Part shown: one piece after another, positions 1-64,000 of the stretch | How positions within the stretch are numbered: the first letter of the stretch is position 1 | Layout of the letters: every line of letters begins with the position of its first letter | NCBI RefSeq assembly: GCF_046105845.1 | Contig: NZ_CP151004.1 | Length of the DNA stretch: 64,000 nt | Source of the DNA: Escherichia coli | Lineage (GTDB): Bacteria > Pseudomonadota > Gammaproteobacteria > Enterobacterales > Enterobacteriaceae | Strand: one strand, 5' to 3' | The notes under the pieces: model-generated | The model's database searches: none | Told to the model about the DNA's origin: nothing | What the model saw: the letters and a program-made list of their open reading frames with translations, nothing else | Program-made: the position numbers and the translations under genes

Positions 1-98
<98 letters not shown>

Positions 99-137
99 TC
101 AATTACGGTTTATCCCCGATCCAACGGGGAGCACCAA

Positions 138-671
<534 letters not shown>

Positions 672-857
672 TTAACTTTGTAACGTCATAGAGTCAAAGA
701 AAAAGGCAGCCTGTGGTTGCCTTTTGCCAATAATTCGCACACATTGCGGGTTACTGCTTTATTTTCGTTCAGTGCTGATAACGAACATCAACCTGCAAAA
801 CGAAGCGCATAGTTTAAAATGGCTATCATCAATACGCTATATCTGATGGAAAAAAAT

Positions 858-1442
858 ATGCCTAAACTTATTTTAGCCTCCACCTCGCCCTGGCGTCGCG
901 CTCTTCTGGAAAAACTGCAAATCTCTTTTGAATGTGCAGCACCCGAGGTCGACGAAACTCCACACAGCGACGAATCACCGCGACAGTTGGTGCTTCGACT
1001 GGCACAAGAAAAAGCGCAATCTCTGGCGTCACGTTATCCGGATCATTTAATTATTGGTTCAGACCAGGTATGTGTTCTTGATGGCGAAATCACAGGTAAA
1101 CCGTTAACGGAAGAAAATGCCCGTCTGCAATTACGTAAAGCCAGCGGCAATATCGTCACCTTCTATACTGGACTGGCGTTGTTTAATTCGGCGAATGGGC
1201 ATCTGCAAACAGAAGTGGAGCCTTTTGACGTCCATTTCCGTCACCTGAGCGAGGCGGAGATTGATAATTACGTGCGTAAAGAGCATCCCCTGCACTGCGC
1301 GGGTAGCTTTAAGAGTGAAGGATTTGGCATTACTCTGTTTGAGCGTTTAGAGGGGCGTGATCCTAACACGCTGGTTGGTTTACCGCTAATCGCGCTGTGT
1401 CAGATGTTACGTCGGGAAGGGAAAAACCCGCTGATGGGATAG
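858..1442 (+). CDS. yceF: Maf-like nucleotide pyrophosphatase YceF
   Basis: Track ORF 819-1442; known protein starts at [14 protein letters not shown] (194 aa), so start placed at 858. Confidence 0.9.
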
Positions 1443-1450
1443 TTGTTTGC

Positions 1451-1522
1451 GCCGGATGCGGTTACTTCGCATCCGGCAATCGGTGCTGGCGGCCTGATGC
1501 GGCGTAAACGCCTTATCAGGCC
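1451..1522. repeat. REP/BIME palindromic units in the yceF-rluC convergent intergenic region
   Basis: Two imperfect palindromes of the GCCGGATGCGG...CGCATCCGGC and GGCCTGATGCGGCGTAAACGCCTTATCAGGCC type. Confidence 0.6.
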
Positions 1523-1553
1523 AACCGCCCATTATCAGGTTTATATGCTTGTA

Positions 1554-2513
1554 TTAGCGCGCGTTACGCAGCTTTTGCAAACAACGCTTCAAACCTTCAT
1601 CCATCGGCGCTTCGATACGCATCACCTCACCGGTCCCCGGATGAGTAAACTTCAACGCTGCAGCGTGCAGGAACAGGCGATTTAATCCCGTGCCTGCTTC
1701 AGTGAGCTGTCTGTCAAATTCACGGTCACCGTAGCGATCGTCAAAGGCAATCGGATGACCCGCATACTGTGTATGAACACGGATCTGATGAGTACGCCCT
1801 GTTACCGGGCTACAACGCACCAGGGTGGCAAAAGCATAGCGTTCTTCCACTTTAAAGCGTGTTTCCGACGGTTTGCCTTCCTGACTCACACGCACGATAC
1901 GTTCGCCGCTTTGCAGAATATTTTTCAGCAACGGCGCTTGAACGCTCTTCACATGCGACTGCCACTGACCGCGCACCAGCGCCAGGTAATCTTTTTGCAT
2001 CCCTTTTTCACGTAATTGCTCATGCAGAGAACGCAACGCCGAGCGTTTTTTCGCTACCAGCAACACACCTGAAGTGTCCCGGTCGAGACGATGAACCAGT
2101 TCAAGGAACCGCGCTTCCGGGCGCAACGCCCGCAAACCTTCGATAACGCCGAAGCTTAAACCACTGCCGCCATGTACCGCCGTACCGGAAGGTTTATTCA
2201 GCACCAGGATATGGTCATCTTCATATAAGATGACGTCCGCCAGCGCTGCCACCTTTTGCAGATGTGGCGAAACCGCCTCTTCTTCCCGCTCAGCAACGCG
2301 AACCGGTGGGATACGCACCTCATCACCCGCTTCGAGTTTATATTCAGGCTTAATACGTTTTTTGTTCACCCGCACTTCGCCTTTACGCAAAATACGGTAA
2401 ATCATACTTTTTGGTACGCCTTTCAATTGGGTACGCAAAAAGTTATCGATACGTTGCCCCGCTTCGTCAGCGGTGATAGCAACAATTTTTACGGATGGAG
2501 TCTCTGTTTTCAT
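1554..2513 (-). CDS. rluC: 23S rRNA pseudouridine(955/2504/2580) synthase RluC
   Basis: 319-aa ORF, full-length match to RluC (S4 domain plus pseudouridine synthase core HRLDRDTSG). Confidence 0.92.
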   Translation of the reverse strand: MKTETPSVKIVAITADEAGQRIDNFLRTQLKGVPKSMIYRILRKGEVRVNKKRIKPEYKLEAGDEVRIPPVRVAEREEEAVSPHLQKVAALADVILYEDDHILVLNKPSGTAVHGGSGLSFGVIEGLRALRPEARFLELVHRLDRDTSGVLLVAKKRSALRSLHEQLREKGMQKDYLALVRGQWQSHVKSVQAPLLKNILQSGERIVRVSQEGKPSETRFKVEERYAFATLVRCSPVTGRTHQIRVHTQYAGHPIAFDDRYGDREFDRQLTEAGTGLNRLFLHAAALKFTHPGTGEVMRIEAPMDEGLKRCLQKLRNAR

Positions 2514-2639
2514 GGTGGGCGATTCTAATTAGCCAACAGGATTCGCGCCACTCATTTTTCTATGCTTATATTTAGTTTTGCACCTTATTACTTCACTACG
2601 TGATCACTTTATTGATGGTTATTAAACCAATTACCAGCA

Positions 2640-3085
2640 AGAAGTGAAAAAACTGTGAGTAAGCGGGTGATAAATGGTAAAAGTCATCTTGCTATAACAA
2701 GGCTTGCAGTGGAATAATGAGGCCGTTTCCGTGTCCATCCTTGTTAAAACAAGAAATTTTACGGAATAACCCATTTTGCCCGACCGATCATCCACGCAGC
2801 AATGGCGTAAGACGTATTGATCTTTCAGGCAGTTAGCGGGCTGCGGGTTGCAGTCCTTACCGGTAGATGGAAATATTTCTGGAGAGTAATACCCAGTCTG
2901 TTTCTTTGATAATTGCGCTGTTTTTCCGCATGAAAAACGGGCAACCGACACTCTGCGCCTCTTTGAGCTGACGATAACCGTGAGGTTGGCGACGCGACTA
3001 GACACGAGGCCATCGGTTCACACCCGGAAAGGCGTTACTTTGCCCGCAGCTTAGTCGTCAATGTAAGAATAATGAGTAAGTTACG
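2640..3085 (+). promoter_or_regulatory. rne promoter and long structured 5' leader (RNase E autoregulation region); boundaries approximate
   Basis: About 450 bp of non-coding sequence directly upstream of rne; the long autoregulatory rne leader is established knowledge; promoter elements not mapped here. Confidence 0.4.
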
Positions 3086-6000
3086 ATGAAAAGAATGTTA
3101 ATCAACGCAACTCAGCAGGAAGAGTTGCGCGTTGCCCTTGTAGATGGGCAGCGTCTGTATGACCTGGATATCGAAAGTCCAGGGCACGAGCAGAAAAAGG
3201 CAAACATCTACAAAGGTAAAATCACCCGCATTGAACCGAGTCTGGAAGCTGCTTTTGTTGATTACGGCGCTGAACGTCACGGTTTCCTCCCACTAAAAGA
3301 AATTGCCCGCGAATATTTCCCTGCTAACTACAGTGCTCATGGTCGCCCCAACATTAAAGATGTGTTGCGTGAAGGTCAGGAAGTCATTGTTCAGATCGAT
3401 AAAGAAGAGCGCGGCAACAAAGGCGCGGCATTAACCACCTTTATCAGTCTGGCGGGTAGCTATCTGGTTCTGATGCCGAACAACCCGCGCGCGGGTGGCA
3501 TTTCTCGTCGTATCGAAGGCGACGACCGTACCGAATTAAAAGAAGCACTGGCAAGCCTTGAACTGCCGGAAGGCATGGGGCTTATCGTGCGCACCGCTGG
3601 CGTCGGCAAATCTGCTGAGGCGCTGCAATGGGATTTAAGCTTCCGTCTGAAACACTGGGAAGCCATCAAAAAAGCCGCTGAAAGCCGCCCAGCTCCGTTC
3701 CTGATTCATCAGGAGAGCAACGTAATCGTTCGCGCATTCCGCGATTACTTACGTCAGGACATCGGCGAAATCCTTATCGATAACCCGAAAGTGCTCGAAC
3801 TGGCACGCCAGCATATCGCTGCATTAGGTCGCCCGGATTTCAGCAGCAAAATCAAACTGTACACCGGCGAGATCCCGCTGTTCAGCCACTACCAGATCGA
3901 GTCACAGATTGAGTCCGCCTTCCAGCGTGAAGTTCGTCTGCCATCCGGTGGTTCCATTGTTATCGACAGCACCGAAGCGTTAACGGCCATCGACATCAAC
4001 TCCGCACGCGCGACCCGCGGCGGCGATATCGAAGAAACCGCGTTTAACACTAACCTCGAAGCTGCCGATGAGATTGCTCGTCAGCTGCGCCTGCGTGACC
4101 TCGGCGGCCTGATTGTTATCGACTTCATCGACATGACGCCAGTACGCCACCAGCGTGCGGTAGAAAACCGTCTGCGTGAAGCGGTGCGTCAGGACCGTGC
4201 GCGTATTCAAATCAGCCATATTTCTCGCTTTGGCCTGCTGGAAATGTCCCGTCAGCGCCTGAGCCCATCACTGGGTGAATCCAGCCATCACGTCTGCCCG
4301 CGCTGCTCCGGTACCGGTACCGTGCGTGACAACGAATCGCTGTCGCTCTCTATTCTGCGTCTGATCGAAGAAGAAGCGCTGAAAGAGAACACCCAGGAAG
4401 TTCACGCCATTGTTCCTGTGCCAATCGCTTCTTACCTGCTGAATGAAAAACGTTCTGCAGTGAATGCGATTGAAACTCGTCAGGACGGCGTGCGCTGTGT
4501 GATTGTGCCAAACGATCAGATGGAAACCCCGCACTACCATGTGCTGCGCGTGCGTAAAGGGGAAGAAACTCCAACCTTAAGCTACATGCTGCCGAAGCTG
4601 CATGAAGAAGCGATGGCGCTGCCGTCTGAAGAAGAGTTCGCTGAACGTAAGCGTCCTGAACAACCTGCGCTGGCAACCTTTGCCATGCCGGATGTGCCGC
4701 CAGCTCCAACCCCAGCTGAACCTGCCGCGCCTGTTGTAGCCCCAGCACCTAAAGCTGCAACGGCAACACCAGCATCTCCTGCACAACCAGGGTTGTTGAG
4801 CCGCTTCTTCGGCGCACTGAAAGCGCTGTTCAGCGGTGGTGAAGAAACCAAACCGGCCGAGCAACCAGCACCGAAAGCAGAAGCGAAACCGGAACGTCAA
4901 CAGGATCGTCGCAAGCCTCGTCAGAACAACCGCCGTGACCGTAATGAGCGCCGCGACACCCGTAGTGAACGTACTGAAGGCAGCGATAATCGCGAAGAAA
5001 ACCGTCGTAATCGTCGCCAGGCACAGCAGCAGACTGCCGAGACGCGTGAGAGCCGTCAGCAGGCTGAGGTAACGGAAAAAGCACGTACCACCGACGAGCA
5101 GCAAGCGCCGCGTCGTGAACGTAGCCGCCGCCGTAACGATGATAAACGTCAGGCGCAACAAGAAGCGAAGGCGCTGAATGTTGAAGAGCAATCTGTTCAG
5201 GAAACCGAACAGGAAGAACGTGTACGTCCAGTTCAGCCGCGTCGTAAACAGCGTCAGCTCAATCAGAAAGTGCGTTACGAGCAAAGCGTAGCCGAAGAAG
5301 CGGTAGTCGCACCGGTGGTTGAAGAAACTGTCGCTGCCGAACCAATTGTTCAGGAAGCGCCAGCTCCACGCACAGAACTGGTGAAAGTCCCGCTGCCAGT
5401 CGTAGCGCAAGCTGCACCAGAACAGCAAGAAGAGAACAATGCCGATAACCGTGACAACGGTGGCATGCCGCGTCGTTCTCGCCGCTCGCCTCGTCACCTG
5501 CGCGTGAGTGGTCAGCGTCGTCGTCGCTATCGTGACGAGCGTTATCCAACCCAATCGCCAATGCCGTTGACCGTAGCGTGCGCATCTCCGGAACTGGCCT
5601 CTGGCAAAGTCTGGATCCGCTATCCAATTGTACGTCCGCAAGATGTACAGGTCGAAGAGCAGCGCGAACAGGAAGAAGTACAAGTGCAGCCGATGGTGAC
5701 TGAGGTCCCTGTCGCCGCCGCTGTCGAACCTGTTGTTAGCGCACCGGTTGTTGAAGAAGTGGCTGAAGTTGTAGAAGCACCCGTTCATGTTGCCGAACCG
5801 CAACCGGAAGTGGTTGAAACGACGCATCCTGAAGTAATTGCCGCCGCGGTAACTGAACAGCCGCAGGTGATTACCGAGTCTGATGTTGCCGTAGCCCAGG
5901 AAGTTGCAGAACACGCAGAACCGGTGGTTGAACCGCAGGAAGAGACGGCTGATATTGAAGAAGTTGCCGAAACTGCTGAGGTTGTGGTTGCTGAACCTGA

Positions 6001-6271
6001 AGTTGTTGCTCAACCTGCCGCGCCAGTCGTCGCTGAAGTCGCAGCAGAAGTTGAAACGGTAGCCGCGGTTAAACCTGAGGTCACCGTTGAGCATAACCAC
6101 GCTACCGCGCCAATGACGCGCGCTCCGGCACCGGAATATGTTCCGGAGGCACCGCGTCACAGTGACTGGCAGCGCCCTACTTTTGCCTTCGAAGGTAAAG
6201 GTGCTGCAGGTGGTCATACGGCAACACATCATGCCTCTGCCGCTCCTGCGCGTCCGCAACCTGTTGAGTAA
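3086..6271 (+). CDS. rne: Ribonuclease E
   Basis: 1061-aa ORF; N-terminal catalytic domain ([30 protein letters not shown]...) and Arg/Pro/Glu-rich low-complexity C-terminal scaffold. Confidence 0.97.
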
Positions 6272-6290
6272 AAATTAGCTCAAGTAATCA

Positions 6291-6320
6291 AGCCCTGGTA
6301 ACTGCCAGGGCTTTTTTATT
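6291..6320 (+). terminator. Rho-independent terminator of rne
   Basis: Hairpin AGCCCTGGTAACTGCCAGGGCT followed by TTTTTTATTT, 20 bp after the rne stop. Confidence 0.6.
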
Positions 6321-6384
6321 TCATGTTTGAATCAACATATTAAAATTCATCAAATGGCATCCTTGCTAACCAACAATGCAAAAT

Positions 6385-6425
6385 AGGCAAAAAAAATGCC
6401 CGCCCCGGCGATCCCAGAGCGGGCA
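6385..6425 (-). terminator. Rho-independent terminator of flgL
   Basis: On the minus strand, stem GCCCGC/GCGGGC followed by a T-run (A-run 6385-6396 on plus), just downstream of the flgL stop. Confidence 0.5.
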
Positions 6426-6466
6426 GACAAAACATACCCAGTTTCATGATATGTTTTAAAGCGAGC

Positions 6467-7420
6467 TTATTTGTTGAGCTGGAAGAGCGACAATCCCTGC
6501 ATATCGGTAAATGCTTTATACGATGCTTGCAATGCCGTTTGCTGCATGATGTAAGATGAAATAGTTGCATTCCAGTCCACATCAACCAGATCGCTCATCT
6601 GCTGCGTTTGCCCTAAAGCGCGATCGCTACCTAATGAATCCAGCGACTCCAGTTCGTTCAGCTGCGTGCCTAATTCCGCGCGAACAGTCAGCACATTGTT
6701 CAGCGAGTTTTTCAGTCCGCGGTTGGTTTTATCCAGTGCCGCAGCGGCGGTTTCTTTATCCGCTTCGCTATCCGCGACCGGCGTTTTCAGGGCTGCGATG
6801 GCGCTATCCAGCATGGCAAAAAGATTGGTTTCAGAAGCGCTACCGTCTGGTTCCGCTACCGCGTTGCTGGTAATACTGTCGAAAATTTTGTCACCCGTGT
6901 GCCCTATCACCATCGAACGCGAAGCATCGACCTGTTGTTTAATACTTTCTGCTCCGCCTTCGTATTTGCCATCCGCCTCGCTAAACGGTGCAGATTCTGT
7001 TTTATAACCGGCAAAAATGTAGCGCCCGTTACCGTCAGTGGTGTTCGCCAGATTCAGCAACTGGTCACGAAGCCCCTGAATATCCGTAGCCAGCGAGGCC
7101 CGGTCATCGTCACTCAAGGTGCCATTGCTGGCGTAGACAATTTTTTCCTGAGCATTCTGGATAGCAGTGGTGACCTGGCTAAGTACACTCTCTTCCAGTG
7201 ACACTTTTTGAGTGGCGAAAGTACGCGCCAGCGTGTACTGGCTGTTTTGCGCCTGTGCCTGGGAGAGAACAACAGCTTGTGATGCAGCAATGGGATCATC
7301 TGAAGGGTTAACGACTCGCTTACCCGTCGACATCTGTTCACCGTACTTCATCCATTCTGCCTGAGAATTGGTGATGCCGCGCATGTTTTGCTGGTACATC
7401 ATCTGGGTACTGAAACGCAT
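6467..7420 (-). CDS. flgL: Flagellar hook-associated protein 3
   Basis: 317-aa ORF; flagellin-like N/C termini; last gene of the flgB-L operon order. Confidence 0.95.
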   Translation of the reverse strand: MRFSTQMMYQQNMRGITNSQAEWMKYGEQMSTGKRVVNPSDDPIAASQAVVLSQAQAQNSQYTLARTFATQKVSLEESVLSQVTTAIQNAQEKIVYASNGTLSDDDRASLATDIQGLRDQLLNLANTTDGNGRYIFAGYKTESAPFSEADGKYEGGAESIKQQVDASRSMVIGHTGDKIFDSITSNAVAEPDGSASETNLFAMLDSAIAALKTPVADSEADKETAAAALDKTNRGLKNSLNNVLTVRAELGTQLNELESLDSLGSDRALGQTQQMSDLVDVDWNATISSYIMQQTALQASYKAFTDMQGLSLFQLNK

Positions 7421-7431
7421 TTTATCTCCCC

Positions 7432-9075
7432 TTAGCGAATGTTAATCAGCGCATCAAAAATCGCGTTTGCCGTCTGCAGAACCTGCGCATTCGCGAGGTA
7501 ATACTGCTGAAAACGTTGCAGATTTCCGTACTCCTCATCGAGATTGACACCGGAAATCGACTGCTGCTGATTGGAAAGCTGCGTCACCACATTCCCTTGC
7601 GTGGTGCTACTGGTTTTCAACGTCGCGGTTTTATTACCGATATCACTCACTAACGAGGCATAAGCGTCGTTAAAGGATTTCGCTCCGCCCACCGTTTTAC
7701 TGTTGCTTTGCAGATCGAGCAGGGCCTGACCGTTGCGGTTGTCGCTATCACCCGCATCTTCTGCGCTCGCCATGGCGATTTTCGCTTCGTCGGTGATTAA
7801 TACATCCATGTTGACGATGGCGTCACTTACCGGTTTCAGCGTGAAGCTGTCGTTAACGGCAGGCGTTCCTGTAAACGTCAACTCCAGACCATCAAATGCC
7901 ACTTTACCGTTGGCATCCGGCGTCACCGTAAAAGTGGTATTACTGGCAAGGCGGGTGACCTGCCACTGATTATTATCGAACGAGATTTTGTAATCTGTCG
8001 CCAGTACCGCGGAGGCATCAGTTACCGTGGCACCGATCGCAACGTCACCTTTGTTTTTCGTGTTTTGCAGAACCGCGGGCTTACCGATAGCAAAGAAATC
8101 TTCACCGGCATCGCCGTTAGCATCAAATCCGGCTTTGTGTTGGGTGTTGAAAGCCTCGGCAAATGCCAGCGCCAGTTGTCCAAGCGTATTACGCGTCTGG
8201 TCAAGATCCTGAGAACGGAATGTCAGAATGCCGCCCAGCGACCCGGTATTCAGTAATTTCTCCGGGATCTCAATATTGCCTGCCGTCCCATCAACATAAG
8301 CGACAGTCGTACGAGAAGGGTCAGCGCTGGAAGGAACTGCCGCCAGTTGCCGAGCCGTACTTCCCTGAACCAGTGAGTAGCCATTGGCCATCGTGATGTT
8401 ATAAGTGCCACCATCCTGAACGCTGACTTCTACGCCAACAATCTGGTTTAATTCGCTCACCAGTTGATCGCGTTGATCCAGCAGATTGTTAGGTGACGCC
8501 CCTGCCCCCACGCCTGTCAGGCGGGAGATCTGATCGTTCAGGCTGGCGATTTGTTTAGCGTAATTGTTGATCTGATCAACGCTGGCACCTATCGCGATAT
8601 TGACCTGTTTGTCCTGGTCGCGCAGATATTGATCGGTGGTTTTAAACTGATTCACCAACCCTTCTGATTTCCCAATCAGCGCCTGGCGCGCTGCCGGATC
8701 TTCCGCGTTACTCACCAGCGTTTGCAGGCTGGTGAAAAAATCCTGCATCTGTGTTGCCAGCGAAGAGGTACTGGTGGAGAGCATATTGTCGATTTTCGAC
8801 ATCTGCTCATAGCGGGCGGTCAGGCCGCTACTTTGCGTCTGCGCAGCACGTAACTGGTTGGTAATAAACGCATCATACTCACGCTGCACACCAGAAACGT
8901 AGACGCCATTGCCAACCCAGCCGCCAGCGCCCAACGTGCTATTGGCCTGCGCCATAATAGTGGTTTGGCGGGTATATCCGGCAACGTTATAGCTGGAGAT
9001 ATTATTACTTGCCGTATTTAACGCCGCCTGGGCCGCGTTCAGTCCGCTCATGGCGTTATTGATCAAGCTGGACAT
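7432..9075 (-). CDS. flgK: Flagellar hook-associated protein 1
   Basis: 547-aa ORF matching FlgK (MSSLINNAMSGLNAAQAALNTASNNISS...). Confidence 0.95.
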   Translation of the reverse strand: MSSLINNAMSGLNAAQAALNTASNNISSYNVAGYTRQTTIMAQANSTLGAGGWVGNGVYVSGVQREYDAFITNQLRAAQTQSSGLTARYEQMSKIDNMLSTSTSSLATQMQDFFTSLQTLVSNAEDPAARQALIGKSEGLVNQFKTTDQYLRDQDKQVNIAIGASVDQINNYAKQIASLNDQISRLTGVGAGASPNNLLDQRDQLVSELNQIVGVEVSVQDGGTYNITMANGYSLVQGSTARQLAAVPSSADPSRTTVAYVDGTAGNIEIPEKLLNTGSLGGILTFRSQDLDQTRNTLGQLALAFAEAFNTQHKAGFDANGDAGEDFFAIGKPAVLQNTKNKGDVAIGATVTDASAVLATDYKISFDNNQWQVTRLASNTTFTVTPDANGKVAFDGLELTFTGTPAVNDSFTLKPVSDAIVNMDVLITDEAKIAMASAEDAGDSDNRNGQALLDLQSNSKTVGGAKSFNDAYASLVSDIGNKTATLKTSSTTQGNVVTQLSNQQQSISGVNLDEEYGNLQRFQQYYLANAQVLQTANAIFDALINIR

Positions 9076-9108
9076 GGAGGTTCCTTATAAGCCTTCAATT
9101 ACAGAGTA

Positions 9109-9135
9109 TTATCGGCAGCGACCCGCCGGACTTGA
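9109..9135 (-). promoter_or_regulatory. Candidate sigma-28 (FliA) class 3 promoter for flgKL
   Basis: Minus-strand -10 GCCGATAA (plus 9109-9116) with an 11-nt spacer to a weak -35 TCAAGTCC (5/8 match to TAAAGTTT), between flgJ and flgK. Confidence 0.4.
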
Positions 9136-9140
9136 GTTAT

Positions 9141-10082
9141 TCAGAACAGATTATCAATGTTCATGCTGTAGGTTTTGCTCACCTTGTCGCTTATCGATTT
9201 CATCTGCTGAATCATGCTGGTGAGTTTGCGGGCATAGTGAGGATCGGTGGCATAGCCCGCGTCCTGTAGGGCCTGCGCCCCCTGCTCCGCACTCGCGGCG
9301 GTCGTCACGGCGGCGTAGCGCGGGTTACGCGTTAACAGCCCAACGTAATCCGACAATGCTTCCAGATACGAGCTGTAGACCCGAAACTTCGCTTTTACTT
9401 TCTTCGCTTCGCCATTTTCATATTCAGTCGTGGTGATTTCAGTGACTGGCCCTTTCCAGTTGCCAGAGGCTTTGACGCCAAACAGGTTATAGCTCGGCTC
9501 GCCGTTTTCACGGCGGATTTGCCGTTGTCCCCAGCCAGATTCCAGCGCCGCCTGAGCGAGGATCAAATGATGTGGCACACCGCTTTGCTGGCTTGCCAGT
9601 TGGGCGGGCAACGAGAGTTGCGCGAGGAATGCTTTACTGTCACCCGGCAGCGAATCATCGTAGTTACGTGGTACGGCCTTTTGCACCAGCTGCGAAAGCG
9701 TCTGATTTTGATAACGCACCACGGTTTCGAGCGGGAATTTCATCGGTGCTGCTGGCGTGGACTCCTCTGGCAATGGTTGTTCTGGCGTCATCTGTTTAAC
9801 CATCATCTCTGCCAGCCCCAGACCTTTGCCCGCCGTTATCTGTTGGGCAATCTGCTGGTCATACATACTGGTATACAGGCGAGTGTGCTCGCTGCTGAAC
9901 AGGCCATCTTTTGGTAAAGCGTCGCGCATGCTTTTCAACATCATCTGCACGAACATCCCTTCCACCTGGCGGGCCACCGGACGGATATTTGCCGCCGGAT
10001 CTTCGCCCGCTTTCGCCTTAAGTTCGTTGAGCGATTGTGCATCCCAGGCCGCACTTGCCAGTAGTTTGCTGTCGCTGATCAT
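9141..10082 (-). CDS. flgJ: Flagellar rod assembly protein / peptidoglycan hydrolase FlgJ
   Basis: Track ORF 9141-10112; known FlgJ starts [16 protein letters not shown] (313 aa), so start set to 10082; its ATG overlaps the flgI stop (ATGA). Confidence 0.9.
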   Translation of the reverse strand: MISDSKLLASAAWDAQSLNELKAKAGEDPAANIRPVARQVEGMFVQMMLKSMRDALPKDGLFSSEHTRLYTSMYDQQIAQQITAGKGLGLAEMMVKQMTPEQPLPEESTPAAPMKFPLETVVRYQNQTLSQLVQKAVPRNYDDSLPGDSKAFLAQLSLPAQLASQQSGVPHHLILAQAALESGWGQRQIRRENGEPSYNLFGVKASGNWKGPVTEITTTEYENGEAKKVKAKFRVYSSYLEALSDYVGLLTRNPRYAAVTTAASAEQGAQALQDAGYATDPHYARKLTSMIQQMKSISDKVSKTYSMNIDNLF

Positions 10083-11182
10083 CAGATGATTTCCAGTTTT
10101 GCCCGCAGACATCCCGCACTTTGCATTGATTGCAGTATGGACATCAGATCCATCGGCGTAGCGCCCAGCGCATTGAGCGCACGCACCACGTTATTGAGGC
10201 TGGCGCTGGAACGTACGCTTTGCAGCGAACCGCCGCTCTGGCGTAAATCGATCTGCGTTTGTGGCGTTACCACGGTCTGCCCACCACCAAACGGTGTATC
10301 TGGCTGGCTGACATTGGCCTGGCGATTAACTGTTACTGAGAGATTCCCCTGCGCTACCGCGCAGCTGTCGAGGGTCACTTCGCGATTCATCACCACCGAA
10401 CCAGTGCGCGAGTTAATCACTACTTTAGCGTCCTGCGGGGTAACATTAACCTGCATATTCTGGATATCGGCAAGGAAACGGACCTGGGAACTGTTGCCAC
10501 TCGGTACGCGCACCTGAATAGTCCGCGCATCTAACGCGGTGGCGCTGCCATATCCACGCACACGGTTGATGGTGTCAGCGATTTGCTGCGCCATACTGAA
10601 ATCTTCGTCGTTAAGTTGCAAATTAAGGGTATTCCCGACGCCAAACTGGCTGGGCAATTCACGTTCAATAACCGCACCATTGGTGATCCGTCCACCGTTC
10701 AGTTGGTTCACCTGAACACTGCTACCGCCAGCGGAGGCCCCTGCGCCGCCAACCAGAATATTGCCCTGCGCCAGCGCATACACCTGACTGTCAACGCCCT
10801 TAAGCGGTGTCATCAATAACGTACCGCCACGCAGACTTTTGGCATTTCCCATGGAAGAAACTACCACGTCAATGGTTTGCCCCTGACGTCCAAACGGTGG
10901 AAGTGACGCTGTCACCATAACCGCAGCGACGTTTTTTAGCTGCATATTAGTGCCCGTCGGAACGGTAATTCCCAGCTGTGAGAGCATGTTATTAAGCGTT
11001 TGTGTGGTAAACGGCGTCTGAGTTGTCTGGTCACCTGTACCATCAAGCCCCACCACCAGGCCATAGCCAATCAGTGAGTTTTGCCTTACCCCCTGAACAC
11101 TGGTGAGATCGCGAATACGCTCAGCCTGAGCCGCCGTGGTAACCAGTAAAAGAATTAATGCAGAGAGAAATTTAATCACCAC
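10082..11182 (-). CDS. flgI: Flagellar P-ring protein
   Basis: 366-aa ORF with signal peptide, matches FlgI. Confidence 0.95.
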
Positions 11183-11190
11183 AGCCTCAC

Positions 11191-11889
11191 TTACATTGGA
11201 GACAGGTTAAGAAAGAAACGCTGCAACCAGCCCATATTTTGCGCTTCGTTAATGTAGCCATTGCCTACGTATTCAATGCGCGCATCCGCCACCTGAGTAG
11301 ACGGTACGGTATTGCTGCCGCTGATAGTGCGTGGATTAACTACACCAGAGAAGCGAATAAATTCGGTACCCTGATTAATGGCGATCTGTTTTTCACCCAC
11401 CACATGCAGGTTGCCGTTGACCAGTACCTGGTCAACCGTCACCGTCAACGTGCCGCTAAAGGTATTGCTGGCATTGGCCCCGCCTTTTCCGTTGAACGTG
11501 TTACCACCGGAGGCTTCGACATCGGCACGAGCGTTACCAAACAGCCCCTGCAAATAGCGCGGCACAGTATCAAAGCCAAAATTAGTTTTACCGTCACGAC
11601 TGGCATTCGCAGAGGAGCTTTTGCTGGCGCTGACGTTCTCCTGCAACACGATGGTCAGCGTATCGCCAATATTGCGTGGTCGACGATCTTCAAACAGCGG
11701 TTGATAACCATAGTTAATCGGCTGAGCAGACTGGAAAATAGAACCGTTGGCGACGGGCGTCGGACCGGGAACCGGTTGTGCACTGGTCGCCCCCTGTACC
11801 AGCGGCGTGGAGGGTATCCAGGCGCAGCTGGTTAGTGAAAGCACCAACAAGCTGGAAATGGCATAAGTATGCGCAGCGTTTTTTTGCAT
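11191..11889 (-). CDS. flgH: Flagellar L-ring lipoprotein
   Basis: Track ORF 11191-11904; known start [20 protein letters not shown] with lipobox; 232 aa. Confidence 0.9.
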
Positions 11890-11941
11890 GGCTATCATCT
11901 TCAAAAATCAGTAAACCGGTGAATCTGCCACCGGTTATGCC

Positions 11942-12787
<846 letters not shown>

Positions 12788-12860
12788 TCACCCTAACCTC
12801 TCCCAAAATGGGCGAGAGAATAGTCCGCGCGCTTTTATTGCAATGTCATCAATCGTTTAA

Positions 12861-13616
12861 TTAACTCATCGACAGCAGTTGGTTGGCACGGCCTGCGTTA
12901 TCATCGACGCTGCTGATCACCTTCATCTGCATTTCAAAACGCCGCGCGCTGGCAATCATGTCGCTCATTGCCGCAACGGCATTGACGTTACTGCCTTCCA
13001 GAACTCCCGACATCACACGCAAGGTTGGATCTGCCTGCAGTACCGGCCCACGCGTGGCCTGGCTTTCCGCGCTTAAACGAAAAATGCCGTCGTCACCGCG
13101 CTGCACTTCGCTGCCCGTGGCTTTCACCAGTTTCAGACGCCCCACTGGCGCAACCGTATTTGCCGGATCGCCCGGATTCAGCGCCGAGATTGTGCCATCG
13201 GCAGCAATAGTGATTTCCGCCCCTTCCGGCACAGCAATTGGCCCCGCCTCGCCTATCACCGGATGCCCCTGAATTGTCAGTTGCCCGGTGGGATCAACCT
13301 GAATGCTGCCATTACGCGTATACCCTTCGCTGCCGTCAGCGGTCTGCACGGCCAGCCAGCCATCCTGCTGCAACGCAACGTCCATCGGGCGCGAGGTGTA
13401 ATCCATCTTGCCGGGCGTCATGTCTGCACCCGGCGTTGACGCCGTTACCAGCGTGCGCGTGGGCAGTGAAAGCCCTTCCACCGGCACTGCGCGCAAGGCG
13501 TTTAACTGCGCGCGAAAACCGGGCGTAGAGGCATTGGCCAGATTACTGGCGGTTACCGCCTGTTGATTCAGCGTCTGGCTGGCTGCTCCCATCGCAGTAT
13601 AAATTGCGTGATCCAT
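12861..13616 (-). CDS. flgF: Flagellar proximal rod protein
   Basis: 251-aa ORF matching FlgF. Confidence 0.95.
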   Translation of the reverse strand: MDHAIYTAMGAASQTLNQQAVTASNLANASTPGFRAQLNALRAVPVEGLSLPTRTLVTASTPGADMTPGKMDYTSRPMDVALQQDGWLAVQTADGSEGYTRNGSIQVDPTGQLTIQGHPVIGEAGPIAVPEGAEITIAADGTISALNPGDPANTVAPVGRLKLVKATGSEVQRGDDGIFRLSAESQATRGPVLQADPTLRVMSGVLEGSNVNAVAAMSDMIASARRFEMQMKVISSVDDNAGRANQLLSMS

Positions 13617-13635
13617 TGAGCTATCCCGTCAGCGA

Positions 13636-14841
13636 TTAGCGTAAGTTAACCAGCGTGTTGAGGATCTGGTCCTGGGTTTTGATGGTCTGGGCGTTAGACT
13701 GATAGTTACGCTGGGCAACGATCATATTGACCAGTTCTTTACTGAGATCGACGTTGGACGCTTCCAGCGCACCGTTGGTCAGGGTGCCAAAGTTGCCCGT
13801 CCCTGCTGTCCCCAACAGCGCCACGCCAGAAGATTGCGTCGCAGACCAGACGTTGTCGCCTTCGGATGCCAGACCTTCGTTGTTGGCAAAGTTCGCCAGT
13901 ACAATCTGCCCCAGCAGTTGGGTTTGTTCGTTGGAATAGTTGCCGACAACCGTACCGTCATCATTGATTTGATAACTCACCAGATCGCCCGGTTTGTAGC
14001 CGTTCTGGGTGGTTGCCACAATGTTGTTAGCACCGGTATTTTGCTGCATGGAGTTGAGGAAACTCAGGCTAAACGTGGCGGGATCTGCGCCGTTAATTGC
14101 GCCAGTGGAAATATTCGCTGTTGGATCTGAGGTCAGAACGCCATTGGCATTAAACACCAGTGTTGTCGCTGTCTTCGCAATGCTGTTTGGATCACTACTA
14201 TCCTGGGTGTAGACCTGCCAGTTATTATCCCCGGTCTTCACAAAGTAGACGCTCATGTCATGAGCATTACCCTGACTATCGAAAACAGTCACCGAACCTT
14301 TTTTGTTATAGCTATCCGCATTGCTGGCATCAAATGCGTTAACAGAGGGAAGCGGATCACTGGAATTCAGGTTGATCTGCATCGACGCCGTGGTGGTAGT
14401 TTTCGCTGCCATCAGGGTATTCGGGATCGAAATATTGGTCGGATTCGCCCCTTGCTGAATAGTCGGCGGCGTACCGGTTGCCGGGTAACCCGTCAGCTGT
14501 AAACCTTGCATATTCACCAGGTTACGGTTTTCATCCAGCTTAAATTGTCCGTTACGGCTGTAGAACACCGAACCGTTGCTGTCTACCATACGGAAAAAAC
14601 CGTTCTGGCTGATAGCAACGTCCAGACCACGCCCGGTGTTGGTGGTCGTGCCATCGGTAAAGTCCTGAGTGATACCGGCAACTTTTACCCCCAGTCCCAC
14701 TTTCGAACCGGCAAACATATCGGCAAAAGAGGCCGTGCCTGATTTAAAGCCGTAGGTGGCGGAGTTGGCGATATTGTTGCCAATAACATCGAGGTTGGTG
14801 GCGGCAGCGTTTAATCCGCTAACCGCTTGAGAAAAGGCCAT
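13636..14841 (-). CDS. flgE: Flagellar hook protein
   Basis: 401-aa ORF matching FlgE. Confidence 0.95.
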   Translation of the reverse strand: MAFSQAVSGLNAAATNLDVIGNNIANSATYGFKSGTASFADMFAGSKVGLGVKVAGITQDFTDGTTTNTGRGLDVAISQNGFFRMVDSNGSVFYSRNGQFKLDENRNLVNMQGLQLTGYPATGTPPTIQQGANPTNISIPNTLMAAKTTTTASMQINLNSSDPLPSVNAFDASNADSYNKKGSVTVFDSQGNAHDMSVYFVKTGDNNWQVYTQDSSDPNSIAKTATTLVFNANGVLTSDPTANISTGAINGADPATFSLSFLNSMQQNTGANNIVATTQNGYKPGDLVSYQINDDGTVVGNYSNEQTQLLGQIVLANFANNEGLASEGDNVWSATQSSGVALLGTAGTGNFGTLTNGALEASNVDLSKELVNMIVAQRNYQSNAQTIKTQDQILNTLVNLR

Positions 14842-14865
14842 GACTGACTCCTGAAATGTGAAGGC

Positions 14866-15561
14866 TTAAATTATCTGCCGTACTTCGTCGAGGGTGGTGG
14901 TGCCGTAAGTGCCGAGATCCAGCGTATTACCGTTGTTGCCGCGGATCACACCCTGCACCAGAGCAAACTGCAGCGGCTGGGCAACCAGTTGTGTACCACC
15001 GTTACTGGCGCTAATCGCTACATTGTAAGAACCGTTCGGCGCAGTGCTGCCGTCAGTCAACGTACCGTCCCAGGTGAAACTGTGGACTCCGGCGGTCAGT
15101 TCATCAATATCAATGGTGCGCACAACCGCGCCATTTTTATCGGTGATGGTGGCCGTAACTTTGTCTGCCGCCTGTTGCAGCTCAACACCAAACGGCGTGG
15201 TCGTGGTCACAGCCCCTTCTTCACTGCCGGTTCCCGCAAGAACAGTGGTGCCGGGGATCATCACGCCGTGACCGATCAGGTTACTGGCCTGTAACGACTG
15301 GCTGTTATCAATCTGTCCGGAAATAGATCCGAGCGTGGTATTGAGTTTTTCAATCCCACTGACCGTGCTGATTTGAGCCAATTGCGACGTCAGCTCGTTG
15401 TTTTCCATTGGATTGGTCGGGTCCTGGTTTTTCAGCTGCGCCACCAGCAAAGTCAGAAAACTGCTTTGTAAATCTGCGGCGTTGCTGCCCGTGAGCGAAC
15501 TACTACTGGTGGTGCTGACGCCGGTATTTGTCGGATCGGTGGTGGTTACCGCAATGGACAT
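14866..15561 (-). CDS. flgD: Flagellar hook capping/assembly protein
   Basis: 231-aa ORF matching FlgD. Confidence 0.95.
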   Translation of the reverse strand: MSIAVTTTDPTNTGVSTTSSSSLTGSNAADLQSSFLTLLVAQLKNQDPTNPMENNELTSQLAQISTVSGIEKLNTTLGSISGQIDNSQSLQASNLIGHGVMIPGTTVLAGTGSEEGAVTTTTPFGVELQQAADKVTATITDKNGAVVRTIDIDELTAGVHSFTWDGTLTDGSTAPNGSYNVAISASNGGTQLVAQPLQFALVQGVIRGNNGNTLDLGTYGTTTLDEVRQII

Positions 15562-15572
15562 AGTTTTCTCCT

Positions 15573-15977
15573 TTATTGACCGAGCGTAAGGGTTTTCAGC
15601 ATCATGCTTTTCACCGTGTTGAGCACTTCAACATTGGCCTGATAGCTGCGTGACGCCGACATGGTGTTAACCATCTCTCCGACGACATCGACGTTTGGCA
15701 TTTTCACGTAGCCCTTTGCATCCGCCAGCGGATTACCCGGTTCATAAACCAGTTTGTCCGGGGCCTGACTTTCTATAACATCGGCAACCTTTACGCCGCC
15801 TGTCGCAGCACCTGGTGCAGCGTTAACCTGGAATACCACCTGTTTTGCCCGATATGGCTGTCCATCGGGACCGGTCACGCTATCAGCATTCGCCAGATTA
15901 CTGGCCGCCACGTTCAGGCGCTGGGACTGGGCAGTTAACGCCGACCCGGCGATATCAAAAATATTCAGCAGTGCCAT
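15573..15977 (-). CDS. flgC: Flagellar proximal rod protein
   Basis: 134-aa ORF matching FlgC. Confidence 0.95.
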
Positions 15978-15980
15978 CCG

Positions 15981-16397
15981 TTAATTTCCGCTCTGTAAAA
16001 CGTTCATCATGCCTTTGATTTGCCCGCTCAACGCGCTAAGGCTCATCTGGTATTGCAGGCTGTTATCGGCAAACTGGGTGCGTTCGCGATCCATATCGAC
16101 GGTATTACCGTCAAGCGAAGGCTGGTCCGGAATACGGTATTGCAGTTCTGCGGTAGGAGGCGTCAGCGCCTGCGCCGGAATGTGTTGCGTTGAGGTCATC
16201 GTCAGTGCAACCACGCTTGTTGCATCCCGTCCACGTTGCATGACTTTTTTAAGTTCACTGGCAAAATCGATATCGCGCGCCTGATAACCAGGGGTATCGG
16301 CATTGGCGATGTTTGCTGCCAGCACTTCCTGACGCTGGGCGCGCAGATTGAGCGCCTCTTGTTGAAAACGTAAGGCGGCGTCGAGCTTATCGAGCAT
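15981..16397 (-). CDS. flgB: Flagellar proximal rod protein
   Basis: Track ORF 15981-16406; known start [22 protein letters not shown] (138 aa). Confidence 0.92.
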
Positions 16398-16560
16398 ATC
16401 GAGCATATCTCCTCCGCAGGTATCAAAATTCTGCCATCAGCTTAAATGCCTTTACGCGCGCGTTATCGGCGGAATAAACGCAAAATGGGTCGCTATTTAT
16501 GCCGTTGATGGTCATTGCGGACAGGTACAATTCACGTTGTAGAAATGGCAGGGGGCGAAA
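16398..16560. promoter_or_regulatory. Divergent flgB / flgA promoter region (FlhDC-dependent class 2 promoters expected)
   Basis: 163-bp divergent intergenic region between flgB and flgA; FlhD4C2 sites known from the literature, not individually mapped here. Confidence 0.5.
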
Positions 16561-17220
16561 ATGCTGGCAATAAAACGTAGCGTGGCGATCATCGCGATAC
16601 TGTTCAGTCCGTTAAGTGCGGCGAGCAATCTCACATCGCAATTGCACACCTTTTTTAGCGCCCAGCTCGCGGGGGTAAGTGATGAGGTTCGTGTTTATAT
16701 TCGTACAGCGCCCAATCTACTACCGCCGTGCGAGCAGCCATTGCTTTCGATGAGCAATAATTCCCGCCTGTGGGGCAATGTGAATGTGTTGGCACGCTGC
16801 GGTAACGACAAACGATATTTACAGGTTAATGTGCAGGCCACAGGAAATTATGTGGTTGCCGCAATGCCCATTGTGCGGGGAGGAAAGCTGGAAGCTGGCA
16901 ATGTCAAACTGAAACGCGGACGGCTGGACACCTTGCCACCGCGTACGGTGCTGGATATCAATCAACTTGTTGATGCCGTTAGCCTGCGCGATCTATCACC
17001 CGAGCAACCTATCCAGTTAACCCAGTTTCGCCAGGCATGGCGGGTAAAAGCGGGACAACGCGTCAACGTGATCGCCAGCGGTGATGGGTTTAGCGCCAAC
17101 GCAGAAGGTCAGGCGCTAAACAATGCTGCCGTCGCACAGAATGCGCGGGTGCGCATGGTATCGGGACAGGTGGTCAGCGGCGTTGTTGATGCAGATGGGA
17201 ATATTCTTATAAACCTGTAA
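16561..17220 (+). CDS. flgA: Flagellar P-ring assembly chaperone
   Basis: 219-aa ORF matching FlgA with signal peptide. Confidence 0.92.
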   Translation: MLAIKRSVAIIAILFSPLSAASNLTSQLHTFFSAQLAGVSDEVRVYIRTAPNLLPPCEQPLLSMSNNSRLWGNVNVLARCGNDKRYLQVNVQATGNYVVAAMPIVRGGKLEAGNVKLKRGRLDTLPPRTVLDINQLVDAVSLRDLSPEQPIQLTQFRQAWRVKAGQRVNVIASGDGFSANAEGQALNNAAVAQNARVRMVSGQVVSGVVDADGNILINL

Positions 17221-17225
17221 GCTGT

Positions 17226-17252
17226 TAAAGATTACCCGTCCCTTGCCGATAA
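17226..17252 (+). promoter_or_regulatory. Sigma-28 (FliA) class 3 promoter of flgMN
   Basis: TAAAGATT, 11-nt spacer, GCCGATAA: near-perfect match to the sigma-28 consensus TAAAGTTT-N11-GCCGATAA, 44 bp upstream of the flgM ATG. Confidence 0.65.
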
Positions 17253-17295
17253 ATAAGCAACACATGATAAAAGCGCCCTCAATGAGGAATAAACC

Positions 17296-17589
17296 ATGAG
17301 TATTGATCGCACTTCGCCTCTGAAGCCCGTAAGCACCGTTCAACCGCGCGAAACCATTGACGCGCCGGTAACGAACACCCGGGCGGCAAAAACAACCGCC
17401 TCCACCAGCACCAGTGTGACGTTAAGCGACGCGCAAGCAAAACTGATGCAACCCGGCAGCAGTGATATCAATCTTGAACGTGTCGAAGCGTTAAAACTGG
17501 CGATTCGTAACGGTGAACTAAAAATGGACACCGGCAAAATTGCCGATGCGCTGATCAACGAAGCGCAGCAAGACTTGCAGAGTAACTGA
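17296..17589 (+). CDS. flgM: Anti-sigma-28 factor
   Basis: 97-aa ORF matching FlgM. Confidence 0.95.
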
Positions 17590-17593
17590 TCGT

Positions 17594-18010
17594 ATGACGC
17601 GTCTTGCAGAGATCCTCGACCAGATGTCCGCTGTGCTTAACGATCTCAAAACGGTAATGGATCAAGAGCAGCAACATCTCTCTATGGGGCAGATCAACGG
17701 CAGCCAGTTGCAATGGATTACAGAACAAAAAAGCTCTCTGCTGGCGACGCTGGATTACCTCGAACAGTTACGCAGGAAAGAACCCAATTCAGCAAATAGC
17801 GTTGATATTAGTCAACGCTGGCAGGAAATTACTGTGAAAACGCAGCAACTACGCCAAATGAATCAACATAACGGCTGGTTACTGGAAGGACAGATTGAGC
17901 GCAATCAACAGGCGCTGGAAATGTTGAAACCGCATCAGGAACCGATGCTATATGGAGCGAACGGTCAGACCTCAACAAATCATCGCGGCAGTAAAAAGAT
18001 TTCGATCTGA
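17594..18010 (+). CDS. flgN: Flagellar export chaperone for FlgK/FlgL
   Basis: 138-aa ORF matching FlgN. Confidence 0.95.
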   Translation: MTRLAEILDQMSAVLNDLKTVMDQEQQHLSMGQINGSQLQWITEQKSSLLATLDYLEQLRRKEPNSANSVDISQRWQEITVKTQQLRQMNQHNGWLLEGQIERNQQALEMLKPHQEPMLYGANGQTSTNHRGSKKISI

Positions 18011-18049
18011 AGATTATCTCCGGCCTGCACTGCAGGCCGGAATGCCTTG

Positions 18050-19672
<1,623 letters not shown>

Positions 19673-19694
19673 CTACCGCCAGATGTTACAGGGT

Positions 19695-20618
19695 TTATTC
19701 ACTCATCGCATCGCGCCAGATCTTGTCAACGATACGTTGCGCCAGCACTGCCTGTTCGCCGGCGGTTTGCGGAACTGTCTGATTTTGCACGCATTCAATG
19801 AAGTGCCGCGCACAGCCGACAAATCCACGTTGCTCAAGCGTACTCTGCCAACCAGGAATCGGTTTATGCACTACGCCCTGCCCACGCTCCTCACGCCATT
19901 CGCGCATATCTGTAATGTCGATGAGCGCACCGTCAGTCACGGCCTGCACGGTTTCACGCTGACTTCCGGCACGGCGATGCATACAGGTGGTGATCTGCAA
20001 AGGACCGGCCGAAAAATGGTGCTCGGCAAACAGCATTTCGCCAGCGTCATTAGTCAGTAGCGTACCGCCATCCAGAGAGGCTTTACCGCCCGACAACCAC
20101 AGCGCGGTATCCACCACATGCAGATAATCATCCAGCAACGTGAAATAAAGATCGTGTGGCCCGACGCTATTGCTACGATGTTTATCCATTCTTAGCGAGG
20201 CTGCGGTGGCGAGTTGCGTTTTTAACTCACCGTAGAGTGGTGCGAAACGACGGTTAAAACCGACCATCAACGTCAGTTTTTTCCGTGCCGCAAGTTCCAC
20301 CAGCCGTTCAGCATCGCGCAGATTTTCTGCCAGCGGTTTATCGACACAGACATGTACCCCCGCATTGAGTAACGTACTGACCACGTCAAAGTGGCTGGCG
20401 GTGCTGGAATGCACAAAAACCGCATCGCAACTGGCGGCAAGGCTGGATAACGAATCGGCATAAGGAATGCGCCAGCTGTCACAAATTGGCAAGGCTTTCG
20501 CGCGCGTAGGCGACCACGCACCTTGTAACGTCCAGTCAGACGCTGCCGCCAGCACCGGTAACCACGCCTTTTGCGCGATGCCGCCTAACCCCACTACGCC
20601 GATACGTAATTTTTTCAC
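19695..20618 (-). CDS. yceM: Gfo/Idh/MocA-family oxidoreductase YceM (MviM)
   Basis: Track ORF starts at an upstream TTG; likely start is GTG at 20616-20618 (VKKLRIGVVGLGGIAQK...) preceded by a GGAGA RBS, giving 307 aa. Confidence 0.85.
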   Translation of the reverse strand: MKKLRIGVVGLGGIAQKAWLPVLAAASDWTLQGAWSPTRAKALPICDSWRIPYADSLSSLAASCDAVFVHSSTASHFDVVSTLLNAGVHVCVDKPLAENLRDAERLVELAARKKLTLMVGFNRRFAPLYGELKTQLATAASLRMDKHRSNSVGPHDLYFTLLDDYLHVVDTALWLSGGKASLDGGTLLTNDAGEMLFAEHHFSAGPLQITTCMHRRAGSQRETVQAVTDGALIDITDMREWREERGQGVVHKPIPGWQSTLEQRGFVGCARHFIECVQNQTVPQTAGEQAVLAQRIVDKIWRDAMSE

Positions 20619-20619
20619 T

Positions 20620-21862
<1,243 letters not shown>

Positions 21863-22097
21863 TCTATACCTACTCCTTCCCGTAACGTCTTTAATACGCT
21901 GTAAGTATTACTATACCTGCGCAACCAGACCCTGTGAAAAGTCCAGAATGCCATTTTCTGCATTATTCACATATTTGATAAAAACTCTCTATCAAAGCGA
22001 CGTTTTGATAAAAAAATATTGTCCCCGAAGTGATGGGAAAAGTCTTAGCGGCAATGCAGAATAGAAAGTGCTCATCTTTTATTTCCCGGGAGGGGAA

Positions 22098-23306
22098 ATG
22101 TCCCGCGTGTCGCAGGCGAGGAACCTGGGTAAATATTTCCTGCTCATCGATAATATGCTGGTCGTGCTGGGTTTCTTTGTTGTCTTCCCGCTGATCTCTA
22201 TCCGCTTCGTTGATCAAATGGGCTGGGCCGCCGTCATGGTCGGTATTGCCCTCGGCCTACGCCAGTTTATTCAGCAAGGTCTGGGTATTTTCGGCGGAGC
22301 AATTGCCGACCGCTTTGGTGCCAAACCGATGATTGTTACCGGTATGCTGATGCGTGCCGCCGGATTCGCCACAATGGGTATCGCCCACGAACCGTGGCTA
22401 CTGTGGTTTTCATGCCTGCTCTCGGGACTCGGCGGCACGTTGTTTGATCCGCCGCGTTCGGCGCTGGTGGTGAAACTAATCCGTCCACAACAGCGTGGTC
22501 GTTTTTTCTCGCTGTTGATGATGCAGGACAGTGCCGGTGCGGTCATTGGCGCATTGTTGGGTAGCTGGCTGTTGCAATACGACTTTCGCCTGGTCTGCGC
22601 CACAGGGGCAGTTTTGTTTGTGCTGTGTGCAGCGTTCAATGCGTGGTTGTTACCGGCATGGAAACTCTCCACCGTACGCACGCCCGTTCGCGAAGGCATG
22701 ACCCGCGTGATGCGCGACAAGCGTTTTGTCACCTATGTCCTGACACTGGCGGGTTACTACATGCTGGCTGTACAAGTGATGCTGATGCTGCCAATTATGG
22801 TCAACGACGTGGCGGGCGCGCCCTCTGCCGTTAAATGGATGTATGCCATTGAAGCGTGTCTGTCGTTAACGTTGCTCTATCCTATCGCCCGCTTGAGTGA
22901 AAAGTATTTTCGTCTGGAACACCGGTTGATGGCTGGGCTGTTGATAATGTCATTAAGCATGATGCCGGTGGGCATGGTCAGCGGCCTGCAACAACTTTTC
23001 ACCCTGATTTGTCTGTTTTATATCGGGTCGATCATTACCGAGCCTGCGCGTGAAACCTTAAGTGCTTCGCTGGCGGACGCAAGAGCTCGCGGCAGCTATA
23101 TGGGGTTTAGCCGTCTGGGTCTGGCGATTGGCGGCGCTATTGGTTATATCGGTGGCGGCTGGCTGTTTGACCTGGGCAAATCGGCGCACCAGCCAGAGCT
23201 TCCGTGGATGATGCTGGGCATTATTGGCATCTTCACTTTCCTTGCGATGGGTTGGCAGTTTAGTCAGAAACGCGCCGCGCGTCGTTTGCTGGAACGCGAC
23301 GCCTGA
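22098..23306 (+). CDS. mdtH: MFS multidrug efflux transporter MdtH
   Basis: Track ORF 22068-23306; known start [16 protein letters not shown] (402 aa). Confidence 0.9.
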
Positions 23307-23369
23307 TTTGATACTCCCCCCTGACTCCTCCATACTGAAAGTGAACTGACAGCCAAATGGAGGAGTCAC

Positions 23370-24017
23370 GTGAAGCTATACATTTACGATCACTGCCCTT
23401 ACTGCCTCAAAGCCCGCATGATTTTCGGCCTGAAAAATATCCCCGTCGAATTACATGTTCTGCTCAACGACGACGCAGAAACACCCACCCGGATGGTCGG
23501 TCAAAAACAGGTTCCCATTCTGCAAAAAGATGACAGCCGCTATATGCCAGAAAGCATGGACATCGTTCACTATGTCGATAAACTCGACGGCAAACCGTTA
23601 CTGACCGGCAAACGTTCCCCTGCCATTGAAGAGTGGCTGCGCAAGGTCAATGGCTACGCCAACAAACTGCTGTTGCCGCGTTTTGCCAAATCAGCATTTG
23701 ATGAGTTTTCTACTCCTGCCGCGCGCAAATATTTCGTCGACAAGAAAGAGGCCAGCGCGGGTAATTTTGCCGACCTGCTGGCCCACTCTGACGGTCTGAT
23801 TAAGAATATCAGCGATGATTTACGTGCGCTGGACAAACTGATCGTCAAACCGAACGCCGTGAATGGCGAACTTTCGGAAGATGATATTCAGCTATTTCCG
23901 CTCCTGCGTAATCTGACGCTGGTAGCCGGAATCAACTGGCCAAGCCGCGTTGCTGATTACCGCGATAATATGGCGAAACAGACACAAATCAATTTGTTAT
24001 CATCAATGGCGATTTAA
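23370..24017 (+). CDS. grxB: Glutaredoxin 2
   Basis: 215-aa ORF, MKLYIYDHCPYCLKARMIF with CPYC active site. Confidence 0.95.
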   Translation: MKLYIYDHCPYCLKARMIFGLKNIPVELHVLLNDDAETPTRMVGQKQVPILQKDDSRYMPESMDIVHYVDKLDGKPLLTGKRSPAIEEWLRKVNGYANKLLLPRFAKSAFDEFSTPAARKYFVDKKEASAGNFADLLAHSDGLIKNISDDLRALDKLIVKPNAVNGELSEDDIQLFPLLRNLTLVAGINWPSRVADYRDNMAKQTQINLLSSMAI

Positions 24018-24150
24018 TCCTGACCCGCCGCGGCAGCCTGTATTCGCGGGTTGCCGCCGTTTTCAGTTTTTTCTGCTGGCGCGTTTATCGCTGGTGACAC
24101 ATGCTGCGTTGTGTCAGGATATTGACGCAGATTTCATGTCGAGGACTACC

Positions 24151-24711
24151 ATGAACAAGTTTTTATTTGCCGCTGCATTGATCGTCAGTGGCCTGCTCGT
24201 TGGCTGTAATCAACTCACCCAATACACCATCACCGAACAAGAAATTAACCAGTCGCTTGCGAAACATAATAATTTCTCAAAAGATATCGGTTTACCCGGC
24301 GTGGCTGACGCCCATATTGTTCTGACAAACCTGACCAGCCAAATTGGTCGCGAAGAGCCGAATAAGGTTACCCTAACCGGAGACGCCAATCTGGACATGA
24401 ACTCCCTGTTCGGTAGCCAGAAAGCGACCATGAAACTGAAGCTGAAAGCGCTGCCCGTGTTTGATAAAGAAAAAGGCGCGATCTTCCTGAAAGAGATGGA
24501 AGTGGTCGATGCGACGGTACAACCGGAAAAAATGCAAACGGTGATGCAAACGTTGCTTCCCTATTTGAACCAGGCATTACGCAATTACTTTAACCAGCAA
24601 CCTGCTTACGTCCTGCGCGAAGATGGCAGCCAGGGCGAAGCAATGGCGAAGAAACTGGCGAAAGGCATTGAAGTGAAGCCAGGCGAAATTGTCATTCCGT
24701 TTACTGATTAA
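24151..24711 (+). CDS. yceB: Lipoprotein YceB (DUF1439)
   Basis: Track ORF 23950-24711 is over-extended; true start MNKFLFAAALIVSGLLVGC (lipobox) at 24151, 186 aa. Confidence 0.88.
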   Translation: MNKFLFAAALIVSGLLVGCNQLTQYTITEQEINQSLAKHNNFSKDIGLPGVADAHIVLTNLTSQIGREEPNKVTLTGDANLDMNSLFGSQKATMKLKLKALPVFDKEKGAIFLKEMEVVDATVQPEKMQTVMQTLLPYLNQALRNYFNQQPAYVLREDGSQGEAMAKKLAKGIEVKPGEIVIPFTD

Positions 24712-24749
24712 TCACGAGGGCGCATTCGCGCCCTTTATTTTTCGTGCAA

Positions 24750-24816
24750 AGGAAAACGTTTCCGCTTATCCTTTGTGTCCGGCAAAAACATCCCTTCAGC
24801 CGGAGCATAGAGATTA
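24750..24816 (+). promoter_or_regulatory. pyrC control region: PurR operator and leader hairpin
   Basis: AGGAAAACGTTTCCGC (24750-24765) matches the PurR box; CCGG...CCGG hairpin (24779-24803) overlaps the RBS, as in the pyrC start-site-dependent translational control. Confidence 0.55.
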
Positions 24817-25863
24817 ATGACTGCACCATCCCAGGTATTAAAGATCCGCCGCCCAGACGACTGGCACCTTCACCTCCGCGATGGCGACATGTTAAAAACT
24901 GTCGTGCCGTATACCAGCGAAATTTATGGACGGGCTATCGTAATGCCCAATCTGGCTCCGCCCGTGACCAGCGTTGGGGCCGCCGTGGCGTATCGCCAGC
25001 GTATTCTTGACGCCGTACCTGCCGGGCACGATTTCACCCCGCTGATGACCTGTTATTTGACAGATTCACTAGACCCTAATGAGCTGGAGCGCGGATTTAA
25101 CGAAGGCGTGTTCACCGCTGCAAAACTTTACCCGGCAAACGCAACTACTAACTCCAGTCACGGCGTGACGTCAGTTGACGCAATCATGCCGGTACTTGAG
25201 CGCATGGAAAAAATCGGTATGCCGTTACTGGTGCATGGTGAAGTGACACATGCAGATATCGACATTTTTGATCGTGAAGCGCGCTTTATAGAAAGCGTGA
25301 TGGAACCGCTGCGCCAGCGCCTGACCGCGCTGAAAGTCGTTTTTGAGCACATCACCACCAAAGACGCTGCCGACTATGTCCGTGACGGAAATGAACGGCT
25401 GGCTGCCACCATCACTCCGCAGCATCTGATGTTTAACCGCAACCATATGCTGGTTGGTGGCGTGCGTCCACACCTGTATTGTCTACCCATCCTCAAACGC
25501 AATATTCACCAACAGGCACTGCGTGAACTGGTCGCCAGCGGTTTTAATCGCGTATTCCTCGGTACGGATTCTGCGCCGCATGCACGTCATCGCAAAGAGA
25601 GCAGCTGCGGCTGCGCGGGCTGCTTCAACGCCCCAACCGCGCTGGGCAGTTACGCTACCGTCTTTGAAGAGATGAATGCTCTGCAGCACTTTGAAGCATT
25701 CTGTTCTGTAAACGGCCCGCAGTTCTATGGCTTGCCGGTCAACGACACATTCATCGAACTGGTCCGCGAAGAACAACAGGTTGCTGCAAGCATCGCACTG
25801 ACTGATGACACACTGGTGCCATTCCTCGCCGGGGAAACGGTACGCTGGTCCGTTAAACAATAA
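24817..25863 (+). CDS. pyrC: Dihydroorotase
   Basis: 348-aa [29 protein letters not shown]... matches PyrC. Confidence 0.95.
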
Positions 25864-25897
25864 AAATCGTAGCTTCCTGTTGTCATTAGGTCATTTT

Positions 25898-25917
25898 AAC
25901 TGTATAAACAACCAGTA
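25898..25917 (+). promoter_or_regulatory. LexA box (SOS operator) of dinI
   Basis: AACTGTATAAACAACCAGTA fits the CTGT-N8-ACAG LexA consensus (one half-site is CCAG), 20 bp upstream of the dinI ATG. Confidence 0.5.
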
Positions 25918-25936
25918 TATTCAACAGGGGGCTATT

Positions 25937-26182
25937 ATGCGAATTGAAGTCACCATAGCGAAAACTTCTCCATTGCCAGCTGGGGCTATTGACGCCCTGG
26001 CTGGCGAACTTTCCCGCCGTATTCAGTATGCGTTTCCTGATAATGAAGGCCACGTATCGGTACGTTATGCCGCAGCGAATAATTTATCGGTTATTGGCGC
26101 GACAAAAGAAGATAAACAGCGCATTAGCGAAATTCTCCAGGAAACGTGGGAAAGCGCCGATGACTGGTTTGTCAGCGAATAA
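25937..26182 (+). CDS. dinI: DNA damage-inducible protein I
   Basis: Track ORF 25805-26182 starts at an upstream start codon; known DinI starts MRIEVTIAKTSPLPAGAIDAL (81 aa). Confidence 0.9.
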   Translation: MRIEVTIAKTSPLPAGAIDALAGELSRRIQYAFPDNEGHVSVRYAAANNLSVIGATKEDKQRISEILQETWESADDWFVSE

Positions 26183-26203
26183 TATGCAGTGATTTTTGTT
26201 TTT

Positions 26204-26227
26204 GCCGGGTCGCCCCGGCTTTTTTAT
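26204..26227 (+). terminator. Rho-independent terminator of dinI
   Basis: GCCGGG-N4-CCCGGC hairpin followed by TTTTTTATTTT. Confidence 0.5.
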
Positions 26228-26471
26228 TTTACTTACGAATTTCGAGTACAAAATTTCTACACTTCCTCAAAATAATTGCACAATATGCTAAAAAAATATG
26301 AATGACATGCTGTTTTATTGTTCATATAAATCTTAAAAGCAAAAATTTATCTGTTCCCCCCTTTAAAAATTCGGTGAATACCCTTACTTATTGGTATACT
26401 GAAGTTGCTTCAGATAAAAACGCATTGAACCTCGAATAACGTTGTCTAGTAACACGAATTAGGGGGCCATG

Positions 26472-26726
26472 ATGGAAAAAAATAATGAAGTCATTCAGAC
26501 TCATCCGCTCGTAGGGTGGGACATCAGCACCGTTGATAGCTATGATGCGCTGATGTTGCGTTTGCACTACCAGACCCCAAATAAGTCCGAGCAGGAAGGG
26601 ACTGAAGTTGGTCAGACGCTCTGGTTAACCACTGATGTTGCCAGACAATTTATTTCGATATTAGAAGCAGGAATCGCCAAAATTGAATCCGGTGATTTCC
26701 CGGTAAACGAGTATCGGCGTCATTAA
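26472..26726 (+). CDS. bssS: Biofilm regulator BssS
   Basis: MEKNNEVIQTHPLVGWDISTVDSYDALMLRLHYQ..., 84 aa; second ATG chosen for RBS spacing. Confidence 0.85.
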   Translation: MEKNNEVIQTHPLVGWDISTVDSYDALMLRLHYQTPNKSEQEGTEVGQTLWLTTDVARQFISILEAGIAKIESGDFPVNEYRRH

Positions 26727-26840
26727 CATGACATGACCATCCACCCAAAAGGCACCTCACCGGTGCCTTTACCATTTCTGGGTTGTATATCTGCATTCAG
26801 TTAATTACTCTGCTTAAACCATGAGAGCAGAGAGAAAAAA

Positions 26841-27959
26841 ATGAAATACGATCTCATCATTATTGGCAGCGGTTCCGTAGGCGCTGCCGCCGGGTATTAT
26901 GCAACCCGTGCCGGTTTAAACGTGCTAATGACCGACGCCCATATGCCACCACATCAACACGGCAGCCACCACGGCGATACGCGATTAATTCGCCATGCTT
27001 ATGGTGAAGGCGAAAAGTATGTCCCGCTGGTTCTCCGCGCGCAAACGCTGTGGGATGAACTCTCCCGCCACAACGAAGAAGATCCCATTTTTGTACGCTC
27101 TGGCGTCATTAACCTTGGCCCGGCTGATTCCACATTTCTCGCCAACGTCGCCCACAGCGCCGAACAATGGCAACTCAACGTTGAAAAGCTCGATGCGCAA
27201 GGGATTATGGCCCGCTGGCCAGAAATACGCGTCCCGGACAACTACATCGGCTTATTTGAGACTGATTCCGGTTTTTTGCGCAGCGAACTGGCGATTAAAA
27301 CCTGGATCCAACTGGCGAAGGAAGCGGGCTGTGCGCAGCTGTTCAACTGCCCGGTCACCGCAATTCGTCATGACGATGATGGCGTAACTATTGAAACGGC
27401 TGACGGTGATTATCAGGCGAAAAAAGCGATTGTCTGCGCGGGAACATGGGTAAAAGACCTGCTCCCGGAGTTGCCTGTCCAGCCCGTACGCAAAGTATTT
27501 GCCTGGTATCAGGCCGATGGGCGCTATAGCGTGAAGAATAAATTCCCGGCGTTTACCGGTGAACTTCCCAATGGCGATCAATATTATGGTTTTCCGGCAG
27601 AAAACGACGCGTTGAAGATTGGCAAACATAACGGAGGCCAGGTTATCCATTCAGCGGATGAACGTGTTCCGTTTGCGGAAGTGGTCAGCGATGGTTCGGA
27701 AGCCTTCCCGTTCTTGCGCAATGTATTGCCGGGTATCGGTTGCTGCCTGTACGGCGCTGCCTGCACCTATGATAATTCGCCTGACGAAGATTTTATTATC
27801 GATACCCTACCCGGCCACGATAATACACTGCTCATTACCGGCCTGAGTGGGCACGGTTTTAAATTTGCGTCAGTTTTAGGGGAAATAGCTGCCGATTTTG
27901 CGCAAGACAAAAAAAGCGATTTTGATTTGACGCCATTCAGGCTTTCCCGCTTCCAATAA
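26841..27959 (+). CDS. solA: N-methyl-L-tryptophan oxidase
   Basis: 372-aa ORF with FAD-binding GSGSVG motif, matches SolA. Confidence 0.93.
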
Positions 27960-28006
27960 TCATCATTACGGCCTCCAGAATGAGGCCGTTTTTACAGGAG
28001 TATTTA

Positions 28007-28120
28007 ATGCGTCGGCTGTTGCACTATCTCATCAATAATATTCGCGAGCATCTGATGCTTTATCTTTTTCTCTGGGGATTGTTGGCAATTATGGATCTGA
28101 TCTATGTGTTTTATTTTTAG
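28007..28120 (+). CDS. yceO: Small protein YceO (37 codons here), tentative
   Basis: Short [40 protein letters not shown] with an AGGAG RBS, just after the solA terminator hairpin; too short for the ORF track; identity from memory of K-12 gene order. Confidence 0.4.
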
Positions 28121-28381
28121 TTTTTCCACACTGACATAAACTGACAAATATTTAATCTCCCTTTCATTTAGCGTGAAAAATTGAATGAGATTATTCCTGC
28201 TTCAACAGCACTCACCAGACATCTCTGATGCTGAACCCACTAAACTTATGAAGATTCTTTCATTATTAATTCAAAATTATTGAAATAAAAATAAATATCA
28301 TTCAATTTGTTATTTTTGTGTTGCAATTCATTCTCCGACACGCCATTTTCTTTCTCTCGCAAATTCGTTTTGGATGCACTT

Positions 28382-28948
28382 ATGTCATTCACAAATACCC
28401 CTGAACGCTATGGTGTTATATCTGCGGCCTTCCATTGGCTAAGCGCAATTATTGTCTACGGCATGTTTGCTTTAGGTCTGTGGATGGTCACGCTCAGTTA
28501 TTACGATGGCTGGTATCACAAAGCACCCGAACTGCATAAAAGCATCGGTATTTTGTTAATGATGGGGCTGGTTATTCGCGTTCTGTGGCGCGTCATATCT
28601 CCACCGCCGGGTCCGCTGCAAAGTTATTCGCCCATGACTCGTCTTGGCGCAAAGGCTGGACATCTCGCATTGTACTTATTGCTGTTTGCCATCGGCATCA
28701 GCGGCTATCTGATCTCAACTGCCGATGGTAAACCGATCAGCGTTTTTGGCTGGTTTGACGTCCCCGCGACCCTCGCCGACGCTGGCGCACAGGCTGACTT
28801 TGCCGGTGCCCTGCATTTTTGGCTCGCGTGGAGCGTCGTAGTACTGTCCGTTATGCACGGATTTATGGCCCTGAAGCATCATTTCATCGATAAAGACGAC
28901 ACTCTGAAGCGCATGCTGGGAAAGTCGTCATCTGACTATGGAGTATAA
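28382..28948 (+). CDS. yceJ: Cytochrome b561-family protein YceJ
   Basis: Track ORF 28307-28948; known start MSFTNTPERYGVISAAFHWLSA (188 aa), four TM helices with conserved His. Confidence 0.85.
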   Translation: MSFTNTPERYGVISAAFHWLSAIIVYGMFALGLWMVTLSYYDGWYHKAPELHKSIGILLMMGLVIRVLWRVISPPPGPLQSYSPMTRLGAKAGHLALYLLLFAIGISGYLISTADGKPISVFGWFDVPATLADAGAQADFAGALHFWLAWSVVVLSVMHGFMALKHHFIDKDDTLKRMLGKSSSDYGV

Positions 28949-28951
28949 AAA

Positions 28952-29527
28952 ATGAAAAAAAGCCTGCTTGGTTTAACCTTCGCTTCCCTGATGTTCTCTG
29001 CCGGTTCAGCGGTTGCCGCCGATTACAAAATTGACAAAGAAGGTCAGCACGCCTTTGTTAACTTCCGCATACAGCACCTTGGCTATAGCTGGTTATACGG
29101 CACCTTTAAAGATTTCGACGGTACTTTTACCTTTGATGAAAAAAATCCGGCTGCCGATAAAGTGAATGTGACAATTAACACCACCAGCGTCGATACTAAT
29201 CACGCCGAACGCGATAAACATCTTCGCAGTGCAGATTTCCTCAATACTGCAAAATATCCACAGGCAACATTCACCTCCACCAGCGTGAAGAAAGACGGTG
29301 ACGACCTGGATATTACCGGCGATCTGACGCTGAATGGCGTAACCAAACCCGTCACGCTGGAAGCGAAATTAATTGGTCAAGGCGACGACCCGTGGGGTGG
29401 TAAACGTGCAGGCTTCGAGGCCGAAGGCAAAATTAAGCTCAAGGACTTCAATATCAAAACAGATTTAGGTCCAGCTTCTCAGGAAGTGGATCTGATTATT
29501 TCAGTGGAAGGCGTACAGCAGAAGTAA
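28952..29527 (+). CDS. yceI: Periplasmic polyisoprenoid-binding protein YceI
   Basis: 191-aa ORF with signal peptide [22 protein letters not shown]. Confidence 0.92.
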
Positions 29528-29568
29528 GAGTGAAATGTTGCCGGATGGCACGCATCCGGCAATGATAT

Positions 29569-30621
29569 TTATTCTGTTGGATCAGGAATGCCCAGTGTTG
29601 TATTCAGACGTCCACGAGACTTATTAAAGATCTTATTGCCATTTTCACGTCCTGCCCGACGGCGTCGCTGTTCTTCTGGCGGTAACGCGCTTTCTTCGCA
29701 GCAAATCTCACTACAACAACCTTTGTATTTTTCCGCACATACTGGACACTGAATAAACAGCAGGTGGCAGCCATCATTTTTGCAGTTGGTATGGCTGTCG
29801 CACGACGCACCGCACTGGTGGCAATGCGCGATAATCTCATCAGAGATACGTTCGCCCATCCGCTCGTCAAAAACAAAATTTTTGCCAATAAAACGTACCG
29901 GTAAACCCTGCTCGCGCGCCTTGCGGGCGTATTCAATAATTCCACCCTCGATATGCCAGACTTTATTGAATCCGTTATGTTTCATCCAGGCACTGGCTTT
30001 TTCACAACGAATGCCACCGGTGCAGTACATGACGATTTTTTTATCTTTATGTGCCTGCATCATCTCAACTGCTTTTGGCAACTGCTCACGGAAGGTATCT
30101 GCCGGAATTTCCAGCGCGTTTTCAAAGTGCCCCACTTCATACTCATAGTGGTTACGCATGTCGATAAACAGTGCATCGGGATCGTCAAGCATGGCGTTCA
30201 CTTCCGCCGCTTGCAAATACTCACCCACATTACTGGCATCGAAGTGAGGATCATCAATACCGTCGGCAACAATGCGATCGCGTACCTTCATGCGCAGTAC
30301 CCAGAAGGATTTCCCGTCATCATCCAACGCGATATTCAGGCGTATGCCCTCTAAAGCCGGGTCGAAGGCATAGAGCTGCGCGCGAAATGTTTCAACATTG
30401 CTCGCAGGTACGCTGATTTGCGCGTTAATGCCCTCATGCGCCAGATACACTCGCCCAAAAACATTCAGCGCGGTAAACAGCTGATATAAAGCGTCACGGG
30501 TCGCCTTAGGATCGGCGATGTGGAAATACTTATAAAACGAAATGGTGGTTCGCGGTTCGCTCTCAGCCAACATTTTGGCTTTTAACGCGTCGTTGGAAAT
30601 GCGGTTGTGTAACACTGGCAT
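29569..30621 (-). CDS. trhO: tRNA uridine(34) hydroxylase (rhodanese-domain protein YceA)
   Basis: Track ORF 29569-30675; known start [20 protein letters not shown] (350 aa); C-terminal Cys-rich tail. Confidence 0.88.
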
Positions 30622-30845
30622 GGTGTACGGTTCCTGCGAGATGGGAAAGTAAAAATCCGCGGCATGATATAGCAATTATCGATAATTAACATCCACACAT
30701 TTTACGCTACATTTGCGCATTAAAAATTATTTGTTATTTACAAGCGCGGCAATTTCGCCCAGTCTTCAGTCACAAATTTTGGTTGCGGACGAAAAAATGC
30801 GACAATACATACAATTGCCCGTATAGGTTGAAAAACAGGATTGAT

Positions 30846-31766
30846 ATGACGAATCTACCCAAGTTCTCCACCGCACTACTTCATCCGCGTTATTGGTTAA
30901 CCTGGTTGGGTATTGGCGTACTTTGGTTAGTCGTGCAATTGCCCTACCCGGTTATCTACCGCCTCGGTTGTGGATTAGGAAAACTTGCGTTACGTTTTAT
31001 GAAACGACGCGCAAAAATTGTGCATCGCAACCTGGAACTGTGCTTCCCGGAAATGAGCGAACAAGAACGCCGTAAAATGGTGGTGAAGAATTTCGAATCC
31101 GTTGGCATGGGACTGATGGAAACTGGCATGGCGTGGTTCTGGCCGGACCGCAGAATCGCCCGATGGACGGAAGTGATCGGCATGGAACACATTCGTGACG
31201 TGCAGGCGCAAAAACGCGGCATCCTGTTAGTTGGCATCCATTTTCTGACCCTGGAGCTGGGTGCGCGGCAGTTTGGTATACAGGAGCCGGGCATTGGCGT
31301 TTACCGCCCGAACGATAATCCACTGATTGACTGGCTACAAACCTGGGGCCGTTTGCGCTCAAATAAATCGATGCTCGACCGCAAAGATTTAAAAGGCATG
31401 ATTAAAGCCCTGAAAAAAGGCGAAGTGGTCTGGTACGCACCGGATCATGATTACGGCCCGCGCTCAAGCGTTTTCGTCCCGTTGTTTGCCGTTGAGCAGG
31501 CTGCGACCACAACCGGAACCTGGATGCTGGCACGGATGTCCGGCGCATGTCTGGTGCCCTTCGTTCCACGCCGTAAGCCAGATGGCAAAGGGTATCAGTT
31601 GATTATGCTGCCGCCAGAGTGTTCTCCGCCGCTGGATGATGCCGAAACCACCGCCGCGTGGATGAACAAAGTGGTCGAAAAATGCATCATGATGGCACCA
31701 GAGCAGTATATGTGGTTACACCGTCGCTTTAAAACACGTCCGGAAGGCGTTCCTTCACGCTATTAA
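30846..31766 (+). CDS. lpxL: Lipid A biosynthesis lauroyltransferase (HtrB)
   Basis: Track ORF 30783-31766; known start [20 protein letters not shown] (306 aa). Confidence 0.9.
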
Positions 31767-32311
31767 ATCTCCCAAGCCGGATGCTTCTGAACTGTACCCC
31801 AAATGTTGGACATAATCTGACATCTGAAGGTGCAGTTTATGAAACATTCATTTGAAGTAAAACTTGCCGCTGTAAATCATTACCTGGCTGGTCATGCAGG
31901 CATCATTTCTACGGCAAAACTCTTTCAACTTTCTCACACCAGCCTCTCACACTGGATTAATCTTTTTCTTCTTCACGGTCCTCGGGCACTGGATTGCAGA
32001 CACAAGCGTAGCTATTCTCCTGAAGATAAACTTTGCGTGGTTCTTTATGCTCTCGGGCATTCTGAGTCTCTACCCCGGGTAGCTGCCCGGTTTAACATTC
32101 CCAGCCACAACACGGTTAAAAACTGGATAAAAGGCTACCGCAAATCTGGTAATGAGGCCTTTATCAGGCGCAGGAAGGAGAAAAGCATGACCCGTTCTGA
32201 TGATACCCATGAAAACGAGGCAAACATGACGCCGGAAGAGATGAAGAATGAGCTGCGTTATCTTCGCGCAGAAAATGCATATCTGAAAGCCATGCAGGAG
32301 CATCTCCTGGA

Positions 32312-33221
<910 letters not shown>

Positions 33222-33372
33222 CAGAAGGGCATCCGGCATTACCACAGCAAATCCCCCTGATTTAGCGATAAAAGCTCTCTGGATTGCGCCCCCTGGAAGT
33301 CGGGCGCATAATTAGTGTGCTTATCTTTTCTTCTTATGTTCACCGCGCCTGGCGCACCAACAGCGGATTGCT

Positions 33373-34599
33373 ATGTCACCCTGTGAAAATGACACCCCTA
33401 TAAACTGGAAACGAAACCTGATCGTCGCCTGGCTAGGCTGTTTTCTTACGGGTGCCGCCTTCAGCCTGGTAATGCCCTTCTTACCCCTCTACGTTGAGCA
33501 GCTTGGCGTTACGGGCCACTCCGCCTTGAATATGTGGTCCGGTATTGTCTTCAGCATTACATTTTTATTTTCTGCCATCGCCTCACCGTTTTGGGGTGGA
33601 CTCGCCGACCGTAAAGGCCGAAAACTCATGCTATTACGCTCTGCCCTCGGCATGGGCATCGTGATGGTGTTGATGGGGCTGGCACAAAATATCTGGCAGT
33701 TTTTGATCCTGCGGGCGCTTCTTGGTTTACTTGGCGGATTTGTCCCCAACGCCAATGCTCTTATCGCCACACAAGTACCGCGTAATAAAAGCGGCTGGGC
33801 GCTGGGTACGCTCTCCACAGGCGGCGTTAGCGGTGCGTTGCTCGGCCCAATGGCTGGCGGTTGGCTTGCCGATAGCTACGGCTTACGTCCGGTATTCTTT
33901 ATTACCGCCAGTGTGCTGATACTCTGCTTTTTCGTCACCCTGTTTTGCATCAGAGAAAAATTCCAGCCGGTCAGCAAAAAAGAGATGCTGCACATGCGGG
34001 AAGTGGTGACATCACTTAAAAACCCGAAACTGGTACTCAGCCTGTTTGTCACTACGTTAATCATCCAGGTGGCGACGGGCTCAATTGCCCCCATTCTGAC
34101 GCTGTATGTCCGCGAACTGGCGGGTAACGTCAGTAACGTCGCCTTTATCAGTGGCATGATCGCCTCGGTGCCAGGCGTGGCGGCTCTGCTGAGTGCACCA
34201 CGACTCGGCAAACTTGGCGATCGAATCGGCCCCGAAAAGATCCTGATTACGGCGCTGATCTTTTCTGTACTGCTGTTGATCCCAATGTCATACGTTCAGA
34301 CGCCATTACAACTTGGGATTTTACGTTTTTTGCTCGGTGCCGCCGATGGTGCACTACTCCCCGCCGTACAGACACTGTTGGTTTACAACTCGAGCAACCA
34401 AATCGCCGGGCGTATCTTCAGCTATAACCAGTCGTTTCGTGATATTGGAAACGTTACCGGACCATTGATGGGAGCCGCGATTTCAGCGAACTACGGTTTC
34501 AGAGCGGTATTTCTCGTCACCGCTGGCGTAGTGTTATTCAACGCTGTCTATTCATGGAACAGTCTACGTCGTCGTCGAATACCCCAGGTATCGAACTGA
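33373..34599 (+). CDS. mdtG: MFS multidrug efflux transporter MdtG (YceE)
   Basis: 408-aa ORF matching MdtG. Confidence 0.92.
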
Positions 34600-34681
34600 T
34601 TTTTCGCCTTTCATACTTGCAAAAGCGGAGAATCAGCTATCCTTTTCCCTGAAACCTCATCAACTCAAAGGGAGAATCGTG

Positions 34682-35056
34682 ATGACCATGTACGCAACGC
34701 TTGAAGAAGCCATTGACGCTGCACGCGAAGAATTTCTTGCAGACAACCCCGGCATCGACGCCGAAGACGCGAATGTGCAACAGTTCAATGCCCAAAAATA
34801 CGTTTTGCAGGACGGCGACATCATGTGGCAAGTTGAGTTTTTTGCCGACGAAGGGGAAGAAGGTGAATGTTTACCTATGCTTAGCGGTGAAGCCGCGCAA
34901 AGTGTCTTTGATGGCGACTATGATGAGATAGAGATCCGCCAGGAGTGGCAGGAAGAGAATACATTACATGAATGGGACGAGGGGGAATTTCAGCTTGAGC
35001 CACCGCTGGATACCGAGGAAGGACGCGCAGCAGCTGATGAGTGGGATGAACGTTAA
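34682..35056 (+). CDS. msyB: Acidic protein MsyB
   Basis: MTMYATLEEAIDAAREEFLADNPGIDAEDANVQQF..., 124 aa, highly acidic; GGAG RBS. Confidence 0.85.
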   Translation: MTMYATLEEAIDAAREEFLADNPGIDAEDANVQQFNAQKYVLQDGDIMWQVEFFADEGEEGECLPMLSGEAAQSVFDGDYDEIEIRQEWQEENTLHEWDEGEFQLEPPLDTEEGRAAADEWDER

Positions 35057-35284
35057 TTACTCATACGGGCCATGATGAATGTCGATCGGCAGCAGTAAAG
35101 TATCAAAAACCAGGGAGAATGGCAGATCAAGGATTGTGACATAACGCCAGGCGGAGTCACGCACATCCCATTGCACACCGGGATAATATTGGTTGCCATG
35201 CCCCTGCCCCGGTATAGTGCGACTAATAATGCTGCCACAGCCACTCAGCAAGGTCACCATGATGCTCACCACAATTAAACGCAT
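35057..35284 (-). CDS. yceK: Lipoprotein YceK
   Basis: 75-aa ORF with lipobox (MRLIVVSIMVTLLSGCGS). Confidence 0.85.
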   Translation of the reverse strand: MRLIVVSIMVTLLSGCGSIISRTIPGQGHGNQYYPGVQWDVRDSAWRYVTILDLPFSLVFDTLLLPIDIHHGPYE

Positions 35285-35300
35285 TTGATACCCCTTCCGT

Positions 35301-35448
35301 AAAAAAATACCGGCATAACGCCGGTATTTTTATTGGCTCGTTGTTTTTGCCGAATGCGGCGTGAACGCCTTATCCGACCTACAAAATCTTGCAAAATCAA
35401 AACATTGCAGGAGCGATGTAGGCCTGATAAGCGTAGCGCATCAGGCAA
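35301..35448. repeat. Bidirectional terminator hairpin plus REP elements between yceK and opgH
   Basis: A-run, ACCGGCATAACGCCGGT hairpin, T-run (35301-35334), followed by REP palindromes GCCGAATGCGGCGTGAACGCCTTATCCGACCTAC and GTAGGCCTGATAAGCGTAGCGCATCAGGC. Confidence 0.55.
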
Positions 35449-35456
35449 CTACGTTT

Positions 35457-39639
<4,183 letters not shown>

Positions 39640-39921
39640 TCAGCACGCTGGCTCATGGATTAAGCACCTGATTGCAACCGTTTTCACTTTCCGTGCTTCT
39701 CCTAAAGACAGAAGCATCGACTTCGTGTAGGGTTTGCCAGCAAATTTATTTATCAACCGTCTTACAGACGCTTCCATTCTGGTTAGTGGTAGCGATGATG
39801 CTATGCATAAAAACCTTGAAGCCTGCGCCTGGCGCGGTCAGGTCGGTGTCGCTATGGCAACAAGCCTAAAGGCATAACCCGACAGGGATAAGACGAAAAA
39901 TCCGAGATTAGTTAACCATAT

Positions 39922-41079
39922 ATGAACCCAGTACCCGCGCAACGTGAATATTTCCTCGACTCCATCCGCGCCTGGCTGATGTTGTTAGGGATCCCTTTTC
40001 ATATTTCTTTAATCTATTCGAGCCATACATGGCATGTGAATAGCGCCGAACCGTCATTATGGCTGACCCTTTTTAATGACTTCATCCACTCGTTCCGCAT
40101 GCAGGTATTTTTCGTTATATCCGGGTACTTTTCCTACATGCTTTTTTTACGCTATCCCTTGAAAAAATGGTGGAAAGTACGTGTCGAACGTGTAGGGATC
40201 CCGATGTTAACAGCCATCCCCCTACTGACATTGCCGCAATTTATTATGCTGCAATACGTCAAAGGGAAAGCTGAAAGTTGGCCTGGACTGTCATTGTATG
40301 ACAAATATAATACGTTGGCCTGGGAATTAATATCGCACCTGTGGTTTTTATTGGTGTTAGTGGTCATGACGACGCTGTGCGTCTGGATATTCAAGCGCAT
40401 CAGAAATAATTTAGAAAATTCTGATAAAACGAATAAAAAATTCTCGATGGTAAAACTATCGGTGATTTTTTTGTGCCTCGGCATCGGCTATGCGGTAATA
40501 AGAAGAACGATTTTTATTGTGTATCCGCCCATTCTGAGTAACGGCATGTTCAATTTTATTGTCATGCAAACGCTATTTTATTTGCCGTTCTTTATCCTCG
40601 GCGCACTGGCTTTCATTTTCCCTCATCTTAAAACCTTGTTTACCACGCCGTCTCGTGGCTGTACCCTTGCAGCAGCATTGGCATTTGTCGCTTACTTACT
40701 CAACCAGCGCTATGGCAGTGGCGATGCCTGGATGTACGAAACCGAGTCGGTGATCACCATGGTCCTCGGTCTGTGGATGGTGAATGTGGTCTTCTCCTTT
40801 GGCCACCGTTTGCTTAACTTCCAGTCAGCGCGGGTGACTTATTTTGTTAACGCATCGCTGTTTATCTATCTGGTTCACCACCCGTTAACGCTGTTTTTCG
40901 GCGCATACATTACACCGCACATCACCTCCAACTGGCTTGGTTTTCTCTGTGGCCTGATATTCGTAGTAGGGATTGCGATAATTCTGTATGAAATTCATTT
41001 ACGCATCCCGTTACTGAAGTTTTTGTTCTCTGGTAAACCGGTTGTTAAGCGTGAGAACGATAAAGCACCAGCCCGATAA
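39922..41079 (+). CDS. opgC: OPG succinyltransferase (MdoC)
   Basis: 385-aa polytopic membrane acyltransferase ORF matching OpgC. Confidence 0.9.
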
Positions 41080-41086
41080 GCCGCGT

Positions 41087-42517
41087 TTACAATAACCATT
41101 CCACAGGCAATATCGACGCCAGTCTGACCATAACCCGCTTCCAGAAACTGGTGGCGGGTTCTTTTTTGAGAATAATCTCTTTCTTTGCATGACGATCAAC
41201 CCAGTTGATCCGTCCCCACCTGTCCAGACGGAGCTGCCAGGCCGCATCATACTGGCTCTGAATAAAGCGTTTATCAATTAACTGTGCCAGCGTTTCGCTC
41301 TCTATCACGAAGCCCATTTCAGTATTGAGCAATGTCGAACGCGGATCGAAATTGAAAGAGCCGATAAACACCGTTTTACCATCGATGCTAAAGGTTTTAG
41401 CATGCAGGCTGGCACCGGAATTACCGGTTATGCCGCGATCGTGTAACGTACTACTTTGTTCACGCGTCGGCTTGAGTTCATATAATTCCACGCCGTAGCG
41501 GAGCAATTTTTTGCGCCAGCGCGCGTATCCGGCATGGACGACAGCAACATCGTTAGCGGCAAGAGAATTGGTTAGGATCGCAATCTTTACTCCTTTTCTC
41601 ACCATCCGTAAGAGTTGCGCCACACCTGCGCGTGTCGGTACAAAATAGGAAGAGATAATATCGATGCGTTCACTGGGTGAGCCCATGATATCGAACAGGC
41701 GCTGCGGTAACAGTGAATGCCGTTTTGCCTTGCCCTCCCCTTTCGCCGGATCATCACTTAATAAACGTGTCTTCGCCCAGATAAGCGGCAACGTTCCATC
41801 AACCAGATGATTTATAAACGGGCTGGATTCCATTTTGCGTAAATAACGATGCGTAATGGCATCGTTATGCCAGGAGGCGGGTAACTCGATGCGATCCGCC
41901 ATTTCACCTTCCGGGACATCCAGCACCTGCTGTAAGGGTGAAACCGATTTGCAATACCAGTAGCGGGCGAAATCATCGGCAACGTCCTCTACAACTGGTC
42001 CTATTGCCATGACATCTAAATCCGAAAAAAGTGGCTCTTCCCCTGCACCAAAATAGGCATCACCAATATTTCGCCCCCCTACCAGCGTCACCACGCCATC
42101 GACAGTGAAACTTTTATTGTGCATACGGCGATTGAGACGGGAAAAGTCGGTGATATAACCAAGCGGACGTAGCAAGCGAAACGAGAAAGGATTAAAAAGC
42201 CGGACTTCAATGCGGGGATGACTGTCAAGCAAGCGTAAAATGTCGTCAAGCCCGGGTGTATTGTTGTCGTCCAGCAACAAACGGACGCGAACGCCACGCT
42301 TTGCTGCGGCTAACAGGGCGGAAAACAGTAACCGACCCGACATATCGTCCTGCCAGATGTAATACTGAACATCCAGCGTATGCTCTGCCATTTCGGCCAG
42401 ACGATACCGGGCGGCAAACGCATCCAGACTTTTCTCCAGAGGAAAAAGGCCACACTGACCGGGATGTTGCGAACACAGTGGCAGCACCGCGCTCGCCAGC
42501 CGGGGCAAATCATTCAT
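41087..42517 (-). CDS. clsC: Cardiolipin synthase C (YmdC), phospholipase D family
   Basis: Track ORF 41087-42577; probable start [17 protein letters not shown] at 42517; two HxK(x)4D PLD motifs ([12 protein letters not shown] and [12 protein letters not shown]). Confidence 0.85.
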
Positions 42518-43043
42518 CTCCTTGTTGAGTAAGGAGTCTTTCGTAGAGGTGGGCGTTTTCTTCATCATAACAGACAAAGTATACCTGTTCGGGTAAAGCG
42601 TGACGGGTAATAAATTCTGAAACGGTTTTTACTGCGATTTCAGCCGCTACCGCACGAGGGTAACCATAAACCCCAGTACTAATTGCAGGAAAAGCCACTG
42701 ACGTATAGCTGTTTGCCGCCACCAGTCGTAGGCTATTGAGATAGGCATCCTGCAAAAGCTGGTCTTCGTTTTGTTCACCACCACGCCAGACTGGCCCGAC
42801 GGTGTGCACTACGGCTTTAGCGGGAAGATCGCCTGCAAGCGTAATAACGGCATGCCCCGTAGGGCAATCGCCCTGCTGTTGCCTGACTTTTAAACAGGCA
42901 TCCAGCAGCGCCGGACCCGCTGCGCGATGAATGGCCCCATCGACGCCGCCGCCTCCCATTAATGACGGATTAGCCGCATTCACAATCACATCAACGGCCA
43001 GTTTGGTAATATCACCCTGCACAACATGAATACGCGTTTTCAT
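42510..43043 (-). CDS. ymdB: Macrodomain O-acetyl-ADP-ribose deacetylase YmdB
   Basis: 177-aa ORF matching YmdB (macro domain). Confidence 0.9.
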
Positions 43044-43137
43044 AACGCCTCCTTACACCTTCTTGTTTCTTAAGTGTACAGCAGGCTTTTTGGTTAAATC
43101 GCATTTTTCTGCTCAGCAAGGTGAGTTGTTCAGAAAC

Positions 43138-43517
<380 letters not shown>

Positions 43518-43547
43518 CCGCAGCAGACCATTCTCTCCAGATTCATT

Positions 43548-43902
<355 letters not shown>

Positions 43903-43913
43903 ATTCTTCTCCC

Positions 43914-43940
43914 GAAAAAAAACAGGGCTTGCGCCCTGTT
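43914..43940 (-). terminator. Rho-independent terminator after csgA
   Basis: Minus-strand hairpin AACAGGGCGCAAGCCCTGTT followed by TTTTTTT, between csgA and csgC. Confidence 0.55.
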
Positions 43941-43960
43941 TCTTTAATACAGAGGATGTA

Positions 43961-44416
43961 TTAGTACTGATGAGCGGTCGCGTTGTTACCAAAGCCAACC
44001 TGAGTGACGTTAACGCTGGAGTTAGATGCAGTCTGGTCAACAGCAGCACCGTTACCGCCACCGAACTGTTTAACAGTCATAGTAGAATCTTTACCATTCC
44101 ACTGATCAAGAGTAGCGCTGTTACCGAAGCCACGCTGAGTCAGATCGATTGAGCTGTCATCAGAACCTTGGCCAACATCTGCGCCGTTACCGCCGCCGTG
44201 CTGGGTAATGGTCAGATCAGAGTTACGGGCGTCAGCTTGCAGAGCAAGAGCAGAGTTACCGCCACCGTACTGGTAAATGTTCAGCTCTGAATTTGGGCCG
44301 CTATTATTACCGCCACCACCGTGGTTACCGCCGCCGCCGTACTGAGGAACAACACCTGCCAGAGCGCTACCAGAGAATACGATTGCTGCAATTGCTGCTA
44401 CTTTTAAAAGTTTCAT
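43961..44416 (-). CDS. csgA: Major curlin subunit CsgA
   Basis: 151-aa ORF with five Q/N-rich curlin repeats (SxxxQxGxGNxAxxxQ). Confidence 0.95.
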   Translation of the reverse strand: MKLLKVAAIAAIVFSGSALAGVVPQYGGGGNHGGGGNNSGPNSELNIYQYGGGNSALALQADARNSDLTITQHGGGNGADVGQGSDDSSIDLTQRGFGNSATLDQWNGKDSTMTVKQFGGGNGAAVDQTASNSSVNVTQVGFGNNATAHQY

Positions 44417-44456
44417 GTAAAACCCCCATCGGATTGATTTAAAAGTCGAATAGTAA

Positions 44457-44912
44457 TTAACGTTGTGTCACGCGAATTGCCATTTGCGACTGTCTCTGCA
44501 CTACAATTGCCGTTTTTTGAGTACCATACTGTGTAATATTTGCTTTATTACCAGAACCTTTCTGGATAATCATCGCAGTATTACCATAAGCACCTTGCGA
44601 AATACTGGCATCGTTGGCACTGCCCGCCTGATCAATATATGCAAGGTTATAATCTCCTGTCTGGTCAATCTTTGCCCGATTGCTACTACCTTCTTGCGCA
44701 ACAACCGCCAAAAGTTTTGAGCCTCCCTGCCGTACCTGAGCACTATTATTAGTCCCAGCTTGACCAATTATGGCTGCCTGATTAAATGAAGACTTACTCA
44801 ATTCATTTACCGCGAAGTTATATTCTGAATTAGCTAAATCATAACCTGCTGCGGCTGCAATCCCAGGCGCACCCAGTATTGTTAACATCATAAATAACAA
44901 TTTGTTTTTCAT
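44457..44912 (-). CDS. csgB: Minor curlin / nucleator CsgB
   Basis: Track ORF 44457-44939; known start MKNKLLFMMLTILGAPGIAAA (151 aa). Confidence 0.92.
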   Translation of the reverse strand: MKNKLLFMMLTILGAPGIAAAAGYDLANSEYNFAVNELSKSSFNQAAIIGQAGTNNSAQVRQGGSKLLAVVAQEGSSNRAKIDQTGDYNLAYIDQAGSANDASISQGAYGNTAMIIQKGSGNKANITQYGTQKTAIVVQRQSQMAIRVTQR

Positions 44913-45666
44913 GTTGTCACCCTGGACCTGGTCGTACATTTAAGAAATTAAATCATTTCAACTTGGTTGTTAACGCAACCTGTATTTTGTTAACGCTGCG
45001 TTACGATGGAAAGTATGTCTGCGGAAATATTTTTAATAACTCACCCGCGCGTTGTATTTTTCTTTTTTTGTTCATACCAAAGTATTAAAACCCACGTAAA
45101 TACGCTGTTATCTACGCAAAAAAATATTTTGTTTTCTTTTAAATCTCCGTTTTCCGCAATCAAAAATCACCAGACAGCCATTCTTCTTGCCCGTCGCTGA
45201 TTGCTGCGATATGTCTTGCGCACAAGCCGTGACAAACCTCGTCTTTTTGCAGTAAAAAATTGTCCACGGAGGTGTGAAGAAAAAACAAGAACGTTTTACA
45301 TGACGAAAGGACTACACCGAAATATTTTTTATATGCATTATTAGTAAGTTAGCACCATTTGTATGATTTTTTAAAATTGTGCAATAAAAACCAAATGTAC
45401 AACTTTTCTATCATTTCTAAACTTAATAAAACCTTAAGATTAACATTTTAATATAACGAGTTACATTTAGTTACATGTTTAACACTTGATTTAAGATTTG
45501 TAATGGCTAGATTGAAATCAGATGTAATCCATTAGTTTTATATTTTACCCATTTAGGGCTGATTTATTACTACACACAGCAGTGCAACATCTGTCAGTAC
45601 TTCTGGTGCTTCTATTTTAGAGGCAGCTGTCAGGTGTGCGATCAATAAAAAAAGCGGGGTTTCATC
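44913..45666. promoter_or_regulatory. csgBAC / csgDEFG divergent intergenic control region
   Basis: 754-bp AT-rich divergent region between csgB and csgD; known from the literature to carry sigma-S promoters, multiple transcription-factor sites and the long csgD 5' UTR targeted by sRNAs. Confidence 0.6.
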
Positions 45667-46317
<651 letters not shown>

Positions 46318-46321
46318 AGCC

Positions 46322-46711
46322 ATGAAACGTTATTTACACTGGATTGTGGCGGCAGAATTTCTGTTCGCCGCAGGGAATCTTCACGCCGTTGAGGTAGAAG
46401 TCCCGGGATTGTTAACTGACCATACTGTTTCATCTATTGGCCATGATTTTTACCGAGCCTTTAGTGATAAATGGGAAAGTGACTATACGGGTAACTTAAC
46501 GATTAATGAAAGGCCCAGTGCACGATGGGGAAGTTGGATCACAATAACGGTCAATCAGGACGTTATTTTCCAGACTTTTTTATTCCCGTTGAAAAGAGAC
46601 TTCGAAAAAACTGTCGTCTTTGCACTGATTCAAACTGAAGAAGCACTAAATCGTCGCCAGATAAATCAGGCGTTATTAAGTACGGGCGATTTGGCGCATG
46701 ATGAATTCTAA
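46322..46711 (+). CDS. csgE: Curli secretion specificity factor CsgE
   Basis: 129-aa ORF matching CsgE. Confidence 0.93.
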
Positions 46712-46735
46712 ATAAAAAATTGTTCGGAGGCTGCA

Positions 46736-47152
46736 ATGCGTGTCAAACATGCAGTAGTTCTACTCATGCTTATTTCGCCATTAAGTTGGGCTGGAACAAT
46801 GACTTTTCAGTTCCGTAATCCAAACTTTGGTGGTAACCCAAATAATGGCGCTTTTTTATTAAATAGCGCCCAGGCACAAAACTCGTATAAAGATCCGAGC
46901 TATAACGATGACTATGGTATTGAAACGCCCTCAGCGTTAGATAACTTTACTCAGGCCATCCAGTCACAAATTTTAGGTGGGCTACTGTCGAATATTAATA
47001 CCGGTAAACCGGGCCGCATGGTGACCAACGATTATATTGTTGATATTGCTAACCGCGATGGTCAATTGCAGTTGAACGTGACAGATCGTAAAACCGGACA
47101 AACCTCGACCATCCAGGTTTCGGGTTTACAAAATAACTCAACCGATTTTTAA
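46736..47152 (+). CDS. csgF: Curli assembly component CsgF
   Basis: 138-aa ORF matching CsgF. Confidence 0.93.
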
Positions 47153-47178
47153 GCCCCAGCTTCATAAGGAAAATAATC

Positions 47179-48012
47179 ATGCAGCGCTTATTTCTTTTGG
47201 TTGCCGTCATGTTACTGAGCGGATGCTTAACCGCCCCGCCTAAAGAAGCCGCCAGACCGACATTAATGCCTCGTGCTCAGAGCTACAAAGATTTGACCCA
47301 TCTGCCAGCGCCGACGGGTAAGATCTTTGTTTCGGTATACAACATTCAGGACGAAACCGGGCAATTTAAACCTTACCCGGCAAGTAACTTCTCCACTGCT
47401 GTTCCGCAAAGCGCCACGGCAATGCTGGTCACGGCATTGAAAGATTCTCGCTGGTTTATACCGCTGGAGCGCCAGGGCTTACAAAACCTGCTTAACGAGC
47501 GCAAGATTATTCGTGCAGCACAAGAAAACGGCACGGTTGCCATTAATAACCGAATCCCGCTGCAATCTTTAACGGCGGCAAATATCATGGTTGAAGGTTC
47601 GATTATCGGTTATGAAAGCAACGTTAAATCGGGCGGTGTTGGGGCAAGATATTTTGGGATCGGTGCCGACACGCAATACCAGCTCGATCAGATTGCCGTG
47701 AACCTGCGCGTCGTCAATGTGAGTACCGGTGAGATCCTCTCCTCGGTGAACACCAGTAAGACGATACTTTCCTATGAAGTTCAGGCCGGGGTTTTCCGCT
47801 TTATTGACTACCAGCGCTTGCTGGAAGGAGAAGTGGGTTACACCTCGAACGAACCCGTTATGCTGTGCCTGATGTCGGCTATCGAAACAGGGGTCATTTT
47901 CCTGATTAATGATGGTATCGACCGTGGTCTGTGGGATTTGCAAAATAAAGCAGAACGGCAGAATGACATTCTGGTGAAATACCGCCATATGTCGGTTCCA
48001 CCGGAATCCTGA
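47179..48012 (+). CDS. csgG: Curli secretion channel lipoprotein CsgG
   Basis: 277-aa ORF with lipobox LLSGC, matches CsgG. Confidence 0.95.
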   Translation: MQRLFLLVAVMLLSGCLTAPPKEAARPTLMPRAQSYKDLTHLPAPTGKIFVSVYNIQDETGQFKPYPASNFSTAVPQSATAMLVTALKDSRWFIPLERQGLQNLLNERKIIRAAQENGTVAINNRIPLQSLTAANIMVEGSIIGYESNVKSGGVGARYFGIGADTQYQLDQIAVNLRVVNVSTGEILSSVNTSKTILSYEVQAGVFRFIDYQRLLEGEVGYTSNEPVMLCLMSAIETGVIFLINDGIDRGLWDLQNKAERQNDILVKYRHMSVPPES

Positions 48013-48023
48013 TAGATAAAAAT

Positions 48024-48049
48024 GCCGGAATTAATAATCCGGCATTTTA
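48024..48049 (+). terminator. Rho-independent terminator of csgDEFG
   Basis: GCCGGAATTAATAATCCGGC hairpin followed by ATTTTA, 12 bp after the csgG stop. Confidence 0.5.
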
Positions 48050-48076
48050 CTGTTTAAGCGAAAGCGTGAGTGCCCC

Positions 48077-48568
48077 TCACGCTTTATTTTTGATTTGCTG
48101 CTCACGGTGAGCGGTCTTCGTACTACGCGCCGCCAGCCACAGGCCGCTGTTTTTCATTGCGTAACCAAATATCAACCCGAGCCCCAGCGAAGGTAACACC
48201 AGTTTCCAGTCACCCTGCCCGGCAAACGTCGCGCATGCGCCTATAAACGTTCCCGGAACAAATGAAAGCAGCAGCTGTTTGGCCTGAATACACATCAGAA
48301 ACGCGACAATACCGGTTATGACATAACCGAGAATTTCCAGATGTGGTGCCAGTGCACTACCGTAAATAATGACCATCGCCCACACCACGCCACTAAGCAG
48401 GGTTGCAGCGGAGATCGCCAGCCCTTTCAGCCCACCTTGCGGGCAGGCAAAGTAGGCCGTACAGCCCAGGAAGCCCGCCCAGCTTAGTAAGCCCAGGGAA
48501 ACAGCCACCCATCCCCAGATACCGGAGAGAATGCCTGTTGTGATTGCAATAGAGAGAAGTATGTTCAT
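48077..48568 (-). CDS. ycdZ: Inner membrane protein YcdZ (DUF1097)
   Basis: Track ORF 48077-48616; probable start MNILLSIAITTGILSG (163 aa); multi-TM. Confidence 0.8.
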   Translation of the reverse strand: MNILLSIAITTGILSGIWGWVAVSLGLLSWAGFLGCTAYFACPQGGLKGLAISAATLLSGVVWAMVIIYGSALAPHLEILGYVITGIVAFLMCIQAKQLLLSFVPGTFIGACATFAGQGDWKLVLPSLGLGLIFGYAMKNSGLWLAARSTKTAHREQQIKNKA

Positions 48569-48669
48569 GCCGCGCATGATAGCAGAAAACGCGGCCATGA
48601 ATGAGATCGAGCACACATTTTATGCAACAACAAATTATCTGTTGCAGTTATGAGTGATGCAGATCACAT

Positions 48670-49224
48670 TTACTCTTCAGAATCTTCTTCCAGCTCGTCC
48701 CACATTGCACTAATAGCATCGCGGGTTAGCGGTGCCATGGTGCGCCAGAAAGGCGTAGTTGCATGGGCCTCCACTTTGCCAAGGAACGCACCACACCAGG
48801 GTAACAGATACTCACTGAACAGTGTTTCCAGTGCTTCGCTCTCATCTTCCGTTGACTGATCTTCCAGCCAGGAAGCCGCGAGCAGCAATGTGCCGATGTG
48901 ATCGGCTGGCGTATCCGCTAATGGCATCCCCCTTTCGGAAAGAAAAGCGCGCACTTCCGCTTCCGTCGCGCCCTCAACCCATGCGCTACGATATGGCGGC
49001 ACAGCACATTCATCGCCGATAAACAACGCATTGTAATCGGCAGAGACTTGCGCCATATCACAGCTTTTCTGTAAACGCGTCAGTAACTCATCCTGCTCCA
49101 GTGGCCAGTTCGCAGCCAGTTTCCCCTCACGAATCAGGGTAAACAGCGGCACCAGTAAAGGATCTTGCGGTTGGCGGTAATAGAGCGAACCCAGCACACG
49201 ACAGAGGATAGAAAACTCGTTCAT
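48670..49224 (-). CDS. ycdY: Chaperone YcdY (TorD-like redox enzyme maturation protein family)
   Basis: 184-aa ORF matching YcdY. Confidence 0.88.
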   Translation of the reverse strand: MNEFSILCRVLGSLYYRQPQDPLLVPLFTLIREGKLAANWPLEQDELLTRLQKSCDMAQVSADYNALFIGDECAVPPYRSAWVEGATEAEVRAFLSERGMPLADTPADHIGTLLLAASWLEDQSTEDESEALETLFSEYLLPWCGAFLGKVEAHATTPFWRTMAPLTRDAISAMWDELEEDSEE

Positions 49225-49247
49225 TAATATATTTCCATTACTAGTAA

Positions 49248-49985
49248 TTAAAGGTCTGCAAATTCCGCAATCGGTGCCATACCACGAGATTCAAGGAAGT
49301 TCAGTAAGCGGCGCGGAGAAACATTCAAAATGCGCTCTGGCGGAAAATCTACCGCGTCGAGGATTTTAAGACACTCTTCAAATTCACCCATGGTAAACGC
49401 GGTGTGAGAATCCGAACCTAATGCCACCCAACCTCCAGCGTCACGTACCGCTGCGGCTACCGCACGACAGTTGTCTTCACTGCCCTTACGTGAGTGTAAA
49501 AATGAGGAATTATTGATTTCCAGCGCCACCTGATGTTTCGCAGCTGCTTCAGCAACGGCTTTAACATCTATTTCATATTTCGGATTTCCGGGATGGCTTA
49601 TTATATGCACATTGCCGCTGGCGATAGTGGCGATCATCGCTTGCGTATTGGTCGCTTTGTCATGCGGCGCAAACACCGGCTCATGAAAACCGGCAATAAT
49701 CAGATCCAGCGAATCAAACATTTTGCCACTGCAGTCAATTTCACCGTCAACATTTTTAATGTTAGCTTCGATGCCGCGCAGGATCCCTACTCCATCAACC
49801 ACTCGCGGCCAGATACGCATGTTAATGAAGTGCCAGTGATGCGGCGCATCTTCCATATCCGGGCCATGATCGGTGATCGCAAAAAGTTTAATGCCCTTTT
49901 GTTTGGCCTGGGCAATGTAATCACTCAATGTGCTATATGCATGCGTGCTAGCAACGGTATGCATATGAAGGTCGACGGGATACAT
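49248..49985 (-). CDS. ycdX: PHP-family zinc phosphoesterase YcdX
   Basis: 245-aa [24 protein letters not shown] motif. Confidence 0.9.
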
Positions 49986-50039
49986 AACTCTCTCCTGTAT
50001 TCAATTCCCGCCAAGGATAGCAGGAAACCTGATGCTTTA

Positions 50040-51017
<978 letters not shown>

Positions 51018-51211
51018 TTATCGTTATGATCAACAAAAGCTACCAGCATAACAAATCCGTGGTCGGTGGCAAAAAAAGCAGATTTCGCTTATTAAAACCA
51101 CACATTGATTGAAGTTTGAATAAACGCGCGATTTTTTAAAAAAGTTTGTTGACCTCAGGTCATGATTTCCCTAAATTAGCGCCCGTTCCAGCAAGACAGG
51201 AACGACAATTT

Positions 51212-51299
51212 GGTGAGGTGTCCGAGTGGCTGAAGGAGCACGCCTGGAAAGTGTGTATACGGCAACGTATCGGGGGTTCGAATCCCCCCCTCACCGCCA
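51212..51299 (+). tRNA. serX: tRNA-Ser (anticodon GGA), 88 nt with long variable arm
   Basis: GGTGAGGTGTCCGAGTGGCTGAAGGAGCACGCCTGGAAAGTGTGTATACGGCAACGTATCGGGGGTTCGAATCCCCCCCTCACCGCCA: acceptor stem pairs, anticodon loop CT-GGA-AA, T-loop GGTTCGAATCC, 3' CCA encoded. Confidence 0.92.
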
Positions 51300-51925
51300 T
51301 CTTTAAAGAAGAGCTCGTACGAAGGTACGGGCTTTTTTTTCGTATATTGCACACACCGGGGGATGAGAAGCCCCGACCGGGGTTCGACAACTGGCGACAG
51401 CCAGTTGGACAGACCGTGAACGCAGTGAGCGGGCTGCCCGCAGGGCGAGCGAAGCGAGTCAATCCCCCCTCACCGCCATCTTTAAAGAAGAGCTCGTACG
51501 AAGGTACGGGCTTTTTTTTCGTATATTGCACACACCGGGGGATGAGAAGCCCCGACCGGGGTTCGACAACTGGCGACAGCCAGTTGGACAGACCGTGAAC
51601 GCAGTGAGCGGGCTGCCCGCAGGGCGAGCGAAGCGAGTCAATCCCCCCTCACCGCCATCTTTAAAGAAGAGCTCGTACGAAGGTACGGGCTTTTTTTTCG
51701 TATATTGCACACACCGGGGGATGAGAAGCCCCGACCGGGGTTCGACAACTGGCGACAGCCAGTTGGACAGACCGTGAACGCAGTGAGCGGGCTGCCCGCA
51801 GGGCGAGCGAAGCGAGTCAATCCCCCCCTCACCGCCATCTTTAAAGAAGAGCTCGTACGAAAGTACGGGCTTCTTTTTCGTATATTGCACACACCGGGGG
51901 GATGAGAAGCCCCGATCGGGGTACT
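51281..51925. repeat. Tandem direct repeats, 179-180 bp unit, about 3.5 copies, each beginning with a copy of the serX 3' end and terminator hairpin
   Basis: Units start at 51301, 51480, 51659 and 51839 (CTTTAAAGAAGAGCTCGTACGAAGGTACGGGCTTTTTTTTCG...); copies near-identical; last copy degenerate (GAAAG loop, CTTCTTTTT); each unit ends with AATCCCCCCTCACCGCCATC resembling the tRNA T-arm/acceptor 3' half. Confidence 0.9.
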
Positions 51926-51928
51926 TAG

Positions 51929-52615
51929 TTAATGCAACGGTTCACCCTTTGTCGCCGCGGCTAATGGGCGAATTTTGTCACGGGTATCCCAGACCGGAGG
52001 GATTTCATCCAATTTAGTGACAGAAGCTCGTACAAAAGGCACCCGTGCAATAGTCATAATCGTATTCAACCAACGGTCACGAATAATGCGATCTGCCCTT
52101 TCATGACTCGGATCATCCAGCTCAATAACACAGACTATTTTGTTGTTCTTCTTTGAAATCAGAACATAATCCATTGCCATTCCATTATAAATTGCAAAGA
52201 AACGCTTTCTTTCTTCTTCGCTAAACTCGGGTTGTTCTGGAAAGTTGATCAAGCGCCCCAGAGAGACCTGGCAATGGATATGACAATAATGTCCAAACCA
52301 TTTCTCCAGATTATCAAAATAGATTTTTTCACAACGCGTAATTAACCACTCTTTTCCTTCCAATAAAATACCTTCGGCAACCATTCCCTGGAACAACTCA
52401 TCTCGTTCTTGCCAACGAGAGTCACGATAGGTTTTCTGCGGTGTATAGCTCCTTGTCGACGCCTTAGCCGCAGGGGAAGTTGCAGAGGAAGGGACTGGTT
52501 GCGATCTAGTGATGATTACCGATGAGGCAACTTTTCGGAGTGTCAATTTTCTGGCAACAGCAAAACCGGCGACAAATGCAATTGTCAAACAAGTTACAAA
52601 AACCATAAAGCTCAT
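51929..52615 (-). CDS. Hypothetical membrane-anchored protein (228 aa), function unknown
   Basis: ATG at 52613-52615 with AGGTGA RBS 9 nt upstream; N-terminal TM helix MSFMVFVTCLTIAFVAGFAVA, Ser/Pro-rich linker, C-terminal soluble domain with HYCHIHC and IELDDPSHERADRIIRDR; occupies the position of ycdU in K-12 (from memory) but identity not verified. Confidence 0.6.
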   Translation of the reverse strand: MSFMVFVTCLTIAFVAGFAVARKLTLRKVASSVIITRSQPVPSSATSPAAKASTRSYTPQKTYRDSRWQERDELFQGMVAEGILLEGKEWLITRCEKIYFDNLEKWFGHYCHIHCQVSLGRLINFPEQPEFSEEERKRFFAIYNGMAMDYVLISKKNNKIVCVIELDDPSHERADRIIRDRWLNTIMTIARVPFVRASVTKLDEIPPVWDTRDKIRPLAAATKGEPLH

Positions 52616-53127
52616 AATTAATCTTCACCTATCCATGTTGATTATATTTCATTACTAACGCTACTCGCTGTAGCGAGTTACATGCCAACAATTCAACGAA
52701 CTATATATAGTTAGTATCATGTTTTGATTATTACAACCATCCCTATTTTACCATTGCGGCTTGCCGTCCACAAAAAATAACAACACACAATATTAGCTGA
52801 AGAATTAATTAAGATTAACCTTATATTTTTAATATTATCCCTAAAAAATAAAATCAGGAGAATATATTCGGTGTTAATCAGTCAGTCAAATTATGGCCCA
52901 TTGCTGATTAAACCTCATACGCAAAATTGGCACCAGACCTCCTGTACAGGTTGAATGGCTGGAAAAAGATAGGCAAAAAACTCTCCGCGCTGGCGGCATT
53001 ACATTGGTCGGGTGCTATGACGAAAAATGCCTGGTAAAAGCATCTAAACCAGAATTCATTTCAGCTTATCAACACGCTCAAAGTCGCCCCCCAGAACGTT
53101 AACCTGAAGTGAAAGTCTTTGCTGTTA

Positions 53128-53159
53128 ATGAAATAAAACAAAGCCCGGTTCGCCCGGGC
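53128..53159 (-). terminator. Rho-independent terminator of phoH
   Basis: Minus-strand hairpin GCCCGG-GCGAA-CCGGGC followed by TTTGTTTTATTT, 20 bp after the phoH stop. Confidence 0.5.
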
Positions 53160-53177
53160 TCTGTACCGATAATACAC

Positions 53178-54101
53178 TTAACTGTATGCATGTAGCGTAC
53201 GTTGGCAAAGTGCCGAACGTACGCAATCCTCTTTACCGAATCGGACGATCCCGACCATTTCATCTTCTTCGAAACGTTCCAGCGCGTCACTTAATCCGGA
53301 TCGCACGCCGCGAGGCAAATCGCATTGCGTGATATCACCGTTGACGATAACCGTCACGTTCTCCCCGAGGCGGGTTAAAAACATTTTCATTTGCGCGGCA
53401 GTCACATTCTGCGCCTCGTCAAGAATGACGACTGCATTTTCAAAGGTACGTCCACGCATATAGGCGAACGGCGCAATTTCCACCTTCCCTATTTCCGGTC
53501 GCAGGCAGTACTGCATAAAGGAAGCCCCTAAGCGCCGGACCAGCACGTCGTAGACCGGGCGAAAATAGGGAGCAAACTTTTCTGCGATATCACCAGGTAA
53601 GAAGCCAAGATCTTCATCGGCTTGCAGAACTGGACGGGTGACGATAATCCTGTCGACATCCTTATGTATCAGGGCCTCTGCCGCTTTTGCTGCGCTGATC
53701 CAGGTTTTTCCGCACCCGGCTTCGCCCGTGGCGAATATCAGCTGCTTACTCTCAATAGCCTTCAGATAGTGCAATTGCGCTTCATTTCGCGCGAGGATGG
53801 GCGAGGTATCGCGACTGTCGCGGGCCATACCAATGGCTTCTACGCCGCTCATCTGCACAAGCGAGGTGACCGATTCTTCTTCACGCTGCTTATGGCTGCG
53901 CGAATCCCGTCTCAGCACACGTTTTGCCTCGCGACGAGCTTTGATCACTGCTTTTTGTCTTCCCATGGAGAGCACCTTGAGTTGTTTGTATTCATCACAC
54001 GCGCCGTTGGCAGCGCGATTATGCGCACGAACATCAGAGGGTTGGCTTCCTTGTAAGCCATAGTTTGCTTTTGGATAAAATGCCGAAAAACGGCTACGCA
54101 C
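53178..54101 (-). CDS. phoH: Phosphate starvation-inducible ATPase PhoH; N-terminal extent uncertain
   Basis: Longest in-frame ORF is 307 codons from GTG 54101 (first ATG at 53966, MGRQKAVIKARREAKR..., giving 262 aa); Walker A GEAGCGKT and PhoH core conserved; see finding on a possible 5' frameshift. Confidence 0.85.
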   Translation of the reverse strand: MRSRFSAFYPKANYGLQGSQPSDVRAHNRAANGACDEYKQLKVLSMGRQKAVIKARREAKRVLRRDSRSHKQREEESVTSLVQMSGVEAIGMARDSRDTSPILARNEAQLHYLKAIESKQLIFATGEAGCGKTWISAAKAAEALIHKDVDRIIVTRPVLQADEDLGFLPGDIAEKFAPYFRPVYDVLVRRLGASFMQYCLRPEIGKVEIAPFAYMRGRTFENAVVILDEAQNVTAAQMKMFLTRLGENVTVIVNGDITQCDLPRGVRSGLSDALERFEEDEMVGIVRFGKEDCVRSALCQRTLHAYS

Positions 54102-54389
54102 ACCGTTTGCGGCGTCGGTAACACGAGTAAAGAGAGGAAGTGAGAAAAATACAGAGTGACGAAGTTGCTACCGGAGGAGAAATCTCCGCGAGTGGTGGAG
54201 CCTTGCTTAACAAAACATTGTCCAGAACAGGACGTTACCATCCGCGATCTCCATAGTGACTGACTATCACTGCCGGGAACTTCCGCTGCTACTTAATAAG
54301 TACAACAGATCTCGCATTCATTGCAACAATATATTCACTTATATTTAACTACAAAACACCATTTCAGTGACATTAGTTTCTACTGGAAA

Positions 54390-54408
54390 GATGACAGAGT
54401 GATGACAG
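54390..54408 (-). promoter_or_regulatory. Pho box (PhoB binding site) upstream of phoH
   Basis: Minus-strand CTGTCATCACTCTGTCATC: two direct CTGTCAT repeats with the 11-bp periodicity of the Pho box consensus. Confidence 0.55.
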
Positions 54409-54439
54409 TGATGAAAAAAGCTGTGTGCTTTCAGCAGGA

Positions 54440-54575
54440 TTCGCATCAGGCATCAGCGCACGAACGCCGGATGCGGCGTGAACGCCTGATCCAGCCTACC
54501 AAACCCGCACCGATTGTAGGCATGATAAGACGCGCAAGCGTCGCATCAGGCATCTGCGCACAAATGCCTTATACG
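54440..54575. repeat. REP/BIME cluster between phoH promoter region and efeB
   Basis: Several REP-type palindromes (GCATCAGGCATCAGCGCACGAACGCCGGATGCGGCGTGAACGCCTGATCCAGCCTAC etc.). Confidence 0.55.
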
Positions 54576-54585
54576 CCTAAAAACA

Positions 54586-55857
54586 TTAAACCCGCAATAA
54601 CGCGCTTCCGAGATAATCGTTCGCGTTCTTCACTCCCGGCAGCGCAAAGAAATAGCCGCCACCGATAGGTTTGACATATTCCTCCAGCGCCTCGCCATTC
54701 AACCTTTTTTGTACTGTCAGGAAGCCCTTTTCCAGATCGTGTTGGTAGCAGACAAACAGTAGCCCCATATCCAGTTGTCCGGAGTTGGTGACGCCCAACG
54801 AATAACTGTAGCCACGACGCAGCATCAGGCTGGACTCACTCTCCGCCGTGCGGGGATTCGCCAGCCGGATATGGCTGTCCAGCGCAATCACCTTCCCTTC
54901 CGGATCGCTAGCGTAATCGGGAACATCATGCTCATGCTGCATGCCCAGCGGCGCACCGGTTTGCTTATCACGACCAAATATCGTCTGCTGCTCTTTCAGC
55001 GGCGTTCTGTCCCAAAATTCCACTCGAAACTGAATCAAGCGTACTGCCTGATAGCTGCCACCGATTGTCCACGCAGGCTCCTGCTGATCTGCCGTCACCC
55101 ACACCACTTTTTGCATCAACTTATCATTCTGGCTATCGGGATTGGCAGTGCCGTCTTTGAAACCCAGCAAATTAATCGGCGTCTCTTTGCCTTTACTACG
55201 CGCCGCGTGATCGGAAATAAACCCTTCCCGCTTCCAGCGCACACTGAGCAAATCCGGCGTGTGTTTGATGATATCGCGCAGCGCATGGATCACCGTGTCC
55301 TGGGTGTTGGCGCAAATCTGTAGCAACACATCACCATGACATAACGCCGCATCCAGCGAGTCGTTGGGGAAACGCGTCATCTTCTGCAGCTTTTTTGGCA
55401 TCTGTGGCGCAAGGCCAAAGCGCTCATTAAACAATGAGTGACCCACCGATAACGTGATGGTGAGATTATCGGGCGCAATGTAGCCGCCAAGAATGCCGGA
55501 ATCGAGTGGTGGCAGGCGCGGATTTGGCGTTTCTGGTGCTGCTCCGCCCTGAGTCAGAAAAGCAAAACGCTGAGTCAACAAGCGAAACAACCGCTCAAGA
55601 TCGGCTTTATCGCTGGCAAGCACATCAAACGCCACCAGCATCATTGCGGCCTGTTGTGGCGTCAGGATCCCTGCCTGATGCTCACCATAAAACGGCTGTT
55701 TCTCATTGCGTGCATCCGGTGAAAGCGTACCCGGCGCACTTTGCGTTTTTTGTGCATGAGCGACCGGACAACTTCCCGCCAGCGCCAGTGCACCAATCCC
55801 TTTCAGTAAACGTCGGCGTGACGGTTCATTCACGCCGTTTTCATCTTTATACTGCAT
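54586..55857 (-). CDS. efeB: Dye-decolorising (DyP-type) haem peroxidase / deferrochelatase EfeB, Tat-secreted
   Basis: 423-aa ORF with twin-arginine signal [23 protein letters not shown]. Confidence 0.93.
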
Positions 55858-55862
55858 AACGT

Positions 55863-64000: not shown

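What the first reader, a model, noticed from the sequence alone, without database searches (positions are those of the whole stretch)
10080..10084. Overlapping stop/start codons suggest translational coupling in several operons
flgI stop and flgJ start share ATGA (10080-10084). opgG stop (37993-37995) lies 2 bp from the opgH start (38000), and the ymdB stop (42510-42512) is 2 bp from the probable clsC start (42517). These are typical of co-translated operon partners and support the chosen start codons where they differ from the ORF track.
Basis: seen in the sequence. Interest (0 to 1): 0.1.

Follow-up and report, generated by a model that had tools for sequence, protein, structure and literature searches.

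The report
Stop/start overlaps at three operon junctions
Two of the three reported gene overlaps in this E. coli region (flgI-flgJ and opgG-opgH) are real, deeply conserved and of a well-known kind that lets one ribosome pass from gene to gene, whereas the third rests on a clsC start codon that the evidence does not support.

Summary
The window is E. coli chromosome, and the genes in question lie on the minus strand.

- **flgI/flgJ:** the junction is TGATG, a 1-nt overlap, not "ATGA". K-12 and PGAP annotate it this way. It is kept in 11 of 11 loci, down to 45% FlgJ identity.
- **opgG/opgH:** the junction is ATGAATAA, an 8-nt overlap. It is identical in 45 of 45 Enterobacterales loci. Published N-terminomics found the peptide MNKTTEY… from exactly this ATG. 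opgH has no Shine-Dalgarno sequence at working distance, and synonymous sites in the last ~30 nt of opgG are unusually conserved.
- **Mechanism:** both junctions fit the known -1 and -8 classes of overlap, which are thought to work by termination-reinitiation coupling. That coupling is inferred here, not shown.
- **ymdB/clsC:** ATGAATGA is in the sequence, but ATG 42517 is an unsupported start. AAGGAG abuts it with zero spacing, no annotation uses it, and only 8 of 22 related loci have a counterpart. K-12 uses TTG 42508 and PGAP uses ATG 42568. Comparative data and a weak ribosome-profiling signal favour the distal ATGs, 56-59 nt inside ymdB.

Overall the finding is ordinary and already annotated. 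The unresolved clsC start is the only point of modest interest.

The parts
10079..10084 (-). flgI/flgJ junction TGATGA. flgI stop TGA is 10084-10082, flgJ ATG is 10082-10080 (1-nt overlap), and a second in-frame flgI TGA is 10081-10079.
   Evidence: Sequence. K-12 and PGAP annotation. T[GA]ATG in all 10 other loci examined.
10082..11179 (-). flgI CDS (P-ring protein), the upstream cistron.
   Evidence: PGAP and K-12 annotation.
9141..10082 (-). flgJ CDS (313 aa), the downstream cistron. The longer ORF from ATG 10112 is not used.
   Evidence: Annotation. ATG 10112 is TTG or GTG, or absent, in other genera. One locus has the upstream frame closed after 1 codon.
10091..10094 (-). Weak Shine-Dalgarno-like GGAA inside the flgI Leu-Glu codons, 8 nt upstream of the flgJ ATG. 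It is GGAG in several distant homologues.
37993..38000 (-). opgG/opgH junction ATGAATAA. opgH ATG is 38000-37998 and opgG stop TAA is 37995-37993 (8-nt overlap).
   Evidence: Sequence. Annotation. Identical in 45 of 45 Enterobacterales loci. N-terminal peptide [27 protein letters not shown] mapped to this ATG (PMC13245402).
38001..38030 (-). Last ~30 nt of opgG before the opgH ATG. Nucleotide conservation here exceeds what coding needs, so this is a putative embedded initiation region. GGAG lies 17 nt upstream of the ATG, too far for a canonical SD.
   Evidence: Entropy of opgG third codon positions is 1.1 bits at -90..-31, 0.45 at -30..-16 and 0.29 at -15..+4. SD scan.
37993..39528 (-). opgG CDS as annotated (511 aa), the upstream cistron.
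35457..38000 (-). opgH CDS (847 aa), the downstream cistron. The longer ORF from GTG 38030 is not used.
   Evidence: The GTG is replaced by GCG, CGG, CAG or CCG in other genera.
42510..43043 (-). ymdB CDS (177 aa). Stop TGA is 42512-42510.
42515..42517 (-). Not supported.
   Evidence: AAGGAG abuts it with spacing 0. No annotation uses it. A homologous ATG is present in 8 of 22 loci. No TetRP signal was reported for it.
42506..42508 (-). TTG, the curated K-12 clsC start (473 aa), 1 nt after the ymdB stop.
   Evidence: AAGGAG lies 9 nt upstream. The codon is ATG in Citrobacter but TTA in E. albertii and not a start codon in Salmonella or the Enterobacter group.
42563..42568 (-). ATGATG, the distal candidate clsC starts (493 or 492 aa; 59- or 56-nt overlap with ymdB). 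This is the PGAP start and the site of the TetRP signal.
   Evidence: PGAP in four genomes. TetRP -57 signal, flagged inconclusive (PMC4909307). Present in 21 of 22 loci, and the only canonical start in five genera. Retained in L018 and L019 without YmdB coding constraint.
42518..42536 (-). CTCCTT (42536-42531), a 7-nt loop, then AAGGAG (42523-42518). This small hairpin would mask the SD-like motif inside the ymdB 3' end.
   Evidence: Present in the MFE and centroid folds, but z = -0.4 against shuffles. Not conserved outside E. coli and E. fergusonii.
41087..42568 (-). clsC CDS at its PGAP extent. The 5' end is unresolved (42568, 42565 or 42508).

Best explanation
flgI/flgJ (UGAUG, -1) and opgG/opgH (AUGAAUAA, -8) are genuine, anciently conserved stop/start overlaps inside single operons. 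The most likely mechanism is translational coupling by termination-reinitiation.
- A ribosome that releases FlgI or OpgG still holds the mRNA with the next AUG 0-7 nt away.
- It, or its 30S subunit, re-initiates there.
- This supplies ribosomes to downstream cistrons whose own initiation signals are weak (flgJ has GGAA at 8 nt) or missing (opgH has no SD within 3-12 nt).

Shown: the geometry, the start codons, the conservation, and the OpgH N-terminus. Inferred: the coupling itself.

The third junction is different. The real clsC start is more probably the distal ATGATG (42568/42565), 56-59 nt inside ymdB. The curated K-12 TTG 42508 (+1 spacing, good SD) is the main alternative, and it may also be a second start.
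For: Geometry and annotation.

flgI/J:
- The -1 overlap is kept in Salmonella, two Citrobacter species and five homologues of 45-64% identity.
- The FlgJ N-terminus diverges freely across these loci.

opgG/H:
- ATGAATAA is present in 45 of 45 loci.
- Synonymous-site entropy falls from ~1.1 to 0.29 bits on approach to the junction.
- No SD lies at functional spacing.
- The N-terminal peptide begins at this ATG (PMC13245402).
- The two genes are co-transcribed (PMC3723540).

Literature:
- -4, -1 and -8 are the enriched spacings, and -8..+6 is the termination-reinitiation window.
- Native E. coli overlapping pairs have been shown to be coupled (PMC6728339, PMC10666635, PMC12548453).

clsC:
- AAGGAG has spacing 0 to ATG 42517 and 9 nt to TTG 42508.
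- Salmonella, Leclercia, Enterobacter ENT03, Pseudenterobacter and Intestinirhabdus have only the distal canonical starts.
- E. albertii has TTA at the K-12 start position.
- The distal ATG is retained in L018 and L019, where the ymdB-like sequence around it is a decayed relic.
- The clsC frame is stop-free over the last 21 codons in 19 of 20 loci, against 42.5% of control windows.
- TetRP detected a signal at -57.
- PGAP and most gene callers give 493-495 aa.
Against: - No experiment on flgI/J or opgG/H coupling was found in the searched library.
- One of five native E. coli overlapping pairs tested by Huber et al. (bioBF) initiated de novo, so overlap alone does not prove coupling.
- The -8 spacing is reported to be less efficient than -4 or -1.
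- For clsC, the distal ATGs and the open frame are partly forced by conserved YmdB residues (Tyr-Asp-Glu-Glu).
- The TetRP signal was flagged 'not conclusive' by its authors.
- Citrobacter, especially C. werkmanii with its upstream frame closed, clearly starts at the position of the K-12 TTG.
- E. coli and E. fergusonii carry a strong, well-spaced SD for that TTG.
- Gene callers favour long ORFs, so their 493-aa calls are not independent evidence.
Confidence: 0.7

Rival explanations
1. The overlaps are passive products of genome compaction and stop-codon drift. flgJ and opgH are initiated de novo by free 30S subunits, independently of upstream translation.
For: - bioBF, a native E. coli ATGA pair, initiated de novo in reporter assays (PMC6728339).
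- flgJ has an SD-like GGAA/GGAG at 8-10 nt.
- No coupling experiment exists for these pairs in the library.
- The local folds are not unusually stable.
Against: - The register is exact in 11 of 11 and 45 of 45 loci while the flanking N-terminal codons diverge.
- opgH lacks any SD at 3-12 nt.
- Synonymous sites of opgG are constrained near the junction.
- The -1 and -8 spacings are specifically enriched genome-wide.
Confidence: 0.2
2. clsC starts at ATG 42517 and is coupled to ymdB through an 8-nt ATGAATGA overlap, like opgG/opgH.
For: - The motif is present.
- It is kept in E. coli, E. fergusonii and E. albertii.
- -8 is a recognised coupling spacing.
- E. albertii has lost the TTG but keeps this ATG.
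Against: - The SD abuts the ATG with spacing 0.
- No annotation uses it.
- Only 476-aa minority calls exist in databases, and those are Citrobacter-like.
- The ATG derives from the YmdB Gly-Asp-Glu codons and is missing in 14 of 22 loci, including Salmonella.
- No TetRP peak was reported there.
Confidence: 0.08
3. clsC starts at the curated K-12 TTG 42508, 1 nt after the ymdB stop. It is driven by the AAGGAG motif 9 nt upstream. Ribosomes finishing ymdB open the CTCCTT/AAGGAG hairpin, or re-initiate directly, and so couple the two genes.
For: - K-12 curation.
- This candidate has the best SD energy and spacing of all.
- The hairpin appears in the MFE and centroid folds.
- Citrobacter has ATG at this position with TGAtATG or ATGA, and C. 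werkmanii has no alternative.
- Cedecea and Buttiauxella also show +1 spacing, to a GTG.
Against: - E. albertii has TTA here and a broken SD.
- Salmonella and the Enterobacter group have no start codon at this position.
- The hairpin is not significant against shuffles and is not conserved.
- TetRP reads were 0/0/5.7 here against 0/30/16 at -57.
Confidence: 0.3

Closest known systems
[quoted passage not shown] 2019/2023, and classically trpBA)
   Same: Co-directional operon partners. Spacing lies in the -8..+6 window. The downstream initiation region is embedded in the upstream ORF. The overlap is conserved.
   Different: The tested pairs are mostly -4 (ATGA). Here the spacings are -1 and -8, and no reporter test exists for these pairs. 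opgH lacks the SD that four of the five tested E. coli pairs needed.
Phase-1 long overlaps, and the MS2 coat/lysis pair (-50 nt) discussed by Brown & Wade 2025
   Same: If clsC starts at the distal ATGs, its overlap with ymdB (-56 or -59) is a long phase-1 overlap of the retained class. Any coupling would then need RNA unfolding or back-scanning rather than simple re-initiation.
   Different: It is not shown that the distal ATG is used in E. coli, and there is no evidence of coupling at this distance for ymdB-clsC.
Start-codon mis-annotation cases re-mapped by initiation profiling (TetRP, Ribo-RET, N-terminomics)
   Same: It also appears in the TetRP list of alternative starts.
   Different: The TetRP call was inconclusive because the site lies inside the translated ymdB ORF. 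No N-terminal peptide is on record.

Membership tests
Termination-reinitiation-coupled overlapping gene pairs | Two co-directional neighbouring genes on one transcript | tested here: met
   The genes share a strand and overlap or abut. No terminator-like site lies on the minus strand at the junctions. opgGH is described as co-transcribed (PMC3723540). That flgB-J and ymdB-clsC are operons rests on established knowledge and on the title of Sawasato & Bogdanov 2024.
Termination-reinitiation-coupled overlapping gene pairs | Stop-to-start spacing within about -8 to +6 nt | tested here: met
   flgI/J is -1 and opgG/H is -8. For ymdB/clsC the answer depends on the unresolved start: +1, -8, -56 or -59.
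Termination-reinitiation-coupled overlapping gene pairs | The downstream start codon is the one actually used | tested here: met
opgH has an N-terminal peptide. flgJ has 11 of 11 conservation and a closed upstream frame in L096.
Termination-reinitiation-coupled overlapping gene pairs | Downstream translation depends on ribosomes reaching the upstream stop codon | not testable with these tools
   This needs a two-reporter assay with premature stop codons and mRNA quantification. No such data were found in the library.
Termination-reinitiation-coupled overlapping gene pairs | Shine-Dalgarno motif inside the upstream ORF at functional spacing (frequent in the family, not obligatory) | tested here: inconclusive
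   flgJ has weak GGAA at 8 nt, which is GGAG in some homologues. opgH has none at 3-12 nt, with GGAG at 17 nt.
   The functional flgI stop shares only its A with the ATG (TGATG). The ATGA string at 10082-10079 involves a second, redundant in-frame TGA.
-8 overlap class (NTGNNTRR) | The start codon lies 5 nt upstream of the stop codon in the +1 phase, and the arrangement is conserved | tested here: met
   opgG/opgH has ATGAATAA in 45 of 45 loci. The same string type at ymdB/clsC (ATGAATGA) is not conserved as a start.

The most novel reading that the evidence does not exclude
The real E. coli clsC start codon may be the ATGATG 56-59 nt inside ymdB (window 42568/42565). In that case the curated K-12 ClsC (473 aa) lacks 19-20 N-terminal residues and its native initiation region. 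clsC-only clones would then be truncated. This would give a cis explanation for why including ymdB DNA raises ClsC output, which a 2021 review calls an 'unknown mechanism' (PMC8027125). The title of a 2024 paper says the YmdB product is not required for ClsC's substrate specificity.
Probability: 0.5. Interest if true: 0.35.

Novelty: already known. Interest (0 to 1): 0.17.

Why it matters
For flgI/J and opgG/H nothing changes. The overlaps are already in the curated annotation and belong to textbook classes. The new points are their depth of conservation and an initiation region for opgH that lacks an SD yet is sequence-constrained, which makes opgGH a clean natural test case for -8 coupling.

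The practical value lies in clsC. Which start is real decides two things. It sets the sequence of the enzyme people clone. It may also explain the puzzling dependence of ClsC output on neighbouring ymdB DNA.

Tried and rejected
- **SD-masking hairpin.** CTCCTT/AAGGAG at the ymdB-clsC junction is predicted, but it is no more stable than shuffled sequence (z = -0.4) and is not conserved. I kept it only as a minor feature.
- **Folds of the other two junctions.** These show no unusual structure (z = -0.1 and +1.8).
- **Rfam.** No family matches at any junction.
- **Terminator and promoter scan.** Nothing exceeds the shuffle expectation.
- **Papers not held.** Tan et al. 2012 (PMC3478633) and Sawasato & Bogdanov 2024 (PMC11678504) could not be read. 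What those clones contained is therefore unknown to me.
- **Initiation and N-terminal datasets.**
  - The Ribo-RET preprint has no supplements held.
  - The Salmonella riboproteogenomics supplements have no entries for flgJ, opgH or clsC.
  - TRAINSPOTTER has no rows for flgJ, ymdB or clsC, and that file was truncated when stored.
- **Enrichment of overlaps in this region.** Rejected: only 2 of 36 co-directional pairs overlap.
- **Longer ORF starts.** flgJ ATG 10112, opgH GTG 38030 and clsC TTG 42577 were considered. The first two are rejected on conservation. The last sits with an AGGT 5 nt upstream and cannot be fully excluded, but no annotation uses it.

Full report
**Identity of the window.** The window is E. 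coli chromosome. A 3-kb piece around the first junction is 100% identical to strain VCSW5 and matches 5,425 of 5,426 complete E. coli genomes. The gene order is rpmF-yceD…rne, flgLKJIHGFEDCB, flgAMN, murJ…opgHG, opgC, clsC-ymdB-ymdA, csg…putA. All three junctions in the finding are on the minus strand, so I read them in gene orientation.

**What is in the sequence: flgI/flgJ.** Positions 10084→10080 read TGATG.
- The flgI stop is TGA 10084-10082 and the flgJ ATG is 10082-10080, so exactly one base is shared.
- The next flgI-frame codon (10081-10079) is a second TGA.

**What is in the sequence: opgG/opgH.** Positions 38000→37993 read ATGAATAA. The opgH ATG lies upstream of the opgG TAA, giving an 8-nt overlap.

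**What is in the sequence: ymdB/clsC.** Positions 42517→42510 read ATGAATGA, so the string exists. The clsC frame holds five possible starts:
- TTG 42577
- ATG 42568
- ATG 42565
- ATG 42517
- TTG 42508

**Annotation.** Curated K-12 and NCBI's pipeline agree on flgJ (313 aa, -1) and opgH (847 aa, -8). They disagree on clsC.
- K-12 starts at the TTG (42508; 473 aa; 1 nt after the ymdB stop).
- PGAP starts at ATG 42568 (493 aa; 59-nt overlap) in all four other genomes I checked.

**Is it more than chance?** It is not, by count. In the K-12-annotated part of the region only 2 of 36 co-directional neighbour pairs overlap, and 8 fall within -8..+6 nt. The genome-wide figure is about 15% overlapping pairs (PMC6728339). 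It is, by conservation.

**Conservation of flgI/flgJ.** I fetched Salmonella, Citrobacter farmeri, C. koseri and five homologues of only 45-64% FlgJ identity.
- All ten loci have FlgI ending on the first base of the FlgJ ATG (TGATG in eight, TAATG in two).
- The FlgJ N-terminus varies freely ([42 protein letters not shown]).
- In one locus the upstream frame closes after one codon.
- The E. coli upstream ATG 10112 is TTG or GTG, or absent, elsewhere.

**Conservation of opgG/opgH.** A single scan for ClsC relatives with 10-kb flanks also brought in opgGH.
- 45 of 45 Enterobacterales loci, from Escherichia to Pantoea, Erwinia and Acerihabitans, carry the identical ATGAATAA. OpgH identity across them falls to 72%.
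- The alternative GTG 38030 is not conserved.
- The entropy of opgG third codon positions falls from about 1.1 bits (-90..-31) to 0.45 (-30..-16) and 0.29 (-15..+4).
- opgH third positions just after the junction are at 1.55 bits.
- There is therefore nucleotide-level constraint on the last ~30 nt of opgG beyond what the protein requires.

**Experimental N-terminus of OpgH.** The TRAINSPOTTER N-terminomics table lists b1049 (mdoH/opgH) with peptide [27 protein letters not shown]. This covers residues 1-27 and maps to NC_000913:1110863-1110865, with ribosome-profiling initiation support (PMC13245402). No rows exist for FlgJ, YmdB or ClsC.

**Mechanism.**
- The review by Brown & Wade and the surveys by Huber et al. 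identify -4, -1 and -8 as the enriched spacings.
- They place efficient termination-reinitiation at about -8..+6 nt, and show coupling for native E. coli overlapping pairs. One exception initiates de novo.
- flgJ has only a weak GGAA 8 nt upstream, which is GGAG in several homologues.
- opgH has no SD at 3-12 nt, and its nearest GGAG is 17 nt away.
- A downstream cistron with a poor initiation region of its own, locked in register with the upstream stop, is the expected signature of coupling.
- I therefore take termination-reinitiation as the most likely mechanism for these two pairs.
- This step is inferred. I found no experiment on either pair, and local RNA folds are unremarkable.

**clsC: the case against ATG 42517.**
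- The AAGGAG motif (42523-42518) lies directly against ATG 42517 (spacing 0) but 9 nt before TTG 42508.
- ATG 42517 arises from the YmdB C-terminal codons GGA-GAT-GAA.
- A homologous ATG exists in only 8 of 22 Enterobacteriaceae ymdB-clsC loci.

**clsC: the case for the distal ATGs.**
- The distal ATG cluster is present in 21 of 22 loci.
- Leclercia, Enterobacter ENT03, Pseudenterobacter, Intestinirhabdus and Salmonella have no ATG, GTG or TTG between that cluster and the family-wide TRLGRAI motif.
- In two genomes (L018, L019) an intact ymdB ends about 190 nt upstream. Only a decayed relic of a ymdB 3' end precedes clsC, yet the ATG is still there.
- The clsC frame is stop-free over the last 21 codons in 19 of 20 loci, against 42.5% of control windows in the same frame.
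- E. albertii has TTA at the K-12 start position and a broken SD.
- Tetracycline ribosome profiling reported an alternative clsC (ymdC) start at ATG -57 (window 42565), with reads 0/30/16 against 0/0/5.7 at the TTG. Its authors flagged this as inconclusive because the site lies inside ymdB (PMC4909307).

**clsC: the case for TTG 42508.**
- Citrobacter has ATG at the TTG position with TGAtATG or ATGA, and C. werkmanii has the upstream frame closed.
- E. coli and E. fergusonii have a strong, well-spaced SD for the TTG.
- The distal ATGs are partly dictated by conserved YmdB residues.

**clsC: my estimate for E. coli.** Dual use is possible.

**A possible consequence.** A 2021 review states that clsC clones containing ymdB give more ClsC 'by an unknown mechanism' (PMC8027125). 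[quoted passage not shown] If the true start and initiation region lie inside ymdB, a cis explanation follows. I could not read either primary paper, so this remains a hypothesis.

**Verdict.**
- The two solid overlaps are already annotated and belong to known classes.
- The finding as a whole is ordinary, and the unresolved clsC start is a modest side-product.

Noticed in passing
window 31770-33370: About 1.4 kb between lpxL and mdtG that is absent from K-12 and VCSW5. It holds two ORFs, 31830-32360 (HTH transposase domains) and 32465-33187 (rve integrase core), so it is an IS3-family insertion sequence with the usual split orfA/orfB.
   Followed up: partly
window 20618-20620, 15977-15981, 28948-28952, 46317-46322, 17589-17594, 55857-55863: Six more co-directional pairs lie within the spacing window associated with coupling but do not overlap: yceH/yceM (+1, TAAAGTG), flgB/flgC (+3), yceJ/yceI (+3), csgD/csgE (+4), flgM/flgN (+4) and efeO/efeB (+5).
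   Followed up: partly
L099 and L100 (window equivalent 42672-42675): Public assemblies, with the contig seen in 20 or more samples, carry a 651-aa fused YmdB-ClsC ORF. It arises from loss of one G in a GGGG run of ymdB plus a GTA>GTT change that removes a TAA in the clsC frame. This is a natural lineage with disrupted ymdB and clsC read through from the ymdB start.
   Followed up: partly
L018 about 9900-9995; L019 about 9900-9995: In an Enterobacteriaceae MAG and in Phytobacter, an intact ymdB ends about 190 nt upstream of clsC. A decayed second copy of a ymdB 3' end (…QIYxxCYD…) sits directly in front of clsC.
   Followed up: partly
L051-L083, about 60-150 nt upstream of the ClsC match: Distant ClsC homologues (Burkholderiales, Alcanivorax and others) have a longer N-terminus with a lipobox-like L-x-G-C and a conserved LPSLE.R motif. 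The enterobacterial proteins lack this N-terminus entirely.
   Followed up: no
window 59069-60412: A 447-aa ORF between efeU and putP has no Pfam match and is annotated as hypothetical in VCSW5.
   Followed up: partly
window 51212-53200: Between tRNA-Ser (51212-51299) and phoH the window has only a DUF2726 gene (51929-52615). From memory, K-12 carries pgaABCD, ycdT and ycdU in this interval, so this looks like a strain-specific replacement. I did not check it against the K-12 record here.
   Followed up: no
window 2725-3061, 696-864, 24767-24816, 45520-45611, 35383-35425, 53183-53376: Rfam matches at gathering score: rne 5' UTR element, SraB sRNA (minus strand), PyrC leader, ES056 upstream of csgD, ES036/CssrF just downstream of opgH, and Ysr251 antisense to phoH.
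   Followed up: no
window 39528-39546: opgG also has a longer ORF, from ATG 39546 (517 aa), than the annotated start at 39528 (511 aa). I did not evaluate this.
   Followed up: no

Follow-up and report, generated by a model that had tools for sequence, protein, structure and literature searches.

The region between csgB and csgD, at positions 44913–45666 of the window (as we call the whole 64,000-nucleotide stretch of Escherichia coli DNA analysed here), is with very little doubt the canonical divergent control region of the curli genes, and its sequence predicts multi-input regulation like that of the reference strain. Such a region is already known, and in the strain studied it is a standard one. 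The regulation is predicted to be reference-like since no located site is altered and the seven differences from E. coli K-12 fall on poorly conserved positions. Moreover, as the sequence is the same as in K-12, the mechanism published for K-12 and Salmonella should be transferable to this strain.

The region is flanked by the first genes of two divergent operons.

44457–44912, minus strand: csgB coding sequence, 151 aa, first gene of csgBAC (open reading frame, 99.3% identical to the annotated csgB)
45667–46317, plus strand: csgD coding sequence, 216 aa, first gene of csgDEFG (open reading frame)

The csgB start codon, an ATG on the reverse strand, occupies 44910–44912, and the csgD ATG begins at 45667 on the plus strand. 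By both start codons the gap is exactly 754 bp, as given in the preliminary description; the K-12 gap has the same length, and two papers report 754 bp as standard. The identity of the region as the csgB-csgD divergent control region for curli, proposed there too, is supported by the gene context and the sequence match to K-12. The gene order in the window, according to the transferred annotation, is rpmF, rne, the flg genes, mdoGH, csgCAB/csgDEFG, serX, phoH, efeUOB and putA. All seven csg genes of the divergent csgBAC and csgDEFG are intact and equal in length to those of K-12. CsgB has one amino-acid difference from K-12, and CsgD has two, S19P and S110A, while csgD differs from that of strain BEC1-S17-ESBL-09 by a single base (99.8% nucleotide identity). 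Relative to K-12, csgA (43961–44416) has diverged more than any other csg gene, with changes in 31 of its 456 bases and in 3 amino acids; csgB has only 3 changed bases, and the control region has 7 in 754 bp.

The gap is indeed AT-rich: its GC content is 34.4%, compared with 50.3% for the window as a whole, only 1.2% of 754-bp windows have a lower value, and a core with 23% GC lies at 45311–45518, immediately 5' of the csgD promoter. It had also been described as one of the largest intergenic regions, and ranking with the annotation transferred from the closest collinear E. coli genome places it second among about 65 inter-gene gaps. The largest (57879–59068, 1190 bp), which is unannotated, belongs to about 2.1 kb of AT-rich DNA between efeU and putP (57879–60559) that is extra relative to K-12, has the lowest GC content of the window and contains a 447-aa ORF (59069–60412) with no Pfam domain above the threshold. 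An IS3-family element with an IS1397-like transposase is situated between lpxL and mdtG (32046–33187); it is also present in BEC1-S17-ESBL-09 and is absent from most genomes compared.

Upstream of csgD the following elements were located, with the csgD transcription start at 45519 numbered +1.

45373–45407 (−146 to −112), plus strand: MlrA palindrome AAAATTGTGCA-N12-TGTACAACTTTT, identical to K-12, 5' of the OmpR site
45460–45479, plus strand: predicted OmpR activating site GTTACATTTAGTTACATGTT, a direct repeat centred at −49.5, identical to K-12
45486–45513, plus strand: csgD core promoter, consisting of −35 TTGATT (45486–45491), a 16-bp spacer and −10 TAGATT (45508–45513), fixed by the transcription start, conservation 0.9–1.0

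The palindrome follows the definition of the MlrA site reportedly given by Ogasawara in 2010. The −10 box follows the palindrome at 111 bp (65 of 70 species) and the OmpR site at 45 bp (61 of 63); an equivalent OmpR site has been reported for Salmonella. A scan with the sigma-70 consensus yielded two sites in the region, compared with a mean of 3.8 in shuffled sequences, and missed the csgD promoter, which fits a weak, activator-dependent promoter.

On the csgB side, three conserved elements are seen.

44913–44932, minus strand: start-proximal part of the csgB leader (ribosome-binding region, function assigned by position), conservation 0.8–1.0 in 75 species
44967–44976 and 44987–44996, minus strand: two conserved copies of TTGTTAACGC, read from the sequence, with starts 20 bp apart
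45038–45048, minus strand: CsgD box, reverse complement CGGGTGAGTTA, conserved with at most two mismatches in almost all species

We infer that the TTGTTAACGC repeats (44967–44996) mark the csgB core promoter. The CsgD box fits the consensus CGGGKGAGNKA, reportedly due to Brombacher in 2003. All published landmarks that could be located are present, and the motifs are at the published distances. The published footprints extend from −308 to −192 for RcdA, from −201 to +28 for H-NS and from −31 to +53 for RcsB.

Alignment to K-12, which the preliminary description had called for, is gapless with K-12 MG1655 and contains seven substitutions and zero indels, all 5' of the csgD transcription start; thus the region is a standard one.

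45069 (−450): window T, K-12 A
45158 (−361): window A, K-12 T
45167 (−352): window T, K-12 G
45178 (−341): window C, K-12 T
45277 (−242): window A, K-12 G
45352 (−167): window G, K-12 T
45439 (−80): window A, K-12 G

The sequence from −79 to the csgD ATG is identical to K-12, and four of the seven differences are inside the central spacer described below. At 45069 and 45167 the window's base is found in all six other Escherichia lineages, which suggests that K-12 has the derived state at these two positions; 45352 leans in the same direction, but is mixed. The divergence of the gap from K-12 is 0.93%, compared with 6.3% at the four-fold degenerate sites of csgDEFG, and the 7 observed differences stand against about 48 expected (P about 3e-13). 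So low a rate relative to the four-fold sites indicates that the control region is under purifying selection.

The main alternative is that at least one of the seven differences shifts the curli level or its temperature dependence, the strain thus carrying a functionally altered allele. Single-base changes in the csgB-csgD region are indeed known to switch phenotypes: in Salmonella, SNPs at −47, −80 and −189 change the curli output. The window, too, differs from K-12 at −80, within the dense stretch that separates the MlrA site from the OmpR site; another difference is at −167. However, every located motif is free of these seven differences, and all seven are in species-variable columns, the window's base being shared by only 9–56% of 75 Enterobacteriaceae species; at −80 (45439) the window has A, the family-majority base. 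Further, the exact window allele is carried by 25 complete E. coli genomes from varied hosts. An altered allele is therefore unlikely, and the reading as a reference-like control region is retained, although the difference at −80 or at −167 might conceivably have a slight effect on the expression level, as single bases in this region matter in Salmonella.

The region as such is found in 5371 of 5426 complete E. coli genomes (99%). Its length is slightly variable within the species, as the A-run at 45112–45119 has a common uncompensated A7/A6/A5 polymorphism producing gaps of 754, 753 and 752 bp. Hence the statement that any strain-specific indel here would change the biofilm phenotype is too strong in view of this natural variation by 1–2 bp, although other strains do carry damaging indels. 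In a sample of other E. coli alleles, that of E. coli WCHEC4533 has lost half of the OmpR site through a 10-bp deletion (equivalent to window positions 45459–45468), and in three genomes the control region is interrupted by IS1; both kinds of change are expected to damage it. The window has neither the 10-bp deletion in the OmpR site nor an IS1 insertion. At a larger scale, the best match of the 25 kb at 32000–56999 to any complete RefSeq E. coli genome is only about 98.4–98.7%, so that either this strain's lineage has few representatives in the collection or the locus has a mosaic origin.

The leader of csgD contains several overlapping elements.

45519–45666, plus strand: csgD 5' untranslated leader, 148 nt (published length), 100% identical to K-12
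45520–45611, plus strand: match to Rfam RF02752, ES056 "sRNA", 119.7 bits compared with a gathering score of 43
45583–45640, plus strand: SL1 leader hairpin, the minimum-energy fold reproducing the published −83 to −28
45656–45682, plus strand: SL2 leader hairpin enclosing the ribosome-binding site and AUG, the fold matching the published −10 to +16
45569–45606, plus strand: small-RNA landing zone (predicted pairing), the most conserved leader block
45569–45583 (−98 to −84), plus strand: RprA pairing, 15-bp contiguous helix
45571–45586 (−96 to −81), plus strand: McaS pairing, 16-bp contiguous helix
45588–45606 (−79 to −61), plus strand: OmrB pairing, 19-bp contiguous helix
45593–45606, plus strand: OmrA pairing, 14-bp contiguous helix

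The transcription start at 45519 was placed by the published 148-nt leader length, and the Rfam match begins one base past it; together with the identity to K-12, this bears out the long csgD 5' UTR mentioned in the preliminary description. The minimum-energy hairpin SL1 is supported by covariation: in 50 species, compensatory changes are seen in seven of seven apical and five of seven basal pairs (12 of 14 in the two main helices), 94.5% of the cells are paired, compared with 38–50% when the partners are slid, and none of 500 shuffles reaches the observed score. The pairs of SL2 are nearly invariant across species and provide no covariation evidence either way. Pairing with small RNAs was assessed by a search for contiguous helices, unrestricted RNA duplex folding having been dropped because of unrealistically long duplexes. 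The helices formed with the K-12 RprA, McaS, OmrA and OmrB are equalled by at most 1% of shuffled small RNAs, and the sites coincide with the published ones.

The Rfam match raises another explanation, namely, that the length of the gap is due to a hidden, unannotated gene, either for a small protein or for an independent small RNA; mechanical ORFs of 41–64 aa within the gap point the same way. The match to ES056 is full-length and covers 92 nt of the leader, from +2 to +93. Its start and strand are those of the csgD mRNA, and its 3' end is within SL1, where no terminator is seen; hence the family probably describes a fragment of the csgD leader and not a gene. This family was built on an RNA-seq transcript, and terminator prediction by its authors gave none for the novel transcripts that they described. 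As for a protein, no ORF is kept in position or frame across species, in the spacer or elsewhere in the gap, and the variable sites show no codon periodicity (47, 39 and 33 by position modulo 3). A hidden gene of either kind is thus very improbable. One more Rfam match in the window, to Ysr251, a Yersinia antisense RNA family (53183–53376, plus strand, 194 bits), overlaps the annotated phoH region.

A scan with one genome per species yielded 80 loci from about 20 genera, with both csgB and csgD found at 75 of them; in 73 of these 75 the gap is 742–802 bp long. The idea that this AT-rich DNA is a recent foreign acquisition kept silent by H-NS, suggested by its low GC content (34% with a 23% core) and by the published binding of H-NS to the csgB-csgD region, is scarcely credible, as the distribution in E. 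coli is not patchy, the genomic context does not vary, the two flanking genes and nearly the same length recur in these 73 species of about 20 genera, and the internal modules are conserved.

The family-wide alignment of the control region may be divided into four parts: the csgB-side module, the centre, the csgD upstream module and the leader. The csgB-side module (44913–45090) is conserved across the family. The csgD upstream module (45336–45518) is conserved and essentially free of indels, its length being 181–184 bp across species. The centre behaves differently.

45091–45335: central spacer of about 245 bp with low sequence conservation and conserved length, AA/TT phased at 10.5 bp
45229–45248: conserved islet in the spacer, GTGACAAA ... 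CTTTTT, conservation up to 0.9, inside the published RcdA footprint

The mean identity of the spacer to the window across species is 37.5%, whereas its length is 241–256 bp in 73 species. In other Escherichia species it is 67–74% identical, which is about 0.7–0.95 of the four-fold-site divergence, and yet six other Escherichia lineages all have a spacer of exactly 245 bp, a 1-bp loss being offset by a 1-bp gain. Accordingly, the distance from the CsgD box to the MlrA site is 351–365 bp in 68 species, with a coefficient of variation of 0.9%, compared with 6.6% and 4.2% for the two leader-side distances. The 10.5-bp periodicity of AA/TT in the spacer has z = 5.3 in the window, and other Escherichia are phased too; it is significant in only 34% of species.

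These observations make it possible, if somewhat less probable than not, that the central ~245 bp are not filler and form an intrinsically curved spacer constrained in length that couples both promoter modules as one unit. The spacer would set the distance between the modules, so that bound H-NS, IHF, RcdA, OmpR at low affinity and CsgD could act on both promoters. Curvature of the region, as well as the action of MlrA, OmpR and IHF on csgB too, has been remarked in the literature and fits this coupling; in the literature searched, we found no statement of such a coupling, nor of a length constraint on the spacer despite the drift of its sequence. Two stricter rules were considered and rejected. 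An exact length is contradicted by the A7/A6/A5 variation in E. coli and by two Kosakonia species with only 123 bp. A rule of helical phase is contradicted by the between-genera distances, which fill the range of 351–365 bp continuously, with no 10.5-bp steps. As a by-product of the comparative analysis, we thus have a testable hypothesis on physical coupling of both curli promoters, composed of a csgD upstream module that is rigid at 183 bp, a leader hairpin with covariation and a spacer conserved in length but not in sequence.

For the region as a whole, the scheme carried over from published work on K-12 and Salmonella is as follows. RpoS-dependent transcription of csgD would need OmpR, MlrA and IHF, and H-NS, CpxR and RcsB would repress it. 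OmrA/B, McaS, RprA and other small RNAs would act post-transcriptionally on the csgD leader, either blocking translation or destabilising the leader. CsgD would then switch on csgBAC from the CsgD box.

With an intact, reference-like curli switch, any unusual biofilm behaviour of this strain would have to originate elsewhere, the candidates being an absent pgaABCD/dgcT block and trans factors outside the window; the genes rpoS, ompR, mlrA and those for c-di-GMP enzymes are outside it. At 51300–53177, between serX and phoH, the ~10.9-kb K-12 block pgaABCD-dgcT-IS3-ymdE-ycdU is absent, and a DUF2726 gene (51929–52615) is present in its place. In K-12 that block provides for PGA polysaccharide synthesis and a diguanylate cyclase, which makes its absence relevant to the biofilm phenotype. 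Nearby, at 51285–51922, there is a 179-bp tandem repeat (3.6 copies, 98% identity) whose start is within the 3' end of serX, a tRNA-Ser gene. A terminator-like hairpin is present in every unit, and K-12 has the same array.

Among known systems, the closest is the csgD-csgB region of E. coli K-12 MG1655 (NC_000913.3, 1103197–1103950), which shares with the window the length of 754 bp, the flanking genes and 99.1% identity, and has identical sequences of the 148-nt leader, the csgD promoter and the OmpR, MlrA and CsgD-box sites. That the gap is intact and nearly identical to that of the reference strain agrees with the earlier view that nothing novel was to be expected here. The corresponding region of Salmonella enterica (agfD-agfB) is more distant: it is 755–760 bp long and about 63% identical to the window overall, and its central spacer is 6 bp longer and unalignable in places. 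The effects of H-NS and RcsB have been reported to be opposite in E. coli and Salmonella. Still, the order of the modules in Salmonella is the same as in the window, and so are the distances of 111 bp from the MlrA site and 45 bp from the OmpR site to the −10 box.

Follow-up and report, generated by a model that had tools for sequence, protein, structure and literature searches.

The serX locus and its repeat array

The window analysed here, a stretch of 64,000 nucleotides from an Escherichia coli genome (NZ_CP151004.1), contains the gene for tRNA-Ser(GGA), serX, followed by a tandem array and then by a DUF2726 gene (51929-52615) that is convergent with the array. The gene phoH is also a neighbour, and at the corresponding locus of other genomes ghrA adjoins the annotated tRNA-Ser. 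The features of the region are the following.

51149..51177, + strand: putative sigma-70-like serX promoter, TTGACC, 17-nt spacer, TAAATT, then a GC-rich discriminator (consensus scan, 9/12)
51212..51299, + strand: tRNA-Ser(GGA), serX (ARAGORN; Rfam tRNA, 53.8 bits)
51281..51925, + strand: whole tandem array, 3.6 units of 179-180 bp (TRF and repeat search)
51281-51299 (within the tRNA), 51461-51478, 51640-51657, 51819-51837: tRNA-derived segment AATCCCCCC(C)TCACCGCCA (exact match)
51286-51299, 51465-51478, 51644-51657, 51824-51837, + strand: 14-bp core CCCCCTCACCGCCA (exact match)
51313-51340, 51492-51519, 51671-51698, + strand: terminator-like hairpin GCTCGTAC-GAAG-GTACGGGC with T8, 8-bp stem (exact match)
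51851-51878, + strand: degenerate fourth hairpin, loop GAAA, tail TTCTTTTT (consensus scan)
51344..51478, + strand: RtT element 1, Ser-type, 3' tail CUCACCGCCA (RF00391, 43.1 bits, E 1.8e-6, model 1-130)
51523..51657, + strand: RtT element 2, same sequence as element 1 (RF00391, 43.1 bits)
51700..51837, + strand: RtT element 3 (RF00391, 41.1 bits)
51838..51925, + strand: truncated fourth unit, a degenerate terminator and about 45 nt of RtT body through GGGGGGATGAGAAGCCCCGATCGGGGT (sequence and unit comparison)

An earlier note on this DNA had described about 3.5 repeats of 179-180 bp after serX, and TRF agreed with it, reporting a single array at 51285-51922 with a period of 179, 3.6 copies, 98% matches, 0 indels and a score of 1237. 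By repeat search of the window, three 185-nt copies that are mutually 100% identical were found at 179-bp spacing, and the first 82 nt of the repeat are present four times (starts at 51281, 51460, 51639 and 51819). In its last 19 nt (51281-51299), serX itself already holds the first copy of the tRNA-derived segment. A unit is made up of a terminator hairpin with T8, a predicted multi-helix RNA of about 115 nt and an 18-19-nt copy of the tRNA 3' end through CCA, the first RtT body beginning 45 nt 3' of the serX CCA on the same strand. The same note had placed a copy of the tRNA 3' half at the start of each unit; the copy is there, but at the RNA level the unit ends, and does not start, with it. 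Elements 1 and 2 have 6 C in their C run, and element 3 has 7, like the tRNA. The last unit was rightly called degenerate, as it carries three substitutions and is truncated at about 51922, after which the DUF2726 gene follows.

Two further candidates were considered. Within the DUF2726 gene, a 14-nt match at the correct spacing hinted at a fifth, degenerate unit, which was not established, as its global alignment to a unit lay only about 1.9 standard deviations over shuffles. A reading of the units as pseudo-tRNAs was rejected; ARAGORN finds one tRNA, and the Rfam tRNA model gives no unit matches at E up to 1.

The units belong to the RtT family

The array is most probably one serX RtT allele of E. 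coli, and its 179-bp units Ser-type members of the RtT family. The repeat array at serX is thus an already catalogued element, since three of the K-12 units carry the RefSeq label RtT sRNA; the K-12 serX locus holds 4.3 units of 181 bp. This existing annotation had been missed in the earlier note.

Rfam lists RtT as RF00391 with a curated gathering score of 45 bits. The three full units of the window match model positions 1-130 with 43.1, 43.1 and 41.1 bits (E 1.8e-6 to 5.5e-6), and the K-12 serX units, about 98% identical to them, reach 46.3 bits and pass the cut-off. The window scores fall under 45 bits because one G:C pair is missing in the closing helix P1, and because the window allele lies below the cut-off, the array is unannotated in the nearest relative. 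Against the same model, tyrT units score 133-137 bits and Ser-type units 41-46 bits. The RtT model consists mainly of tyrT elements. Other Rfam matches over the tRNA and the terminator (sX4 with 34 vs 70 bits, Thr_leader and Plastid-psbl-rps4) were far under their cut-offs and were discarded as chance.

The K-12 serX RtT lies at the same ghrA-serX locus in the same register. The K-12 array has 4.3 units of 181 bp and that of the window 3.6 of 179 bp, with P1 shorter by one G:C pair, and the right junction is formed by the DUF2726 gene in the window and by ycdU in K-12.

A likeness to the 178-bp repeats downstream of tyrT had been pointed out before, and this was borne out by the full-length match to the RtT model (E about 2e-6) and by the motifs common to serX and tyrT units, namely GAUGAGAA, CGAC, GGUUCGA, CCCGNAGGG and AAUCC...CCA. 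Judged by sequence, the serX and tyrT repeats are homologous. In the tyrT-tyrV 178-bp repeats (RF00391; rttR) as in the serX array, a tRNA gene is directly followed by units of about 178 bp in tandem. In both, the unit ends in the T-loop/T-stem 3' half, the acceptor 3' strand and the CCA of its own tRNA, and a 5' G-rich segment pairs with the T-stem copy as a closing helix. The partner tRNA, however, is Ser(GGA) for serX units and Tyr for tyrT units, and all four T-stem-like segments are of the GGGG/CCCC kind in serX units and of the GAAG/CTTC kind in tyrT units. Furthermore, serX units have an extra interior 8-bp hairpin, P3, and a predicted intrinsic terminator that separates the RtT body from the tRNA-like end, whereas tyrT units have no such terminator.

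A literature search found no description of the serX array; neither rttR nor serX is named in a TRIC-seq preprint, and RtT does not occur in the current version of the CoCoNuT paper. Ser-type RtT forms a subfamily of its own that is poorly modelled, and the remaining novelty is modest.

RNA structure and covariation

Within the unit, five helices were predicted by folding and covariation (positions given for element 1).

51358-51364 with 51462-51468, + strand: predicted P1
51369-51374 with 51379-51384, + strand: predicted P2
51388-51395 with 51400-51407, + strand: predicted P3
51410-51416 with 51430-51436, + strand: predicted P4
51437-51439 with 51443-51445, + strand: predicted P5

The closing helix P1 would be built with the copied 3' strand of the tRNA T stem, and the copies of the acceptor 3' strand, the discriminator base and CCA would stay unpaired at the end of the unit. 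The window unit has a predicted fold of -76.6 kcal/mol (z -4.46), and the hairpin of the terminator, lengthened by pairing between the A-tract and the U-tract, belongs to this predicted minimum-energy fold.

Across 67 distinct Ser-type copies, standard pairs were found in 94.3% of cells, and changes on both sides occurred at 18 of the 30 pairs of P1-P4 (93 cells). This level was reached by none of 500 shuffles and compares with 4-7 pairs in slid controls; in these controls, an effect of shared ancestry partly remains. RNAalifold independently recovers P1, P2, P3 and P5. The proposed helices are partly unlike the Rfam consensus structure, and the long-range pairs of Rfam sit in invariant columns. 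Taken together, the RtT unit appears as a conserved structured RNA with a closing helix backed by covariation. The short inverted repeats of the earlier note are present, but what it had missed is that they are helices of the conserved RtT RNA.

Partner tRNAs and T-stem-like segments

The wider distribution of the family was addressed with a motif scan that took a single genome for each species and left the T-stem-like positions free. Among the matches listed were at least 190 elements, all from Enterobacterales. Of the elements among these listed matches, 87 lie behind tRNA-Tyr(GTA), 83 behind tRNA-Ser(GGA) and 20 had no tRNA in the fetched locus; behind any other tRNA there were 0, and all 170 of the listed elements with a tRNA fit the pattern. 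As far as the sequences tell, there are two tRNA-matched RtT subfamilies across Enterobacterales, a Ser-type behind tRNA-Ser(GGA) and the classical type behind tRNA-Tyr.

In sequence, the four T-stem-like segments of an element follow the T stem of the tRNA next to it. In the Tyr-type they read GAAGG / CUUC / AAGG / CCUUC and in the Ser-type GGGGG / CCCC / GGGG / CCCCC. In Escherichia whittamii (L051) and at a second locus (L096), the tRNA-Ser T-stem pair 49:65 has changed from G:C to C:G, and segments 1, 2 and 4 share this flip at both loci, while segment 3 flips only in L051. The change in segment 2 is not explained by helices 1:4 and 2:3 alone but is accounted for by an alternative 1:2 hairpin, which would suggest that two exclusive folds are under selection.

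It is thus possible, if still tentative, that RtT elements are partner-specific T-arm/acceptor mimics of the long-variable-arm tRNAs Tyr(GTA) and Ser(GGA) that switch between two folds. In one of them the junction would be closed, and in the other, the open form, the tRNA-like 3' end would be exposed. The switch could occur in transcription, in processing or in a decoy action on a factor by which the T arm and the CCA end of that one partner tRNA are recognised. Constrained folding of the window unit gave -47.5 kcal/mol for the open form (1:2 and 3:4) and -56.1 kcal/mol for the closed form. As the open form is less stable, any switch would have to be kinetic and not one of equilibrium.

Copy number and strain variation

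Whether the copy number varies between strains had been raised as an open question, and it does. A full unit is found in 3,360 of 5,426 complete E. coli genomes and is lacking in 2,066 (38%); unit matches range from 1 to 11 per complete genome with a median of 2, and the array is not identical in all E. coli. At the K-12-type right junction, arrays have about 0.3, 1.3, 2.3, 3.3 or 4.3 copies, and at the DUF2726-type right junction 0.6, 1.6 or 3.6 copies. A copy that is about 91% identical is found at serW (infA-serW-clpA) in some strains, and serX and serW elements of other E. coli strains carry the RtT sRNA label in RefSeq. Other genera most often have just one RtT, and unit periods across species run from 175 to 184 bp.

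All full units of the window differ from all K-12 units in the same way, with TCTTT in place of TATTT, a GAAG in place of a GAAA loop and 5 G in place of 6 G. The C run that pairs with this G run has 6 C in window units 1-2 and 7 in unit 3, compared with 7 in K-12. The fourth unit, at the edge of the window array, is K-12-like at the variable positions (GAAA loop, 6 G). That units are uniform within a strain and different between strains points to unequal recombination. One RtT would already give two 18-19-nt direct repeats 179 bp apart, and two units would supply 179-bp repeats for recombination. From these sequence patterns, we infer that unequal homologous recombination or replication slippage would expand, contract and homogenise the array.

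Identical tandem copies of 179 bp are difficult to resolve with short reads, and the array could in principle be an assembly artefact in which copies were collapsed or expanded. The chance of this is negligible, as the independent complete genome NZ_CP145630 shows the matching 3.6-copy layout in a single co-linear alignment with 98.8% identity, full units occur in 3,360 complete genomes in arrays of 1-11 matches, and the 4.3-copy array of K-12 is well established.

A copy-number-variable RtT repeat is also used for strain typing: VNTR ms09 of the Shigella/E. coli MLVA scheme has a 179-bp unit and a variable copy number (PMC8215070). It resembles the serX array in consisting of copy-number-variable RtT units of about 179 bp. 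The identity of the two was considered and rejected, as the primers of ms09 lie on either side of the tyrT array (L004, 1901-2907) and have no match to the serX locus or the window.

Genomic islands and the att core

In the window, the core CCCCCTCACCGCCA has the same sequence as the 14-bp direct repeat found at the flanks of the O157 islands OI-43/OI-48 and of the Shigella SRL island (PMC3064760). A comparison of the tRNA-derived segment with known att cores had been suggested before, and it showed that this repeat is present in every unit of the array, as at the att sites of P4-type integrase islands (SRL, OI-43/OI-48). The array might therefore be a scar or a landing pad of integrative elements, its tRNA-derived segments being att remnants of successive integration and excision events at serX or decoy attB sites for P4-type integrases. 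In many genomes serX is occupied by an island and homology to the window ends exactly at the tRNA 3' end, as in O157:H7; strain 95-3322 has an integrase gene and island DNA directly against the 14-bp core, with a 1.6-unit array behind it. Both observations speak for such an origin, as does the listing of the RtT model among candidate ncRNA targets by Phage_Finder (PMC12540744). At locus L125, an island junction with the exact 14-bp core precedes the RtT array, which lies beyond the far island junction.

However, in a spread sample of 40 genomes the homology breaks fall at the genuine tRNA terminus (query position 400), and none of the breaks in this sample was at the end of a unit copy, where they would be expected at query positions of about 579, 758 and 937. 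In the sampled genomes, islands enter at the true tRNA end rather than at the unit copies, despite the att core in every unit. No integrase gene was found beside the array or anywhere in the window. Site-specific integration and excision would not duplicate 160 bp of chromosomal flank, and the part of the unit outside the core is a structured RNA with compensatory changes across genera, which att function does not explain. Furthermore, tRNA-Tyr is followed by an identical architecture. Unlike island att sites, the serX units are conserved parts of the chromosome that encode a structured RNA, and islands are seen only at the genuine tRNA end. An origin as scar or landing pad is consequently quite unlikely, and the reading of the array as RtT elements is preferred.

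Coding potential

Open reading frames of 66-150 amino acids lie over the array on both strands. The tyrT repeats contain a small basic, protamine-like ORF, Tpr, and by analogy the serX units might encode a small protein as well. In one genome, RefSeq has a hypothetical protein of 152 amino acids over the serW RtT region (L128, 3123-3581), which, together with the ORFs that cover both strands of the array, could be taken in favour of this. Nevertheless, a small protein is highly improbable. Several frames on both strands are open, and the open frames change with the period of 179, 180 or 181 bp in the window, its nearest relative and K-12. No frame is conserved among these three and no Tpr-like ORF was found in them, in contrast to the conserved ORF of the tyrT repeats. 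Across species, the period varies from 175 to 184 bp and element lengths vary without keeping to multiples of three, and one of the ORFs reads across the tRNA gene. The earlier note had already called these ORFs repeat artefacts, and the shifting frames on both strands bear this out.

Transcription, processing and proposed role

The putative promoter at 51149..51177 would drive serX. A hairpin with GAAG loop and T-run had been described before and is present in exact copies, and its sequence and predicted fold would fit an intrinsic terminator after the tRNA. A terminator consensus scan of the + strand listed the fourth copy and not units 1-3, probably because pairing of the A-tract with the T-tract absorbs the T run. 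Transcription would thus begin at the serX promoter and mostly halt at the first terminator, and by analogy to tyrT, read-through transcripts would contain one or more RtT units. Since each unit rebuilds the junction of tRNA 3' end and trailer, the nucleases that mature the 3' end of serX should cut there too. Processing would yield unit-length RtT RNAs with a CCA end, as for the RtT RNA of tyrT.

For the latter, a published account that cites Bosl and Kersten 1991 states that a single repeat unit of the tyrT operon encodes the rtT RNA and that the RtT element becomes a discrete RNA through processing of the tRNA primary transcript (PMC3318445). The rtT RNA has been proposed as a modulator of the stringent response (bioRxiv 10.1101/2024.07.17.603846), and in Klebsiella RtT RNAs of 166-170 nt are differentially expressed (PMC4147364). 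As the terminator is present in serX units and absent from tyrT units, serX RtT RNA may be scarce.

A comparable case of a tRNA-trailer RNA is 3'ETS-leuZ (Lalaouna et al. 2015, as reviewed in PMC8166272), a single-copy RNA of 53 nt that is a sponge for the sRNAs RyhB and RybB. Like it, RtT would be a by-product of tRNA 3' processing and could act in trans. RtT differs in being about 130-180 nt long, highly structured and tandem with a tRNA-like CCA end, and the likeness lies in the tRNA-trailer position alone.

The array could also be neutral repeated DNA or a stack of terminators, that is, a serX trailer amplified by slippage with no role at the RNA level. Each unit has a canonical hairpin with T8 and an upstream A-tract that looks bidirectional, and with the DUF2726 gene convergent the hairpins could insulate serX. 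The array is moreover dispensable, as 38% of E. coli genomes are without a full unit, and its copy number drifts among strains. On the other hand, insulation would need no more than one terminator, the RtT body is kept behind tRNA-Ser(GGA) in many genera, and P1, P3 and P4 show double compensatory changes, with 18 of 30 pairs compared with 0 of 500 shuffles. In addition, the tyrT paralogues yield a detectable RNA (PMC3318445). A purely neutral or terminator-like array is therefore unlikely. For RtT as a structured RNA, our best guess is a role as mimic of, or decoy for, the T-arm/CCA end of the tRNA that it accompanies.

Implications

The array in the window should be labelled as RtT repeats and not as ORFs. 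Ser-type units straddle the Rfam cut-off (41-46 bits) with a model that is tuned to the tyrT type, and because their scores lie so near to it, RefSeq annotation varies by strain and now and then reports a spurious hypothetical protein instead. In the mapping of island boundaries at serX or serW, multiple copies of the direct repeat are to be expected. The serX array is a strongly copy-variable locus, separate from the tyrT locus ms09 and outside that scheme, and could serve strain typing.

RtT has been known since 1991, and the question of its function is equally old. The two tRNA-matched RtT subfamilies, which appear to be conserved by covariation across Enterobacterales, give concrete mutational designs such as swaps of the T-stem-like segments.

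The array behind serX

The tandem repeats reported behind serX in the earlier note are a real feature and had been described correctly. Tandem Repeats Finder returned one array at 51285-51922 (period 179, 3.6 copies, 98% matches, 0 indels), and a repeat search of the window found three 185-nt copies, 100% identical and spaced 179 bp apart, with the first 82 nt present four times (starts 51281, 51460, 51639 and 51819). Across the window, ARAGORN located one tRNA only, tRNA-Ser(GGA) (51212-51299, + strand), and it was identified as serX because its upstream neighbours on the opposite strand are ghrA, ycdX, ycdY and ycdZ. The repeated block starts within this tRNA gene itself. The last unit had been called degenerate, and the fourth is indeed cut off near 51922 and carries three substitutions.

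Elements of the array in the window (segments and hairpins by sequence match, RtT by Rfam search)
51281-51299, 51461-51478, 51640-51657, 51819-51837: tRNA-derived segment AATCCCCCC(C)TCACCGCCA
51313-51340, 51492-51519, 51671-51698: hairpin GCTCGTAC-GAAG-GTACGGGC with T8
51851-51878: degenerate copy of this hairpin
51344-51478: RtT match 1, 43.1 bits, RF00391 model positions 1-130
51523-51657: RtT match 2, 43.1 bits, model positions 1-130
51700-51837: RtT match 3, 41.1 bits, model positions 1-130

A fifth copy of the terminator-stem motif, AGCTCGTACAAAAG (13/14), lies at 52025-52038, 175 bp past the fourth, in the 3' end of a DUF2726 gene. An older unit may have left it behind; the whole 179-bp stretch, however, aligns to a unit only about 1.9 sd above shuffles.

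On both of its strands, the array contains open stretches of 45-209 codons in more than one reading frame. Their arrangement is entirely different in the window (period 179-180), in its nearest relative (180) and in K-12 (181), the period of Ser-type units across species being 175-184 bp, and one listed ORF runs through the tRNA gene. They were therefore rejected as genes, in line with their earlier dismissal as artefacts.

Relation to the RtT family

The array belongs to a known family, RtT, which is already annotated at the same locus in K-12. In a permissive Rfam search, the three window matches had E-values of 1.8e-6 to 5.5e-6, just below the RF00391 gathering score of 45 bits. A K-12 derivative carries three features labelled 'RtT sRNA' after serX (locus L001, 3445-3943), where reading the sequence gives four full 181-bp units and a partial fifth. 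Scores are 46.3 bits for the K-12 serX units and 133-137 bits for the four tyrT-tyrV elements; thus, the Rfam model essentially represents the tyrT type, and the serX units are borderline matches to it. Compared with K-12 (6 G and 7 C), the paired runs of the window allele are one G and one C shorter (5 G and 6 C), which places it below the cut-off. For the same reason, the window's closest relative, NZ_CP145630 (98.8% identical, same 3.6-copy layout), is without RtT annotation. RefSeq labelling of these elements varies by allele: where the runs have 5 G and 6 C, units fall short of the Rfam cut-off and receive no label (comparison locus L002, 4400-5030). In one genome (L128, 3123-3581), a 152-aa 'hypothetical protein' was called over the RtT region of serW.

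In an alignment, serX and tyrT units share the blocks G-GAUGAGAA, CGAC, GGUUCGA, CCCGNAGGG, GCGAAGCG and AAUCC...CCA, whereas the 45-60 nt from the tRNA-like end to the RtT body are unrelated. This stretch contains a predicted intrinsic terminator in serX units, which is absent from tyrT units.

RNA structure

The serX unit is a structured RNA and not merely repeated DNA. The predicted fold of a window unit (-76.6 kcal/mol, z -4.46) consists of the terminator hairpin and a closed multi-helix body. RNAalifold on alignment A2, comprising 67 distinct Ser-type RtT bodies, gave a closing helix, two tetraloop hairpins and a short CCC/GGG hairpin.

Helices of the Ser-type model (A2 columns)
P1: 10-14:132-136
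P2: 20-27:32-38
P3: 41-48:53-60
P4: 63-69:83-89
P5: 90-92:98-100

With this five-helix model, 94.3% of cells were paired, and both-side changes occurred at 18 of 30 pairs (93 cells). None of 500 shuffles reached the model's count, and slid controls gave only 4-7 such pairs. The inverted repeats noticed earlier found their place here: CAACTGG/CCAGTTG is P3, with 7/8 pairs covarying, and GGGG...CCCC corresponds to parts of P1 and P2. Helix P1 of the model forms between the 5' G run and the copy of the T-stem 3' strand, so that CUCACCGCCA (acceptor 3' strand, discriminator and CCA) remains as a single-stranded tail. For the RtT family, covariation support and a tandem GA motif were already noted (PMC7657543).

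Four segments of RtT, not two, follow the tRNA T stem. The tRNA-Ser pair 49:65 is C:G in E. whittamii (L051) and in another comparison locus (L096), and in their RtT copies the corresponding change is seen in segment 4 (the tRNA copy), in segment 1 (its P1 partner) and in segment 2; segment 3 is altered in L051 only, not in L096. A hypothetical alternative fold, in which segments 1:2 and 3:4 would pair, has few independent lineages behind it. The 1:2 helix is 97.8% paired, its pair 11:27 having four double changes and one unpaired cell (versus two and three for the P2 pair 27:32), and the 3:4 helix is 98.1% paired. Constrained folding favoured the closed form by 8-11 kcal/mol, so any alternative fold would be transient.

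Distribution and tRNA linkage

A scan with the shared motifs fixed and the T-stem-like positions free (one genome per species, at least 120 loci) listed matches exclusively in Enterobacterales, among them Citrobacter, Enterobacter, Klebsiella, Kosakonia, Pluralibacter, Superficieibacter, Trabulsiella, Yokenella, E. albertii and E. whittamii. For the 190 elements in the loci listed, the nearest upstream same-strand tRNA was tRNA-Tyr(GTA) in 87 and tRNA-Ser(GGA) in 83, no other tRNA took this place, and 20 had none within the fetched locus. The element type fits its tRNA perfectly (Tyr-linked GAAGG/CUUC/AAGG/CCUUC, Ser-linked GGGGG/CCCC/GGGG/CCCCC). Among the loci listed, other genera most often have just one RtT after the tRNA, Ser-type copies numbering one in 41 loci, two in 14 and three in 5. 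The second E. coli tRNA-Ser(GGA) gene, serW (infA-serW-clpA), carries a Ser-type RtT in some strains.

Several Enterobacter-like genomes (L018, L024, L026, L060, L068, L078, L106, L111, L112) end their arrays with an RtT lacking the tRNA 3' end; these copies finish in CCCCCCC followed by GGTGC... or GGAGC... and break immediately behind the T-stem copy, pointing to an array boundary that is specific and recurs. Enterobacter ludwigii (L084, 1635-2371) has five tandem Tyr-type units (period 167 bp) with a compensated closing-helix change, GAGAAGG with CCUUCUC, not found in the tRNA itself.

Copy number and array evolution

Whether copy number differs between strains had been left as a question, and it does. 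A 1.8-kb query of the locus matched, at least in part, 5,425 of 5,426 complete E. coli genomes. In a spread sample, arrays with the K-12-type right junction (...CACACACCGGG|TGCCCCC, beside ycdU) measured about 0.3, 1.3, 2.3, 3.3 or 4.3 units, and those with the window-type junction, beside the DUF2726 gene, about 0.6, 1.6 or 3.6. A one-unit query found one or more full units in 3,360 genomes and none in 2,066, with 1-11 matches per genome (median 2); serW is included in all these counts.

The window units are mutually identical apart from the C run (six in units 1-2, seven in unit 3; seven throughout K-12). The same positions distinguish every full window unit from all those of K-12 (TCTTT vs TATTT, loop GAAG vs GAAA, G-run length), and the truncated edge unit bears the K-12 variants. 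Judged from these sequences, such uniformity within arrays together with differences between strains is characteristic of units that evolve in concert through unequal recombination. Their seed appears to be built in, as a lone RtT behind its tRNA would already yield two 18-19-nt direct repeats 179 bp apart.

Genomic islands and neighbouring region

The last 14 bp of serW and serX are the direct repeat that lies on either side of the O157 islands OI-43/OI-48 and the Shigella SRL island (PMC3064760). A match to a known att core had been proposed as a check, and this core, CCCCCTCACCGCCA, is present in all four tRNA-derived copies of the window. In O157:H7, island genes begin directly after intact serX. 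Strain 95-3322 has an integrase gene and island DNA up to the junction ...GGCGGT|CCCCCTCACCGCCA, beyond which come an array of 1.6 units and the DUF2726 gene. Homology broke at the true tRNA end in a 40-genome sample, in which no break fell at the end of any unit copy. Islands thus push the array away from the tRNA, and the genomes examined gave no sign that they create it or use its internal copies.

The DUF2726 gene (228 aa, 51929-52615, - strand) adjoins the array; immediately beyond it, in a stretch that includes 53178-54101, come phoH and efeB. The pgaABCD-ycdT-IS3-ymdE-ycdU block, between phoH and serX in K-12, is missing. This layout is common to 599 E. coli genomes over at least 80% of the 1.8-kb query, and strains without pga and ycdT at this place were described (PMC5635171). 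Rfam also matched the Yersinia antisense sRNA Ysr251 at 53183-53376 (+ strand, 194 bits, cut-off 100), antisense to the phoH start. The Xanthomonas sRNA sX4 matched weakly (34 bits, cut-off 70) at 51201-51368, a span covering serX plus the first terminator; the tRNA part probably accounts for the match. In an O145:H28 genome, a CRISPR-DR4 match (50 bits, L127 3281-3308, - strand) between the serW RtT and clpA agrees with the position of the CRISPR3/4 locus of E. coli, which lies between clpA and infA.

Possible expression and function

Transcription would begin at a promoter-like site of serX (51149-51177) and read partly through each terminator. Unit-length RNAs would then be excised by the enzymes maturing the serX 3' end, since the CCA/trailer junction is recreated in every unit. 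This scheme follows the tyrT rtT RNA by analogy: one repeat unit of the tyrT operon encodes that RNA (PMC3318445), and a role in modulating the stringent response was proposed for it (bioRxiv 10.1101/2024.07.17.603846). The remaining interest lies in the Ser-type subfamily and its match to the partner tRNA, and our preferred guess is that the serX RtT RNA may mimic the T-arm/CCA end of that tRNA or serve as its decoy.

Follow-up and report, generated by a model that had tools for sequence, protein, structure and literature searches.

The pga-island-negative phoH–serX interval of an Escherichia coli chromosome carries a DUF2726 gene and a decayed yciI-like gene

In Escherichia coli K-12 the poly-N-acetylglucosamine (PNAG) locus pgaABCD lies between phoH and serX. 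In the 64,000-nt stretch of E. coli DNA analysed here (hereafter the window; contig NZ_CP151004.1 of assembly GCF_046105845.1), these two genes lie close together, which raised the question of whether the K-12-like block had been deleted in this lineage, or whether the short interval is a state of its own. The initial annotation, made from the letters alone, leaned to the former, and took a 64-codon open frame next to phoH as the possible 3′ remnant of a deleted gene.

Its description of the layout was borne out. The distance from serX to phoH was 1,878 bp in the window and 11,508 bp in K-12, in agreement with the gap of ~1.9 kb that it had claimed, and the K-12 order that it gave was the annotated one (phoH, pgaDCBA, dgcT, IS3D, ymdE, ycdU, serX, ghrA). 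Alignment of window positions 50000–55000 with the K-12 locus by blastn showed that homology stopped at 51922 and restarted at 53135. The 1,212 bp in between had zero blastn similarity to the K-12 block, and PgaA-D, DgcT and YcdU were unmatched by tblastn in the whole 64-kb window, apart from a weak glycosyltransferase similarity at 36741–36995. By both searches, the pga-dgcT-ymdE-ycdU block was missing at phoH–serX. The efeB/phoH and serX/ghrA/ycdX flanks were adjacent in the window, the same layout was annotated in RefSeq genomes, and ghrA was 97–99% identical to its counterparts in K-12 and strain 1190. The window is a pga-island-negative allele of the E. coli phoH–serX variable region, a polymorphism that has already been documented. 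The features of the locus are listed in Table 1.

Table 1. Features of the phoH–serX interval and its flanks (window coordinates)
Feature	Position	Strand	Evidence and remarks
ghrA (glyoxylate/hydroxypyruvate reductase A)	50040..50978	-	Conserved flank, serX side; ORF list, annotation in matching RefSeq genomes
serX, tRNA-Ser(GGA)	51212..51299	+	ARAGORN; Rfam tRNA 53.8 bits
Tandem array, RtT-like units	51285..51922	+	TRF: period 179, 3.6 copies, 98% matches
Haplotype-specific segment	51923..53134	.	1,212 bp, 40.6% GC; stands where K-12 has the 10,861-bp pgaDCBA-dgcT-IS3-ymdE-ycdU block; blastn breakpoints
Intact 228-aa DUF2726 gene	51929..52615	-	Pfam PF10881, 65.8 bits (cut-off 24.7), residues 90-205
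AT-rich divergent spacer	52616..52870	.	29.8% GC; separates the DUF2726 gene from the pseudogene
yciI-like (YCII family) pseudogene	52871..53134	+	Converges on phoH; includes the 64-codon frame (52908-53102) in its middle
phoH intrinsic terminator	53138..53164	-	Terminator scan: 11-bp stem, 7 G-C pairs, T tail
phoH	53178..53966	-	Conserved flank; ORF list, PGAP annotation in matching genomes; stop at 53178

Comparison of the junction sequences showed that the phoH terminator was the phoH-side boundary common to the pga and the DUF2726 haplotypes. On the other side, the repeats noticed beside serX proved to be a 179-bp tandem array, each unit of which repeated the last ~20 nt of serX together with a terminator-like hairpin. 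The array was common to K-12, and its distal truncated copy delimited the variable segment on the serX side (K-12 homology ended at 51898–51922). The units scored 43.1, 43.1 and 41.1 bits against the Rfam RtT model (E 3e-6 to 9e-6), below the gathering score of 45, and equivalent units in related E. coli genomes were labelled "RtT sRNA" by PGAP. Variable cargo would be bounded by the phoH terminator on one side and by the distal end of this array on the other. Copies of the tRNA 3′ end were confined to the serX side of the cargo, inside the RtT units, and no integrase gene was present in the ORF list of 51923–53134, so that the segment does not have the marks of a classical tRNA-integrated island. 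The ~560 bp of AT-rich DNA said to abut phoH corresponded to 52616–53177 (562 bp); GC content was lowest in the spacer (Table 1), 43.6% in 52871–53134 and 50.3% in the whole window. The low GC of the segment as a whole is as expected for acquired DNA, and speaks against its being an old resident of the site.

The 228-aa ORF reported next to the array was present and intact. From the N-terminus, its product comprised a transmembrane helix, a disordered linker rich in Pro, Ser and Ala, and, at the C-terminal end, the DUF2726 domain. The ORF was unbroken at 228 aa in 8/8 Escherichia loci examined, the window included. The dN/dS ratio was 0.15 against E. albertii, with values of 0.04–0.08 across the domain, and it ranged from 0.04 to 0.3 over the eight Escherichia loci. 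Judged from these substitution patterns, the gene is functional and under purifying selection. The AlphaFold model of the protein (mean pLDDT 77.8) showed a helix at residues 3–30, low confidence at residues 25–59 and a domain with pLDDT of 86–98. The best Foldseek matches to this model were BstEII, BpuSI, TnsA and BsaWI, with TM-scores of only about 0.2–0.3, and the acidic and histidine residues D149, E165, D168 and H171 were invariant. The domain is predicted to adopt a restriction-endonuclease-like (PD-(D/E)XK) fold, with putative nuclease activity. The protein had no match in PADLOC (E≤1), NCBIfam or the PDB sequences, and its identification as a known defence system or named protein was rejected on these grounds.

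Homologues of 48–53% identity were found within or beside type VI secretion system (T6SS) clusters in two distant contexts, and others of 37–46% identity in conjugative elements next to integrases in two further contexts; with distant homologues split two and two, an exclusive association with T6SS was rejected. These contexts, and the finding that the phoH-adjacent DUF2726 gene of Salmonella borders a transposase and SPI-19-type T6SS genes, where integration of SPI-19 at the 3′ end of serX is documented (Blondel et al. 2009, PMC2907695), would fit an origin of the segment from a larger mobile island (a SPI-19-like T6SS or an integrative conjugative element) that once stood at serX and was eroded down to DUF2726 alone. 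However, no remnant of an integrase, T6SS or transfer gene was found in the window segment, the DUF2726 gene persisted in Salmonella genomes without the T6SS island (for example L011), it was maintained by purifying selection rather than decaying, and DUF2726 and type VI secretion were never mentioned together in any paper found. We regard this origin as very unlikely.

The spacer upstream of the DUF2726 gene presumably holds its promoter, and only weak promoter-like matches were found in the region. The inverted repeat ACTCGCT-GT-AGCGAGT described there does exist, but it lies at 52663–52678 and not at 52654–52672, centred 55 bp ahead of the start codon of the DUF2726 gene. It was perfect only in the window and two further loci of the window's sublineage (L002 and L103); four other Escherichia loci had one mutated arm, and E. 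albertii had two. A role as an operator was rejected, because the arms were unconserved beyond the sublineage. Three inverted repeats were seen in the spacer against a mean of 0.35 expected from shuffles, these three being overlapping registers of two palindromes, namely the above repeat and the phoH terminator.

As had been noted, the frame at 52908–53102 was open for exactly 64 codons (ending ...SAYQHAQSRPPER*) and lacked a start codon: it held no ATG or GTG, and one internal TTG only. The view that it is a gene remnant could be upheld, but not that the gene came from the missing block; it is part of a decayed yciI-like gene of the YCII family. The pseudogene begins with a GTG start after an AGGAG motif; its reading frame shifts near 52905, 27 bp have been deleted from it, and its 3′ end is frameshifted. 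Longer E. coli alleles start MLISQSNFGPL..., and the profile of the E. coli alleles matched a 97-aa protein of Citrobacter youngae with 95.6% probability (hhalign, E 1.1e-8), which in turn matched Pfam YCII at 52.9 bits. The copy in the window gave no Pfam match at E≤1. By tblastn and blastp, the remnants in E. albertii spanned residues 2–83 of 97, and the gene was intact beside phoH, identically placed and oriented, in C. youngae and C. werkmanii. An intact YCII ORF of 95–100 aa was absent in the window as a result of the frameshift, the 27-bp deletion and the loss of the C-terminal third. On this sequence evidence, 52871–53134 is homologous to the YCII family but degraded. A counterpart of the pseudogene in the phoH–DUF2726 spacer of Salmonella was considered and rejected, since only the DUF2726 gene itself aligned there.

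These results bear directly on the deletion model, according to which a K-12-like pgaABCD-dgcT-ymdE-ycdU block was lost in the window's lineage and the frame is the 3′ stump at the junction. The block is indeed missing, and the frame has the orientation and placement relative to phoH that pgaD has. Moreover, in strain E8 codons 1–82 of pgaD are followed, without a break in the reading frame, by a homologue of the 64-codon frame, and IS1-mediated partial deletions of the pga island occurred in E8 and USMARC-51688. The frame was nevertheless homologous to YCII proteins and not to PgaD: when 1.84 billion proteins were searched with a profile built from the frame, no PgaD, DgcT or YcdU was retrieved, and the Pfam PgaD model, which spans residues 4–125 of K-12 PgaD, halted at residue 83 in the E8 hybrid, that is, at the junction. 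This junction was seen once among 5,426 genomes, and no full-length PgaD with a frame-like C-terminus was found by word and profile searches in sets of 5.8 billion and 1.84 billion proteins, so that the frame was rejected as a variant 3′ end of pgaD. The patch in E8 was 99.2% identical to a DUF2726-type strain of phylogroup B1 and lay within a K-12-like backbone. Nor could a deletion create the intact and conserved DUF2726 gene, which is absent from K-12.

We then considered how common the segment is. It was found in 1,051/5,426 complete E. coli genomes (about 19%), and pgaC in 4,382/5,426 (about 81%). There was almost no overlap, the pga island and the DUF2726 segment being near-exclusive alternatives. 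Segment identity was 90–95% in 697 genomes, which points to deep diversity within E. coli and is in keeping with an old haplotype. A combined query found a single matching place, with pgaC absent from the rest of the chromosome record, in all 12 DUF2726-type chromosomes sampled, among them the closest relative, AF40; judged from these relatives, the source strain probably carries no pga elsewhere in its genome. In the published text on this region, pgaABCD-ycdT-insEF-ymdE-ycdU is described as absent from 10–20% of phylogroup A strains, with efeB/phoH and ghrA/ycdXYZ as its bounds (PMC4951805). The pga-negative state at phoH–serX is ordinary, already known variation.

Outside E. coli, the arrangement of the window recurred. 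The order in E. albertii NBRC 107761 was phoH, decayed YCII, DUF2726 (87% aa identity), two RtT units, serX and ghrA, and Escherichia sp. MOD1-EC7003 had phoH, decayed YCII and DUF2726 (93%). Between the window and E. albertii, dS was 0.41 for DUF2726, 0.33 for phoH and 0.71 for ghrA; against Salmonella it was about 1.8 for DUF2726 and 1.84 for phoH. With the same arrangement and flank-like dS in E. albertii and MOD1-EC7003, the state of the window does not look like a derived one. Against the claim of a deletion junction stand a filler with no homology to the K-12 block, an intact and constrained gene, the arrangement in E. albertii and a frequency of 19%. We consider the deletion model extremely unlikely.

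The wider survey showed the interval to be highly variable. In Salmonella enterica, a DUF2726 orthologue (72% aa identity) came directly after phoH in the same orientation; the order there was phoH, DUF2726, YCII, versus phoH, YCII, DUF2726 in Escherichia. Representatives of subsp. arizonae and diarizonae had neither gene within 10 kb of phoH. The lack of collinearity with Salmonella and this patchy distribution count against an old alternative state. serX was ~0.1–0.9 kb from phoH in about 20/80 Enterobacteriaceae species representatives, and other representatives held unrelated cargo or duplicated serX copies at phoH–serX. In strain 97-3250, an integrase island adjoined serX. "E. coli E69" (L020) was considered as an ancestral empty site and rejected: there the phoH stop runs straight into the interior of an RtT unit, the phoH terminator is gone, and the arrangement is a derived deletion.

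Taken together, it is likely that the pga-free segment is an old alternative state of phoH–serX, a tRNA-linked hypervariable hot spot, and not a deletion scar. One haplotype (about 81%) is the 10.9-kb pgaABCD-dgcT-(IS3)-ymdE-ycdU island, and the other (about 19%), that of the window, a 1.2-kb segment composed of the intact membrane-anchored DUF2726 gene, the AT-rich spacer and the decayed yciI-like gene. The DUF2726 haplotype appears to be older than the split of E. coli and E. albertii, and so would be an old alternative state rather than the scar of a K-12-like block. Both states are old, since pgaDCBA-dgcT was also found at the phoH–serX site in a divergent Escherichia lineage (L022). The two states probably swap between lineages via homologous recombination in the conserved flanks. 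On the other side stand the predominance of pga in E. coli and its occurrence in L022.

The order of events could also be the reverse: pga may be ancestral in E. coli, and the DUF2726/YCII segment may have come later by recombination from another Escherichia, displaced pga and spread patchily. The prevalence of pga in E. coli and its presence at the same site in the divergent lineage, the low GC of the segment, and its occurrence in several phylogroups with internal divergence above that of the flanks (within E. coli, dS of 0.10–0.12 for DUF2726 versus 0.04–0.05 for phoH) are consistent with this. However, phoH of DUF2726-type strains was ordinary E. coli phoH (dS 0.04–0.05 to K-12) and bore no trace of an imported tract; the E. 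coli alleles are so diverse that an import could only be ancient or have happened repeatedly; and the E. albertii copy had diverged as much as the core flanks. In addition, pga was found at phoH–serX in just 1/80 species representatives outside E. coli, a result in favour of pga having reached the genus more recently. We regard the reverse order as unlikely, while leaving it some weight.

If the pga-free segment is an old alternative state, the K-12 layout is not an ancestral reference at phoH–serX, and a short interval need not mean a deletion scar. From its gene content, the source strain is predicted to be PNAG-negative and to be without the diguanylate cyclase DgcT, and the same would hold for about a fifth of sequenced E. 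coli, which bears on biofilm phenotypes and on the coverage of anti-PNAG vaccines or antibodies. The DUF2726 gene, conserved, uncharacterised and under purifying selection, might be more than passive filler and encode a selectively maintained, membrane-tethered nuclease-like protein, and selection might have kept pga and DUF2726 as balanced alternatives in Escherichia for a long time. A strain would then trade PNAG biofilm and visibility to the immune system against, for example, DNA targeting or inter-bacterial competition. This idea is speculative, and we give it little credence.

Several known systems can be compared with the locus. The window protein is a clear Pfam match to the DUF2726 family (PF10881), and its predicted fold may resemble that of restriction endonucleases and TnsA; its subfamily differs from the family in having the N-terminal membrane anchor and the disordered linker. 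Of the YCII-related domain proteins (Pfam PF03795), it is the 97-aa members to which the window region is homologous, the window copy being a pseudogene. In the tyrT-rtT locus of E. coli (Rfam RF00391, RtT RNA), a tRNA gene is followed by tandem repeats of 178 bp, every one of which includes the 3′ end of the tRNA. The serX array is similar, with a period of 179 bp and units that open with the tRNA 3′ end and carry a terminator-like hairpin, but it lies downstream of serX and not tyrT, its RtT scores are just sub-threshold, and it is known here from sequence. Salmonella uses the same hot spot between phoH and serX/ghrA, with the DUF2726 orthologue beside phoH; unlike in the window, YCII lies beyond DUF2726, an rve-family transposase is present, and some serovars carry a 45-kb T6SS island (SPI-19). 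The closest parallel in E. coli itself is the pga "genome island" polymorphism (Goldstone et al. 2016, Sci Rep, PMC4951805), which, in the passages devoted to it, has the same boundaries and the same missing block. The frequencies are also alike, although one refers to phylogroup A and the other to all complete genomes. Those passages give gene presence and absence rather than what fills the site, whereas here the filler is a DUF2726 gene with a YCII pseudogene, common to E. albertii.

Between phoH and serX, the annotated K-12 record reads phoH, pgaDCBA, dgcT, IS3D, ymdE, ycdU, serX and ghrA, as given in the initial annotation, with a serX-to-phoH distance of 11,508 bp. The corresponding distance in the window was 1,878 bp without a match to the K-12 block, so that the reported short junction (~1.9 kb) lacking pga-dgcT was confirmed, and the 64-codon frame, the 228-aa ORF and the AT-rich stretch were all present as described. 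When window positions 50000-55000 were compared with the K-12 locus by blastn, two collinear blocks were returned: 50000-51898/51922 corresponded to K-12 1098864-1096961 (ghrA, serX and the repeat array), and 53135-55000 to K-12 1086099-1084233 (phoH terminator into efeB). No blastn match was obtained between 51923-53134 and the 10,861 bp that K-12 holds at the same place, indicating that 1,212 bp of unrelated DNA stands in place of the K-12 block. By tblastn, PgaA-D, DgcT and YcdU were not found across the whole 64-kb window. The 1,212-bp segment ran between the phoH terminator and a truncated distal repeat unit, in which the cut points of the two haplotypes were ~24 bp apart.

Coordinates (window positions) of features in and around the phoH-serX interval
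Feature	Position	Strand
ghrA	50040-50978	-
serX, tRNA-Ser(GGA)	51212-51299	+
Tandem array, 179-bp period, 3.6 copies	51285-51922	
228-aa ORF	51929-52615	-
Low-GC DNA, 562 bp	52616-53177	
phoH	53178-53966	-

The proposal that this interval marks a deletion junction failed against the unrelated 1,212 bp, the flank-like dS values and the occurrence of the same order in E. albertii. In E. albertii NBRC 107761 the order was phoH, a decayed YCII gene, a DUF2726 gene (87% at the amino acid level) corresponding to the 228-aa ORF, two RtT units, serX and ghrA; in Escherichia sp. MOD1-EC7003, phoH was likewise followed by a decayed YCII gene and then DUF2726 (93%). In Salmonella enterica, a DUF2726 gene with 72% identity lay immediately downstream of phoH; next came an rve-family transposase and serX-ghrA, or in some genomes T6SS genes or a YCII gene instead. 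The dS values of DUF2726, phoH and ghrA were 0.41, 0.33 and 0.71 between the window and E. albertii, about 1.8, 1.84 and saturated against Salmonella, and 0.10-0.12, 0.04-0.05 and 0.05 within E. coli; the divergence of DUF2726 has kept pace with that of the adjacent core genes. The haplotype was also unusually diverse within E. coli, 697 genomes showing merely 90-95% identity to the segment of the window. Such flank-like divergence and high diversity are unlike a recent deletion derivative. On the other side stand three caveats. In a divergent Escherichia lineage (L022), this site is occupied by pgaDCBA-dgcT, whose PgaA and PgaB share only 80% identity with the K-12 proteins, so that both states are old; the order of the DUF2726 and YCII genes differed between Salmonella and Escherichia; and arizonae and diarizonae representatives had neither gene near phoH. 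It is thus quite probable that the window carries a long-standing alternative version of the locus rather than the scar of a deletion. Which state arose first, pga or DUF2726/YCII, can be suggested less firmly than this old-haplotype reading.

The startless 64-codon frame (52908-53102, + strand) had been regarded as a possible 3' remnant of a deleted gene. A gene remnant it appears to be, but of a YCII relative and not of a pga-block gene. Its homologues in a set of 5.8 billion proteins were all short E. coli fragments differing by indels, some of which reached an 85-aa ORF starting MLISQSNFGPL..., a start corresponding to the GTG at 52871 of the window with an AGGAG motif ahead. A scan of species representatives revealed an intact 97-aa gene at exactly the same position, converging on phoH, in Citrobacter youngae and C. 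werkmanii. Its product belongs to the YCII-domain proteins by Pfam (52.9 bits); it matched the E. coli profile with 95.6% probability (E 1.1e-8), and its residues 2-83 were matched by the E. albertii remnants. In the window copy, the reading frame shifts near 52905 and again at the 3' end, and 27 bp are deleted, as in the rest of its sublineage; together these changes point to ~52871-53134 being a yciI-like pseudogene. P0036, a predicted 77-aa protein from the frame-profile search, showed an AbrB-like N-terminus (MKSTGIVRKVDELGR...) joined to E. coli yciI-pseudogene sequence at ...KIGTRSPVQVEW, the likely explanation being a chimeric assembly or construct.

An origin of the frame from pgaD was suggested by E. 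coli strain E8 (NZ_CP104526.1), in which, at 5667-6194 of the compared locus (L004), pgaD codons 1-82 continue in frame as yciI-like pseudogene sequence. This origin was rejected: the E8 junction occurred in 1 of 5,426 genomes; the Pfam PgaD model extends over residues 4-125 of K-12 PgaD and, in the E8 hybrid, only as far as residue 83; and the profile of the frame returned no PgaD, DgcT or YcdU from 1.84 billion proteins. The E8 patch was 99.2% identical to the B1 strain 97-3250 and set in an otherwise K-12-like backbone, which implied a one-off illegitimate recombinant. E8 also has an IS1-mediated deletion from ycdU to pgaC.

The 228-aa ORF matched Pfam DUF2726 with 65.8 bits (cut-off 24.7). 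All eight Escherichia loci compared, among them the window, had the gene whole at its full length of 228 aa. Its dN/dS was 0.23-0.33 among E. coli sequences and 0.15 relative to E. albertii, falling to 0.04-0.08 for the DUF2726 domain; judged from these sequence comparisons, it is a functional gene. The AlphaFold model (mean pLDDT 77.8) comprised an N-terminal helix (3-30), a low-confidence linker (25-59) and a well-predicted alpha/beta domain, and the protein is conserved and predicted to be membrane-anchored. The best Foldseek matches of the alpha/beta domain were the restriction endonucleases BstEII, BpuSI and BsaWI, and TnsA, all with low TM-scores; D149, E165, D168 and H171 were invariant across homologues. 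No match was found in PADLOC, NCBIfam or PDB sequences. Homologues of 48-53% identity lay within or beside T6SS clusters, and those of 37-46% in conjugative elements, suggesting that the family travels as accessory cargo. In three Citrobacter-like loci (L014-L016, gene at 6001-6660), a 53%-identical homologue was inside the T6SS core cluster, between an ImpA_N/VasJ-domain (TssA-like) gene and tssF. No literature tying DUF2726 to T6SS was found.

The inverted repeat ACTCGCT-GT-AGCGAGT, initially placed at 52654-52672, exists at 52663-52678. Besides the window, only its closest relatives L002 and L103 had a perfect copy; one arm was mutated in four other Escherichia loci (L100, L101, L102 and L021) and both in E. 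albertii. It originated by a single substitution, and the mutated arms elsewhere leave a role as regulatory site unsupported.

Other observations concerned the flanks. A strong Rfam match to Ysr251 (Yersinia sRNA 251; 53183-53376, + strand; 194 bits, E 4e-54) lay antisense to the phoH 3' end and may merely mirror phoH coding conservation. REP-like elements between phoH and efeB (54456-54592, - strand) scored 40 and 32 bits against Rfam naRNA4, below its threshold. For efeB-efeO-efeU-putP-putA (54000-64000), the best identity among 5,426 complete E. coli genomes was 97.4%, whereas the ghrA-ycdY side matched strain 1190 at 99.4% identity. The window thus has a mosaic look, its efe-put segment being unusually divergent.

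Among the 5,426 genomes, the 1,212-bp segment was found in 1,051 (1,043 with coverage of at least 80%) and pgaC in 4,382. These counts sum to 5,433, indicating near-perfect alternatives. Overlap was examined by querying with the segment and 600 bp of pgaC together, for 12 segment-positive chromosomes sampled across the ranking, including the closest relative AF40 (99.2% identity). Each of the 12 had a single matching place, implying no pgaC elsewhere on these chromosome records. RefSeq annotates the layout as ghrA, tRNA-Ser, (RtT sRNA), DUF2726 protein and phoH. According to a published study (PMC4951805), pgaABCD-ycdT-insEF-ymdE-ycdU is missing from 10-20% of the strains of phylogroup A; the region, termed an apparent genome island there, is said to have efeB/phoH and ghrA/ycdXYZ as its conserved flanks. 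The state of the window is this already known presence/absence polymorphism, here in greater detail.

Several cargos occur at phoH-serX, the pga island and the DUF2726/YCII segment among them. In about 20 of 80 Enterobacteriaceae species representatives, e.g. C. koseri, C. amalonaticus and C. portucalensis, serX was ~0.1-0.9 kb from phoH, and in many others duplicated serX copies flanked an insert of ~3 kb. Escherichia sp. E1V33 (L023, 10903-12349) held a third, unrelated low-GC cassette in the phoH-RtT gap, encoding a 286-aa multi-pass membrane protein and a 125-aa protein; MOD1-EC7003 had a molybdoenzyme cluster past DUF2726, and 97-3250 a tyrosine-integrase island at serX. In 'E. coli strain E69' (L020, CP089930.1; 10760-11080), the phoH stop region was joined to the middle of an RtT unit with loss of the phoH terminator, and the genome had neither pga nor DUF2726, which indicated a third, deletion-type state. 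Cargo would be exchanged via homologous recombination in the flanks. Salmonella SPI-19 is integrated at the serX 3' end (PMC2907695). The units of the window's array each open with the last ~20 nt of serX and a terminator-like hairpin, their copy number varies among strains, and Rfam RtT scored 41-43 bits, just below the 45-bit threshold. The serX array is like the rtT repeats of tyrT, each of its units bearing the tRNA 3' end.

Follow-up and report, generated by a model that had tools for sequence, protein, structure and literature searches.

The curated annotation of phoH in Escherichia coli K-12 (NC_000913.3, b1020, 1084992..1086056, 'ATP-binding protein PhoH') describes a gene of 1,065 nt coding for 354 amino acids. 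The window analyzed here, a 64,000-nt stretch of E. coli DNA, contains the same locus, but the interval from the homologous start codon to the end of the gene (54241-53178) is only 1,064 nt long. A first-pass annotation, which took K-12 PhoH to be 354 aa long, suggested that phoH in the window might have suffered a frameshift, while allowing for a sequencing error in a homopolymer or an incorrect reference length. The length of 354 residues is correct, as the curated entry shows. Does the window then carry a broken phoH gene, or has the extent of PhoH been drawn differently in different annotations?

A 1-nt deletion splits the K-12-type ORF in the window

The phoH genes of the window and K-12 lie at the same locus, between efeB and (in K-12) pgaD. 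Their Pho boxes, both ATG codons and both Shine-Dalgarno sequences are identical, and the 262 C-terminal residues are almost identical. In K-12 MG1655 an unbroken ORF of 354 codons extends from the homologous upstream ATG (L001 1760..2824). The window is 1 nt shorter after the T5 run at 54149-54145, and for this reason its upstream frame is not fused to PhoH. The features of the locus are:

54390..54408, minus strand, Pho box CTGTCATCACTCTGTCATC (predicted PhoB binding site) of the phosphate-regulated phoH promoter
54249..54252, minus strand, leader Shine-Dalgarno sequence GGAG, 7 nt 5' of ATG 54241
53945..54241, minus strand, leader ORF of 98 codons, from ATG 54241 to TGA 53947-53945, ending 22 nt inside the core ORF
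54168..54170, minus strand, TAG closing the PhoH frame upstream, at position -204 from the core start
54144..54145, minus strand, point at which the window lacks 1 nt compared with fused (K-12-type) alleles, immediately 3' of the T5 run
54099..54101, minus strand, GTG of the mechanical 307-aa ORF, probably not a genuine start
53973..53978, minus strand, core Shine-Dalgarno sequence AAGGTG, 6 nt 5' of ATG 53966
53178..53966, minus strand, phoH core coding sequence, 262 aa, a conserved protein and the RefSeq/PGAP gene model

The first-pass annotation had already located the TAG, the GTG start of a 307-aa product, the ATG start of a 262-aa product and the 98-codon ORF, and had measured the interval as 1,064 nt; all of these values hold. 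Its proposal that a single base is missing from the N-terminal region annotated in K-12 is borne out by an alignment gap between 54145 and 54144 (column 102 of the alignment that includes closer fused alleles, and column 357 of the alignment with K-12). The gap sits in a patch of ~115 nt that has about 25 substitutions relative to K-12. In a first MAFFT alignment with K-12 this region appeared as a diffuse 'hypervariable patch' with several indels, an interpretation that we rejected because the addition of closer fused alleles (PK5 and SCPM) resolved the patch into a single clean 1-nt gap plus substitutions. The leader ORF is homologous to codons 1 to ~33 of the K-12 354-aa ORF and is in the +1 frame thereafter; neither the leader ORF nor the K-12 long ORF has the TAG at 54168-54170 in its frame. 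The region that is split in the window is 'fused' in K-12, where it forms the 354-aa ORF.

The phoH promoters P1 and P2 were reportedly described by Kim et al. in 1993. Our scan for sigma-70 consensus sequences between 53900 and 54600 gave nothing usable, and P1 and P2 were not placeable from sequence. Promoter P2 is also covered in PMC3798270. The Pho box, whose earlier placement is confirmed, contains the 18-nt motif TGTCATCACTCTGTCATC that was published as a PhoB ChIP-seq motif upstream of phoH (PMC10294691), and it is invariant between the window and K-12.

The 262-residue core of PhoH is intact

The longest ORF in the phoH frame (53178..54101) starts with GTG and has 307 codons for amino acids, and the first ATG, at 53966, gives a product of 262 aa. 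We rejected the GTG as a start: it has no Shine-Dalgarno sequence upstream, and it is not conserved because other split-type lineages close the frame at position -129 or nearer to the core start. The 307-aa product is an artefact of the ORF finder. At the core start, the sequence AAGGTGC is invariant across all 80 distinct aligned sequences. Amino acid identity in the core is 93-100% among 80 Enterobacteriaceae species and its pN/pS ratio is 0.06, split lineages included, with the P-loop NTPase motifs Walker A (GEAGCGKT) and Walker B-like (ILDEAQN) present in the window's PhoH and invariant in the alignment. The window protein matches the NCBIfam equivalog model NF007827 (PhoH, phosphate starvation-inducible ATPase) over all of its 253 positions (1-253) with a score of 511.5 bits, relative to a curated cutoff of 380 bits, and matches Pfam PF02562 with 258 bits. 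In the K-12 ORF, the NF007827 match is restricted to residues 101-353. The 262-aa core is intact and under strong purifying selection.

Automated annotation places the gene in the same way. The PGAP model is a 262-aa PhoH in every PGAP-annotated genome that we examined (loci L001-L003, L084 and L086), whether the allele is fused or split, including an assembly of K-12 MG1655, and PGAP annotates nothing over the leader ORF. The product of 53966-53178 is the same protein as RefSeq PhoH (WP_000533536.1 / WP_000533522.1), with no difference. The first-pass annotation had reasoned that reference proteins starting at the equivalent of 54101 or 53966 downstream of an identical sequence would speak against a frameshift. 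Such references, starting at the equivalent of 53966, exist among the PGAP models for WP_000533536.1: over the aligned leader, the sequence upstream of this protein is identical to the window in L003 and has one difference in L002. The suggested frameshift is real in the sense that it splits the 354-codon ORF, but damage to PhoH, whose core scores far above the family cutoff, is not supported. The true issue is a start-site or annotation discrepancy (354 aa in the curated entry, 262 aa in PGAP) together with a natural polymorphism between fused and split alleles.

Split alleles are common and have arisen repeatedly

Of 5,426 complete E. coli genomes, 1,964 (about 36%) contain the 61 nt around the deletion, 1,945 of them at an identity of at least 99%. 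When the 323-nt leader was used as a query, the sampled matches at ≥98.5% identity all had a length of 323 nt (22 of 22), and those at 92.0-93.2% identity all had a length of 324 nt (37 of 37). Among 86 Enterobacteriaceae loci, 56 are fused (352-356 aa) and 30 are split; the upstream frame of the split loci ends at +22, inside the core, in 25 cases and at -23, before the core start, in five. The split arrangement is the rule in the sampled Salmonella loci and in nearly all sampled Citrobacter loci. Across genera there have been at least five independent switches between the two states, and Escherichia has at least two independent deletion sites, one after the T5 run 54149-54145 (about -179, between frame markers at -204 and -143) and the other in a T-run at about -124. 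The window-type deletion is shared by the representative of a separate Escherichia species (L007).

These distributions bear on two ways in which the window's phoH could be spurious or defective. The deletion does adjoin a T5 run, as might be expected of a sequencing or assembly error in a homopolymer. (The runs of A6-A8 that the first-pass annotation cited at 54080-54150 do not exist; the longest homopolymers there are of 5 nt, at 54149-54145 and 54090-54086.) The 1,945 near-identical copies, however, come from complete genomes produced by many laboratories and platforms; together with the occurrence of the deletion in a second Escherichia species, they leave the probability of an error practically nil. 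If the curated K-12 model is taken at face value, the ORF is interrupted, and the strain would be a natural phoH mutant or carry a pseudogene if all 354 residues were needed. Against this, the core has its own invariant Shine-Dalgarno sequence and ATG and stays under the same strong constraint in split lineages, the equivalog model leaves out the extension, PGAP calls a normal 262-aa phoH and not a pseudogene in matching sequences, and the allele is carried by more than a third of complete E. coli genomes. We rejected classification as a pseudogene, since the disruption is outside the family model and in a segment with a pN/pS of about 0.9, the lesion is not rare, and selection on the core is not relaxed. 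An inactivating frameshift is thus highly improbable. Because the 1-nt difference unlinks only a poorly conserved upstream frame from an intact 262-aa core, we consider it very probable that phoH is not broken and that the window carries a common natural split allele, with an upstream ORF that is best read as a translated, structured leader.

The upstream frame is kept open while its amino acids drift

The block containing the Shine-Dalgarno sequence and upstream start, GGAGATCGCGnATG, is present in 86 of 86 loci. In the frame of the upstream ATG we found no premature stop codon in any of these loci, compared to 259 and 464 in the other two frames. In the middle segment, which is the most diverged, the upstream frame is stop-free in all 27 representatives with less than 70% identity, compared to 11 and 2 for the other frames and to a shuffle expectation of about 0.16 per sequence, although these statistics overstate independence because the loci are phylogenetically related. 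The alternative frame of some fused species also happens to be open (8 of the 86 loci), which weakens the case for selection on openness after a frameshift.

The peptide itself has little constraint. The pN/pS ratio is 0.88 for the 92-residue extension of fused alleles (about 0.9 in each of its three thirds) and 0.82 for the split leader ORF, versus 0.06 for the core. Synonymous divergence is lower in the extension than in the core (pS of 0.36 and 0.53, respectively), which indicates constraint at the nucleotide level. Neither Pfam nor NCBIfam has a match to the leader ORF, and an AlphaFold2 model of the 354-aa form, made with a shallow alignment of 55 sequences, has a mean pLDDT of 36.5, too low to speak for or against disorder of the extension. 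The 92-98 upstream codons do not encode a conserved protein domain, and their amino acids drift almost neutrally.

Conserved hairpins in the leader

Folding of single sequences and of alignments identified four hairpins in the leader:

54220..54233, minus strand, small hairpin GUCC-uguucu-GGAC, just after the leader start
54172..54188, minus strand, hairpin CGGAG-auuucuc-CUCCG, with its pairs kept in the alignment fold
54043..54060, minus strand, invariant hairpin UGGCUU-acaagg-AAGCCA, fold of -7.2 kcal/mol, z -2.7
53993..54023, minus strand, covarying hairpin CAU..CGCGCUG-ccaa-CGGCGCG..AUG, 27-57 nt upstream of the core start

In the hairpin nearest the core start, three pairs have compensatory changes between CG and UA in 6-18 sequences and 97.7% of cells are paired; its covariation score was reached by none of 500 shuffles, and slid controls were far lower. 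For the first hairpin, the alignment fold keeps all four pairs in 24-25 of 25 species and shows a single compensatory change, and the single-sequence fold is at -6.1 kcal/mol (z -2.7). The second has 1-3 compensatory changes at four positions but a weak single-sequence fold (z -1.1). The third has pairs that are identical in 79-80 of 80 sequences, and so has no testable covariation. The whole leader is marginally more stable than shuffled sequences (z -1.7). The core Shine-Dalgarno sequence is predicted to pair with upstream AGCA/CCU, at invariant positions only and without covariation; in the 80-sequence fold the predicted pairs are partly kept and the CCU-AGG pairs are absent. A single-sequence fold also joined AUGGAGA, in the leader Shine-Dalgarno region, to UCUCCAU at the core start; we dropped this long-range pairing because UAUCCAU in other genera breaks it. 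The Rfam 15 covariance models had no match in 53945-54420, even at E ≤ 1, and a literature search for a link between CsrA and phoH yielded nothing relevant.

What the leader might do

A 39-kDa phoH product was reportedly seen in maxicells by Kim et al. in 1993, and if so, the fused form would truly be made in K-12 and might have a function of its own. The 354-aa form might then be a genuine proteoform, for example one whose unstructured N-terminal tail influences its localisation, its stability or its binding to partners, and the window lineage, Salmonella and Citrobacter would have lost that form and kept the short one. In 54 species the fused ORF is kept open, at 352-356 aa, and all of its indels are multiples of three; the curated K-12 entry gives the long form; and a Ribo-RET study in E. 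coli (bioRxiv 10.1101/520783) regards the downstream start as lying inside a longer primary ORF. We nevertheless regard loss of an isoform as unlikely, given that the extension evolves almost neutrally in all three of its thirds, that its conserved 'motifs' coincide with the RNA hairpins, and that fusion has been lost at least five times. Moreover, the upstream ATG, its Shine-Dalgarno sequence and the open frame are retained in 30 of 30 split loci, which a need for a fusion protein does not explain. At the other extreme, the leader might be an untranslated structured 5' UTR in which the upstream ATG is unused and nucleotide conservation keeps the frame open incidentally. Strong conservation at the nucleotide level, the hairpins and neutral amino acid evolution all fit such a UTR, but the unconserved middle third is still free of stops in every diverged representative, and the start codon with GGAG at optimal spacing is universally kept, so this too is very unlikely. 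Fused PhoH could also be restored by a programmed -1 frameshift or transcriptional slippage, for example at C-AAA-AAG (53954-53948): the leader frame reads GAC AAA AAG CAG TGA across core codons 3-8, slippage by -1 at AAA-AAG would lead into the PhoH frame, and the AAGGTG Shine-Dalgarno sequence is about 16 nt upstream. But the leader ORF has no canonical X XXY YYZ heptamer in any frame, only relaxed quadruplets like this one; CAAAAAG occurs equally in fused species, and one split lineage (L056) has CAGAAAG in its place; and no downstream stimulatory structure was identified. Recoding is therefore extremely unlikely.

Our reading of the upstream ORF as a translated, structured leader suggests how the split allele might work. 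The 1-nt deletion puts the conserved upstream start (ATG 54241, with GGAG) out of frame with PhoH, and ribosomes loading there would have to cross the leader to near the core start. Their passage would avert premature termination or decay of the long leader, and could promote initiation at ATG 53966 through coupling or unmasking. Fusion of the leader to PhoH would be close to selectively neutral and toggled by 1-nt indels, and PhoH in this strain would be made as the 262-aa form only, from a PhoB-dependent promoter at the Pho box. We suggest tentatively, as a real possibility, that selection on the 84-98-codon leader in Enterobacteriaceae is for its translation and its hairpins and not for its peptide, while its frame flips repeatedly by 1-nt indels between the fused state and an overlapping upstream ORF (as in the window, Salmonella and Citrobacter); that it controls PhoH synthesis by coupling or by unmasking of the ribosome binding site, perhaps aided by an RNA-binding factor at the invariant ACAAGGA hairpin; and that the annotated N-terminus of K-12 PhoH is a regulatory leader.

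For annotation, the 354-aa PhoH of K-12 and the 262-aa PhoH of RefSeq are two states of one locus, which settles a recurring discrepancy, and split phoH alleles should not be flagged as pseudogenes. The presence of split (about 36%) and fused (about 64%) alleles inside one species is a natural experiment, which could help to tell whether the peptide of a long upstream ORF counts or whether the ORF simply gives ribosomes a path to follow. The findings also point to a conserved RNA element in the Pho regulon that has not been described before; it has covarying hairpins, belongs to no Rfam family and lies in the leader of a gene whose function is poorly understood. If the leader controls translation of PhoH, levels of the protein would follow translation status as well as PhoB.

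Comparison with known systems

The Ribo-RET study (bioRxiv 10.1101/520783) lists phoH as having an in-frame internal start that is conserved, along with raised local conservation of synonymous sites; its text gives no coordinate for this start. The conservation that we see around 53966 fits this description. The window differs in that its upstream and internal starts are in different frames, so it has an upstream ORF and a main ORF rather than two proteoforms, and the study does not describe a fused/split polymorphism. Two papers on N-terminomics and proteoforms do not mention phoH.

Other parallels are uof-fur and secM-secA, which are translationally coupled upstream or leader ORFs in E. coli; in coupling of the uof type, the sequence of the peptide is largely irrelevant. 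Compared to these, the phoH leader, whose coupling is putative, is unusually long (84-98 codons) and is fused in frame in most species, and it has no identified arrest motif or sensing function. What it shares with them is an upstream ORF that is conserved, has a Shine-Dalgarno sequence of its own and ends near or overlaps the main start, and RNA predicted to be structured around the main ribosome binding site.

A one-base deletion separates the upstream frame from PhoH

The phoH gene is on the minus strand of the window. Its frame, closed upstream by a TAG at 54170-54168, is open from a GTG at 54101 (307 aa), and the first ATG, at 53966, gives a 262-aa protein (MGRQKAVIKA...) that we call the core; negative positions are counted from its start. 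A second frame holds a 98-codon ORF that starts at an upstream ATG, spans 54241 to 53945 and reaches 22 nt into the core. The first-pass annotation described these frames as the ORF table and the sequence show them, and its observation of a split was real and correctly reasoned. As it had stated, K-12 PhoH is 354 aa: in MG1655 the homologous ATG opens an unbroken 354-codon ORF, and the curated reference record (b1020, 1084992-1086056) spans 1,065 nt, where the interval from 54241 to 53178 is indeed 1,064 nt. We call alleles fused when the upstream ATG is in frame with PhoH, as in K-12, and split when it is not, and we refer to the upstream ORF as the leader, or as the extension where it forms the 92 extra residues of the K-12 ORF.

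Alignment of the window with K-12 shows nearly identical flanks around a patch of ~115 nt (roughly 54226-54109) that differs by about 25 substitutions and leaves the window one base shorter. Once other Escherichia species and the closer fused alleles of strains PK5 and SCPM-O-B-8794 are included, the proposed single-base deletion stands out as a single clean gap of 1 nt, between 54145 and 54144, adjoining the 3' side of a T5 run (54149-54145). The upstream ORF is in K-12's frame up to about codon 33 (MVTSC.G...SSGS..VTL.F) and in the +1 frame thereafter, and the deletion lies wholly within the segment counted as coding by the curated K-12 model alone.

Sequencing error in A6-A8 runs at 54080-54150 had been suggested as an alternative. 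The longest homopolymer there is 5 nt, and error is contradicted by the presence of the 61-nt deletion context in 1,964 of 5,426 complete E. coli genomes (1,945 at >=99% identity). A 323-nt leader query matched 1,965 genomes at >=95% identity and a further 3,451 at 90-95%; sampled rows at >=98.5% identity all had the window's length (22/22), and those at 92.0-93.2% were all 1 nt longer, as in K-12 (37/37). From these counts and length classes, the split state occurs in roughly 36% of E. coli and the fused state in about 64%.

PGAP annotation follows the core

In every PGAP-annotated genome examined, phoH is 262 aa with a start equivalent to 53966; these include the K-12 MG1655 assembly, HB-Coli0, PK5 and two loci, L003 and L002, whose leader alleles over the aligned region are respectively identical to the window's and one substitution from it. 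The NCBIfam equivalog NF007827 (253 positions) matches residues 101-353 of the K-12 ORF and 54-306 of the window's 307-aa ORF (510-511 bits, cutoff 380), PF02562 spans the C-terminal 205 residues, and the 98-aa upstream product matches no NCBIfam or Pfam model. The curated K-12 model (354 aa) thus remains at odds with the RefSeq family model (262 aa). The two starts disagree at this locus, and the deletion in the window is a common natural allele and benign. In the protein database the split leader ORF is unnamed or 'hypothetical' and almost always 98 aa (E. coli, Citrobacter, Enterobacter), a length to be read knowing that gene callers favour long ORFs.

A genuine disruption, in contrast to the split allele, is seen in E. 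coli OHT76-1 (NZ_CP135244.1; 1197-1722 of the compared locus), where phoH loses its 3' end to an IS21-family element (IS100kyp) and bears the annotation of a partial pseudogene.

Repeated switching between fused and split loci

One scan of species-representative genomes gave 80 Enterobacteriaceae loci, with 93-100% core protein identity to the window. The core start is ATGGGAAGA in every locus, with AAGGTGC upstream at fixed spacing, and in every locus that is long enough the block GGAGATCGCGnATG accompanies an upstream ATG lying 270-282 nt ahead of the core.

Arrangement of the upstream ATG relative to PhoH
Fused; 56 loci; upstream ATG in frame, 352-356 aa; K-12, Enterobacter, Klebsiella, Kosakonia, Buttiauxella, Pluralibacter, Cedecea, Franconibacter, others
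Split, end at +22; 25 loci; upstream ATG at -275 or -272, 97-98 codons; window, other E. coli, E. albertii, E. whittamii, most Citrobacter, Salmonella, one Enterobacter cloacae
Split, end at -23; 5 loci; upstream ATG at -278, 84 codons; Pseudescherichia, Kluyvera

The shifts that split the frame lie at different positions. The window-type shift is at the T5 run 54149-54145 (about -179); E. coli E69, E. albertii, E. whittamii, Citrobacter and Salmonella have theirs in a T-run near -124; and C. amalonaticus S646, E. cloacae M-7 and the Kluyvera/Pseudescherichia group shifted separately. In all, this gives at least five independent switches. Citrobacter, Salmonella and E. albertii, which serve as outgroups, have the -124 gap in common, so by parsimony, in the cross-species alignment and the one with closer alleles, K-12 may have regained its fused state secondarily; the window's state would then be a further deletion.

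One compared locus, CACSKA010000011.1, titled 'Chryseobacterium sp. 18061', has an Enterobacteriaceae-type phoH (95% protein identity). It differs very little from 'Citrobacter sp. 18056', a record of the same study, and the assembly is therefore probably mislabelled or contaminated.

Stop codons are avoided in an upstream region with neutral amino-acid evolution

Across 54 fused species representatives, pN/pS in the extension is 0.88 (pN 0.32, pS 0.36), or 0.96, 0.83 and 0.96 by thirds; it is 0.82 in the split-type leader ORF and 0.06 in the core (pS 0.53). Judged by these ratios, the upstream region is not protein-coding in the usual sense, and the short, seemingly conserved peptide 'motifs' SCTGQ, RGG..SGSDF, GLQGSQ and AHNRA overlie conserved RNA hairpins. 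That pS is lower in the extension than in the core points to constraint at the nucleotide level.

From the upstream ATG to -27, the ATG's own frame has no stops in 86 loci; the other two frames have 259 and 464, with just 8 and 0 loci free of them. The 86 loci are phylogenetically non-independent. In the fast-evolving middle segment (codons 25-66), at <70% identity, all 27 representatives are stop-free in the ATG frame, compared to 11 and 2 in the other frames and 16% of composition-matched shuffles. Several split lineages have new stops in the abandoned PhoH-frame segment (-108, -105, -96, -45/-42) and none in the newly used frame. Such stop avoidance is hard to explain unless ribosomes from the upstream ATG must read through to near the core start, whatever peptide they make.

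Structure and expression signals of the leader

We folded an alignment of positions -140 to +25 (80 distinct sequences), with 500 shuffles and slid controls.

Predicted structures in the phoH leader
54060-54043, minus strand: invariant hairpin UGGCUU-acaagg-AAGCCA, UGGCUUACAAGGAAGCCA (alignment folding, 80 sequences)
54023-53993, minus strand: hairpin CAU..CGCGCUG-loop-CGGCGCG..AUG, with compensatory CG<->UA changes at 3 pairs in 6-18 sequences
Overlapping the 3' end of the core Shine-Dalgarno sequence: predicted pairing of upstream AGCA with UGCU (invariant columns only)
54233-54220 and 54188-54172, minus strand: two small 5' hairpins with few compensatory changes

Overall, 98% of cells were paired (24-55% in the slid controls), and none of the 500 shuffles reached the covariation score. 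The whole-leader fold is only slightly more stable than shuffles (z -1.7), and no Rfam family was found in the leader. At the loop edge of the 54043-54060 hairpin, ACAAGGA resembles the high-affinity consensus of CsrA (RUACARGGAUGU); no link between phoH and CsrA came up in a search of the literature.

In E. coli EC596 (NZ_CP156718.1), an IS3-family insertion (1723-3133 of the compared locus) joins the leader directly after the invariant hairpin (…GGAAGCCAAC, then IS3), so that the core is cut off from the Pho box and the upstream start; PGAP phoH is still 262 aa.

The Pho box recognized earlier at 54408-54390 includes the PhoB ChIP-seq motif published for phoH, where PhoB binds and activates the gene (PMC10294691), and ArcA-P footprints overlap a second promoter, P2 (PMC3798270). 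A Ribo-RET study of E. coli (bioRxiv 10.1101/520783) lists phoH among genes that have a conserved internal start in the reading frame and, locally, heightened conservation of synonymous sites, a description with which the conservation around 53966 agrees. Transcription signals and both translation starts are intact in the window, and the core is complete and conserved. We found no paper describing the fused/split polymorphism or the leader.

Neighbouring features

The Rfam family Ysr251 (RF02855), an antisense sRNA defined in Yersinia, matches 53183-53376 on the plus strand (194 bits, gathering score 100), antisense to the phoH 3' end; this may merely reflect the high conservation of the coding sequence. 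The efeB-phoH spacer has sub-threshold matches to REP-derived naRNA4 (54456-54496 and 54519-54592, minus strand), which are REP-like palindromic repeats, and a 115-aa ORF spanning them (54321-54668, plus strand) is probably spurious. Downstream, 51212-53177 contains a 228-aa ORF (51929-52615, minus strand) and a tRNA (51212-51296, plus strand) and resembles strain Z1323HEC0423 (annotated DUF2726 protein, RtT sRNA, tRNA-Ser); the pgaABCD operon, next to phoH in K-12, is absent at that position. Elsewhere, Rfam elements at gathering score (696-864, 2725-3061, 24767-24816, 35383-35425, 45520-45611) are expected E. coli RNAs (SraB, the rne 5' UTR element, PyrC leader, ES036, ES056).

A proposed translated leader and its alternatives

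We infer that PhoH in the window strain is the 262-aa protein from ATG 53966. Ribosomes would also load at ATG 54241 and translate the structured leader as far as its stop at 53947-53945, and this traffic would be what selection preserves. It may block premature transcription termination or decay in the roughly 275-nt leader, open structure at the core ribosome binding site, or permit termination-reinitiation. In fused alleles the traffic would run on into PhoH, making a 354-aa species beside the internally initiated one; Kim et al. 1993 reportedly described a 39-kDa PhoH product.

That the long proteoform has a distinct function is weakened by the neutral amino-acid evolution of the extension, by the repeated loss of the fusion and by retention of the upstream start after that loss. 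Pseudogenisation of phoH is contradicted: the split allele is common, the family model and PGAP cover the core, and the core is conserved across species. A purely untranslated UTR does not explain the avoidance of stops in a segment that is itself unconserved. Programmed frameshifting was rejected, the leader ORF being without a canonical slippery site.

Taken as comparative evidence, these patterns argue that the K-12 PhoH 'N-terminus' acts as a leader, structured and translated, that evolution has repeatedly fused to PhoH and split from it. As an upstream-ORF or alternative-start arrangement, the phoH leader is a variation of modest novelty and no major surprise.
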